A stretch of 32,000 bases of DNA from Xanthomonas campestris pv. campestris str. ATCC 33913 (GTDB taxonomy: Bacteria; Pseudomonadota; Gammaproteobacteria; Xanthomonadales; Xanthomonadaceae), in contig NC_003902.1 of NCBI RefSeq assembly GCF_000007145.1, forward strand, positions 3,086,497 through 3,118,496, read 5' to 3'. The notes below the pieces were generated by a model. That model was not told where the DNA came from, made no database searches, and saw only the letters and a list, made by a program, of their open reading frames with translations. Shown here one piece after another: positions 1-32,000 of the stretch (within the stretch, counting starts at the first letter, position 1; each line of letters begins with the position of its first letter). Both the position numbers and the translations under genes were made by a program.

Positions 1-210
1 GCGTTCTGGAGCGCGTCGACAACCGGCACCGACTCCAAGGCCGGCACGCTGGTGCACGAGACCAGCCACTTCACCGTGGTGGCCGGCACCCAGGACCGCG
101 TGTATGGTCAGTCCGGCGCACGCAGCCTGGCGATCAGCAACCCGGCCCAGGCGATCACCAATGCCGACAGCCACGAGTACTTTGCCGAGAACACCCCGGC
201 GCAGAACTGA
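1..210 (+). CDS. 3' end of an M35/aspzincin-type metalloendopeptidase (peptidyl-Lys metalloendopeptidase family); 5' end lies outside the window
   Basis: Frame 1 is open from base 1 to TGA 208-210. It reads ...GTLVHETSHFTVVAGTQDRVYGQSGARSLAISNPAQAITNADSHEYFAENTPAQN. HExxH followed by GTxDxxYG is the aspzincin signature. Absent from the ORF track because it has no in-window start. Confidence 0.7.
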   Translation, partial: AFWSASTTGTDSKAGTLVHETSHFTVVAGTQDRVYGQSGARSLAISNPAQAITNADSHEYFAENTPAQN

Positions 211-233
211 TTGCGTGACTTTCTAAAAACGCC

Positions 234-266
234 AAAGGCCCGGCATGACTGCCGGGCCTTTGTTTT
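234..266. terminator. Bidirectional intrinsic-terminator-like hairpin between two convergent genes
   Basis: Perfect 12-bp stem: AAAGGCCCGGCA (234-245) and TGCCGGGCCTTT (250-261), loop TGAC. Followed by GTTTT on the + strand and preceded by AAAAA, which gives a T-run on the - strand. Confidence 0.65.
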
Positions 267-281
267 ACGCGTAATCAAGAA

Positions 282-674
282 TTACTTGATCAGGCGCAGC
301 GTGAACGGATAGCGGTAGCTCTCGCCGCTGTTGGCCTTGACCGCCGCCAGGATGCAGAGCACCAGGTTGGCGACCCACACCAGCGTCGGCACGAAGAACA
401 GGATGCCGAACGACACGATGGTCAGGATCACCGCAGCCACGTAGGCGATGATCACGGTGATCTGGAAGTTCAGCGCTTCCTTGGCCTGGTCGGTGGCAAA
501 CGGCTTGGACGGGCCGGCGTCCTTGCTGATCAGCCAGATCACCAGCGCGCCGATGAAGGACGTCAGGATGCCCAGCAGGTGCGCGGCCAGTGCCAACGTG
601 CGCTCTTCCGAGGGCGTGCCGGTGCTGATCGGCGGCGGTGGTGGCGCGGCGTGTGTGTCGAACTCGCTCATCAT
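282..674 (-). CDS. DUF4870-like small integral membrane protein
   Basis: 130-aa ORF starting ATG-ATG. Pro-rich N-terminus, then three or four hydrophobic helices (LALAAHLLGILTSFIGALVIWLI, ITVIIAYVAAVILTIVSFGILFF, LVWVANLVLCILAAV) and a C-terminal YRYPFTLRLI motif typical of this family. Confidence 0.7.
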   Translation of the reverse strand: MMSEFDTHAAPPPPPISTGTPSEERTLALAAHLLGILTSFIGALVIWLISKDAGPSKPFATDQAKEALNFQITVIIAYVAAVILTIVSFGILFFVPTLVWVANLVLCILAAVKANSGESYRYPFTLRLIK

Positions 675-752
675 GTCTCCCCATGCATGGTTGTGGTGTG
701 CGGCGGACTATAGCAACCAATCCGCGCGCCACCAGTGCGGGAAGCCATGGGT

Positions 753-776
753 CCGCCAGCGCCGGGACGCTGGCGG
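753..776. other. GC-rich hairpin downstream of pmbA and upstream of the DUF4870 gene
   Basis: Perfect 9-bp stem CCGCCAGCG / CGCTGGCGG with loop CCGGGA. No adjacent T/A run, so terminator function is uncertain. Confidence 0.35.
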
Positions 777-798
777 GCGCAGTTACTGGGCGGGTGAC

Positions 799-2166
799 TC
801 AGCTGTCGCCGGCCACGGTCATGCGATTGATCAGCACCGAGCCGATCTTGACGTGCGAGCGCGGGTCGACATCGCTGCCCACCGCTTCGATCCCGGCAAA
901 CATGTCGCGCAGGTTGCCGGCAATGGTCAGCCCGTCGACCGGATAGGCGATCTCGCCGTTCTCGACCCAGAACCCGCCGGCACCGCGCGAATAGTCGCCG
1001 GTCACCGCGTTGACGCCGTTGCCCATCAGCTCGGTGACCAGCAGCCCGCGCGACATGCCGGCGACCATCGATGCCAGGTCGCCGGCATTGGCGGTCACCT
1101 GCAGGTTGTGCACCCCGCCGGCATTGGCGGTGGTCTGCAGCCCGAGCTTGCGCGCCGAATAGCTGCCCAGCACATAACGCTGCAGCACGCCGCCGTCGAC
1201 CAGAGCCGAGCGACGCGTGGCCACGCCTTCCCCGTCGAACGCGGCCGAGCGCAGGCCGCGACGCAAGTGCGGCAATTCCTCGATACCGAACCAGTCGGGA
1301 AACAGCTGGGTGCCGACGCTATCAAGCAGGAAGCTGGCGCGGCGGTACAACGCACCGCCGGACACTGCACCGAGCAGATGCCCAACGAGCGAGCGTGCCA
1401 CTTCCGGCGCGAACAGCACTGGCAACTGGCCGGTCGGCAGCGAGCGCGGCTGCAACCGTGCCACGGTGCGCGCGGCGGCATGCCGGCCGATCGCGTCCGG
1501 CGCTTCCAGGTCTTCGCGCGCCAGCGCACTGCTGTACCAACCATCGCGCTGCATGCCATCGCCCTGCCCGGCAATCAGCGCGCAGCTGATCGAATGATGG
1601 GTGCCACGCTCGCGCCCGATGAATCCGTGCGAGTTGGCATACACCGACAGGCTGAGCCCGGTACTGGCCGAGGCGCCATCGGAGTTACTGATCCGCGCAT
1701 CGGCCTGCCGGCCGGCGTTTTCGCAGGCCAGCGCCAGGTCCACGGCGGTGTCGGCATCCAGCGCCCACGGGTGCCAGCTGTCCAGCTCGGGGAAGTCGCG
1801 CGCCATCAGCTCCGCATCGGCCAGGCCGGCGGCGGGGTCATCTTCGGTATAGCGGGCAATGGCGCAGGCCTGCGCAACGGTGGCCTCCAGGCTGGATTCC
1901 TGCAGGTCGGCGGTGCTCGCACTGCCCTTGCGCTTGCCGAAGTACACCGTGACCGCAATGCCGCGATCGCGCGTGGACTCGACCGTTTCCACCTCGCCGA
2001 GCCGCACGTTCACGTCCAGACCACGTTCTTCGCTGCAGCTCACTTCGGCCTGGGTCGCGCCGGCGGCGCGGGCGCGCTCGAGCAGCCGCTGAGAGATGTC
2101 GGTGAGTGCCTCCAGGCGCTGCAGGCTGTCGTCGGTCACACGGGTTTCGGAGGAGAGTGCGTTCAA
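799..2166 (-). CDS. pmbA: Metalloprotease PmbA (TldE), partner of TldD
   Basis: Full-length colinear similarity to E. coli PmbA (GIAVTVYFGKRKGSASTADL, YSARKLGLQTTANAGG, TGDYSRGAGGFWVENGEIAYPV). I chose the TTG at 2166 (455 aa) because AAGGA lies 7 nt upstream. The longest ORF starts at ATG 2211, has no SD, and sits inside an intergenic hairpin repeat. Confidence 0.88.
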   Translation of the reverse strand: MNALSSETRVTDDSLQRLEALTDISQRLLERARAAGATQAEVSCSEERGLDVNVRLGEVETVESTRDRGIAVTVYFGKRKGSASTADLQESSLEATVAQACAIARYTEDDPAAGLADAELMARDFPELDSWHPWALDADTAVDLALACENAGRQADARISNSDGASASTGLSLSVYANSHGFIGRERGTHHSISCALIAGQGDGMQRDGWYSSALAREDLEAPDAIGRHAAARTVARLQPRSLPTGQLPVLFAPEVARSLVGHLLGAVSGGALYRRASFLLDSVGTQLFPDWFGIEELPHLRRGLRSAAFDGEGVATRRSALVDGGVLQRYVLGSYSARKLGLQTTANAGGVHNLQVTANAGDLASMVAGMSRGLLVTELMGNGVNAVTGDYSRGAGGFWVENGEIAYPVDGLTIAGNLRDMFAGIEAVGSDVDPRSHVKIGSVLINRMTVAGDS

Positions 2167-2176
2167 TGCTTTATCC

Positions 2177-2339
2177 TTTGGATGCGAATCCGTCCGCGAA
2201 AGCCCGGCCATCGTGGCCGGACTGTCTGAATTTGGATGCGGATCCTTCCGCAGAACGCTCGGCCATCCATGGCCGCAGTGTCTGAATTTGGTGCGGAGTC
2301 TTCCGCCGGAGTCCGGCCGTTCATGGCCGGAAATTTAAC
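2177..2339. repeat. Three tandem ~55-bp hairpin-containing repeat units in the pmbA/yjgA divergent spacer
   Basis: Units are 2177-2230, 2231-2286 and 2287-2339. Each begins TTTGG(A)TGCGGA and carries a short CCGGCCAT..ATGGCCGG-type palindrome. The first two end in GTCTGAA. Confidence 0.8.
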
Positions 2340-2364
2340 TAAACACGTTTTGGGATGTAGTGGC

Positions 2365-2946
2365 ATGCGCGGACGCGATGAAGATACCGGTGAATTTCGT
2401 GGCGCCAGCCGCAGCCAGCAACGGCGCGAGGCCTTGGAAATTTTCGACCTGGGCGAAAAGCTGGTGGCGCTCACCCCGGCGCAGCTGGCCAAGTTGCCGG
2501 TGCCCGAGTCGTTGATCCCGCACATCGAAGAGAGCAAGCGCATCACCTCGCATATCGCGCACAAGCGCCAGCTGGCGTTTCTGGCCAAGCACATGCGCCG
2601 CGAGGACGACGAAACCCTGGATGCGATCCGCGATGCGCTGGATGCCAACAGCGATACCGCGCGCCGCGAAGTGGCGGCGATTCACCGCGTCGAACGCTGG
2701 CGCGAGCGCCTGCTCGCCGAAGGCGACGTCGCGCTGGCCGAATTGCTGGAAGCCTACCCGGCTGCCGACCGCCAGCAACTGCGTCAACTGGTGCGCAACG
2801 CGATCCACGAGCGGGCCAAGAACAAGCCGCCGCGCGCCTACCGCGAGCTGTTCCAGGTGCTGCGTGATCTGTCTCAGAAGCCCGGATTGGAGAGTGGGGA
2901 TGCGGGATTGGAAGACGAAGAGTCGGCGTCGGAAAACGACGAATAA
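2365..2946 (+). CDS. yjgA: Ribosome-associated protein YjgA (DUF615; DarP)
   Basis: 193 aa from ATG 2365, colinear with E. coli YjgA ([15 protein letters not shown] versus E. coli PDADRQQLRTLIRNA; [18 protein letters not shown]). The longer track ORF (2236) would read through the tandem repeats. Confidence 0.85.
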
Positions 2947-2984
2947 GGCTCCGCCCGATCCACCGAGCCCCGCAACGGCGATTC

Positions 2985-3110
2985 CTGCCGTTGCAATTCC
3001 CCATTCCCGATTCCCGATTCCCCTCTGCTGAACCGGCAAACCGCAACCGCCCAACGCACCGCTCTGCGCCCCTGCCGTTGCGATTCCCCACTCCCGATTC
3101 CCGATTCCCG
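2985..3110. repeat. Two direct copies of a ~39-bp module ending in GATTCCC/GGGAATC heptamer arrays
   Basis: CTGCCGTTGCAATTCCCCATTCCCGATTCCCGATTCCCC (2985-3024) and CTGCCGTTGCGATTCCCCACTCCCGATTCCCGATTCCC (3072-3110). An 8-bp hairpin GCAACGGC/GCCGTTGC (2972-2994) abuts copy 1. The module fills the convergent yjgA/tldD gap. Confidence 0.85.
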
Positions 3111-3115
3111 GCATC

Positions 3116-4561
3116 TCAGGCCCGCGTTCCGCCCACGGTGATGCCGTCGATCAGCAGCGACGGCTGACCCACGCCGACCGGCACGCTCTGCCCGTCCTTG
3201 CCGCAGACGCCCACGCCTTCGTCCAGGGCCAGATCGTTGCCGATCATGCGCACCTTCTGCATGGTTTCCGGGCCGTTGCCGATCAGGGTGGCGCCCTTCA
3301 CGGGCGCGGTGACCTTGCCGTCTTCGATCAGGTAGGCCTCGGTTGCGGAGAACACGTACTTGCCGCTGGTGATGTCGACCTGGCCGCCACCGAAGTTGAC
3401 CGCATAGATGCCCTTCTTGACCGAGCGGATCATCTCTTGCGGGTCGTGCTCGCCGGCACGCATGTAGGTATTGGTCATGCGCGGCATGGTCAGGTGCGCG
3501 AAGGATTCGCGGCGGCCATTGCCGGTGGGCGCCACGCCCATCAGGCGCGCGTTGTGGGTGTCCTGCATGTAGCCGACCAGCACGCCGTCTTCGATCAGCG
3601 TGGTGCACTGGCTGGGCGTGCCTTCGTCATCGATATTGAGCGAGCCGCGGCGTCCATCCAGGGTGCCGTCATCGACGATGGTCACGCCCTTGGAGGCCAC
3701 GCGCTCGCCAATGCGGCCGGCGTAGACGCTGGTGCCCTTGCGATTGAAGTCGCCTTCCAGCCCATGGCCCACCGCTTCGTGCAGCAGCACGCCCGGCCAG
3801 CCCGGCCCCAGCACCACCGGCATCACGCCGGCCGGCGCGGGAATCGCATCCAGGTTGACCAGCGCCTGGCGCAATGCTTCACGCGCAAAACCTTCCGGGC
3901 GGCCATCGGCGAACAGCTCGGCATAGCCGTAACGGCCACCGCCACCGGAATAGCCGGACTCGCGGCGGCCGCCGTGTTCGACGATCACCTGCACGTTCAA
4001 GCGCACCAGCGGGCGCACGTCGGCGGCCAGCACACCGTCACTGCGCGCGATCAGTACCGTGTCCACGCCGCCGGACAAATTCACCATCACCTGCTTGACG
4101 CGCGCGTCCGCAGCGCGCAGGTACTGGTCGATGCGGCGCAGCAGGTCCACCTTGGTGGCGCTGTCCATGTCGTCGATCGGGTCGGTGGCCGGATACAGCG
4201 CACGGCCGTTGCCGCGCACCAGCGTGCGGGTGGATTGCGCGCCGCCGTCGCGTGAGATCGCGCGCGCCGACTGGGCCGCTTCCAGCAAGGCTTCGCGCTG
4301 GATGTCGTCGGAATAGGCAAATCCGGTTTTTTCGCCGGAGATGGCGCGCACGCCCACGCCTTGTTCGATGGAATGCGCACCGTCCTTGACGATGCCGTCT
4401 TCCACACTCCAGCTCTCGCGTCGCGAATGCTGGAAGTACAGGTCGCCGAAGTCGATGCCGGGGCCCAGCAGGGCGCCGAAGGTGCGGTCGAGGTGGCCGG
4501 TATCCAGGCCGGAAGGAAGCAGCAGCCGGGATTCGGCCAGAGTCAGGGCGGTGTCGGTCAT
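3116..4561 (-). CDS. tldD: Metalloprotease TldD
   Basis: 481 aa from ATG 4561, the same length as E. coli TldD. HExxxH motif present ([13 protein letters not shown]), plus GNGRRESF and [10 protein letters not shown] blocks. The N-terminal 32 codons of the track ORF (to 4657) look non-coding. Confidence 0.93.
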
Positions 4562-4659
4562 GTGGTCAGGATGGGGGTCTCGCGCCGGGGAGACAAGTCG
4601 CGCGGCTGAACGTGGCACGCGGCTATCATCGCCAGCCCGCTGCCAGCCACCGCGCACGC

Positions 4660-5415
4660 ATGAAGCTCACTGCCCACGTTCTGGACGGACACACGCTGGA
4701 TATTCGCCCCGCACCGCACGAACGCGCCTGGATGGATGCCACCGACCAACGCTACGCCTACCGTTGCCTGCCGCTGGCCATCGCCAATGCGCATGGCTGG
4801 GAGCTGCTGTGCCAGGCCGGCTTCGAGGCGGTCTGGGATGGCGGCGATGGGCTGGGCGCGGTGGTCATCACCGCCGATGCCGGCAACGCCGCGCCGGCGA
4901 TCAGCCATTTTGGCTACGGCATGCTGACCTTCCACGTGCCCTGCCTGTTTCGGACCGACGCGGGCGTGGACCTGTTCGTCACCGGGCCGTTGAACTGTCC
5001 CAAGGACGGCATCGGTGCGCTGAGCGGCATCGTGGAAACCGACTGGAGCCCGTACACCTTCACCATGAACTGGCGTTTTACCCGGCCGGGGCGGGTGCGC
5101 TTCGAGGCGGGTGAGCCGTTTTGCCATCTGTTCCCGCTACAGCGGCAGTTGATCGAACAGGTGCAGCCGCAGTGGCAGCCGTTGTCCGAAACGCCGGCGC
5201 TGGCGCAGCAGCATGCCGACTGGACCGACAGCCGCAGCCGTTTCCTGGAAGCCTTGCCGGACGCGCAATCGGCGGCGGCGCGCGAGAAATGGCAGCGCGG
5301 CTACTTTCGTGGCGTGACTGCGCCTGCGCAGACGCCGGTGGCCGGGCACCGCACGCGGCTGCGCCTGCCGCTATTCACGCGTACCGGCGCGTCGCTTGAC
5401 CCAGCCGGCGAGTGA
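4660..5415 (+). CDS. Conserved hypothetical protein, DUF6065-like
   Basis: 251 aa from ATG 4660 (the track ORF starts at GTG 4612). High-GC3 coding signal. [18 protein letters not shown] and [14 protein letters not shown] resemble what I recall of DUF6065. No functional motif recognised. Confidence 0.65.
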
Positions 5416-5427
5416 TCGACTGACTGC

Positions 5428-8400
5428 CTAGCGCGGCGCCTTGTCCGGCGCCGGCCTGGCGGGCGCACGCTCGCGCGCATCGCGGTCCACCACGTCCACC
5501 TGCGGCTCTTTCCACGGCCCGGTGACGTGATAGGTCTTGGCGCCAATCGCGCCCAGCGGTTTGCCGAGCACCGCATTGGCGGCCGCGCCGACCGCCGCAC
5601 CCACCGGGCCACCGGCCACCGCGCCCACCACCGTGAGCAGATTGCCGGCCTTGGGGTTCACGTCCACGGTCTGGTCGAAGGTCTGCGCACGCAGGTCGGT
5701 CTGCCCGCGGATGGCGATGTCGGCAGCCGGGCCTTCGATCCGGATCGCATCGGTGCGCGCAAAGCCATCGCCAAAGCGCACTTCGCCAGCGAGCTTGTTG
5801 AACGCCAGGCCCTTGGAGAAGAAGTCGCGGAAGTCGAACATCAACCGGCGCGGCAACTGCGCCACGCTGAGCAGGCCAAGCACGCGGCCGGCGCCGGGGT
5901 CCACTTCCAGCAACTGGCCGTTGCGGGCGTCCACGGTGAGATTGCCCTCGAGCGAGCCGAGCGCAAACCCGGTCGGCGAGCCCTGCCAGCCGGCGTTGAG
6001 TTCCAGCTGGCCTTCGCCGCCGCGCAGCTGCCCGCCCAGGGTGAGGTTCTGCAGCAGATTGCCCAGGTTGCGGCTGTCCACGCGCGCAGACAGCCGCGTG
6101 CTGGCGGCCTCGCCCTTGCCGCGCCAGGCGCCGGTCAGGCCGATGTTCTGGTCGTCCGAGCGCAGTTGCAGCTGGTCCACCTGCATGCCGTCGGTGAGCC
6201 GGCTGCTGCGCAAGGTGGCCGCGCCCAGGGTCATCTTGCCCACGCGCAGGTCGTCGATATCCAGCGATAGCGGCGGGATCGACACCGGGTCGAACTCGGC
6301 CACCGCGCGCCGCGCCGGCTCCGGCAATGCGCCGGCGAGCGGGTCGCCGGGTTCGGGCGCGGCCGGTTCCGGCGCAGCGGCCACCGGCTGCCAGCGCACC
6401 GTGCTGAGCTTGCCCTGCACTGCGGCGCCATCGGCATTGGGCACGGTGAGCTGGCCGGCCAGCGACGGCCCATCCAATGTCACCGCCACCGCATCGCGAG
6501 TGGGGCGCAGGCGCAGGCGGGTCTGCGGAAAGACGCCGCCAATCATCAACAGTTTGTCGGCCTGCACATCCACCTGCAGCAGCGGCAGCTTTTCGCTTGG
6601 CTGCGCCGGTTGGCCGGGTAGCGGCGGCGTGTCGGGCTCGGCACTGCCGCGTGCCAGGCTGATCCAGTCGATGGCATCCAGCGAGGCGGTGCGGCCATTG
6701 ACCACCAGGCCATTGGCCGGCGGCCGCTCGGTCACGGTGTCGGTGCCCATCACCACGCGCACGCCGGTCTGGGTGCCCTGGCTGCTGGCCTTGACCGCCA
6801 CCAGCTGGCCGAACGCCACGTCGATATCGCCATTGCCCACCGGCAACGCCACCTTGACCCGCGTGTCCAGCGGCTGCGTGGCCGGCTTGTCCAGCGGTGC
6901 GGGCAGATCCAGCGTGGTGCCGACCAACTGCGAGCGCAACGTGAGCTGTGCAGGCACATCGGGCTGCCCCGGACGCGCCAGCGGCACATCCACGCCCACC
7001 TGCCATGGCGCGCTGCCATGCACATACGGACGCAGCCATTCCATCTGCGGCGCGCGGTCGAACAGCTCCTTCGCATCCAGCGTGGCCCCGAAGCGCGCCT
7101 CGAACGCCTGCGCCGGGTCCTGCACAAAGCCGCCGGCACGCAACGCCAGCTCGCCGGTGCGGCCCTGATGCTGCACGCTCAGATGCTCGGCGCCGAAGCC
7201 GCTGTCGCGGTACTCGGCCTGCCCGCTGACCTGATCGAAGGCCAGGTTCCAGCGCGCGTCGGCCAGCTTGGCGCCCTGCAGCGCAACGGTGCCCTGCAGA
7301 TGCCCGCCCACGCCCTTGGTGCGTAACGGGCGCAGCAGATCGAAGGTGACCGCGGCCGGGCCGGAGGTGGTGAGGTTGCGCAAGGTGTCGCCATAGCGGC
7401 GCTCCAGCGGGCTGCTGCGCAACATGCCCAGCAACTGCGCAGTGTCAGCCTGAGTGGAGGCGCGCACATAGAGCTCGGAGGTGGCGAAATTGGGGATACC
7501 GGCCCCGAACTGCGCCACCGGCGTGCCGGCCAGCGCGCCGCTGCCTTGCAGCGAGAAACCATTGCCGATGAAGCGCAGGTCGGCCTGCACCTGGGTCATC
7601 GCCGGCCAGTCCGGCTGGAAGCGGATTTCGCCATCGCGAATCTGCCCGAAGGCTTCGAAGCGGCCATCGTTGTTGTCGAACGGCCAGTCGTCCAGGTCGC
7701 CGCTGACCAGGCCGGTGCCGCCGGTAATCACGCCCCCGGCTACCGCCATGTCGAGCCAGTCGATGGCGGCCTTGCTCATCTTCGAACGGATCCAGAACTT
7801 GCGCGCCACCGGCAGTGCGGCGTCATCCAGCTGCGCCGCCAGGGAGATGCGTGGCCGGGTGCCATCGTTCTGAAACCACATCCCGCCGCGCAGGTTGGCG
7901 CCGTAGTCCTTGGCCTGCACCCGCAGCGCCGGCGTGGCGACCTGCCAGCCGTCGCCGTCGCGCCAGCCAACGATGCTACCGGCCAGTTGCACCTCGTGCA
8001 CCACACCAAAGCCGGTGGGCCAGTCGAAGCGCAGCGTGGCGTCGGGCGCGGTTTGCAGCGCGATCGCCTGCGCATCGCCGTCGAAGTGCCCGCGCAGGCC
8101 GCTGATGCCCGGCGATTTCCCGACCGGCTGGAATGCCAGTTCCTCGACCTGCCCCTGCGCGCGCACCGCGCCGCCCTGCTCGCCCGCCAGCTGCAGCTTG
8201 CTCACGCGCAACTGCGGCCTGGACAACGCCAGCCAGCGGCGCAGGCCCGGCGACAGCTGGTCGCTCAGCGCAGCGGCGGCGATCAGCCCGGACACATCCA
8301 GCGCGTCGCCCACCACCGCATAACGGCGCCCGGCGGCGATGCTCAGGCCGTCGAGATGCTGCAGCGTGTTCGCGCTGCCCAGGCGCAGCTGTGGTGCATC

Positions 8401-9318
8401 CAGCCGCCAGCCACCCGCCACGGTCTGCCAGCGCGCACGCGCCTGCAGGCGTTCCCACTTGAGCGTGCGGCGCGCCGATTCGCCAGCCAACGGCGCTCCC
8501 GACAATTGCACCTGGGTGAGGTCGGCCACCACGGTGACCGCTGACACGCGGCGGGCACGCAGCTGCGCCCAGGCCTGCAGCCGTCCGCTGCCGCCATCCA
8601 CCCGCACGCCGCCGGCCTGCAGCAGCGACGCCCACGCGGCCAGGTCCGCCGGCGCGGCCTGCGCGTACGCGCTGCCATCGCCACTGTCGCGGTCGAACTC
8701 CAGCACCGAGGTCAGCGGCGCGCGTGCCAGGTCGATCCAGCTGCGGCTGCCGACACGCAGGGTCGCGCCCTGCACGCGCAGCCGCAGATCGATCCGTGGC
8801 AGCGTGGTGTCCAGCCCGATCGACGGCGCATCGATATGCAGCCGCGCCTCCGACACCTGGATTTCGCCCAACCGGCGCAAGGCGTCCAGGGGATCGGCGT
8901 GCCGGCCACTGGGCAGCCCCTGCACCGACCACACCCCGTCATCGCCACGCTGCAGGGTCAAAGCGAGCCCGCGCAGGCGCACCTCGGTCAGCGCATGGCC
9001 CGGCAACAGGCCGGCGTACATCGCCAGCACCACTTCGGCCTGGCCCACACGCACGTCACCGTTGGGGCCGATGCGCAGCCCATCCAGACGCAACAACGGG
9101 CCGCGGCGGGTCCATTCGGTCTGCAGGCGGTCGAAGCGGATCGGCTGGCCGGCACGCTCGCTCAGCCACGCGGCAATCTGTTGCGGATGCTGCTCTGCCA
9201 GCGGCAGCGCCTGGCTGGCCGCGCCCACCAGCACGGCGAGCGCCACCAGCGCGAGCGCACTGGCGGTGATCGCATAACGGCGAAACAGGCGGAGACGGCG
9301 GCGCAGCGGGGTCGGCAT
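5428..9318 (-). CDS. yhdP: YhdP-family AsmA-like envelope protein (TIGR02099/DUF3971 type), putative inter-membrane lipid transport
   Basis: 1296 aa with an N-terminal anchor (RRYAITASALALVALAVLVGAA) and a long repetitive beta-rich body. Its size and position between rng and tldD match E. coli yhdP. Confidence 0.85.
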   Translation of the reverse strand: MPTPLRRRLRLFRRYAITASALALVALAVLVGAASQALPLAEQHPQQIAAWLSERAGQPIRFDRLQTEWTRRGPLLRLDGLRIGPNGDVRVGQAEVVLAMYAGLLPGHALTEVRLRGLALTLQRGDDGVWSVQGLPSGRHADPLDALRRLGEIQVSEARLHIDAPSIGLDTTLPRIDLRLRVQGATLRVGSRSWIDLARAPLTSVLEFDRDSGDGSAYAQAAPADLAAWASLLQAGGVRVDGGSGRLQAWAQLRARRVSAVTVVADLTQVQLSGAPLAGESARRTLKWERLQARARWQTVAGGWRLDAPQLRLGSANTLQHLDGLSIAAGRRYAVVGDALDVSGLIAAAALSDQLSPGLRRWLALSRPQLRVSKLQLAGEQGGAVRAQGQVEELAFQPVGKSPGISGLRGHFDGDAQAIALQTAPDATLRFDWPTGFGVVHEVQLAGSIVGWRDGDGWQVATPALRVQAKDYGANLRGGMWFQNDGTRPRISLAAQLDDAALPVARKFWIRSKMSKAAIDWLDMAVAGGVITGGTGLVSGDLDDWPFDNNDGRFEAFGQIRDGEIRFQPDWPAMTQVQADLRFIGNGFSLQGSGALAGTPVAQFGAGIPNFATSELYVRASTQADTAQLLGMLRSSPLERRYGDTLRNLTTSGPAAVTFDLLRPLRTKGVGGHLQGTVALQGAKLADARWNLAFDQVSGQAEYRDSGFGAEHLSVQHQGRTGELALRAGGFVQDPAQAFEARFGATLDAKELFDRAPQMEWLRPYVHGSAPWQVGVDVPLARPGQPDVPAQLTLRSQLVGTTLDLPAPLDKPATQPLDTRVKVALPVGNGDIDVAFGQLVAVKASSQGTQTGVRVVMGTDTVTERPPANGLVVNGRTASLDAIDWISLARGSAEPDTPPLPGQPAQPSEKLPLLQVDVQADKLLMIGGVFPQTRLRLRPTRDAVAVTLDGPSLAGQLTVPNADGAAVQGKLSTVRWQPVAAAPEPAAPEPGDPLAGALPEPARRAVAEFDPVSIPPLSLDIDDLRVGKMTLGAATLRSSRLTDGMQVDQLQLRSDDQNIGLTGAWRGKGEAASTRLSARVDSRNLGNLLQNLTLGGQLRGGEGQLELNAGWQGSPTGFALGSLEGNLTVDARNGQLLEVDPGAGRVLGLLSVAQLPRRLMFDFRDFFSKGLAFNKLAGEVRFGDGFARTDAIRIEGPAADIAIRGQTDLRAQTFDQTVDVNPKAGNLLTVVGAVAGGPVGAAVGAAANAVLGKPLGAIGAKTYHVTGPWKEPQVDVVDRDARERAPARPAPDKAPR

Positions 9319-9487
9319 TAACGGCGGGGAATCGGGAGTCGGGAGTCGGGAGTCGTAAGAGCACGCAGCGCCCCGTACGCACGATCATCCGTTCGCGCAC
9401 TCCCCCATTCTAAGGCCGTTAACAGTATCCCGCAGAGAGCCTTTCGCTCTTCCCCCATTCCCGATTCCCGACTCTCCATTCCCTGCC
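9319..9487. repeat. Composite inverted heptamer-array element filling the rng-yhdP spacer
   Basis: GGGGAATCGGGAGTCGGGAGTCGGGAGTCG (9326-9355) faces the opposite-orientation CCCCCATTCCCGATTCCCGACTCTCCATTCCC (about 9451-9483). An inner inverted pair is TTAACGGC (9318-9325) / GCCGTTAA (9414-9421). Confidence 0.8.
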
Positions 9488-10987
9488 TCACAGCAGCACC
9501 ACGTCGAACTGCTCCTGCAGGTATTGGTCGTCGGACTGGAAGCGGATGCTCTTGCCGAGGAATTCCTCCAGTTCGGCCACCGCCGCGGATTCTTCGTCGG
9601 TGATGCGCGCCACCACCTTGGACGAGGCGATCACCAGCAGCCGCGCGGCATCGAACTGCCGCACCGCGCGGGTGATCTCGCGGAAGATTTCGTAGGTCAC
9701 CGTTTCGGCGGTCTTGATGGTGCCGCGCCCGCCGCACTGGCCGCAGGTTTCCGACAACTGCCGCTCCAGGCTTTCCACGGTGCGCTTGCGGGTCATCTCC
9801 ACCAGGCCCAGCGGCGAGAACTCGTACACGGTGGTCTTGGCGTGGTCGCGGGCCAATGCCTTTTCCAGCGTGCGCAACACCTGGCGCCGATGCTCGGGAT
9901 CATCCATGTCGATGAAATCGATGATGATGATGCCGCCCAGGTTACGCAGCCGCAGCTGCCGGGCCACCGCCTGCGCCGCCTCCAGATTGGTGCGGAAGAC
10001 GGTTTCTTCCAGATTGCGCTGGCCGACGAACGAACCGGTGTTGACGTCGATGGTGGTCATCGCTTCAGTCTGGTCGATGACCAGGTAGCCGCCGGACTTG
10101 AGCGGCACCTGCTTGTCCAGCGCGCGGCCGATTTCGTCTTCCACGCCATACAGATCGAAGATCGGGCGGTCGCCGGTGTACAGCTCCAGCCGCTCGGCCA
10201 GCACCGGCATGTACTTGGCCACGAAGGCCTGCAGCTGCACGAACGTCTCGTTGGAGTCGACCTTGACCTTCTCCACGTCCTTGCGGATCAGGTCGCGCAC
10301 CGCACGCAGGGGCAGGCTCAGGTCTTCGTAAATGATGCTGCACGCCGACGCCTCGCGGCCGCGCCGCTCGACCACGTTCCACACCCGCGACAGATAGGCG
10401 ATGTCTTCGGCCAGGGCTTCGGCCGGCTGGCCCTCGGCATTGGTGCGGATGATGTAGCCGAAGCCGCCATGCTGGGCCGAGACCTCGCTGACGATGGTCT
10501 TCAGGCGCAGGCGCTCGGCCTCGTCTTCGATTCGCGCCGAGACACCCACCACCTTGGACTGCGGCAACAGCACCAGATACCGCGAGGGAATGCTGATCTG
10601 CGTGGTCAGCCGCGCGCCCTTGGTGCCGATCGGGTCCTTGACCACCTGCACCACGATGTCCTGGCCGTCGCGCAACAGCTCCACGATCGGCACCGAGGCG
10701 GCCGGCGGCGGCGGGATCGGGGTTTCTTCGGTATCCACCACGCTCGCTGGCGCCGGGGCCGGCCGCACCACGTCGTTGGCATGCAGGAACGCGGCGCGCT
10801 CCAGGCCCACTTCCACGAACGCAGCCTGCATGCCGGGCATCACCCGCTGCACCTTGCCCTTGTAGATATTGCCCACCACCCCGCGGCGCCAACCACGTTC
10901 GATATGCAGCTCTTGCAACATGCCGTTCTCGATCACGGCCACGCGGGTTTCGCGGGGGGTGACGTTGACCAGGATCTCTTCCGACAT
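9488..10987 (-). CDS. rng: Ribonuclease G
   Basis: 499 aa, near-colinear with E. coli Rng (LVNVTPRETRVA, GNIYKGKVQRVMPGMQAAFV, LRNLGGIIIIDFIDM, C-terminal QEQFDVV). Confidence 0.94.
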   Translation of the reverse strand: MSEEILVNVTPRETRVAVIENGMLQELHIERGWRRGVVGNIYKGKVQRVMPGMQAAFVEVGLERAAFLHANDVVRPAPAPASVVDTEETPIPPPPAASVPIVELLRDGQDIVVQVVKDPIGTKGARLTTQISIPSRYLVLLPQSKVVGVSARIEDEAERLRLKTIVSEVSAQHGGFGYIIRTNAEGQPAEALAEDIAYLSRVWNVVERRGREASACSIIYEDLSLPLRAVRDLIRKDVEKVKVDSNETFVQLQAFVAKYMPVLAERLELYTGDRPIFDLYGVEDEIGRALDKQVPLKSGGYLVIDQTEAMTTIDVNTGSFVGQRNLEETVFRTNLEAAQAVARQLRLRNLGGIIIIDFIDMDDPEHRRQVLRTLEKALARDHAKTTVYEFSPLGLVEMTRKRTVESLERQLSETCGQCGGRGTIKTAETVTYEIFREITRAVRQFDAARLLVIASSKVVARITDEESAAVAELEEFLGKSIRFQSDDQYLQEQFDVVLL

Positions 10988-11560
10988 CTAATGCGCTCCG
11001 AAGGCTGTGAGCAATTGCGAGGTCTGGAACAGCGGCAATCCCATCACGCCGGAATAGCTGCCAGACAAATGGGTAATGAAGCGCTCCGCACGCCCCTGGA
11101 TCGCGTACGCGCCGGCCTTGCCCATGGGCTCGCCAGACGCCGCATAAGCGGCGATCCGGGTCGCGTCGAGCGCATCGAAGGTGACCTCCGACACCACCAG
11201 CGCCTGCAGCGGTGGCCGCTGTGCTCCGACCAGCACCACCGCGGTGAGCACCTGGTGGGTGCGCCCCGCCAGCACTGTGAGCATGGCGATCGCATCATCG
11301 ACATCGACCGGCTTGCCGAACACGCGCTCGCCCAGCACCACTTCGGTATCGGAGCCGAGCACGATGGCCTGGGCATCGTCGGCCTGTACCAGTGCCAGCC
11401 CCGCGCGCGCCTTGTCCAAGGCCACGCGGTGCACATAGTGCTCGGGCGATTCACCCGGCGCGCGCACTTCGGGCACGTCCAGTTCCAGGGTCTGGAACGG
11501 CACGTCGAGGCGTTGCAGGAGTTCGTGTCGGCGCGGCGATCGGGAGGCAAGATAGAGCAT
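10988..11560 (-). CDS. maf: Maf/YhdE nucleoside-triphosphate pyrophosphatase
   Basis: 190 aa from ATG 11560 ([15 protein letters not shown]..., [10 protein letters not shown]). Its stop codon (10990-10988) directly abuts the rng ATG (10987-10985), which suggests translational coupling. Confidence 0.9.
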
Positions 11561-11682
11561 CCACCCAGCATACCTGTTGGCCGTCCCTGCACGCTTGCCT
11601 GTCGCGCCATCGCCGCGCACGATCGACTCACAGCATATTCATCGGTCCCACAACACGCTGCGCGCACAGACAAGGAGACTCC

Positions 11683-12420
11683 ATGCGTACCACCCTCAAG
11701 CCGTTGTTGCTGGCCCTGTCCATCGCTGCCGGAACCGCCATGACCGCCCACGCCCAGACCGCTCCGAGCTACACCATTCCCAACGATGGCACCTTGCTCA
11801 ATGTGTCGGCCGAAGCAGAAGCCAAGCGCGTACCGGACATCGCCACGGTGTCGGCCGGTGTGGTGACCCAGGCGGTGGATGGCAACGCCGCGATGCGCCA
11901 GAACGCAGAGCAGATGAGTAAGGTCATGACCGCGGTCAAGGCCGCCGGCATCGCCGACAAGGACGTGCAGACCAGCGGCATCAATCTCAATCCGCAGTAC
12001 AGCTACAAAGAAAACGAAGCGCCGAAGATCATCGGCTACCAGGCCAGCAACACCGTCAGCCTGAAGGTGCGCGACATCGCCAAGCTGGGCAAGGTACTCG
12101 ACGCCCTGGTTGCGCAAGGCGCCAACGACATCAACGGCCCCAGCTTCTCGATCGACCAGCCCGAGCCGGTGTATGACGAAGCCCGCGTGGCCGCGCTCAA
12201 GAAGGCGCGGGCCCGCGCCGAAACCTACGCCAAGTCACTGGGGCTCAAGGTGCGCCGCATCGTCAGCATCTCCGAAGGCCGCAATGGCGGTGGCGTGGTG
12301 CCTCCGATGATGATGGCCGCTTCGATGCGCTCGGCCAAGGCCGAGATGGACACCCAGGTGGCTCCGGGCGAAAGCACCCTGTCGATCACCCTGGATGTGA
12401 CGTTCGAACTGGGGCGCTGA
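11683..12420 (+). CDS. SIMPL/DUF541 periplasmic protein (26-kDa periplasmic immunogenic protein / YggE-like)
   Basis: 245 aa. AAGGAG at 11672-11677 precedes ATG 11683. Signal peptide MRTTLKPLLLALSIAAGTAMTAHA. Family blocks include GYQASNTVSLKVRD and LKKARARAETYAKSLG. Confidence 0.85.
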   Translation: MRTTLKPLLLALSIAAGTAMTAHAQTAPSYTIPNDGTLLNVSAEAEAKRVPDIATVSAGVVTQAVDGNAAMRQNAEQMSKVMTAVKAAGIADKDVQTSGINLNPQYSYKENEAPKIIGYQASNTVSLKVRDIAKLGKVLDALVAQGANDINGPSFSIDQPEPVYDEARVAALKKARARAETYAKSLGLKVRRIVSISEGRNGGGVVPPMMMAASMRSAKAEMDTQVAPGESTLSITLDVTFELGR

Positions 12421-12452
12421 TGCGCTAGCGCCGCAATAGCGCACTTGAAAAA

Positions 12453-12477
12453 CTGCCCGTCATGGGCAGTTTTTTTT
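12453..12477 (+). terminator. Intrinsic terminator of the SIMPL gene
   Basis: Stem CTGCCC / GGGCAG with loop GTCAT, followed by eight T (12470-12477). Confidence 0.8.
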
Positions 12478-12802
12478 GCCTGTTGGTCCGCCAGCGTCGT
12501 AGCTTGGCGGCGTTCGCCGTTGAACGCATGGGCCATTGGAGCTGCCAAGTGCTGCATTTTTAATTGTGATTTGAAGGCCGTTCTTCAGCATCAACCGCAC
12601 GGAGGCAGCTTGAGCGCTTTAGCGCACTCAGGCATGGCGCCGATTGCCCACGCACCATTCCACCCACGATCGACCGAGCTGCTTGCAGTCGCCACCACGC
12701 GTCGCTTGTGCAGCCGTGCGCGCTGCGGTAAACCTACGCTACCGGATGGTGTAGTGCGTCCGGGCCGCGCTGGTCCTTTCCGCAGTTCCGTTTTGGAGGT
12801 GG

Positions 12803-13483
12803 ATGATGGTTCGCACGCAATCGCAGGTTTCTTCCCGTCCCCTTGGCATCGACACCTCGCGCGTCCTGGCGATGAGCACGGCCGTGGCGCTGCATCTGCT
12901 GGCCGGTGGCTTGTTGTTGATCCCGTTGTCGCACCACCAGGTCATGCAACCGCCCACGCCGAAGGAGCGCTGGCTGATGCCGATCACCGTGCCGGCGACG
13001 CCGCCCCCGCCGCCGCTCGTGTTTCCGGTCGAGGTGACGTTCAAGGCGCCCAGCACGCACACGCCCGTCATTGCCGACCCGGTGGTGAAGCAGCCATCGG
13101 TGACGCAGACAGCGGTGGTCGACACCGCGCACGTGGCGTTGGAGGCAGTGTCGGATACGGCGCCGACCATCAGCGCCCCGGCCGCCCCCCCTTCAAGCGG
13201 GCCGGTGGACGCCGGGCAGCTGCACTATCTCAGCGCGCCCGCACCGAGCTATCCGGTGGCGGCACTGCGCGCCGGGCAACAGGGCACGGTGATGCTGCGC
13301 GTGCTGGTCGGTACCGACGGCCGCCCGGCCGAAGTGAGCGTACAGACCAGTAGCGGTCACCGCGCGCTCGATCTGGCCGCGCGTAGCCAGGTACTGCGCA
13401 GTTGGCGCTTCCAGCCGGCAATGCAGAACGGCCAGGCGGTGCAGGCCTACGGGTTGGTGCCGGTGAGCTTTTCGTTGAATTGA
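12803..13483 (+). CDS. tonB: TonB-family energy transducer (orphan; no adjacent exbBD or receptor)
   Basis: 226 aa with an N-terminal anchor containing His (AVALHLLAGGLLL), a Pro-rich spacer (PATPPPPPLVFP) and a TonB C-terminal domain (YPVAALRAGQQGTVMLRVLVGTDGRPAEVSVQTSSGHRALD). GGAGG lies at 12795-12799, so the second ATG (12806) may be the real start. Confidence 0.85.
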   Translation: MMVRTQSQVSSRPLGIDTSRVLAMSTAVALHLLAGGLLLIPLSHHQVMQPPTPKERWLMPITVPATPPPPPLVFPVEVTFKAPSTHTPVIADPVVKQPSVTQTAVVDTAHVALEAVSDTAPTISAPAAPPSSGPVDAGQLHYLSAPAPSYPVAALRAGQQGTVMLRVLVGTDGRPAEVSVQTSSGHRALDLAARSQVLRSWRFQPAMQNGQAVQAYGLVPVSFSLN

Positions 13484-13496
13484 AGCGTTGACCGAC

Positions 13497-13581
13497 GCGG
13501 CGGCCTGCAACTGCAGCCGCCGCACTGCTGCCAATCCCCACCTGCCGCCCCTCCTGCCGAGCAGGCATGCGTGCTCGGCAG
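13497..13581. other. Two GC-rich hairpins downstream of tonB
   Basis: First: GCGGCGG..CTGCA/TGCAG..CCGCCGC (13497-13523). Second: a perfect 10-bp stem CTGCCGAGCA / TGCTCGGCAG (13554-13581). Neither has a T-run. Confidence 0.4.
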
Positions 13582-13991
13582 CAAGCGTAACCACGGACGC
13601 TGCCGTGTCGGTGGCCTTTTGCGTCATCCAGGGAAGGCCGGCGATGACCTGCCACATCAACAGGCTTGAAGCGACCAACACGGGGCCGGCTAGTGACCAG
13701 GCGTAATCCCCGCCGGCACGATCAAAATGGCAACGACGCGGGGGTACACGCTGGACGCGACTCCCGAACGCCTCCCTCTGGACACAGCGCAATCGGCGAC
13801 CAGGCACTTGATGAAGTTAGCTGCACGGCGCTCGCCATGACGCGCGATGGTGAGGACGCCCTGCCTGCTTGAAATAGCGACGACGCGTGTACAAGCAGGC
13901 CGCAACTGCCGAGTGCATCAAGCTGGACGCTGCACAATCTGCGCTCGGTTGCGCTGATCAGGCCAGCTGCACAGCACGTGCCATGACGGCG

Positions 13992-14462
13992 CTACGCGCG
14001 ATGGTAAGGATGATTGGCCAGCATTGCGGCCGCGCGATAGAGCTGCTCGGCGACGATCAGGCGCACCAGCATGTGTGGCAACGTCAGCGGGCCGATCGAC
14101 CAGCTCTCGTTGGCGCTCTTCACCACGTCGGCGGCATGGCCCTCGGGCCCGCCGATCAAAAAGGCCAGATCGCGGCCCTGCCCGCGCCAATGTTCCATGC
14201 GCTGGGCCAGCTGTTCGGAACTGAGCGGGCGCCCGGGCACATCGAGCGCGACCACATGCGCATTCTTGGGAAGCGCCGCCAGCACGCGGCGCCCTTCGTC
14301 GTCGATGGCGCGTTGCGCGTCGCGGCCCTTGCCGCGCAGGCCGGGTTCGATCTCGACCAGCTCCAGCGGCATCCAGTGCGAGAGACGTTTCTGATATTCG
14401 GCAAAGCCCTGCGCCACCCAGGCCGGTGCGCGCTCGCCGGTGGCGATGAGTCGGCATTTCAT
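13992..14462 (-). CDS. rlmH: 23S rRNA (pseudouridine1915-N3)-methyltransferase RlmH
   Basis: 156 aa of typical SPOUT RlmH sequence (MKCRLIATGERAPAWV, LIGGPEGH, LPHMLVRLIVAEQLYRA). Confidence 0.93.
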   Translation of the reverse strand: MKCRLIATGERAPAWVAQGFAEYQKRLSHWMPLELVEIEPGLRGKGRDAQRAIDDEGRRVLAALPKNAHVVALDVPGRPLSSEQLAQRMEHWRGQGRDLAFLIGGPEGHAADVVKSANESWSIGPLTLPHMLVRLIVAEQLYRAAAMLANHPYHRA

Positions 14463-14582
14463 CCGTACATGATATCCGCGTCACAGCCTGGGCAGTCCGT
14501 GGCGATTTGCCGTTGTGTGTCATGGCGTGGTTACAGGCGGCAATTAGTGTCGCCCGACCACCCAGCCCGCAGGAGTCGTTCG

Positions 14583-16118
14583 ATGCATGTTTTCGATCCC
14601 GCCCGTCGCCAGGTCCTCAAAGGCAGCGCCGCCGTGATGGCCGCCGGTGCCCTTGGCAGCCTGAGCGCATTGCAGTCGCGCCAGGCCCAGGCTGCCACCA
14701 CGCCCTCCATGCGCCTGGCGCCGGTACCCAGCCGCTACGGCCCGCTCGCGCCGGTCGCCGACCAGAGCACCGGCCTGCCCTTGCTGCAGCTGCCGCGCGG
14801 CTTCAGCTACCGCTCGTTCGGTTGGAGCGGCGACCGCATGGACGATGGCCAACCCTGCCCCGACCGGCATGACGGCATGGCCGTGGTCAGCCTGCGTCGG
14901 CCCGGCTGGCGCCCCGGCACCGATGGCCTGCGCGGCCTGGAATACGTGCTGATCCGCAACCATGAGCGTGGCGCCGCCAGCCAGTTCCGTGCGCCGGCGA
15001 TGTACGACACCGGCATCGTCAGCGGCACCGCGCAGGCCGGCGGCGGCACCACCACGCTGAGCTATGGGCGGCGCGGCTGGGGCAGCCTGGAACCGAGCCT
15101 GGGCGGCACCCTGGTCAATTGCGCCGGCGGTCCGACGCCCTGGGGCACCTGGCTGAGCTGCGAAGAGATCAAGACCAATGCGGTCTCCAGCACCGGGCGC
15201 AAGCACGGCTACGTGTTCGAAGTGGACCCGGACAGCCACCGCACCACCGGCCGGCCGCTGGTCGGGCTGGGCCGCTTCAGCCATGAGGCGGTGGCGATCG
15301 ACCCGCGCACCGGCATCGTCTATCTCACCGAAGACGACCGCAACAAGGCCGGGTTGTACCGCTTCATTCCCAACGACCGCCGCGGCCGCAACGGCTCGCT
15401 GGAGAACGGCGGTCGGCTGCAGGCCGCGCGCGTGCGTGGCAAGCGCAACGCCGACCTCACCGTGGCCAGCATCGGCCAGCAGTTCCAGCTGGAATGGGTC
15501 GACATCGAAGAGCCGGATCTGGACAGCATCGCCGCACCGGCGGGCTTTGCCGACATCGGCGCCAATGACACCCTGAGCGGACCGTTCGCGCAGGCCTGGG
15601 CCGATGGCGCGCTGCGCATGAGCCGCGGCGAAGGCATCTGGTACAGCTACGGCAAGCTGTTCATCGTCGACACCAGCACCGGCGTGGATGCGCAGGGCCG
15701 CCGCGGCTATGGCAATGGCGCGGTGTGGGTGCTGGACCTGTTTACCCAGCGGCTCAGCGCGCTGTTCGTCAGTGGCAACCAGCTGGCGGCGCATAACCCG
15801 GACAACGTCACCGTCAGCGCGCGCGGTGGCGTGGTGCTGTGCGAAGACGGCGGCGAGAGCCCGGACGAATACGGCCCGGGTGCGCGTCTGCTGGGCCTGA
15901 CCCGCAATGGTGAGTCGTTCTATCTAGCCAAGAACAACGTGCAGCTGACCTCGCAGCAGATCGCCGATGCCGGCAAGACCATTGCCGAGGGCGACTACCG
16001 CGACACCGAGTTCTGCGGCGCCTGCTGGGATCCGCTGGCGCAGACGTTGTTCGTCAACATCCAGACCCCGGGGATCACGCTGGCCATCACCGGCCCGTGG
16101 GAGCGCGGGCCGCTGTAA
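14583..16118 (+). CDS. PhoX-family/DUF839 secreted protein with twin-arginine signal (putative phosphatase)
   Basis: 511 aa. AGGAG (14571-14575) lies 7 nt before ATG 14583. Tat motif ARRQVLKGSAAVMAAGALG...AQA. NCAGGPTPWGTWLSCEE is the hallmark DUF839/PhoX block. The 743-aa track ORF fuses it to the antisense of rlmH. Confidence 0.8.
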   Translation: MHVFDPARRQVLKGSAAVMAAGALGSLSALQSRQAQAATTPSMRLAPVPSRYGPLAPVADQSTGLPLLQLPRGFSYRSFGWSGDRMDDGQPCPDRHDGMAVVSLRRPGWRPGTDGLRGLEYVLIRNHERGAASQFRAPAMYDTGIVSGTAQAGGGTTTLSYGRRGWGSLEPSLGGTLVNCAGGPTPWGTWLSCEEIKTNAVSSTGRKHGYVFEVDPDSHRTTGRPLVGLGRFSHEAVAIDPRTGIVYLTEDDRNKAGLYRFIPNDRRGRNGSLENGGRLQAARVRGKRNADLTVASIGQQFQLEWVDIEEPDLDSIAAPAGFADIGANDTLSGPFAQAWADGALRMSRGEGIWYSYGKLFIVDTSTGVDAQGRRGYGNGAVWVLDLFTQRLSALFVSGNQLAAHNPDNVTVSARGGVVLCEDGGESPDEYGPGARLLGLTRNGESFYLAKNNVQLTSQQIADAGKTIAEGDYRDTEFCGACWDPLAQTLFVNIQTPGITLAITGPWERGPL

Positions 16119-16139
16119 GCCGCCCGACCACGCGCAAAC

Positions 16140-16167
16140 ACGAACGGCGCCCGAGGGCGCCGTTCGT
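16140..16167. terminator. Strong hairpin between the convergent DUF839 gene and rsfS
   Basis: Perfect 12-bp stem ACGAACGGCGCC / GGCGCCGTTCGT with loop CGAG. Flanking runs are weak (AAACA upstream, TTGGGG downstream). Confidence 0.55.
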
Positions 16168-16190
16168 TGGGGTGACGCAGCTGCGCAGAC

Positions 16191-16619
16191 TTAAGCCTGC
16201 TCGTCGTCCGCTGCCTCTTCCAGATCGGACGGACGCTGGTCGCCAACAGTCCACAAGCGCTCCAGCGCATAGAACTCGCGCACGCGCGGCAGCATCACAT
16301 GCACCACCACATCGCCCAGGTCCACCAGCACCCACTCGGCTTCACGCTCGCCTTCCACGCCCAGCGGCATCACGTCCAGACGCTTGGCGAACTTCACCAC
16401 TTCTTCGGCAATTGACTTCACGTGGCGGGTCGAGGTGCCCGATGCCACCACCATGTAATCGCAGACGCTGGACTTGCCGCGCACGTCGATCTCGACCACG
16501 TCCTTGGCTTTCAGCTCCTCGACGGCCTCACGCACGGTGGCCAACAGGGCCGGCACGGACGGCGGCGGGTTCGTAATGGAGGTCTTGATGACTTGGGCTT
16601 GGCTGGTCAAAGCAGGCAA
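16191..16619 (-). CDS. rsfS: Ribosome silencing factor RsfS (iojap family)
   Basis: 142 aa from TTG 16619; there is no in-frame ATG near the N-terminus. Core matches E. coli RsfS (GTSTRHVKSIAEEV, PLGVEGEREAEWVLVDLGDVVVHVM). Start is uncertain. Confidence 0.88.
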   Translation of the reverse strand: MPALTSQAQVIKTSITNPPPSVPALLATVREAVEELKAKDVVEIDVRGKSSVCDYMVVASGTSTRHVKSIAEEVVKFAKRLDVMPLGVEGEREAEWVLVDLGDVVVHVMLPRVREFYALERLWTVGDQRPSDLEEAADDEQA

Positions 16620-16666
16620 CTCGATAGATTTGGGTGAATTATAGGCAAGTCCGGCCGCCTGCGTGT

Positions 16667-17566
16667 TCAGCTAGCCGGCGGAACGCAGCCATACAGGCCT
16701 TCTTCGGCGATCAATGCGGCAACCACCTGCGGCACCAGCTCCTGCCATTGACCACCGGCGGCAATGCGGCTGCGCACCGCGCTGGCCGATTCGCCGCGCA
16801 ACGGATGCGGCAGCCGCCATAGCCGACCGGCCGGCGCGGTGAGCAGGTCGCGCGCGTCGGTGGCCCACCGGCCCTGCACCGCCTGCGCCAGCACCGGCGC
16901 ATCGGCCAAGTCCAGCGCCGTGCCGGGGCGCGCAGCGATCACCAGATGCGCCAGCCCGAAGAGTTCGGTCCACTCATGCCAGCCGGGCAGGCCAACGAAG
17001 GCATCGGCACCCAGCAGCCAGGCGATGGGCTTGGCGGGCCCAAGCTGGGCACGCACCTCGTGCAGGGTGTCCACCGTGTAGGACGGCGCCCCGCCCTGCG
17101 CGGCGCGGCGCACCTCGCGGGTATCCAGCAGCAGCCCGGGGAGATCGGCCAGGGCCAGTTCCAGCATGCGGGTGCGCTGCGCGGCGGTGGCACCGGGCGC
17201 GGGGCGATGTGGCGGGTCTGCGGCCGGCACCAGATGCACCTGCGCGCCGAGCGCATCGCGTGCGGCGCAGGCAATGGCCAGGTGGCCGCGATGGATCGGG
17301 TCGAAGGTGCCGCCGTAGTAGAGGTGGAGCTTGGGGCGGGAATCGGGAATCGGGAATCGGGAGTCGGTATGGGACCGGGATTCGGGATTGTGGATTTGGG
17401 ATTCGGAAAGAAGCGAGTCTGACGCGGCGGCCTGCGCGTTGGTGGCTGGTGACGTTGGAGCGACGCCGGTGGGAGGTACCGGCCGTGCGCCTTGCGCTGC
17501 GGTTGGAGGCTCTCGCTCTGCGGCGCCGGCGCCCCGCTCAGCAGTTCCGGCCTGCCCCGCTGTCAC
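16667..17566 (-). CDS. nadD: Nicotinate-nucleotide adenylyltransferase NadD with an atypical ~75-residue N-terminal extension (start uncertain)
   Basis: The catalytic core begins YYGGTFDPIHRGHL. The only canonical in-frame start upstream is GTG 17566, which overlaps the holA stop as GTGA. The extension is low-complexity and is partly encoded by the heptamer array. Confidence 0.82.
   Translation of the reverse strand: MTAGQAGTAERGAGAAEREPPTAAQGARPVPPTGVAPTSPATNAQAAASDSLLSESQIHNPESRSHTDSRFPIPDSRPKLHLYYGGTFDPIHRGHLAIACAARDALGAQVHLVPAADPPHRPAPGATAAQRTRMLELALADLPGLLLDTREVRRAAQGGAPSYTVDTLHEVRAQLGPAKPIAWLLGADAFVGLPGWHEWTELFGLAHLVIAARPGTALDLADAPVLAQAVQGRWATDARDLLTAPAGRLWRLPHPLRGESASAVRSRIAAGGQWQELVPQVVAALIAEEGLYGCVPPAS
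17333..17406. repeat. GGGAATC heptamer array plus GGGATTC-type variant array
   Basis: GGGGCGGGAATCGGGAATCGGGAATCGGGAGTCGG (17333-17366), then GGGACCGGGATTCGGGATTGTGGATTTGGGATTCGG (to 17406). It lies inside the nadD long ORF. Confidence 0.85.
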
Positions 17567-18591
17567 GCCAGCAATCTCACCGCGCGGGCTTCGGCGACAG
17601 CGACCAGCAGGCGTTCCAGCGCCACCCAGGGGTCACCCTCGGCGCGCCCCTTGGCCATGCGATCGACCAGCCCGGCCTCGGCGACGAAGCGCTCCCATCG
17701 GCGCGGCTCGGGATGCCGTTGCAAGGCGCGCTTGAACGGTGCCTGGCGGGATTCCCAGATGCCCTGGGCCTTCATTTCGGCGCCCAGGTTGCCGCCGCCG
17801 GCCTGCACCTTGGCCAGGGAAGCGGTGCGCAGCAATTCCTTGATCAGGATGGGCATCAGCGCCGCGACTGCCTCGCCTTCGGCGCGCAGGCCGGCGAGCA
17901 TGCGCACCACCGCGGCCGGCTGCCCGGAAAAAGTGGTTTCGGCCAGGCGGAAGACGTCGTAACGGGCGGCATCGGCCACCAGCGATTCCATCGCCTCCAG
18001 ATCCAGCACCTTGCCATCGGCCAGCAACGCGAGCTTGTCGATCTCCTGCGCAGCGGCCAGCAGGTTGCCTTCCACCCGCTCGCTCAGCCGCTGCACCGCG
18101 GCCGCATCGGCGCGCAAGCCCTGCGCACGTAGGCGGCGCTCAATCCAGTCCGATAACTCATGCGGTTTGATCGGCCAGGCCACGGCGATGGTGCCGATCC
18201 GCCCGACCGCATCGGCCCATTTGCCTTGGTGCGCCTTGCTCCAGTCGTTGGCGGTGATCAGTAGCACCACGTCCGGCGGCGGGTTGGCGCAGAACCGGGT
18301 GATGACCTCGGCGCCGTCCTTGCCCGGCTTGCCGCTGGGCATGCGTACCTCGACCAGGCGGCGCGGGCTGAACAGGCTGGGCGCATTGAAGCTGGCGTCC
18401 AGCTGGTTCCAGTCGAACTCACGCCCGTCGGCGTCGAACACTTCGCGTTCACTGATGCCTTCGGCGCGCGCGCGGGCGCGCACCGCGTCGGCGGCCTCCA
18501 GCACACGCAAGGTTTCCGGGCCGGCAATCAGATAGACCGGCTGCAACGGCTGGCTGGACTGGCCGGCCAGCTGCTCTGGGCGAAGTTCCAT
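17563..18591 (-). CDS. holA: DNA polymerase III subunit delta
   Basis: 342 aa, the same length class as E. coli HolA and colinear with it (MELRPEQLAGQ..., VYLIAGPE, VEGNLLAAAQEIDKLALL). Located between lptE and nadD as in E. coli. Confidence 0.88.
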   Translation of the reverse strand: MELRPEQLAGQSSQPLQPVYLIAGPETLRVLEAADAVRARARAEGISEREVFDADGREFDWNQLDASFNAPSLFSPRRLVEVRMPSGKPGKDGAEVITRFCANPPPDVVLLITANDWSKAHQGKWADAVGRIGTIAVAWPIKPHELSDWIERRLRAQGLRADAAAVQRLSERVEGNLLAAAQEIDKLALLADGKVLDLEAMESLVADAARYDVFRLAETTFSGQPAAVVRMLAGLRAEGEAVAALMPILIKELLRTASLAKVQAGGGNLGAEMKAQGIWESRQAPFKRALQRHPEPRRWERFVAEAGLVDRMAKGRAEGDPWVALERLLVAVAEARAVRLLA

Positions 18592-18612
18592 GGACGAAAA
18601 GCGCGCGAGCGC

Positions 18613-19263
18613 TTAGTTGTTGTTCGACGGCTGCGGTGCGGGCGGCAGCGAGGCCGGCACGCTCGACTCCGGCGTGCCGGACGGCTGCACCGGCGGCGTG
18701 GTGCTGGGCTGCAGCGGCGCGGTAGGCGTGCTTTCCAGCGATTCGCCGCGCTCCACGCGGGCGCGCACCACGCTGTCGATGCGGCGCAGGATCGAGGCGG
18801 ACATGTCCTTGCGCAGCTCGTCGGCCAGGATCTCGCGCTCGGTCGCGGTACCGGTGGCGTCCACCGGCGGCGACACGTAATCACGCGACAGCTCGATCAC
18901 CTGCTGCGGCACCAGGATTGCGCCGTTGGCGGTGGTCACCGTGAAGATCGCCGCATAGCGCAGGCTGAACTCCTGCGCACGGCCCTGGCTGTCGATGGCG
19001 ATCGGCAGATCGCCCCAGCGCTCGGACAACACCTGCACCTGCGCAAAGCCGCTCTTGGCGTCTTCGTCGGCCAGGGTGGCGCCGGCGGCCTTCAGGCCAC
19101 GGCGCAGCAGTTTGGCCAGCTCGCTGTATTGCAACGCCGACTGCACCTTGACCGCGGGCGTATCCGGCGGCAGCGCCAACGAATTGCGCAGGTGGAAGCC
19201 GCAGGCGGTGAGGCTCGAGACAAGCACGAGGGAGGCGGCGAAGGCAGTAGGAAATCGGATCAT
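18613..19263 (-). CDS. lptE: LPS-assembly lipoprotein LptE with a Pro/Ser/Thr-rich C-terminal tail
   Basis: Lipobox SSLTAC followed by GFHLR, as in LptE/RlpB. ATG 19263 is preferred; the track ORF begins two codons earlier at GTG 19269. The tail PTAPLQPSTTPPVQPSGTPESSVPASLPPAPQPSNNN is low complexity. Confidence 0.85.
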   Translation of the reverse strand: MIRFPTAFAASLVLVSSLTACGFHLRNSLALPPDTPAVKVQSALQYSELAKLLRRGLKAAGATLADEDAKSGFAQVQVLSERWGDLPIAIDSQGRAQEFSLRYAAIFTVTTANGAILVPQQVIELSRDYVSPPVDATGTATEREILADELRKDMSASILRRIDSVVRARVERGESLESTPTAPLQPSTTPPVQPSGTPESSVPASLPPAPQPSNNN

Positions 19264-19375
19264 GGGCACAGTCTGGAGGAGCGCCCCGGCGGCGGCAACA
19301 GGCGGCTAGCCTGCCCGAGACGGCGTGAACGGGGCTTGAGAGGGCGCCGCACTACATTGCGGCGCCCGGAAATGA

Positions 19376-19535
19376 AAAACGCGTCGCCGCGCGCCAGTGA
19401 ACTGAATCACCGGGAACACGGCACTAGATCTGACAAACGTCGCCACGCGCCAGTGCGATGATTGCCATGAACCGCCTGAGCAATCCCCGCGCGCGTCACC
19501 ACATACCAGTGGAGTTCCTCACGGGAACGCGGCAA
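19376..19535. repeat. Three degenerate ~57-bp direct repeats in the leuS-lptE spacer
   Basis: The core GTCGCC(G/A)CGCGCCAGTG occurs at about 19383 and 19438, with a diverged copy GTCACCACATACCAGTG at about 19494. Copies 1 and 3 are followed about 15 nt later by CGGGAAC(A/G)CGGCA; copy 2 has only CATGAACCGCC there. Confidence 0.55.
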
Positions 19536-19670
19536 CACCCGCAACGGCGCATTGCAACTGACCAACGCAATGCATCGCCAGCAACACAGGTAAAACCTGA
19601 GCTACCGTCGCCAGGCGCCGATCCGACAAATCGGCCGGATCGGGCCTGGCAACCCGGCACTGCGCAGCCC

Positions 19671-22383
<2,713 letters not shown>

Positions 22384-23010
22384 TCAGACCGGGCGGCTAC
22401 CCGGCCGCAACAGCGCCGGCCAGGACCAGCCCGCCACCGCAAGCCAGCCCACCCAAGCCAGGAACGCCACGCGCTGGGCCACTGCCTGGCGCAGCAACCC
22501 GGGCGGGCCGAAAGACAGCACCGCCACCAGCAGGCCGGCGGCCAGGCTCAGCCACGCCAGCGCGCGCATGCCGGGCTGGTTGAGCAACTGCGCGGCAATC
22601 AACAGCATGCCGGGGACGAAAGCCACCGCCCACAGCAGCCACGCGGTGGCATGCGACTGGCTGGCGCGCCCGTCCAGGTCGGTGGGATCCAGCGGCAACA
22701 GGCCCATGCCGATGAAGGCCAAGCCCGCCAGCACGATCAACTGCCCACCCACGCGCAGGCTCCAGCCGGCCTTGGGCGGCATGCGGGCGAGCAGGCTGAT
22801 GCCGGTGGCCATGCCCAGCCCGCCCACCAGCACGAACGCCAGCAGATTGAAGCCCAGCGCATGCGGCACCCCGGCCGCGCCCAGCAATGCCACCGGGTGG
22901 CTGCCCTGCAGGTAACCGGGAAGCGCGGCCCCGAAGCCGGCCACTGCCAGCACAAAGGCAGTGGCGGCGATCAAGCCCAGATACCGCTGCAAACCCTCGA
23001 TGATCGCCAT
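22384..23010 (-). CDS. DUF998-like integral membrane protein
   Basis: 208 aa from ATG 23010, with GGAG 7 nt upstream. About six hydrophobic helices. No catalytic motif recognised; the family call is from memory. Confidence 0.65.
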   Translation of the reverse strand: MAIIEGLQRYLGLIAATAFVLAVAGFGAALPGYLQGSHPVALLGAAGVPHALGFNLLAFVLVGGLGMATGISLLARMPPKAGWSLRVGGQLIVLAGLAFIGMGLLPLDPTDLDGRASQSHATAWLLWAVAFVPGMLLIAAQLLNQPGMRALAWLSLAAGLLVAVLSFGPPGLLRQAVAQRVAFLAWVGWLAVAGWSWPALLRPGSRPV

Positions 23011-23167
23011 TGCCTTGCTCCACGTCGCGGCGCGCAACGCGCCAGAGCACGGCATTGTCGTGCGCGGCGGGCGCGGCGTGAACCCCTGGCGGCGGCAATG
23101 CTGGCCTTGTCTGGGCCGGGTTTGCCACCATTACGGTCCACTGTTGCCGTCATTCTCCTGGAAACCC

Positions 23168-24025
23168 ATGTCCGACAAAGCGCATGTATTCGATGTCACC
23201 ACCGACACCTTCGAGACCGAGGTCCTGCAGAAATCGTTGACGACACCGGTGCTGGTGGACTTCTGGGCCACCTGGTGCGGGCCGTGCAAATCACTGACCC
23301 CGATCCTTGAAAAGCTGGCAGCCGACTACAACGGCGCCTTCGAGCTGGCCAAGGTCGACGTGGACAAGGAGCAGCAGATCGCTGCGGCCTTCCAGATCCG
23401 TTCGGTTCCCACCGTGTTCCTGGTCAAGGGTGGCGAACTGGTGGACGGCTTCCCGGGCGCCATGCCGGAAGGCCAGATCCGCGAGTTCCTGACCCAGCAC
23501 GGCGTGCTGCCGGCCGAGCCGCAGGTGGCCGAAGAGGTTCCGCTGGCACCGCTGGACCCGCAGGCGCAGGTCGCCGCGCTACGCGAGGCAATCGCCGCCG
23601 AGCCGGACAAGGACGAACTCAAGCTGGACCTGGCGCTGGCGCTGCTCAAGACCGGCGACACGCTCGAGGCCGAGCAGTTGATCGACGCCCTGCCCGCCAA
23701 CCTGGCCACCGACGACCGCGCCGTGCGCGCCAAGGCGCGACTGGGCTTTGCGAACGTGCTCAAGGATGCGCCCGACGCCGCCGCTCTGCAGACTACGGTG
23801 GCCGCCGATGGCAGCGACCTGCACGCGCGCCATCTGCTCGGGGTCCGTCACCTGCTCGACGGCGACGACGAAGCGGCGCTGGAGCAGTTTCTGGAAATGC
23901 TGCGCCAGAACCGCGGTTTCGAGGACAACCTGCCGCGCCGCAGCCTGATCGACGCGTTCCGCGTGATCGAGGACGAAGACCTGGTGGGCCGCTACCGCCG
24001 CAAGATGTCGGCGCTGTTGTTCTGA
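23168..24025 (+). CDS. Thioredoxin-domain protein with C-terminal TPR-like domain (YbbN/CnoX-like architecture)
   Basis: 285 aa. The N-terminal thioredoxin fold has an intact WCGPC (VLVDFWATWCGPCK). The C-terminal ~170 aa is helical-repeat. Confidence 0.88.
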   Translation: MSDKAHVFDVTTDTFETEVLQKSLTTPVLVDFWATWCGPCKSLTPILEKLAADYNGAFELAKVDVDKEQQIAAAFQIRSVPTVFLVKGGELVDGFPGAMPEGQIREFLTQHGVLPAEPQVAEEVPLAPLDPQAQVAALREAIAAEPDKDELKLDLALALLKTGDTLEAEQLIDALPANLATDDRAVRAKARLGFANVLKDAPDAAALQTTVAADGSDLHARHLLGVRHLLDGDDEAALEQFLEMLRQNRGFEDNLPRRSLIDAFRVIEDEDLVGRYRRKMSALLF

Positions 24026-24031
24026 TCCCTG

Positions 24032-24073
24032 CGCGCTGCAGATGCCGGCCGGCGCGGACGCATCTGCAGCGCG
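24032..24073 (+). terminator. Strong hairpin immediately after the thioredoxin gene
   Basis: Perfect 14-bp stem CGCGCTGCAGATGC (24032-24045) / GCATCTGCAGCGCG (24060-24073) with a 14-nt loop. No T-run. Confidence 0.5.
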
Positions 24074-24146
24074 ACGTGCCTTCGGCATTACTCCATACGC
24101 ATACGAATGTTATTCTCGGCGCTGGCCTGGAGAGCTGACGTCGAGC

Positions 24147-24596
24147 ATGCGCGCACCCTTGTTCAAATTCGGCCTCAACCTGTGGCCGCCGTTCCTGTTC
24201 GCGGGCATCCACGTCACCGTGTTGTCGGCCGATTACCGCTACACGCGGGTCGAGCTGCGCCAGCGGCCATGGAACCGCAACTACGTGGGCACGCATTTCG
24301 GCGGCAGCCTGTTCGCCATGACCGACCCGTTCTGGATGCTGCTGGTAATGCAGAACCTGGGACGCGATTACTACGTCTGGGACAAGGCCGGCAGCATCGA
24401 CTTCATCAAGCCCGGCCGTGGCACGGTGACCGCGGACTTCGTGCTCGACAACGCCATCCTCGACACCTTGCGCAGCGCCACCGAGAGCGGCGAAAAATAC
24501 CTGCACTGGTTCGACACCGACGTGCACGACCTCAGCGGTGATGTGGTTGCACGCGTGCGTAAGCAGCTCTACATCAAGCGCAAACCGCAGCGCTGA
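24147..24596 (+). CDS. DUF4442 / YiiD-C-terminal hot-dog-fold (thioesterase-like) protein
   Basis: 149 aa from ATG 24147. LWPPFLFAGIHV, NRNYVGTHFGGSLFAMTDPFWMLL and YYVWDKAGSIDFIKPGRGTVTA match the family as I recall it. Confidence 0.78.
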   Translation: MRAPLFKFGLNLWPPFLFAGIHVTVLSADYRYTRVELRQRPWNRNYVGTHFGGSLFAMTDPFWMLLVMQNLGRDYYVWDKAGSIDFIKPGRGTVTADFVLDNAILDTLRSATESGEKYLHWFDTDVHDLSGDVVARVRKQLYIKRKPQR

Positions 24597-24766
24597 CGAG
24601 CGCAAGAAATACGCGTCACAGCAGGCCGTAGACGAGGTCGATTGCCGTCCTCACCACGTGAGTGATGCGTCTTTGCAATGCAAAAAGAAGCGTTGAAACG
24701 CTCACGATGCATTTGCGCTGCGATGGTGAATCTAGGCACTCCAAACCCACACACGGACTGCCTCCC

Positions 24767-25006
24767 ATGAAAGCGATCAATGTCATCACCCTGGTGCTTC
24801 TTATCGTCGGCGGATTGAACTGGGGCCTGGTCGGCCTGTTCCAATTCGATCTGGTCGCCGCGCTGTTTGGCGGACAAAACGCGGCCCTGTCGCGCGTGGT
24901 GTACACACTGGTCGGCCTGTCTGCGCTGTGGCAGCTGATCCCGCTGTTCCGCAACAACCATGCGCCGGCACAGCACCACACCAGCCCGCACGTGCGTAAC
25001 CACTAA
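24767..25006 (+). CDS. DUF378 small membrane protein
   Basis: 79 aa. MKAINVITLVLLIVGGLNWGLVGLFQFDLVAALFGG is the characteristic DUF378 N-terminus. Two TM helices. Confidence 0.8.
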   Translation: MKAINVITLVLLIVGGLNWGLVGLFQFDLVAALFGGQNAALSRVVYTLVGLSALWQLIPLFRNNHAPAQHHTSPHVRNH

Positions 25007-25124
25007 GCGCAGCTAGCAACAACAACGCCGTTTTTGTTAGCCGCTCCAACCTTGCATCGGCGGCGCGCTGAGCCGGTTGTGTCCAGACAGCTGATTTATC
25101 GTGCCGCTGCTGCATTTGCATCGC

Positions 25125-25154
25125 CACAACGCCGGCCTTCGTGCCGGCGTTGTG
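25125..25154. other. Perfect 12-bp hairpin upstream of the cyclophilin gene
   Basis: CACAACGCCGGC / GCCGGCGTTGTG with loop CTTCGT. No T-run on either strand. Confidence 0.4.
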
Positions 25155-25243
25155 CTGCTGGCGTATGGCATGGGTAGCGCACCGCCCTTTGCGTTGGCGC
25201 GCCGCGTCGGCAAGAATCAGTCACCTCCCCGCTGGCTGCCTTC

Positions 25244-26149
25244 ATGCTTCTGCGCACCCTCGCTTCTGCCTGCCTGCTCGCCCTGTTGGTGCCCACCGCT
25301 GCCAGCGCTGCCTACCGAAGCCCGCAGCAATTGCTCGACGCCTCGCCCGCCTCCGCATGGCGCGTCCTGGACCCCGAGCGCACGCTGTATCTGGAACTGG
25401 ACAGCGGCCGGGTGATCATCGAATTGGCTCCGCAGTTCGCGCCGGCGCATGTGGGCAACATCCGCACCCTGGCGCATGAGCGCTTCTGGGACGGGCTGAG
25501 CGTCTATCGCTCGCAGGACAATTTTGTGGTGCAGTTCGGCGACCCCGACGGCGAGACGCCGGCCAAGGCCAAATCGCTGGGATCGGCGAAAACGCATCTG
25601 CCGGCCGAATTCGAACGCGCCTCGCAGGGCCTGGATTTCCAGCGCCTGCCCGACAGCGACGGCTGGGCACCGCAGGTCGGCTTTGTCGAGGGTTTCCCGG
25701 TGGGCCGCGATCCGGCCAGCGGCAAGACCTGGCTGGCGCATTGCTACGGCACCCTGGGCGCGGGCCGCAATAACGATGAAGACAGCAGCATCGGCGCCGA
25801 GCTCTACGTGGTCACCGGTCAATCGCCTCGTCAGCTGGACCGCAACATCACCGTGGTCGGCCGCGTGGTCAAGGGCATGGAATTGTTGAGCGTGATTCCG
25901 CGCGGACCTGATCCAATGGGCTTTTACGAAGACGCCGCACAGCGCACCACGCTGCGCGCGATCCGGCTCGCCAGCGAGGTGCCGTTGCCCGAGCGCACGC
26001 CGCTGCAATTGCTGCGCACCGACAGCCAGACCTTCCGCGACGTGGCCGAAGCACGCCGCAACCGCAAGGACGATTTCTACAAGCGACCGGCCGGGCACAT
26101 CGATCTGTGCAATGTGCCGTTGCCGGTGCGGACGCCGCCTGCGGCGTGA
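25244..26149 (+). CDS. Secreted cyclophilin-type peptidyl-prolyl cis-trans isomerase (divergent)
   Basis: 301 aa. Signal peptide MLLRTLASACLLALLVPTAASA. The pattern VIIELAPQFAPAHVGNIRTLAHERFWDGLSVYRSQDNFVVQFGDP follows the cyclophilin N-terminal pattern. Confidence 0.75.
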   Translation: MLLRTLASACLLALLVPTAASAAYRSPQQLLDASPASAWRVLDPERTLYLELDSGRVIIELAPQFAPAHVGNIRTLAHERFWDGLSVYRSQDNFVVQFGDPDGETPAKAKSLGSAKTHLPAEFERASQGLDFQRLPDSDGWAPQVGFVEGFPVGRDPASGKTWLAHCYGTLGAGRNNDEDSSIGAELYVVTGQSPRQLDRNITVVGRVVKGMELLSVIPRGPDPMGFYEDAAQRTTLRAIRLASEVPLPERTPLQLLRTDSQTFRDVAEARRNRKDDFYKRPAGHIDLCNVPLPVRTPPAA

Positions 26150-26151
26150 AT

Positions 26152-26174
26152 GGGGAATCGGGAATGGGGAATCG
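26152..26174. repeat. Short GGGAATC-type heptamer array
   Basis: GGGGAATCGGGAATGGGGAATCG begins 3 nt after the cyclophilin stop codon, in the convergent gap before the EamA gene. Confidence 0.7.
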
Positions 26175-26214
26175 CAGGAGCGGATTGCTGCGAATTCTCG
26201 AACACTGCCGATGC

Positions 26215-27102
26215 TTAGCGTGCGCGTTGGCTGAAGGCCACGCTGCCCAGGATCAATACCGCGGCCAGCAGCATGGTCCAGGTCAGTGCCTCGCCCAATA
26301 GTGCCCAGGCCAGCAGCGCGCCGAACACCGGCACCAGATAGGTGACGGTGGAGGCGCGCGCGGGGCCGATGCGCTGGATCAGGCGGTAATACATCAGGAA
26401 GGCCAGCCCGGTGCACACCACGCCCAATGCACCGGCGCAGGCCCATGCGCTGGCCGGCACCGGCGCGCTCGGCCACTGCCACCACGCCACCGGCGCCAGC
26501 AGCAGCGCACTGCACCCCAATGTGGAGGCTGCCGACGCTGCCGGCGGCAGATCGCCCATGTGGCGTTTCACCAGGTTGTAGCCGATGCCATACAGCAGCG
26601 ACGCGGTGGCGCCGGCCAACGCGGCCGGCCCCACGCTGAGCCCGGCGGACTTGCCGGTGGCCAGTACCAGCACGCCGATAAAGCCGATCAACAGTGCCAC
26701 CGCGCGGCGCGTGCCGATGCGTTCGCCAAAGAACACGAACGCGATCAGGGCAGTGAACAACACCGTCATCGCGTTGCAGATGGCGCCCACCGCCGCGGGC
26801 GCATGCTGCGCGCCCCAGGCGAACAGCAGGAACGGCAATGCCGAGTTGAGCACGCCGATGGCGGCCAGCATCGGCCAACGGTGTAGCGGGAAGCGGCTGC
26901 GCGCCACCCACAAAAACGGCAACAACACTGTGGCACCCAGCGCGAGACGAATTTCCACCAATGCCGCGGCGCCGAAATGCGGCGCGGCCACACGCATGAA
27001 CAGGAACGAGCAGCCCCATACGATTCCCAGGAACACCAGTTCCAGCGGCGTGCGCCAATCGCGCACGCCAAGCGCCGGTTGCAGTGACGGCTGTGCACTC
27101 AT
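26215..27102 (-). CDS. EamA/DMT-superfamily transporter
   Basis: 295 aa from ATG 27102, with AGGAGG upstream. Ten hydrophobic segments in a two-repeat EamA layout (LELVFLGIVWGCSFLFMRVA...). Confidence 0.85.
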   Translation of the reverse strand: MSAQPSLQPALGVRDWRTPLELVFLGIVWGCSFLFMRVAAPHFGAAALVEIRLALGATVLLPFLWVARSRFPLHRWPMLAAIGVLNSALPFLLFAWGAQHAPAAVGAICNAMTVLFTALIAFVFFGERIGTRRAVALLIGFIGVLVLATGKSAGLSVGPAALAGATASLLYGIGYNLVKRHMGDLPPAASAASTLGCSALLLAPVAWWQWPSAPVPASAWACAGALGVVCTGLAFLMYYRLIQRIGPARASTVTYLVPVFGALLAWALLGEALTWTMLLAAVLILGSVAFSQRAR

Positions 27103-27272
27103 GCGCGCACCCTCCTGGCCTGCGATGCGGCGGTGCACACGCGTGAAAGAACATCGGGCAGGCGAGCGGTCATGGCGCGGGATCGAGATGGGGAGCGACA
27201 AAGCATCCGCGCACATCGCAGGCGCGACAAGCGCGTAGTATCGGGGCGAGCCACAAATCTCACTCATGCATC

Positions 27273-28265
27273 ATGCATCTGCGTCCTACCTTGCTGCCTG
27301 CACTCGGCGTCTTCGCCGCAGCCGCGCGCCACCAGAACTTCGCCCATGCGGCGGAAGAACTGCACCTCACCGCCAGCGCGGTGAGCCATCACGTGCGCAA
27401 GCTCGAGGCACTGCTCGGTGCAACCTTGTTTCAGCGGCTGCCGCGCGGCGTAATGCTCACCGCCGAAGGACGCCAGCTGGCCGATGCCGCCAGCGCGGCG
27501 CTGGCCGAGATCGCCGCGGTGGCGGGCAATCTGCACCCGCGCGAAGACGCCATCCCGCTGCGCGTGACCACGCTGCGCTCGCTGTCGTATTGCTGGTTGT
27601 TGCCGCGCCTGCCGCGGTTCTGCCGCCTGCACCCGCATATCCGCCTGGACCTGCAATCGGACCCGGCATTCTCGCGCTTCGAGGAAGGCGGGCCGGAAGT
27701 GGGCATCCGCTACGGCCAAGGCGCCTGGCCGGGGTTGACCTCGCACCACCTGATGGACGACGAACTGTTCCCGGTGGCCTCGCCCTCGTTGCCCGAAGTG
27801 GCCGCGTTGCAGACGCCGGCGCAGATTGCGCAACTGCCGCTGTTGTCGGACATGTCGCCGCAGGGCTGGCGCGACTGGTTCCGCGCGGCGCAGGTGCGCG
27901 GCACCACGCTGCCGCCGATGCACACCTTCAACGACAGCACCGATGCGATGCGCGCGGCCGTGTACGGACTGGGCGCGGTGCTGGCACGCAAGCACATTGC
28001 CCAACCGTATCTGCAGCGCTATGAGCTGGTACGCCTGCCCGGCCCGACCTTGAAGGCGCGCTACGCCTACTACATCGTGCACCCCAGCCATCGCGCGCCC
28101 AGCCCGGCGGCCACCGTGTTCATCGACTGGCTCAAACGCGAAGCACTGGACGAGCGCACGCCGATGCCGGCACTGCCCGCCGAACTGCTGGCATTGCCCA
28201 CCGGCGAGACCGCGCACGCGCCGGACAGACGGCGGCGATCGCGCCGTGCGCCGGCAACCGAGTGA
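27273..28265 (+). CDS. LysR-family transcriptional regulator (GcvA-like), divergent from the EamA transporter
   Basis: 330 aa. N-terminal wHTH LPALGVFAAAARHQNFAHAAEELHLTASAVSHHVRKLEALLG, followed by a LysR substrate-binding domain. Confidence 0.9.
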   Translation: MHLRPTLLPALGVFAAAARHQNFAHAAEELHLTASAVSHHVRKLEALLGATLFQRLPRGVMLTAEGRQLADAASAALAEIAAVAGNLHPREDAIPLRVTTLRSLSYCWLLPRLPRFCRLHPHIRLDLQSDPAFSRFEEGGPEVGIRYGQGAWPGLTSHHLMDDELFPVASPSLPEVAALQTPAQIAQLPLLSDMSPQGWRDWFRAAQVRGTTLPPMHTFNDSTDAMRAAVYGLGAVLARKHIAQPYLQRYELVRLPGPTLKARYAYYIVHPSHRAPSPAATVFIDWLKREALDERTPMPALPAELLALPTGETAHAPDRRRRSRRAPATE

Positions 28266-28476
28266 GCCTTCGCCGCAGGTAGTGCATCGCCATCTGCAAC
28301 TGCGCCGCGATGTCTCCCGTTGTGCAAGCGATCCAATCAGTCTGCCGCCCAGTGGCGCGTCAGGCGGCTGCGAAAGCAACAGTAGACGTGCACGCCAACA
28401 CGGCCTTGCACCGCACTTCCGCCTCTCCAAACAGGGACGGGCGACGCTCCCAGCTCGACCCGCCAGTAAAAATCGC

Positions 28477-28536
28477 TTGACACCTCGCACACCAAGCGAG
28501 TTAATTAGTTAATTAGCTAATTCGTTAATTAGCTAA
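28477..28536 (+). promoter_or_regulatory. Putative sigma70 promoter (perfect TTGACA) plus AT-rich tandem/palindromic operator of the arsR-family gene
   Basis: TTGACA lies at 28477-28482. Starting 17-19 bp downstream is TTAATTAG TTAATTAG CTAATTCG TTAATTAG CTAA (28501-28536), which includes the perfect palindrome AATTAGCTAATT (28511-28522). The ATG is at 28543. Confidence 0.5.
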
Positions 28537-28542
28537 GCCATC

Positions 28543-28857
28543 ATGTCGATCGATCGCATTTTCGAAGCCCTGGCATCGCGGCCACGTCGCGAGATCCTGG
28601 CCTATCTGTCGGCGCAGGAACTGACCGCTGGCCAGATCGGCGAGCGCTTTGCGATGAGTGCGCCCGCCATTTCGCGGCATCTGTCGGTGTTGTCGGCGGC
28701 TGGCCTGGTCAGCAGCGAACGGCGCGGCCAGTTCGTGGTGTACCGGCTGACCCCGCACAACATGGTCAACACGCTCAGCGGTTTCGCCTTCGAGGTCTGC
28801 CCCAAGGCCGGTCCGTTGCAACGCGAATCGCGCAAGCTGGCCAAGAAACCGCGCTGA
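28543..28857 (+). CDS. ArsR/SmtB-family winged-helix transcriptional regulator (no metal-site motifs)
   Basis: 104 aa. IFEALASRPRREILAYLSAQELTAGQIGERFAMSAPAISRHLSVLSAAGLV is the ArsR HTH_5/HTH_20 pattern. It has a single Cys and no CXC in helix 3. Confidence 0.88.
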   Translation: MSIDRIFEALASRPRREILAYLSAQELTAGQIGERFAMSAPAISRHLSVLSAAGLVSSERRGQFVVYRLTPHNMVNTLSGFAFEVCPKAGPLQRESRKLAKKPR

Positions 28858-28890
28858 ATTCCGCTCTTCGTCATGACTGCAAGGATTGCC

Positions 28891-30309
28891 ATGTACCCAC
28901 AACAGGTTGTTGCCGAAGCGAGCTTCCCCCGCGTGTTGCTGCCCTCCTGCAGCGGCGGGCGGCCGGTGGAAGTGATCCTGATCGCCCAGCTGGATCCAGG
29001 CGCCGGCGACGGTCTGATCGCGCAGGCCGGCCTGCGGCAACAGCAGCACCCGGCCCATCACGCCGCACTGGACGAGCCATCGGCGCAGCTGTCGGCACCG
29101 GACTTCCAGCTGGGCGACCCGGCCTCGCTGTTCTCGTTTTCGGTCGGCCCGCAGGGGCACCCGTTCCACTGCCATGCCGGCAACCGCGTGTTCACTGCGG
29201 TGACCGGCAGCGGCGGCGCGCAGTTGCGGTTCTCCACCGCTTCGGCGCAGCAGATTGCGCAGGATCCGCAGGCCTTCCTGCACGCGCTGCGCCATGTGGA
29301 CCTGCCCGGCGACAGCCTGTTCACGGTGCGCTTTGGCGGTGGCACCTGGCATCAGTTCGCGCCGGCGCGCGGCAGCGCGAGCCATTCGGCGTTGTTCGCC
29401 CTGTCCTGCCATCCCGATGAAGCCGCGGGCGCGCTGGACAGCGCACAGCAGGCGTTGGTCAGCAGTGGCCAGGCCACCATCGCCAGCCTCACCGAGCTGC
29501 TGCCGGAGGCGGTCACCGCATTGCTGGAATCGGACCAGTTCCGTGCCAGCGAGGTGCCGACCACCGCGCTGTCCTTCAACGTCAGACCACAGAGCTGGCA
29601 GCAGCGTGCGTGCGCCCGTGCGCGGCGCTGGGCCGGTCGCCTGCGCCAGGCCCTGGCGCTGACGCAACGTGGCGGCTTCGTGGCCACCAGTGCGCCGGCA
29701 CCGCGTGTGCGCGCACTGCCCACCGTGGCCGACGATGCGCTGCTGCACGCGCACTTCAGCGCGCCGATGCACTACCAGGACAGCCATCAGGTGCAACTGG
29801 ATACGCGCCAGTTGCGCAGCGACAGGCTGCCGGAGCTGATGTGCGACCTGCTGCAGGCCTTCATCGACCAGCCACCGAGCGGGGTGAGCGGATTGATGCG
29901 GCTGCGCAACCTGATGGTCAGACCGCTGGGGCTGCGCACCTCGCCGCTGGGTTGCCCGGTGTCATCGTTACTGGACCCGCATGCAGCGCAGCGGTTCGCC
30001 GGCCGTTTCCCGGTGCTGGCCCACCGCAGCGATGCCGATGGCCGGCAGGTGCAGGTGCTGCTGGGCGCGGACGACAAACACGTGCGTTTCCGCTCGGCGA
30101 TCAGCGTGCGCCGTACCGGTGAACACACGCTCGCGGTGACCATGGCTACGCAGGTGCATTGCCGCAACCTGTTCGGGCACCTGTACATGGCGGCGATCCA
30201 CCGCACCCATCGTCACTACATCATGCCGGCCATGCTCGGCAGCGCCGCACGGCAGGTGCTGGAGACGGCGCAGCACGCGCAGGCAAGCTGGCGCCCGCAG
30301 CCGGCATGA
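28891..30309 (+). CDS. Two-domain protein: N-terminal cupin-like domain fused to a C-terminal DUF2867 domain
   Basis: 472 aa from ATG 28891, with AAGGA at 28881-28885 (alternative ATG 28873). The N-terminal half has HCH-x3-R-x6-G and GGGTWHQF cupin-like motifs. The C-terminal half has LMRLRNLMVRPLGLRT, FPVL, LGADDKHVRFRSAISV and HRHYIMPAMLG, which match DUF2867 as I recall it. Confidence 0.7.
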   Translation: MYPQQVVAEASFPRVLLPSCSGGRPVEVILIAQLDPGAGDGLIAQAGLRQQQHPAHHAALDEPSAQLSAPDFQLGDPASLFSFSVGPQGHPFHCHAGNRVFTAVTGSGGAQLRFSTASAQQIAQDPQAFLHALRHVDLPGDSLFTVRFGGGTWHQFAPARGSASHSALFALSCHPDEAAGALDSAQQALVSSGQATIASLTELLPEAVTALLESDQFRASEVPTTALSFNVRPQSWQQRACARARRWAGRLRQALALTQRGGFVATSAPAPRVRALPTVADDALLHAHFSAPMHYQDSHQVQLDTRQLRSDRLPELMCDLLQAFIDQPPSGVSGLMRLRNLMVRPLGLRTSPLGCPVSSLLDPHAAQRFAGRFPVLAHRSDADGRQVQVLLGADDKHVRFRSAISVRRTGEHTLAVTMATQVHCRNLFGHLYMAAIHRTHRHYIMPAMLGSAARQVLETAQHAQASWRPQPA

Positions 30310-30325
30310 AACGCACGACGCGGAG

Positions 30326-30358
30326 GCGGCAGGCCATCACCTTGCCTTTGCCTGCCGC
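30326..30358 (+). other. Hairpin between the cupin-DUF2867 gene and the acidic-protein gene
   Basis: Perfect 9-bp stem GCGGCAGGC / GCCTGCCGC with a 15-nt loop. Weak T content downstream; a possible attenuator or terminator. Confidence 0.35.
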
Positions 30359-30398
30359 TACCTAGGCTTTGCGTTCCCACCACTCAGGACCAACGCCC

Positions 30399-30692
30399 AT
30401 GCCGACTCTTCGCATGCGTATCACCGGCACCGACGACGATGCCCGCGCCATTGGCAATCTGTTGCAGAGCATCGAAGGCATCGAGCACGTCGAGGAAGTC
30501 GACGATCTGATGCCGCACCTGGACGATGACGACTCCAGTTCGGCAGGTCTGTCCGACGACGAAGGTCCGGGCACGCACGAATTCGAAGTGGAAGCCGGCA
30601 ACGAATCCACCGCGCAAAAGGTGCGCGACGCCGTGCAGGAACTGGCGCTGCAGCTGGATGTCTTCATTGAATTCGAGGTCGACGAGGGCTAA
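30399..30692 (+). CDS. Small, highly acidic hypothetical protein with internal duplication
   Basis: 97 aa from ATG 30399 (AGGA 9 nt upstream; the track ORF begins at TTG 30369). Good GC3 bias. By hand count, 27 Asp/Glu versus 5 Arg/Lys. Confidence 0.6.
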   Translation: MPTLRMRITGTDDDARAIGNLLQSIEGIEHVEEVDDLMPHLDDDDSSSAGLSDDEGPGTHEFEVEAGNESTAQKVRDAVQELALQLDVFIEFEVDEG

Positions 30693-30895
30693 GAGCGGCT
30701 AACAAAACGTAGCGAGCAGCCGTCAGGTGGGTGCGGACGGCGCGGAGAAACCGGAGTGTACGTGGGTACATGCCGATTCCGAGCACCGGCCGCGCCCGCC
30801 TGGCGGCTGCGCAGTCGTTTTGATAGCTGCTCTAAGCCCGCATCGCACTGCCGCATCTGGGCAGGCCAGCGCTGTGCGTCGGCCTGCCTGACGCG

Positions 30896-31696
30896 TCACA
30901 CCACCCGGCGGCGCCGCGCCCGCCAGCGCCACGCCAGCCGCAGCAACCAGCCGACAATGGCCAGCACCACCACGACCGGCACCAGTGCCGCCACCGCACG
31001 GATGACGAAGGCTACGCTGGACGCAAACACCTGACCGAACTCGGCAGCCGCTTCGGCAATCTCGCCGCGGCCCTGTTCGCCGCTTGTCCCGCGGAACTCG
31101 ATGGTCAGCAACTGCGTGCGCACGCGGCGCTGCTGTTGCGCAGCCTGTTGCTGGGTCTGCTGCGCTTCGGCTTCGATCTCGGCCAGCCGCTTGGACAAGG
31201 CCAACAGATCCGTCACCGCCAGATCATGCCGCTGTTGCAGCTGCAGCAGCCGGGCATGTTCGTTTTGCAGGCGCGCTTGCGCCAGGCCGGTGTCGGCGAT
31301 CTGCTGCGCCAGGTCTTCGGCATGCGTGGTGCGCGCGGCCACATCGCCTTGCTGGCCAGCCAGCTGCACCAACGGGTCCACGCCGTCCGGCGCCACGCGC
31401 ACGCGAATGCTGCCACTGGGCGCGCGCCCGCCTTCCTGCGACACCGCCAGCAACGCGCAATCGCCGTACTGCGCCGACTGGCAGGCGGTGCGCACTGCGG
31501 TGATGCGTGGGCCGATCTGGTCGGCGGCCAAGTCGATCCGCACTTCGTGCTCATACGCCAGCAAATTGCCCTGGCCGGACGGCGGCGCCGCCGGCGCAGC
31601 GGCTCCGCCGGCAAGCTCGCGCTGCTGTTTCGCGCAGCCTGCCACAAGGCCACAGGACAACAACGCCAGCAGCACCGTGCGCAGCGCGGCGCTCAT
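30896..31696 (-). CDS. DUF4349-like lipoprotein with coiled-coil region and C-terminal TM anchor
   Basis: 266 aa from ATG 31696, with AAGGAG upstream. Lipobox LVAGC. Gln-rich coiled segment (LQNEHARLLQLQQRH...EAEAQQTQQQAAQQQRR). C-terminal helix ALVPVVVVLAIVGWLL followed by an Arg-rich tail. Confidence 0.72.
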   Translation of the reverse strand: MSAALRTVLLALLSCGLVAGCAKQQRELAGGAAAPAAPPSGQGNLLAYEHEVRIDLAADQIGPRITAVRTACQSAQYGDCALLAVSQEGGRAPSGSIRVRVAPDGVDPLVQLAGQQGDVAARTTHAEDLAQQIADTGLAQARLQNEHARLLQLQQRHDLAVTDLLALSKRLAEIEAEAQQTQQQAAQQQRRVRTQLLTIEFRGTSGEQGRGEIAEAAAEFGQVFASSVAFVIRAVAALVPVVVVLAIVGWLLRLAWRWRARRRRVV

Positions 31697-31818
31697 CGGC
31701 TGGCTCCTTCGGCCGCATGGCACGGCGAGCAATTGCAGCCGTCCACGCCACGGATGGGGGTTTCGGTGTGCAGATCGAACGCGATGCGTCCGCAATCAAA
31801 ACTGCCGGTGTCGTGCAT
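31693..31818 (-). CDS. 41-codon ORF resembling only the N-terminal part of a GFA/CENP-V zinc-binding protein (possible remnant)
   Basis: MHDTGSFDCGRIAFDLHTETPIRGVDGCNCSPCHAAEGASR. AAGGAGGTG lies upstream of ATG 31818. Its stop overlaps the DUF4349 start as ATGA (31696-31693). Confidence 0.35.
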   Translation of the reverse strand: MHDTGSFDCGRIAFDLHTETPIRGVDGCNCSPCHAAEGASR

Positions 31819-31918
31819 GGTCCACCTCCTTGGAAGGTGGCCAGGGTAAACCAATGGCGGATGCGGCCGGCAGCCTGGATGCCTATGCTGGGCGATTGCT
31901 ACCACCCAGGACTCACGA

Positions 31919-32000
31919 ATGCGTCAACGCCTGCTCGTCCTCGCCCTGCTCGCCGGTCTCAGCGCCTGCCAGCAGCCCGAACCGCCGCGTGCCGGCACCG
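31919..32000 (+). CDS. 5' end of a lipoprotein gene (continues beyond the window)
   Basis: ATG 31919 with AGGA 7 nt upstream. MRQRLLVLALLAGLSACQQPEPPRAGT is a signal peptide with lipobox LSAC. Only 27 codons are visible. Confidence 0.5.
   Translation, partial: MRQRLLVLALLAGLSACQQPEPPRAGT

Follow-up and report, generated by a model that had tools for sequence, protein, structure and literature searches.

The AT-rich block at 28501-28536, just upstream of an uncharacterised ArsR-type operon in Xanthomonas campestris pv. campestris, is a natural and deeply conserved control site in the promoter of that operon. On the basis of comparative sequence analysis, we consider it likely that the block serves a two-gene operon as its autorepressor operator and forms part of that operon's sigma-70-type promoter. 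Genuine as it is, the conserved control site is of an unexceptional type, one that adds to a familiar regulatory design and leaves current understanding in place. Coordinates refer to the window, the whole stretch of 32,000 nucleotides that was analysed, and the features discussed are as follows.

28477-28482, + strand: -35 hexamer TTGACA of the arsR-type operon promoter, followed by 18 nt to the block
28500-28505, + strand: predicted -10 hexamer GTTAAT, with a 17-nt spacer, made of the block's first bases
28501-28536: AT-rich block, reading TTAATTAG TTAATTAG CTAATTCG TTAATTAG CTAA
28501-28508, + strand: extra TTAATTAG unit, an 8-bp tandem duplication, strain-specific (28509-28516 can equally be counted as the extra unit)
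28503-28528: predicted secondary, weaker site arising from the duplication, at the ancestral promoter-proximal position
28508-28537, + strand: conserved 30-bp element, the proposed operator, equivalent of the order-wide motif AATATTTAACTAATACGTTAATTAATTAAT
28513-28528: core dyad 1, TTAGC-TAATTC-GTTAA (consensus TTARC-N6-GTTAA), symmetry centre 28520/28521
28513-28536: nested dyad 2, TTAGCTAATT-CGTT-AATTAGCTAA, a 10-4-10 repeat that is perfect in Xanthomonas, centre 28524/28525
28543-28857, + strand: ArsR/SmtB-family winged helix-turn-helix regulator, 104 aa (AAY48557.1 / AAM41900.1), lacking a Shine-Dalgarno sequence
28891-30309, + strand: cupin-DUF2867 protein, 472 aa, ATG at 28891 (the mechanical open reading frame starts at 28873), with an AAGGA Shine-Dalgarno sequence at 28881-28885
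30350-30377, + strand: terminator-like hairpin with a T-rich tail, a consensus match from a simple terminator scan

The block contains 7 G/C in 36 nt, the lowest count of all 36-mers in the 32-kb window (overall GC 0.673), and every 36-mer with at most 10 G/C starts between 28493 and 28509. Stop codons occur in all six frames. The ATG at 28543 follows the block after 6 nt, and none of the four core motifs GGAG, GAGG, AGGA and AAGG lies within the 20 nt 5' of it. On re-reading of the sequence, these properties agree with the sequence-only reading, an earlier description of this DNA that had reported the block's coordinates and GC count, a TTGACA upstream of it (here with a gap of 18 nt), the stops in six frames and an ATG lacking a Shine-Dalgarno sequence.

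Tandem Repeats Finder reported a period of 8 (4.8 copies, score 55) and a period of 16 (2.2 copies, 94% matches, score 63). All three copies of TTAATTAG in the window lie within the block; chance expectation, allowing up to one mismatch, is about 1.3 matches per whole window. A repeat finder returned a perfect 10-4-10 inverted repeat (28513-28522/28527-28536) and a 16+16 dyad (28505-28520/28521-28536) that is 81% complementary. The palindrome AATTAGCTAATT at 28511-28522 and the dyad TTAGCTAA at 28529-28536, both pointed out previously, are present and are local to Xanthomonas. The four-unit 8-bp tandem described with them exists in the window, but it is partly strain-specific and is not the conserved feature.

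The strongest evidence that the element reflects more than chance is its conservation. We compared 80 orthologous loci from Xanthomonas, Stenotrophomonas, Pseudoxanthomonas, Dyella, Rhodanobacter, Luteimonas and Luteibacter, and the element was found at the same place, between TTGAC(A) and the ATG, in 80/80 of them, spanning at least seven genera. The earlier operator proposal had hinged on whether syntenic relatives keep the block, and all 80 do. In the layout common to them, a -35 box TTGAC(A) comes first, then an AT-rich stretch of some 26-30 bp beginning at the -10 position, and then the ATG; upstream of the regulator gene, all 80 loci likewise have an imperfect inverted repeat about 20-30 bp long. 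In a position weight matrix (PWM) built from these loci, the near-invariant positions (at least 14) are T6 T7 A8, C10, A12, T14, T18 T19 A20 A21, T23 and T27 A28 A29. The top-scoring 26-mer of the window is 28511-28536, at 45.6 bits, and the known orthologous sites score 32-54 bits.

This distribution also bears on whether the block is an artefact, be it an engineered linker with stops in every frame, a scar from cloning or the footprint of an excised transposon. The six-frame stops and the very regular sequence would suit such an origin, and commercial terminator linkers of the TTAATTAATTAA type resemble the block sequence. Against it, the element occurs, naturally diverged, in 80 genomes from many genera as well as in metagenome bins, and the block, like the window around it, is identical in the independently sequenced X. 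campestris pv. campestris strain 8004. Plasmid and phage searches gave only short AT-rich chance matches (E of at least 0.2) and no vector match, and a similar 24-mer dispersed in one metagenome sample sits in contigs of 35-42% GC with unrelated flanks. An artefact is vanishingly improbable: the linker or insertion scar that had been raised before is contradicted by the presence of the element in wild isolates and in metagenome bins of many genera.

The order-wide core consists of TTARC-N6-GTTAA plus a downstream YTAA, whereas the 8- and 12-bp palindromes are peculiar to Xanthomonas. Dyad 1 has a complementarity of 0.66 at its centre, the highest of the centres tested; its TTA/TAA pairs are invariant, and C10:G17 is paired in 52 of 66 distinct sites. 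The half-site centres of TTA(A/G)C-N6-GTTAA lie about 11 bp apart, that is, one helical turn. Dyad 2, within which the conserved downstream YTAA (28533-28536) falls, has a complementarity of 0.61 across loci, and centres elsewhere reach 0.12-0.5. Positions 9 and 26 co-vary among the 66 sites (G:C in 17, A:T in 36, non-complementary in 13), counts that are confounded by the shared ancestry of the sites. A single simple palindrome was rejected as a description, two nested symmetry centres 4 bp apart scoring nearly alike. Judged by symmetry, the nested dyads fit almost equally well; either may supply the true half-sites, and one or more dimers may bind. The element is reverse-complemented in nine Stenotrophomonas loci and in X. 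chitinilytica, and in the nine Stenotrophomonas loci the inverted element stays inside the same 53-nt span from the -35 box to the ATG.

The predicted promoter is conserved together with the element. TTGAC lies 5' of the element in 79 of 81 sequences, and in the other two (L022 and L030) the sole TTGAC overlaps it; the -35 hexamer is TTGACA in 53, TTGACG in 19, TTGACT in 5 and TTGACC in 4. Among the 70 forward-oriented loci, the distance from the -35 box to the dyad centre is 30-32 nt in 54, and that from the dyad centre to the ATG is 22 nt in 42. The spacer between the -35 and -10 hexamers is 16-19 nt, mostly 17-18, across the 81 sequences, with a -10 hexamer of TATATT/GATATT in Dyella, Rhodanobacter and Pseudoxanthomonas and of ATTAAT/GTTAAT in Xanthomonas. 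By this geometry the element's first six bases make up the predicted -10 hexamer, and transcription is predicted to start near 28512. A strict promoter scan called no promoter at the arsR-type operon because it demands A at the second -10 position, where the Xanthomonas hexamer has T. Our literature search found nothing on binding, transcription start or expression for the arsR-type gene.

The predicted mRNA leader is A/U-rich, lacks a Shine-Dalgarno sequence and measures about 23 nt, or 31 nt in the window strain. It is conceivable that the element acts in RNA, as a 5'-UTR hairpin or as an A/U-rich ribosome landing pad in place of a Shine-Dalgarno sequence, and controls translation or mRNA stability and not transcription. 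No Shine-Dalgarno sequence or similar motif was found in any of the 81 leaders, and at the orthologous loci the element ends 4-9 nt before the ATG. The 10-bp hairpin of Xanthomonas is predicted at -11.2 kcal/mol (z -2.4) from the predicted start, the whole Xanthomonas block has a minimum free energy of -14.8 kcal/mol (z -3.4), and the two-copy allele places the entire hairpin inside the predicted transcript. In most species, however, the predicted start falls within the left arm, so that the hairpin could not form there, and the leaders of Dyella (L028, z +1.2) and Stenotrophomonas (L034, z -0.7) lack stable structure. What is conserved is the identity of particular bases (TTA, C, GTTAA, TAA) and not their pairing, the occurrence of the element in both orientations changes the RNA sequence, and the leader that follows this site in Chloroflexota is longer and not rich in A/U. 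An RNA hairpin was rejected as the conserved feature, there being no stable fold outside Xanthomonas, and we regard a primary role in RNA as distinctly unlikely. The A/U-rich leader may still aid initiation without a Shine-Dalgarno sequence, as a secondary consequence that is compatible with the operator reading.

The gene downstream of the block encodes an ArsR-family protein, as had been proposed for this open reading frame. The regulator scores above the curated cut-offs for Pfam HTH_5 (45.4 bits, cut-off 22; E 7.5e-12), Pfam HTH_20 (42.7 bits, cut-off 27) and NCBIfam HTH_metalloreg NF033788 (80.1 bits, cut-off 55), and its 31 relatives in the PDB are all ArsR-family proteins. Its orthologues are 75-98% identical across seven genera, which places it among the most conserved small transcription factors of Xanthomonadales. 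In a 13-sequence alignment the recognition helix, residues 40-47 (APAISRHL), is invariant. Neither the sequence nor this alignment contains an alpha3-region cysteine or a conserved alpha5 His/Asp/Glu pattern; the only cysteine, Cys86 in FEVCP, is invariant. [quoted passage not shown]

The cupin-DUF2867 gene lies directly 3' of the arsR-type gene in 79 of the 80 loci and is predicted to be co-transcribed with it; the hairpin at 30350-30377 is likely to mark the end of the two-gene operon, judging from its terminator-like sequence. The DUF2867 domain was detected in the second gene's product with E 3.7e-18. An AlphaFold2 model of this protein has a mean pLDDT of 91.7, and in a fold search its N-terminal half matched cupin metalloenzymes such as quercetinase, oxalate decarboxylase and DddK. 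His84, His87, His89 and His148 of the 472-aa protein are invariant (alignment columns H90, H93, H95 and H154). A sequence search of the PDB gave no solved relative of the cupin-DUF2867 protein, the cupin half being found by the fold search alone.

Another owner for the site is conceivable, either the adjacent LysR-type regulator (27273-28265) or an AT-preferring nucleoid-associated protein. The LysR gene is directly 5' in Xanthomonas, 32 of the 80 loci have a LysR-EamA pair close to the operon, LysR-type sites are AT-rich interrupted dyads as well, and the block forms an AT island within GC-rich DNA. The pair is absent, however, from the other 48 loci and, where present, lies on either side of the operon, whereas the element is found with the arsR-type gene every time, and at a fixed distance from it. 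The called neighbours of the Chloroflexota sites are not LysR genes, and individual bases are conserved more strictly than a nucleoid protein guided by composition would require. We therefore judge ownership by another protein to be very unlikely.

Several observations argue for an operator of the ArsR-type regulator itself: the fixed distance from a conserved -35 box, the presence in at least seven genera, the dyad symmetry with some arm positions that co-vary, the occurrence in either orientation, and the absence of any second site of at least 25 bits from the 522 kb scanned with the PWM (window plus loci). Protein constraint of a matching kind counts in the same direction, given the invariant recognition helix and the 75-98% identity of the regulator across genera against 45-74% for its partner. 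The metagenome matches next to regulator orthologues, and the sites in front of other ArsR-type genes in Chloroflexota and of a DUF5937-ArsR fusion gene, all described below, count for it as well. In the model that we favour, a dimer of the 104-aa winged-helix protein would bind the dyad and, lying over the -10 box, the start site and the beginning of the transcribed region, would repress its own operon. Release would follow a signal, probably non-metal, that the regulator might detect itself or by way of the co-transcribed cupin-DUF2867 protein; the inducing signal and the role of the partner are speculation. The earlier suggestion of a multi-site autoregulatory operator holds in so far as a conserved, operator-like dyad lies over the predicted promoter and the window allele carries overlapping sites as scored by the PWM; binding itself we infer. 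The result is a model of operator and promoter that can be tested for this uncharacterised regulator and that applies as well to its linked cupin-DUF2867 partner.

The proposal of autorepression draws on how ArsR/SmtB-family repressors work, Rv2034 included. In the classical ArsR/SmtB case, an AT-rich imperfect dyad of some 26 bp lies over the -10/+1 region of an autoregulated operon, and the operators of SmtB and CzrA are 12-2-12 imperfect inverted repeats overlapping the promoter. SmtB and CzrA belong to the same family as the regulator, but their alpha3 Cys-X-Cys and alpha5 Asp/His sites are absent from it, and the half-site sequence differs from that of the classical operators.

Rv2034 of Mycobacterium tuberculosis is an ArsR-like autorepressor of the Rv2034-Rv2036 operon, which includes an SRPBCC gene, and its DNase I footprint covers the palindrome CCGTAAGT-N4-ACTTACGG from -30 to +3 (PMC3338718). 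Both Rv2034 and the Xanthomonas regulator are small ArsR-family proteins without a classical metal site, and each is encoded by the first gene of its operon, followed by a gene for a ligand-binding-type protein (Rv2035 has a polyketide_cyc2/SRPBCC domain). The proposed Xanthomonas operator resembles that of Rv2034 in being a palindrome of about 20-24 bp whose inverted repeats are 4 bp apart, and it is predicted to overlap the promoter as the Rv2034 site does. The systems are unrelated in operator sequence, which is AT-rich here and GC-rich in Rv2034, and differ in the partner, a 472-aa cupin-DUF2867 fusion as opposed to a small SRPBCC protein. Binding was established experimentally for Rv2034, whereas we infer it for the Xanthomonas regulator.

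The nearest solved structure to the regulator is SrnR (PDB 7P6F, E 3.4e-15, residues 6-92), and the match takes in both the recognition helix (ISRHL) and the C-terminal VCP motif, which holds the one conserved cysteine. SrnR of Streptomyces griseus needs its partner SrnQ, which is encoded next to it (PMC7055735, PMC11672702). SrnR/SrnQ is nickel-responsive and controls sodF, and SrnQ, small and of no recognised similarity, is a different kind of partner from the cupin-DUF2867 protein. The analysis of the Xanthomonas pair gave no evidence of a regulator-partner complex or of metal sensing.

HlyU (E 3e-7) and NolR (E 3e-6) are also detectable homologues of the regulator. The NolR consensus is (A/T)TTAG-N9-A(T/A) (PMC12445080), and it shares the word TTAG with the Xanthomonas arms. 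A fit to this consensus was rejected: ATTAG at 28512-28516 is followed after N9 by TA, not A(T/A). NolR and HlyU differ from the regulator in acting on other genes at a distance or as activators, and they have no DUF2867 partner gene. SdpR, of the sdpRI operon of Bacillus subtilis, resembles it in being a non-metal ArsR-type autorepressor encoded by the first gene of its operon, and the SdpR model NF033789 was the best-scoring NCBIfam subfamily alongside the generic model. Membership in that subfamily was rejected, as the score of 80.2 bits falls short of the curated cut-off (100 bits) and no membrane partner of the SdpI type is present, since the neighbouring gene encodes a soluble cupin-DUF2867 protein. 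According to a recent preprint, ArsR clusters show no cross-talk at the level of their operators (bioRxiv 10.64898/2026.05.15.721447).

Within X. campestris, the element varies in the number of 8-bp units. The ancestral element has a single TTAATTAG before GCTAATTCGTTAATTAGCTAA, and one copy is found at 16 X. campestris loci (L081-L090, L093-L096, L099 and strain B100, L237). Two copies are present in the window and in strain 8004 (L091), and three in HG752432.1 (L092), which differs from the window over 3315 bp solely by an 8-bp gap. This distribution among the sequences indicates that the 8-bp duplication is recent and limited to part of X. campestris pv. campestris.

The secondary site left by the duplication scores 33.3 bits at 28503-28528 (+) and 41.5 bits at 28505-28530 (-). 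In modelled one-, two- and three-copy alleles, each added unit shifts the 45.6-bit site 8 bp downstream and regenerates a site of 33-39 bits located 21 nt past the -35 box. Slippage duplication of 8 bp would regenerate the -10 hexamer, would move the best site 8 bp downstream, where it would span about -4..+22 of the predicted start instead of about -12..+14, and would leave a weaker second site at the old position, so that the window allele is predicted by the PWM to carry overlapping multiple sites.

The repeat might be a contingency (phase-variable) switch that tunes or toggles the operon among X. campestris lineages. Repeat number is polymorphic among close relatives, as in contingency loci, with one, two and three copies among near-identical strains; the two- and three-copy strains are otherwise identical over 3315 bp, and with every additional unit the leader grows longer and the strongest site moves by a further 8 bp with respect to the promoter, roughly three quarters of a turn of the helix. 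However, the copy range is just 1-3, well below that of known contingency loci, and a single copy is present in 15 of 16 other X. campestris loci and in every other species. In every modelled allele, moreover, a -10 hexamer re-forms and the ancestral position again holds a usable site, which means that a change in copy number may be nearly neutral. A contingency switch is improbable on this evidence. The natural one-, two- and three-copy alleles in near-identical X. campestris strains form a ready allelic series with which one could ask how the position of the operator relative to the promoter affects repression.

Sites of the same type occur beyond Xanthomonadales. In Chloroflexota, the core TTARC-N6-GTTAA precedes distant ArsR-type genes, whose products are 44% identical to the regulator over 63 aa; in ArsR-AHSA1 operons of this phylum the site follows TTGACA-17-TACTAT. 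The same type of site stands in front of a DUF5937-ArsR fusion gene. The near-identical Chloroflexota site hints at a recognition code of a large non-metal ArsR subfamily, which would aid regulon prediction. We tentatively suggest, while thinking it more doubtful than not, that the Xanthomonadales element exemplifies a cross-phylum operator code TTA(A/G)Y-N6-GTTAA, read by a large ArsR subfamily, so far uncharacterised, with a P-A/S-I/V-S-R/K-H-L recognition helix, that the partner protein senses the signal, in a role likened to that of SrnQ for SrnR, and that slippage retunes the circuit. If this is true, 8-bp operator slippage would be a heritable retuning of the circuit in X. campestris lineages. 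On this reading, members of the subfamily would regularly come with a partner of ligand-binding type: AHSA1/SRPBCC proteins in Chloroflexota, cupin-DUF2867 proteins in Xanthomonadales and a fused DUF5937 domain elsewhere.

A metagenome scan with TTARCNAATNNGTTAATTNNNTAA returned 80 loci among the matches listed, most of them in low-GC contigs. Seven of these 80 have a GC content of at least 0.59, and in five of the seven, again among the matches listed, the site is directly 5' of a regulator orthologue. At locus L157 the site lies upstream of a distant ArsR-type gene, and locus L152 looks like a chance match. The low-GC matches were chance matches together with one dispersed repeat family from sample Ga0210059, the similar 24-mer on 35-42% GC contigs with unrelated flanks noted above.

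The 104-aa regulator encoded in the window was assigned by domain searches to the ArsR/SmtB-type winged-helix proteins and is 100% identical to X. campestris pv. campestris AAY48557.1 and AAM41900.1; a 3315-bp piece of the window is identical in strain 8004 (CP000050.1). Its upstream region contains the following features:

28477-28482, TTGACA (-35 box), then 18 nt to the block
28501-28536, 36-nt block TTAATTAG TTAATTAG CTAATTCG TTAATTAG CTAA, then 6 nt to the ATG
28543, ATG, start of the 104-aa regulator ORF

The sequence-only reading had described the block, -35 box, spacing and ATG as they stand in the sequence, and its counts of 7 G/C in 36 nt and stop codons in all six frames were reproduced. 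The block is the lowest-GC 36-mer of the window (67.3% GC). Tandem Repeats Finder detected periods of 8 (score 55) and 16 (score 63), and a repeat finder returned several dyads that overlap one another, a perfect 10-4-10 inverted repeat (28513-22 / 28527-36) among them. A separate inverted repeat, TCGCTTG...CAAGCGA (28473-28499), flanks the -35 hexamer and promoter spacer; in a scan it resembled a minus-strand terminator with a TTTTTAC tail, and several other Xanthomonas species carry a shorter CTTGA...TCAAG form.

An orthologue scan with the regulator alignment as query, taking one genome per species, retrieved 80 loci from Xanthomonas, Stenotrophomonas, Pseudoxanthomonas, Dyella, Rhodanobacter, Luteimonas, Luteibacter and related metagenome bins, with regulator identities of 75-98%. 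All 80 share the same upstream order: TTGAC(A), ~17-18 nt, an AT-rich element of ~30 bp, 4-9 nt and ATG. With the window included, 53 of 81 sequences have TTGACA as the -35 hexamer and the others have TTGACG, TTGACT or TTGACC, predicted leaders have a median of 23 nt, and no Shine-Dalgarno-like motif was found in the last 20 nt before the ATG in any of the 81. Retention of the element in 80/80 orthologous loci is the opposite of what an engineered linker or insertion scar, as had been suggested, predicts, and the operator idea survives the refuting condition of the sequence-only reading, absence of the block from syntenic relatives that keep the operon. Plasmid and phage searches returned just short AT-rich chance matches, and an artefact is refuted. 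The element is a genuine, well-conserved cis-element of a familiar type, belonging to an uncharacterised yet strikingly conserved regulator and partner gene.

Iterative refinement of a matrix from the 80 loci gave the element consensus AATATTTAACTAATACGTTAATTAATTAAT, numbered so that motif position n falls on window coordinate 28507+n; T6 T7 A8, C10, A12, T14, T18 T19 A20 A21, T23 and T27 A28 A29 are near-invariant. Complementarity, computed at every possible symmetry centre, showed two peaks with centres 4 bp apart:

28513-28528, dyad 1, TTARC-N6-GTTAA, centre between 28520 and 28521, complementarity 0.66
Dyad 2, TTARCnAAT-N6-ATTnnYTAA, centre between 28524 and 28525, complementarity 0.61

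The TTA/TAA pairs of dyad 1 are invariant, and C10 pairs with G17 in 52 of 66 distinct sites (counts that ignore shared ancestry); the half-site centres of this dyad lie ~11 bp apart, a spacing that would fit a winged-helix dimer touching successive major grooves. Positions 9 and 26 of dyad 2, which in Xanthomonas is the perfect TTAGCTAATT-CGTT-AATTAGCTAA, co-vary as G:C (17 sites) and A:T (36 sites) with 13 exceptions, ancestry again being ignored. The small palindromes AATTAGCTAATT and TTAGCTAA singled out by the sequence-only reading exist in the window but are confined to Xanthomonas rather than order-wide, and they arise there from the arm TTAGCTAA, which is a palindrome in its own right.

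Nine Stenotrophomonas loci and X. chitinilytica have an element that scores clearly higher on the opposite strand. In the flipped Stenotrophomonas loci the -35-to-ATG distance is unchanged at 53 nt, while the dyad-1 centre lies 35 nt past the -35 box (30-32 nt in forward loci) and 18 nt before the ATG (22 nt in forward loci); therefore, the entire asymmetric element is inverted within a fixed frame. Such a flip is compatible with a protein-binding dyad and would not be compatible with a promoter element or RNA signal. The alternative that the element acts in RNA is weakened both by this flip and by leader folding, in which a stable fold is absent outside Xanthomonas.

The element is probably a self-repression operator, through which the ArsR-type regulator would repress its own operon and which would overlap the -10 box and transcription start; binding, start and signal are all inferred. 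Of the autoregulatory ArsR operator originally proposed, the dyad is conserved in 80/80 loci; it would overlap the predicted promoter and would be bound by the regulator. The arrangement is that of ArsR/SmtB repressors generally and resembles that of Rv2034, a footprinted autorepressor with a palindrome overlapping its promoter (CCGTAAGT-N4-ACTTACGG, protected from -30 to +3) and an SRPBCC gene in its operon (PMC3338718). In two Pseudoxanthomonas loci (L022 and L030), the sole TTGAC, ~45 nt 5' of the ATG at 3001, adjoins the element directly (TTGACTTAAC...); there the -35 and -10 boxes would lie on either side of the operator, and a predicted leader of only ~1 nt suggests a near-leaderless mRNA.

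Scanning both strands of the window and 80 loci (522 kb) with a 26-bp matrix yielded the known sites at 32-54 bits, no further site of at least 25 bits, and none 5' of the neighbouring LysR or EamA genes. In the window, a LysR regulator and a divergent EamA transporter lie 5' of the regulator and the DUF2867 gene lies 3'. The alternative that the element is an operator of another regulator, such as the LysR protein, is weakened because the LysR gene varies among loci in both presence and position. In 32 of the 80 orthologous loci the LysR-EamA pair lies no more than 3 kb from the arsR-DUF2867 pair, on the upstream side in Xanthomonas and in some Stenotrophomonas and Pseudoxanthomonas, and on the downstream side in many Pseudoxanthomonas; this recurrent loose linkage may reflect shared function.

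The next gene after the regulator encodes the DUF2867 protein in 79/80 loci, with only 45-74% identity. The start of this gene is likely ATG 28891, preceded by AAGGA 5 nt upstream and giving a 472-aa product. A mechanical ORF starts at ATG 28873 (478 aa, as B100 annotates), leaving 28873-28893 ambiguous, and other public annotations have a 444-aa form. In the AlphaFold2 model (mean pLDDT 91.7), a fold search matched the N-terminal half of the 472-aa protein to cupin metalloenzymes; the DUF2867 domain makes up the C-terminal half, and alignment revealed four invariant histidines. The regulator alignment shows a single invariant cysteine and neither of the classical metal sites, alpha3 or alpha5. 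Among solved structures the nearest to the regulator is SrnR (7P6F, E 3.4e-15), which acts together with a partner protein (PMC7055735, PMC11672702); against the SdpR subfamily model, the regulator scored under the cut-off. An additional, highly acidic 107-aa ORF (30369-30692) lies 3' of the operon, where B100 annotates a 97-aa product, and has no Pfam match.

Among the metagenome matches listed, most were noise from AT-rich contigs, and the GC-rich ones were more informative: five lie directly 5' of orthologues, and L157 lies 5' of a distant ArsR-type gene, with an AHSA1/SRPBCC gene next in line. Promineifilum and Anaerolineae (Chloroflexota) homologues of this L157 regulator all have TTGACA-17-TACTAT and then TTAACTAATTAGTTAATTAA or TTAGCTAATTAGTTAACTAGTTAA, at just 44% protein identity over 63 residues to the Xanthomonas regulator. 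Another match, L123, encodes a 369-aa fusion protein (6014-7161) with a DUF5937 domain and, C-terminal to it, an ArsR-type HTH; the promoter of this gene, TTGACA-17-ATAATA followed by TTAGTTAATTAACAAATTAGTTAA, has the site type of the window on a 43% GC contig. The GC-rich match L152 has no ArsR-type gene next to it and looks like chance. Sample Ga0210059 contains a dispersed repeat family with TTAGCTAATTAGTTAATTAATTAA on contigs of 35-42% GC, frequently at contig ends (L104, L107, L111, L112, L115, L121, L122, L124, L126, L127, L129, L134, L137, L149, L161, L164, L166, L167, L172-L174, L176, L177). Its conserved flanks are ...tatttgactaa / tttgtttattttagatcataacttttgaacc..., and its likeness to the block is limited to one 24-mer; the family probably represents a mobile or satellite element from some unrelated organism with AT-rich DNA.

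At the repeat position, cATTAATTAGCTAATTCGTTAATTAGCTAA is the sequence in other Xanthomonas species, and TTAATTAG copy number varies within X. campestris, an intraspecific repeat polymorphism:

One TTAATTAG copy, 16 X. campestris loci, including B100
Two TTAATTAG copies, the window and strain 8004
Three TTAATTAG copies, HG752432.1

An 8-bp gap is the sole difference between the three-copy locus and the window over 3315 bp, and B100 differs from the window by the gap and four substitutions. The extra unit sits between the promoter and core dyad and regenerates the GTTAAT hexamer; in matrix scoring of the alleles it shifts the best site 8 bp downstream, the ancestral position keeping a 33-bit site in the window allele and 39 bits in the three-copy allele. 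The overlapping sites of the previously suggested multi-site array are real in the window allele but reflect strain copy-number polymorphism, not the conserved state. An unlikely alternative is a contingency switch formed by the TTAATTAG repeat, with the one- to three-copy polymorphism as its sole basis. In the two-copy allele the perfect hairpin would also lie inside the predicted transcript, which, speculatively, could affect the mRNA.

Short tandem heptamer arrays (ATTCCCC, CGATTCC, GGGAGTC, CCCCATT, CGGGATT, GAATCGG) occur on both strands at six places in the window (2996-3023, 3081-3110, 9327-9355, 9453-9483, 17337-17406 and 26148-26174), with up to 10.4 copies in one, and look like a dispersed repeat family. 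A 54-bp tandem repeat (2.8 copies, 78% matches) lies at 2177-2329.

What the first reader, a model, noticed from the sequence alone, without database searches (positions are those of the whole stretch)
28543..30309. ArsR-family regulator paired with an unusual cupin-like/DUF2867 fusion protein: candidate uncharacterised ligand-responsive module
The 104-aa ArsR-type repressor has one Cys, no helix-3 CXC and no helix-5 His/Asp site, so it is probably not a metal sensor. It is followed 33 nt later on the same strand by a 472-aa protein. The C-terminal ~190 aa of that protein look like DUF2867 (LRNLMVRPLGL, LGADDKHVRFRSAISV, HRHYIMPAMLG). As far as I recall, DUF2867 usually follows an NAD(P)-binding NmrA/SDR domain. 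Here the N-terminal ~230 aa carry cupin-like HCH...G and GxxH motifs instead, which could coordinate a metal. ArsR regulators are frequently paired with small ligand-binding (SRPBCC-type) proteins. A cupin/DUF2867 partner behind the striking operator above may be a small-molecule sensing or detoxifying unit with no assigned function. This is the best candidate for something undescribed in the window, but it is a 2-3 gene module, not a large system.
Basis: partly seen in the sequence, partly recalled or inferred. Interest (0 to 1): 0.65.

Follow-up and report, generated by a model that had tools for sequence, protein, structure and literature searches.

The report
ArsR repressor with cupin–DUF2867 partner operon
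A small DNA-binding repressor and a two-domain protein of unknown function (a metal-binding barrel fused to a pocket-forming domain) form a self-regulated two-gene unit that is kept together in many soil and plant bacteria; what it does has not been studied.

Summary
arsR (28543-28857) is followed 33 nt later by a 472-aa gene (28891-30309). Its C-terminal part matches Pfam DUF2867 (E 3.7e-18). Its N-terminal part matches no Pfam family, but a confident AlphaFold model finds cupins in the PDB. Modelled alone, DUF2867 gives weak but consistent SRPBCC/START-type matches.

The pair is a conserved cassette. In 69 of 80 genomes (Xanthomonadales and Burkholderiales) arsR lies directly upstream of the large gene, with gaps of -26 to 77 nt. 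No third gene travels with them.

All orthologous promoters that were aligned share TTGACA, followed at a fixed distance by an AT-rich dyad (consensus ATTAATTAACTAATTnGTTAATTA) in the position expected for the -10 element. This points to autorepression.

The fusion is common, with at least 1350 protein clusters, though none has an assigned function. The single ArsR cysteine is invariant, inside the motif FAFE-x-CP-xxx-PLKRE.

The closest solved relative of the ArsR is SrnR, which depends on a partner protein.

Most likely this is an inducible operon encoding a metal-dependent enzyme that acts on a hydrophobic small molecule. A sensor/co-regulator role for the large protein is not excluded.

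Interest is moderate: a new variant of a known kind.

The parts
28477..28482 (+). -35 promoter hexamer TTGACA
   Evidence: TTGAC(A) occurs at the equivalent place in 64 of 70 orthologous arsR upstream regions, at a fixed distance from the AT-rich block. The strict sigma-70 scan found no full promoter, because the -10 region is taken up by the operator.
28499..28538 (.). Candidate ArsR operator: five 8-bp TTAATTAG/CTAATT units, including the perfect 12-bp palindrome AATTAGCTAATT (28511-28522). It covers the expected -10 region and the leader, ending 4 nt before the arsR ATG.
   Evidence: Four register-shifted 16-nt copies at 8-nt spacing, plus palindromes. The motif gives 8 overlapping hits in the window against 0.1 expected, and occurs nowhere else in the 32 kb. 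GC falls from about 0.65-0.70 to 0.44 here. The cross-genus consensus is ATTAATTAACTAATTnGTTAATTAnTTAA.
28543..28857 (+). arsR: 104-aa ArsR/SmtB winged-helix repressor of the SrnR/SdpR-like branch
   Evidence: Pfam HTH_5 and NCBIfam HTH_metalloreg both score above cut-off; the SdpR model scores 80.2 bits, below its cut-off of 100. The closest solved structure is SrnR, 7p6f, E 3.4e-15. Orthologues are 53-98% identical in 69 loci.
28798..28800 (+). Codon of Cys86, the only Cys in the ArsR, within the conserved C-terminal motif FAFE-x-C-P-xxx-P-L-K/Q-R-E
   Evidence: C and P are conserved in at least 90% of the 70 aligned ArsR sequences from Xanthomonadales and Burkholderiales. The alignment to SrnR also runs through a VCP motif.
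28858..28890 (+). 33-nt intergenic spacer with the Shine-Dalgarno sequence AAGGA (28881-28885); no terminator
   Evidence: Read from the sequence. The scan found no terminator-like site here. Orthologous gaps have a median of 27 nt and range from -26 to 77 nt; 13 of 69 are 4-nt overlaps.
28891..30309 (+). 472-aa two-domain cytoplasmic protein: divergent cupin, helical linker, DUF2867
   Evidence: Full-length homologues of about 465-485 aa. AF2 model with pLDDT 88.7. dN/dS about 0.2.
29071..29430 (+). Cupin beta-barrel core (residues 61-180). Motif 1 is H93-x-H95-x3-R99-x6-G106, with Arg where cupins usually have Glu. Motif 2 is G151-x2-H154. H174 and E177 follow.
   Evidence: Foldseek matches to cupins. 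H93, H95, R99, H154, H174 and E177 are invariant both in 34 fused homologues and in distant ~220-aa stand-alone homologues. This is the most conserved segment, with 68% mean identity. No Pfam match.
29770..30216 (+). DUF2867 domain (residues 294-442), a helix-grip / SRPBCC-like fold. Invariant residues include C355-P356 (in LGCPVSSLL), D395, H397, R401, N426 and H440.
   Evidence: Pfam PF11066, E 3.7e-18. The domain modelled alone has pLDDT 89.2. Foldseek matches to norcoclaurine synthase, START protein MSMEG_0129, ZhuI and PYR/PYL have E of about 1e-3 to 1e-2 and target-normalised TM up to 0.49.
30350..30367 (+). Weak terminator-like hairpin 41 nt after the stop codon; possible end of the operon
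   Evidence: Consensus scan only. Three such sites were found in the region against 1.7 expected, so this is not significant on its own.

Best explanation
The finding is a self-contained, autorepressed two-gene operon.

Regulation. A sigma-70-type promoter (TTGACA at 28477-28482) runs into an AT-rich dyad array (28499-28538) that covers the expected -10 element and the short leader. The ArsR dimer binds this array and shuts off both its own gene and the co-transcribed 472-aa gene.

The regulator. The ArsR belongs to the SrnR/SdpR-like branch and has neither of the classical metal sites. Its only plausible input is its conserved C-terminal tail with the invariant Cys86-Pro. I propose that repression is lifted when this cysteine is modified by an oxidant or electrophile, or when a small organic ligand binds.

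The product. The induced protein is a cytoplasmic enzyme. Its N-terminal divergent cupin holds a metal on His93, His95 and His154, with His174, Glu177 and Arg99 nearby. Its C-terminal helix-grip DUF2867 domain supplies a hydrophobic pocket. In YbjT-type proteins the same DUF2867 domain is fused to an NAD(P)-dependent reductase domain instead. This suggests that DUF2867 binds the substrate and the N-terminal partner does the redox chemistry. The likely substrate class is a hydrophobic or aromatic compound such as a quinone or plant phenolic, which would be oxidised, cleaved or isomerised.

Shown: gene order, conservation of the pair, conservation and position of the operator, the two folds, the invariant residues.

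Inferred: co-transcription, repression, metal binding, the inducing signal, catalysis and the substrate class.
For: Operon:
- The genes are on the same strand, 33 nt apart, with a Shine-Dalgarno sequence and no terminator between them.
- arsR is directly upstream in 69 of 80 genomes across two orders. The median gap is 27 nt, and 13 loci have 4-nt overlaps.
- The flanking genes differ between genera. In some Xanthomonas species the pair has been replaced as a unit: 75-79% and 54% identity for the two genes against 91-96% for the flanks.
- No third gene is conserved next to the pair.

Operator:
- The motif is unique in the window, with 8 hits against 0.1 expected.
- TTGAC plus the AT-rich dyad occurs at a fixed spacing in 64 of 70 orthologous promoters.
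- Upstream of the large gene in the loci that lack arsR, the TTAA-type tetramers are scarce: 0-2, against a mean of 6.0.

Folds:
- Cupin.
- SRPBCC-like DUF2867.
- YbjT is NAD(P)-binding plus DUF2867 and has nearly the same length, 476 aa.

Candidate metal site: H93, H95, H154, H174, E177 and R99 are invariant even in stand-alone homologues only 29-44% identical to each other.

The large protein works without this ArsR, which favours an enzyme:
- 11 of 80 bacterial loci lack arsR.
- A full-length homologue exists in the amoeba Acrasis kona.
- Stand-alone cupin homologues sit in unrelated gene contexts.

Xenobiotic context: in two loci the gene follows an old-yellow-enzyme flavin reductase, and in one of these it lies behind an ArsR-MFS-OYE gene string.

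Cys86-Pro is conserved in at least 90% of 70 ArsR sequences.
Against: - No experiment, expression data or fitness data were found for either gene.
- The model coordinates could not be inspected, so the geometry of the proposed metal site is inferred only from motif positions and strand assignment.
- The canonical metal-binding Glu of cupin motif 1 is an invariant Arg. No cupin HMM matches, so the domain could be non-catalytic.
- The SRPBCC assignment rests on weak matches (E about 1e-3, TM at most 0.49).
- The OYE association occurs in only 2 loci.
- The conserved basic tail of the ArsR could instead contact the AT-rich DNA or a partner protein, rather than sense a signal.
- The closest characterised relatives of this ArsR, SrnR and by profile SdpR, both work through a partner protein. 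This favours the rival explanation.
Confidence: 0.5

Rival explanations
1. Partner-dependent regulator. The 472-aa protein is the sensor, not the output. It binds a metal at the His-rich cupin site, or a small molecule in the DUF2867 pocket, and then docks onto the conserved C-terminal tail of the ArsR. This either makes it a co-repressor, as SrnQ is for SrnR, or sequesters the ArsR, as SdpI does with SdpR. The pair would then control itself and probably further genes elsewhere in the genome.
For: - The closest solved homologue of the ArsR is SrnR (E 3.4e-15), and the alignment includes the C-terminal VCP motif.
- Two reviews state that SrnR needs the Ni-binding partner SrnQ, with which it forms a complex that represses sodF (PMC7055735 and PMC11672702).
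- The NCBIfam SdpR-family model scores as high as the general ArsR model.
- The ArsR lacks its own canonical sensing sites, read from the sequence.
- The cassette contains only the regulator and this one protein.
- ArsR is under much stronger constraint than its partner, with dN/dS 0.01-0.05 against about 0.2.
Against: - The large protein occurs without this ArsR in 11 of 80 bacterial loci and in a eukaryote.
- Its cupin domain also occurs alone in unrelated contexts.
- Per the review, SrnQ is unlike any known protein, and SdpI is a membrane protein. Neither partner is homologous to this one.
- The SdpR model score is below its cut-off.
- No complex prediction could be run.
Confidence: 0.25
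2. Direct metal or metalloid sensor. The two Cys86 thiolates of the ArsR dimer, perhaps with tail residues, bind a soft metal such as Cu(I), Hg(II), Cd(II) or As(III). The cupin protein would then be a cytoplasmic metal-binding or buffering protein.
For: - The family-level match is to metalloregulator ArsR/SmtB.
- A Cys in the C-terminal tail is a metal ligand in CmtR (review PMC11672702).
- The Foldseek matches include the metal-binding cupins MncA and CucA.
- The large protein has many invariant His residues and two invariant Cys (C173 and C355).
Against: - There is only one Cys per ArsR monomer. There is no helix-3 CXC, no helix-4 Cys pair and no helix-5 His/Asp/Glu site.
- Scores against specific sensor models are far below cut-off: CmtR 30 bits against 150, BigR 32 against 155.
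- No metal transporter or efflux gene travels with the pair.
- MncA and CucA are exported proteins, whereas no N-terminal signal sequence is evident in this protein (judged by eye; no predictor was run).
Confidence: 0.1
3. Chance adjacency of two unrelated genes, with the AT-rich stretch being a generic promoter or nucleoid-protein site.
For: The AT-rich sequence would also attract H-NS-like proteins in a genome of about 65-70% GC.
Against: - The pair is adjacent in 69 of 80 genomes, has been relocated and replaced as a unit, and in 13 loci the two reading frames overlap by 4 nt.
- The AT-rich element keeps a specific dyad sequence and a fixed spacing. Nothing comparable lies upstream of the large gene where arsR is missing.
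Confidence: 0.03

Closest known systems
SrnR/SrnQ of Streptomyces griseus (ArsR-family DNA binder plus a co-encoded Ni-binding partner)
   Same: SrnR is the closest solved structure to this ArsR (7p6f, E 3.4e-15 over residues 6-92, including the C-terminal VCP motif). Both are ArsR proteins without classical metal sites, encoded next to a partner gene. SrnR needs SrnQ in order to respond.
   Different: SrnQ is described as unlike any known protein, whereas the partner here is a 472-aa cupin-DUF2867 protein. The SrnRQ target is sodF and its signal is nickel. Here the only identified target is the operon itself, and the signal is unknown.
SdpR/SdpI of Bacillus subtilis (autorepressor sequestered by the co-encoded immunity protein; own knowledge) and NCBIfam NF033789
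   Same: The SdpR-family profile scores as high as the generic ArsR profile (80.2 bits). In both cases a two-gene operon begins with the autorepressor.
   Different: The score is below the family cut-off of 100, so this ArsR is not a member. SdpI is an integral membrane protein, whereas the partner here is soluble and has enzyme-like folds.
YbjT-type proteins (NAD(P)-binding NmrA/SDR domain plus DUF2867)
   Same: Same C-terminal Pfam domain, and almost the same length and layout (476 aa).
   Different: The N-terminal Rossmann domain is replaced by a cupin. A profile comparison of the two C-terminal domains gave no significant alignment. The link therefore rests only on the Pfam model.
Metal-dependent cupins, such as Ni-quercetinase QueD (5flh, 5flj), MncA/CucA, oxalate decarboxylase and cysteine dioxygenase
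   Same: Beta-barrel fold (Foldseek probability 0.99-1.0). The HxH of motif 1 and the His of motif 2 are at the canonical spacing.
   Different: 9-13% sequence identity and target-normalised TM of only about 0.4-0.5. No cupin HMM matches. The motif 1 Glu is an invariant Arg. There is an extra invariant His174/Glu177 pair. The domain is fused to DUF2867.
SRPBCC/START/Bet v 1 ligand-binding domains (norcoclaurine synthase, ZhuI cyclase, PYR/PYL receptors, MSMEG_0129)
   Same: The DUF2867 model has a curved sheet wrapped around a long C-terminal helix, and nearly all of its PDB matches come from this superfamily.
   Different: The matches are weak (E about 1e-3 to 1e-2, TM 0.3-0.49). An extra helical insert (residues 313-346 of the 472-aa protein) is present. 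Whether there is a pocket was not examined.
One-cysteine electrophile- or quinone-sensing repressors that control detoxifying oxidoreductases (QsrR, YodB; own knowledge), and the PyeR-PyeM-XenB operon of Pseudomonas (own knowledge)
   Same: Proposed logic only: a small repressor with a single conserved Cys that controls a redox enzyme. One homologue of the large gene lies behind an ArsR-MFS-OYE gene string.
   Different: QsrR and YodB belong to a different regulator family, and their Cys is N-terminal. The PyeR-like protein in L021 is only 31% identical and lacks the CP motif. No thiol chemistry was tested.

Membership tests
ArsR/SmtB family | Winged helix-turn-helix matching the family profiles above their curated cut-offs | tested here: met
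   Pfam HTH_5 45.4 bits (cut-off 22) and HTH_20 42.7 (cut-off 27). NCBIfam NF033788 80.1 bits (cut-off 55).
ArsR/SmtB family, canonical metal or metalloid sensors | A helix-3 CXC site, a helix-5 His/Asp/Glu site or another described thiolate site | tested here: not met
   There is one Cys (C86, in the C-terminal tail), no CXC and no helix-5 cluster, read from the sequence. Specific sensor models score far below cut-off: CmtR 30 against 150, BigR 32 against 155, ArsR PRK10141 40 against 97.
SdpR family autorepressors (NF033789) | Profile score at or above the curated cut-off of 100 bits | tested here: not met
   80.2 bits.
SdpR/SrnR-type partner-dependent regulation | Physical complex between the ArsR protein and the co-encoded partner | not testable with these tools
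   No multimer prediction or experiment was available. Only the homology to SrnR and the conserved gene pairing are known.
DUF2867 (PF11066) | Pfam profile match above the gathering score | tested here: met
   66.6 bits against 27, E 3.7e-18, profile positions 6-137 of 142.
Cupin superfamily | Match to a cupin sequence profile | tested here: not met
   No Pfam or NCBIfam family matches the N-terminal ~290 aa at E <= 1. A profile search of the PDB at E <= 10 found nothing.
Cupin superfamily | Double-stranded beta-helix (cupin) fold | tested here: met
   AF2 model with pLDDT 88.7. Foldseek probability 0.99-1.0 to many cupins, E down to 4e-6.
Cupin superfamily | Motif 1, G-x5-H-x-H-x3,4-E-x6-G, and motif 2, G-x5-P-x-G-x2-H-x3-N, which supply the metal ligands | tested here: inconclusive
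   H93-x-H95-x3-R99-x6-G106 and G151-x2-H154 are invariant, but the Glu is replaced by Arg and the rest of motif 2 is degenerate. The site geometry could not be inspected.
SRPBCC/START/Bet v 1 superfamily | Helix-grip fold with a hydrophobic ligand cavity | tested here: inconclusive
   The PDB matches of the domain model are mostly from this superfamily (the single top hit is Mog1), with E about 1e-3 to 1e-2 and TM at most 0.49. The cavity was not examined.
Known anti-phage defence systems (PADLOC) | Match of the large protein to a defence-system profile | tested here: not met
   No match for the 472-aa protein. The ArsR matches only generic wHTH parts of Csa3/CARF models.

The most novel reading that the evidence does not exclude
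The cupin-DUF2867 protein is a cytoplasmic receptor that senses a metal or a hydrophobic metabolite. It controls transcription by binding the invariant Cys-Pro tail of an otherwise signal-blind ArsR repressor. That would make it a soluble, two-domain counterpart of SrnQ or SdpI, and the founding member of a widespread class of 'ArsR plus SRPBCC-like co-sensor' switches. It could also explain why ArsR genes so often sit next to SRPBCC-type genes.
Probability: 0.2. Interest if true: 0.65.

Novelty: new variant of a known kind. Interest (0 to 1): 0.42.

Why it matters
- DUF2867 and the many ArsR regulators that lack metal sites are large groups with no known function.
- This cassette is a compact test case: one promoter, one conserved operator, one regulator with a single invariant cysteine, and one two-domain protein whose candidate catalytic residues can already be named.
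- It occurs in major plant pathogens and plant-associated bacteria, including Xanthomonas, Stenotrophomonas, Dyella, Luteibacter and Lysobacter-related genera. An inducible enzyme acting on plant phenolics or quinones would therefore bear on host colonisation.
- The N-terminal domain is a cupin family absent from Pfam. A profile for it would annotate more than a thousand proteins.
- If the partner-sensor reading is right instead, it would extend the SrnR/SrnQ principle well beyond actinobacteria.

Tried and rejected
- Sequence-level annotation of the N-terminal domain led nowhere. Pfam and NCBIfam at E <= 1, and a profile search of the PDB at E <= 10, gave nothing.
- Profile-profile comparison of the C-terminal domain with E. 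coli YbjT gave no significant alignment. I could not tell which invariant residues are general to DUF2867.
- A search for a third conserved gene around the pair, by all-against-all clustering of ORFs within 3.5 kb in 80 loci, found only lineage-specific synteny. The neighbouring LysR-EamA pair, the cyclophilin, the small acidic protein and DUF4349 are not part of the module.
- The context of stand-alone cupin homologues was uninformative: SET-domain, FtsW, PAP2 and SecDF genes, with no ArsR and no DUF2867. The profile search for more of them returned only 6 proteins.
- No Rfam family lies in or upstream of the operon. No defence-system match was found.
- The strict sigma-70 scan found no promoter. 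I rely on the phylogenetic footprint instead.
- Literature: DUF2867 appears in two irrelevant papers. Searches for ArsR with SRPBCC, and for SdpR with Xanthomonas, gave nothing useful. Four further paper queries, including the SrnR structure paper and PyeR, timed out.
- Rejected: a classical metal-sensing ArsR, because it has no described site; chance adjacency; and a spurious ORF, because of its conservation and dN/dS. The 423-aa antisense ORF at 28525-29796 is the usual artefact of a high-GC genome.
Full report
**1. What is in the sequence**

The two ORFs exist as described. arsR runs from 28543 to 28857 on the + strand and encodes 104 aa. A large ORF ends at 30309. It has two possible ATG starts, 28873 and 28891.

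The second start lies 33 nt after the arsR stop codon and is preceded by AAGGA (28881-28885). Homologues are conserved from about residue 10 (FPxVxLP...), which supports this start.

The antisense 423-aa ORF at 28525-29796 is the usual artefact of a genome with about 65-70% GC.

**2. Domain calls**

The ArsR passes Pfam HTH_5 and NCBIfam HTH_metalloreg. The SdpR-family model scores equally well (80.2 bits) but stays below its cut-off of 100. All models of specific metal or sulfur sensors score far below their cut-offs.

In the large protein, only DUF2867 is recognised: PF11066, E 3.7e-18, residues 294-442. No cupin or any other family matches the first ~290 residues, even at E <= 1. A profile search of all PDB sequences also found nothing.

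An AlphaFold2 model built from 34 homologues is confident, with mean pLDDT 88.7. Foldseek against the PDB returns cupins almost exclusively: Ni-quercetinase, MncA, CucA, oxalate decarboxylase, quercetin dioxygenases, a sugar isomerase and cysteine dioxygenase. Probabilities are mostly 0.9-1.0 (0.99-1.0 for the top matches) and E-values run from 4e-6 to 2e-4.

The C-terminal domain modelled alone (pLDDT 89.2) gives weak matches. Apart from the top hit, Mog1, they are consistently to the SRPBCC/START/Bet v 1 superfamily: norcoclaurine synthase, MSMEG_0129, ZhuI and PYR/PYL. E-values are about 1e-3 to 1e-2 and TM is at most 0.49.

**3. Conserved residues**

Among 34 full-length homologues 48-71% identical to the window protein, these residues are invariant:
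- H90, H93, H95, R99, G106
- W153, H154
- C173, H174, E177
- C355-P356 (within LGCPVSSLL)
- D395, H397, R401, N426, H440

H93-x-H95-x3-R99-x6-G106 has the spacing of cupin motif 1, with Arg where the metal-binding Glu normally sits. G151-x2-H154 fits motif 2.

A search of 1.84 billion representative proteins with the N-terminal domain found only 107 clusters. Most are the fused ~470-aa form, but some are stand-alone proteins of ~220 aa at 33-39% identity. These match no Pfam family.

Across both forms H93, H95, R99, H154, H174 and E177 remain invariant, whereas H90 and C173 do not. The cupin core is the best-conserved segment of the protein (68% mean identity). The linker at residues 233-292 is the least conserved domain-connecting segment (37%); only the extreme C-terminal tail is lower (26%).

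**4. The pair is a conserved cassette**

A scan of one genome per species returned at least 330 relatives of the large protein, of which the best 80 loci were kept.

- In 69 of the 80 loci an arsR orthologue (53-98% identical) lies directly upstream on the same strand. The genera include Xanthomonas, Stenotrophomonas, Pseudoxanthomonas, Luteimonas, Lysobacter, Dyella, Luteibacter, Rhodanobacter and Tahibacter, and among the Burkholderiales Polaromonas, Ideonella and Collimonas.
- The intergenic gap has a median of 27 nt and ranges from -26 to 77 nt. It is a 4-nt overlap in 13 loci.
- The flanking genes differ. In Xanthomonas the pair sits between a LysR-EamA pair and a small acidic protein. 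In Pseudoxanthomonas it sits between the cyclophilin gene and EamA.
- Clustering of all neighbouring ORFs found no third conserved gene.
- In X. pisi, X. prunicola and Xanthomonas sp. Leaf148 the pair is only 75-79% and 54% identical to the window, while the flanking genes are 91-96% identical. The cassette has therefore been exchanged as a unit.
- Against close relatives the ArsR is almost frozen (dN/dS 0.01-0.05). The large protein evolves faster (about 0.2) but is clearly under purifying selection.

**5. The regulatory region**

The AT-rich element at 28499-28538 consists of five 8-bp TTAATTAG/CTAATT units and includes the perfect palindrome AATTAGCTAATT. The motif is unique in the 32-kb window, with 8 overlapping hits against 0.1 expected. 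Local GC falls to 0.44.

Of 70 orthologous arsR upstream regions, 64 carry TTGAC(A). In the aligned promoters it is followed, at a fixed distance of about 17-20 nt, by the same kind of AT-rich dyad. The consensus is ATTAATTAACTAATTnGTTAATTAnTTAA, with TTAAC and GTTAA half-sites, and it ends a few bases before the start codon.

The element therefore occupies the expected -10 region and the leader, which is the classical position for a repressor. Upstream of the large gene in the 11 loci without arsR there are 0-2 of the characteristic tetramers, against a mean of 6.0 in the arsR loci.

No terminator separates the two genes, and no Rfam family is present there.

**6. The ArsR itself**

The single Cys is not incidental, however. 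In 70 sequences the C-terminal motif FAFE-x-C-P-xxx-P-L-K/Q-R-E is conserved, with Cys and Pro in at least 90% of them, and it is followed by a basic tail.

The closest solved structure is SrnR of Streptomyces griseus (E 3.4e-15), and the alignment extends through a VCP motif. Two reviews describe SrnR as a regulator that depends on a Ni-binding partner protein, SrnQ, with which it forms the complex that represses sodF.

All database names for orthologues are generic. The ArsR is 99% identical to a Xanthomonas campestris protein, so the window comes from X. campestris or a close relative.

**7. Is the large protein autonomous?**

Several observations say yes.

- Eleven of the 80 loci have the large gene without this ArsR, in assorted contexts.
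- In two of these loci it follows an old-yellow-enzyme flavin oxidoreductase. In one of the two the gene order is ArsR-like (31% identical, no CP motif), MFS transporter, OYE, then the large gene.
- A full-length fused homologue is encoded on an 86-kb contig of the amoeba Acrasis kona, where it is named 'developmentally-regulated protein'.
- Stand-alone cupin homologues lie in unrelated contexts.

**8. Interpretation**

Shown: a two-gene cassette with a conserved promoter and operator; an ArsR of the SrnR/SdpR-like branch with an invariant Cys-Pro tail; and a soluble protein that combines a divergent His-rich cupin with a helix-grip DUF2867 domain.

Inferred: the ArsR represses the operon from the dyad array; a signal relieves repression; and the large protein is a metal-dependent enzyme for a hydrophobic substrate.

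The enzyme reading (confidence about 0.5) is favoured for four reasons:
- The large protein occurs without the ArsR.
- The candidate metal ligands are the most strongly conserved residues.
- In YbjT-type proteins the DUF2867 domain is fused to a different redox domain.
- Two loci place the gene in an OYE/xenobiotic context.

The partner-sensor reading (about 0.25) is kept alive by the homology to SrnR, the similarity to the SdpR profile, the lack of any sensing site in the ArsR other than its tail, and the fact that the cassette contains nothing else.

A direct metal-sensing role (about 0.1) has little support. Chance adjacency is excluded.

**9. Novelty and score**

The fusion is common and the individual folds are known. 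Neither gene has any functional assignment, the cupin domain belongs to no curated family, and the conserved operator and the Cys-Pro tail have apparently not been described.

This is a new variant of a known kind: an ArsR-controlled small operon, and one form of the ArsR plus SRPBCC-type pairing. A specialist would find it a good, well-defined target rather than a surprise. Interest is 0.42.

Noticed in passing
window 30697-30771 (- strand): Strong match to the Xanthomonas small RNA sX9 (Rfam RF02228, 91 bits against a gathering score of 44), between the small acidic protein gene and the DUF4349 gene. A weak second match lies on the + strand at 30756-30828.
   Followed up: no
L009, L010, L011 (X. 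pisi, X. prunicola, Xanthomonas sp. Leaf148), positions about 4620-6370: The arsR and large-gene pair is only 75-79% and 54% identical to the window, while the flanking cyclophilin, LysR and acidic-protein genes are 91-96% identical. The cassette was replaced as a unit within the genus.
   Followed up: partly
L052 (Ideonella azotifigens), 4579-6380 and 10810 to the end of the locus: Two copies of the arsR and large-gene pair lie about 6 kb apart in one genome.
   Followed up: no
L021 1998-6425 and L012 3704-6374: Here the large gene has no cognate arsR and follows an old-yellow-enzyme flavin oxidoreductase. L021 has the gene string ArsR-like, MFS transporter, OYE, large gene. From my own knowledge this resembles the Pseudomonas pyeR-pyeM-xenB operon.
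   Followed up: partly
P0146 (Acrasis kona, KAL0480668.1): A full-length cupin-DUF2867 homologue (539 aa, 48% identical in the N-terminal domain) is annotated in a heterolobosean amoeba as 'developmentally-regulated protein', on an 86-kb contig. This is either horizontal transfer into a eukaryote or contamination.
   Followed up: partly
P0007, P0008, P0009, P0012 (RefSeq Xanthomonas orthologues); window 28891-28974: Several deposited orthologues are annotated as 442-444 aa and start at an internal Met (MLIAQL...). This drops about 28 N-terminal residues that are conserved across genera, so the start codons are probably mis-called.
   Followed up: partly
window 28473-28499: An 11-pair inverted repeat (TCGCTTG...CAAGCGA) encloses the -35 hexamer and the spacer of the arsR promoter. 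The scan scored it as a terminator-like site on the - strand. It may be the terminator of the upstream LysR gene or a second regulatory element.
   Followed up: no
window 30369-30692 (+): A small, very acidic 107-aa protein with no Pfam family is conserved at 74-93% identity downstream of the cassette in Xanthomonas, Stenotrophomonas-like genomes and one Luteimonas, but not elsewhere. It is not part of the module.
   Followed up: no
window 26215-28265: A divergent LysR regulator and EamA transporter pair lies immediately upstream. It keeps together and moves independently of the arsR cassette in Pseudoxanthomonas.
   Followed up: no
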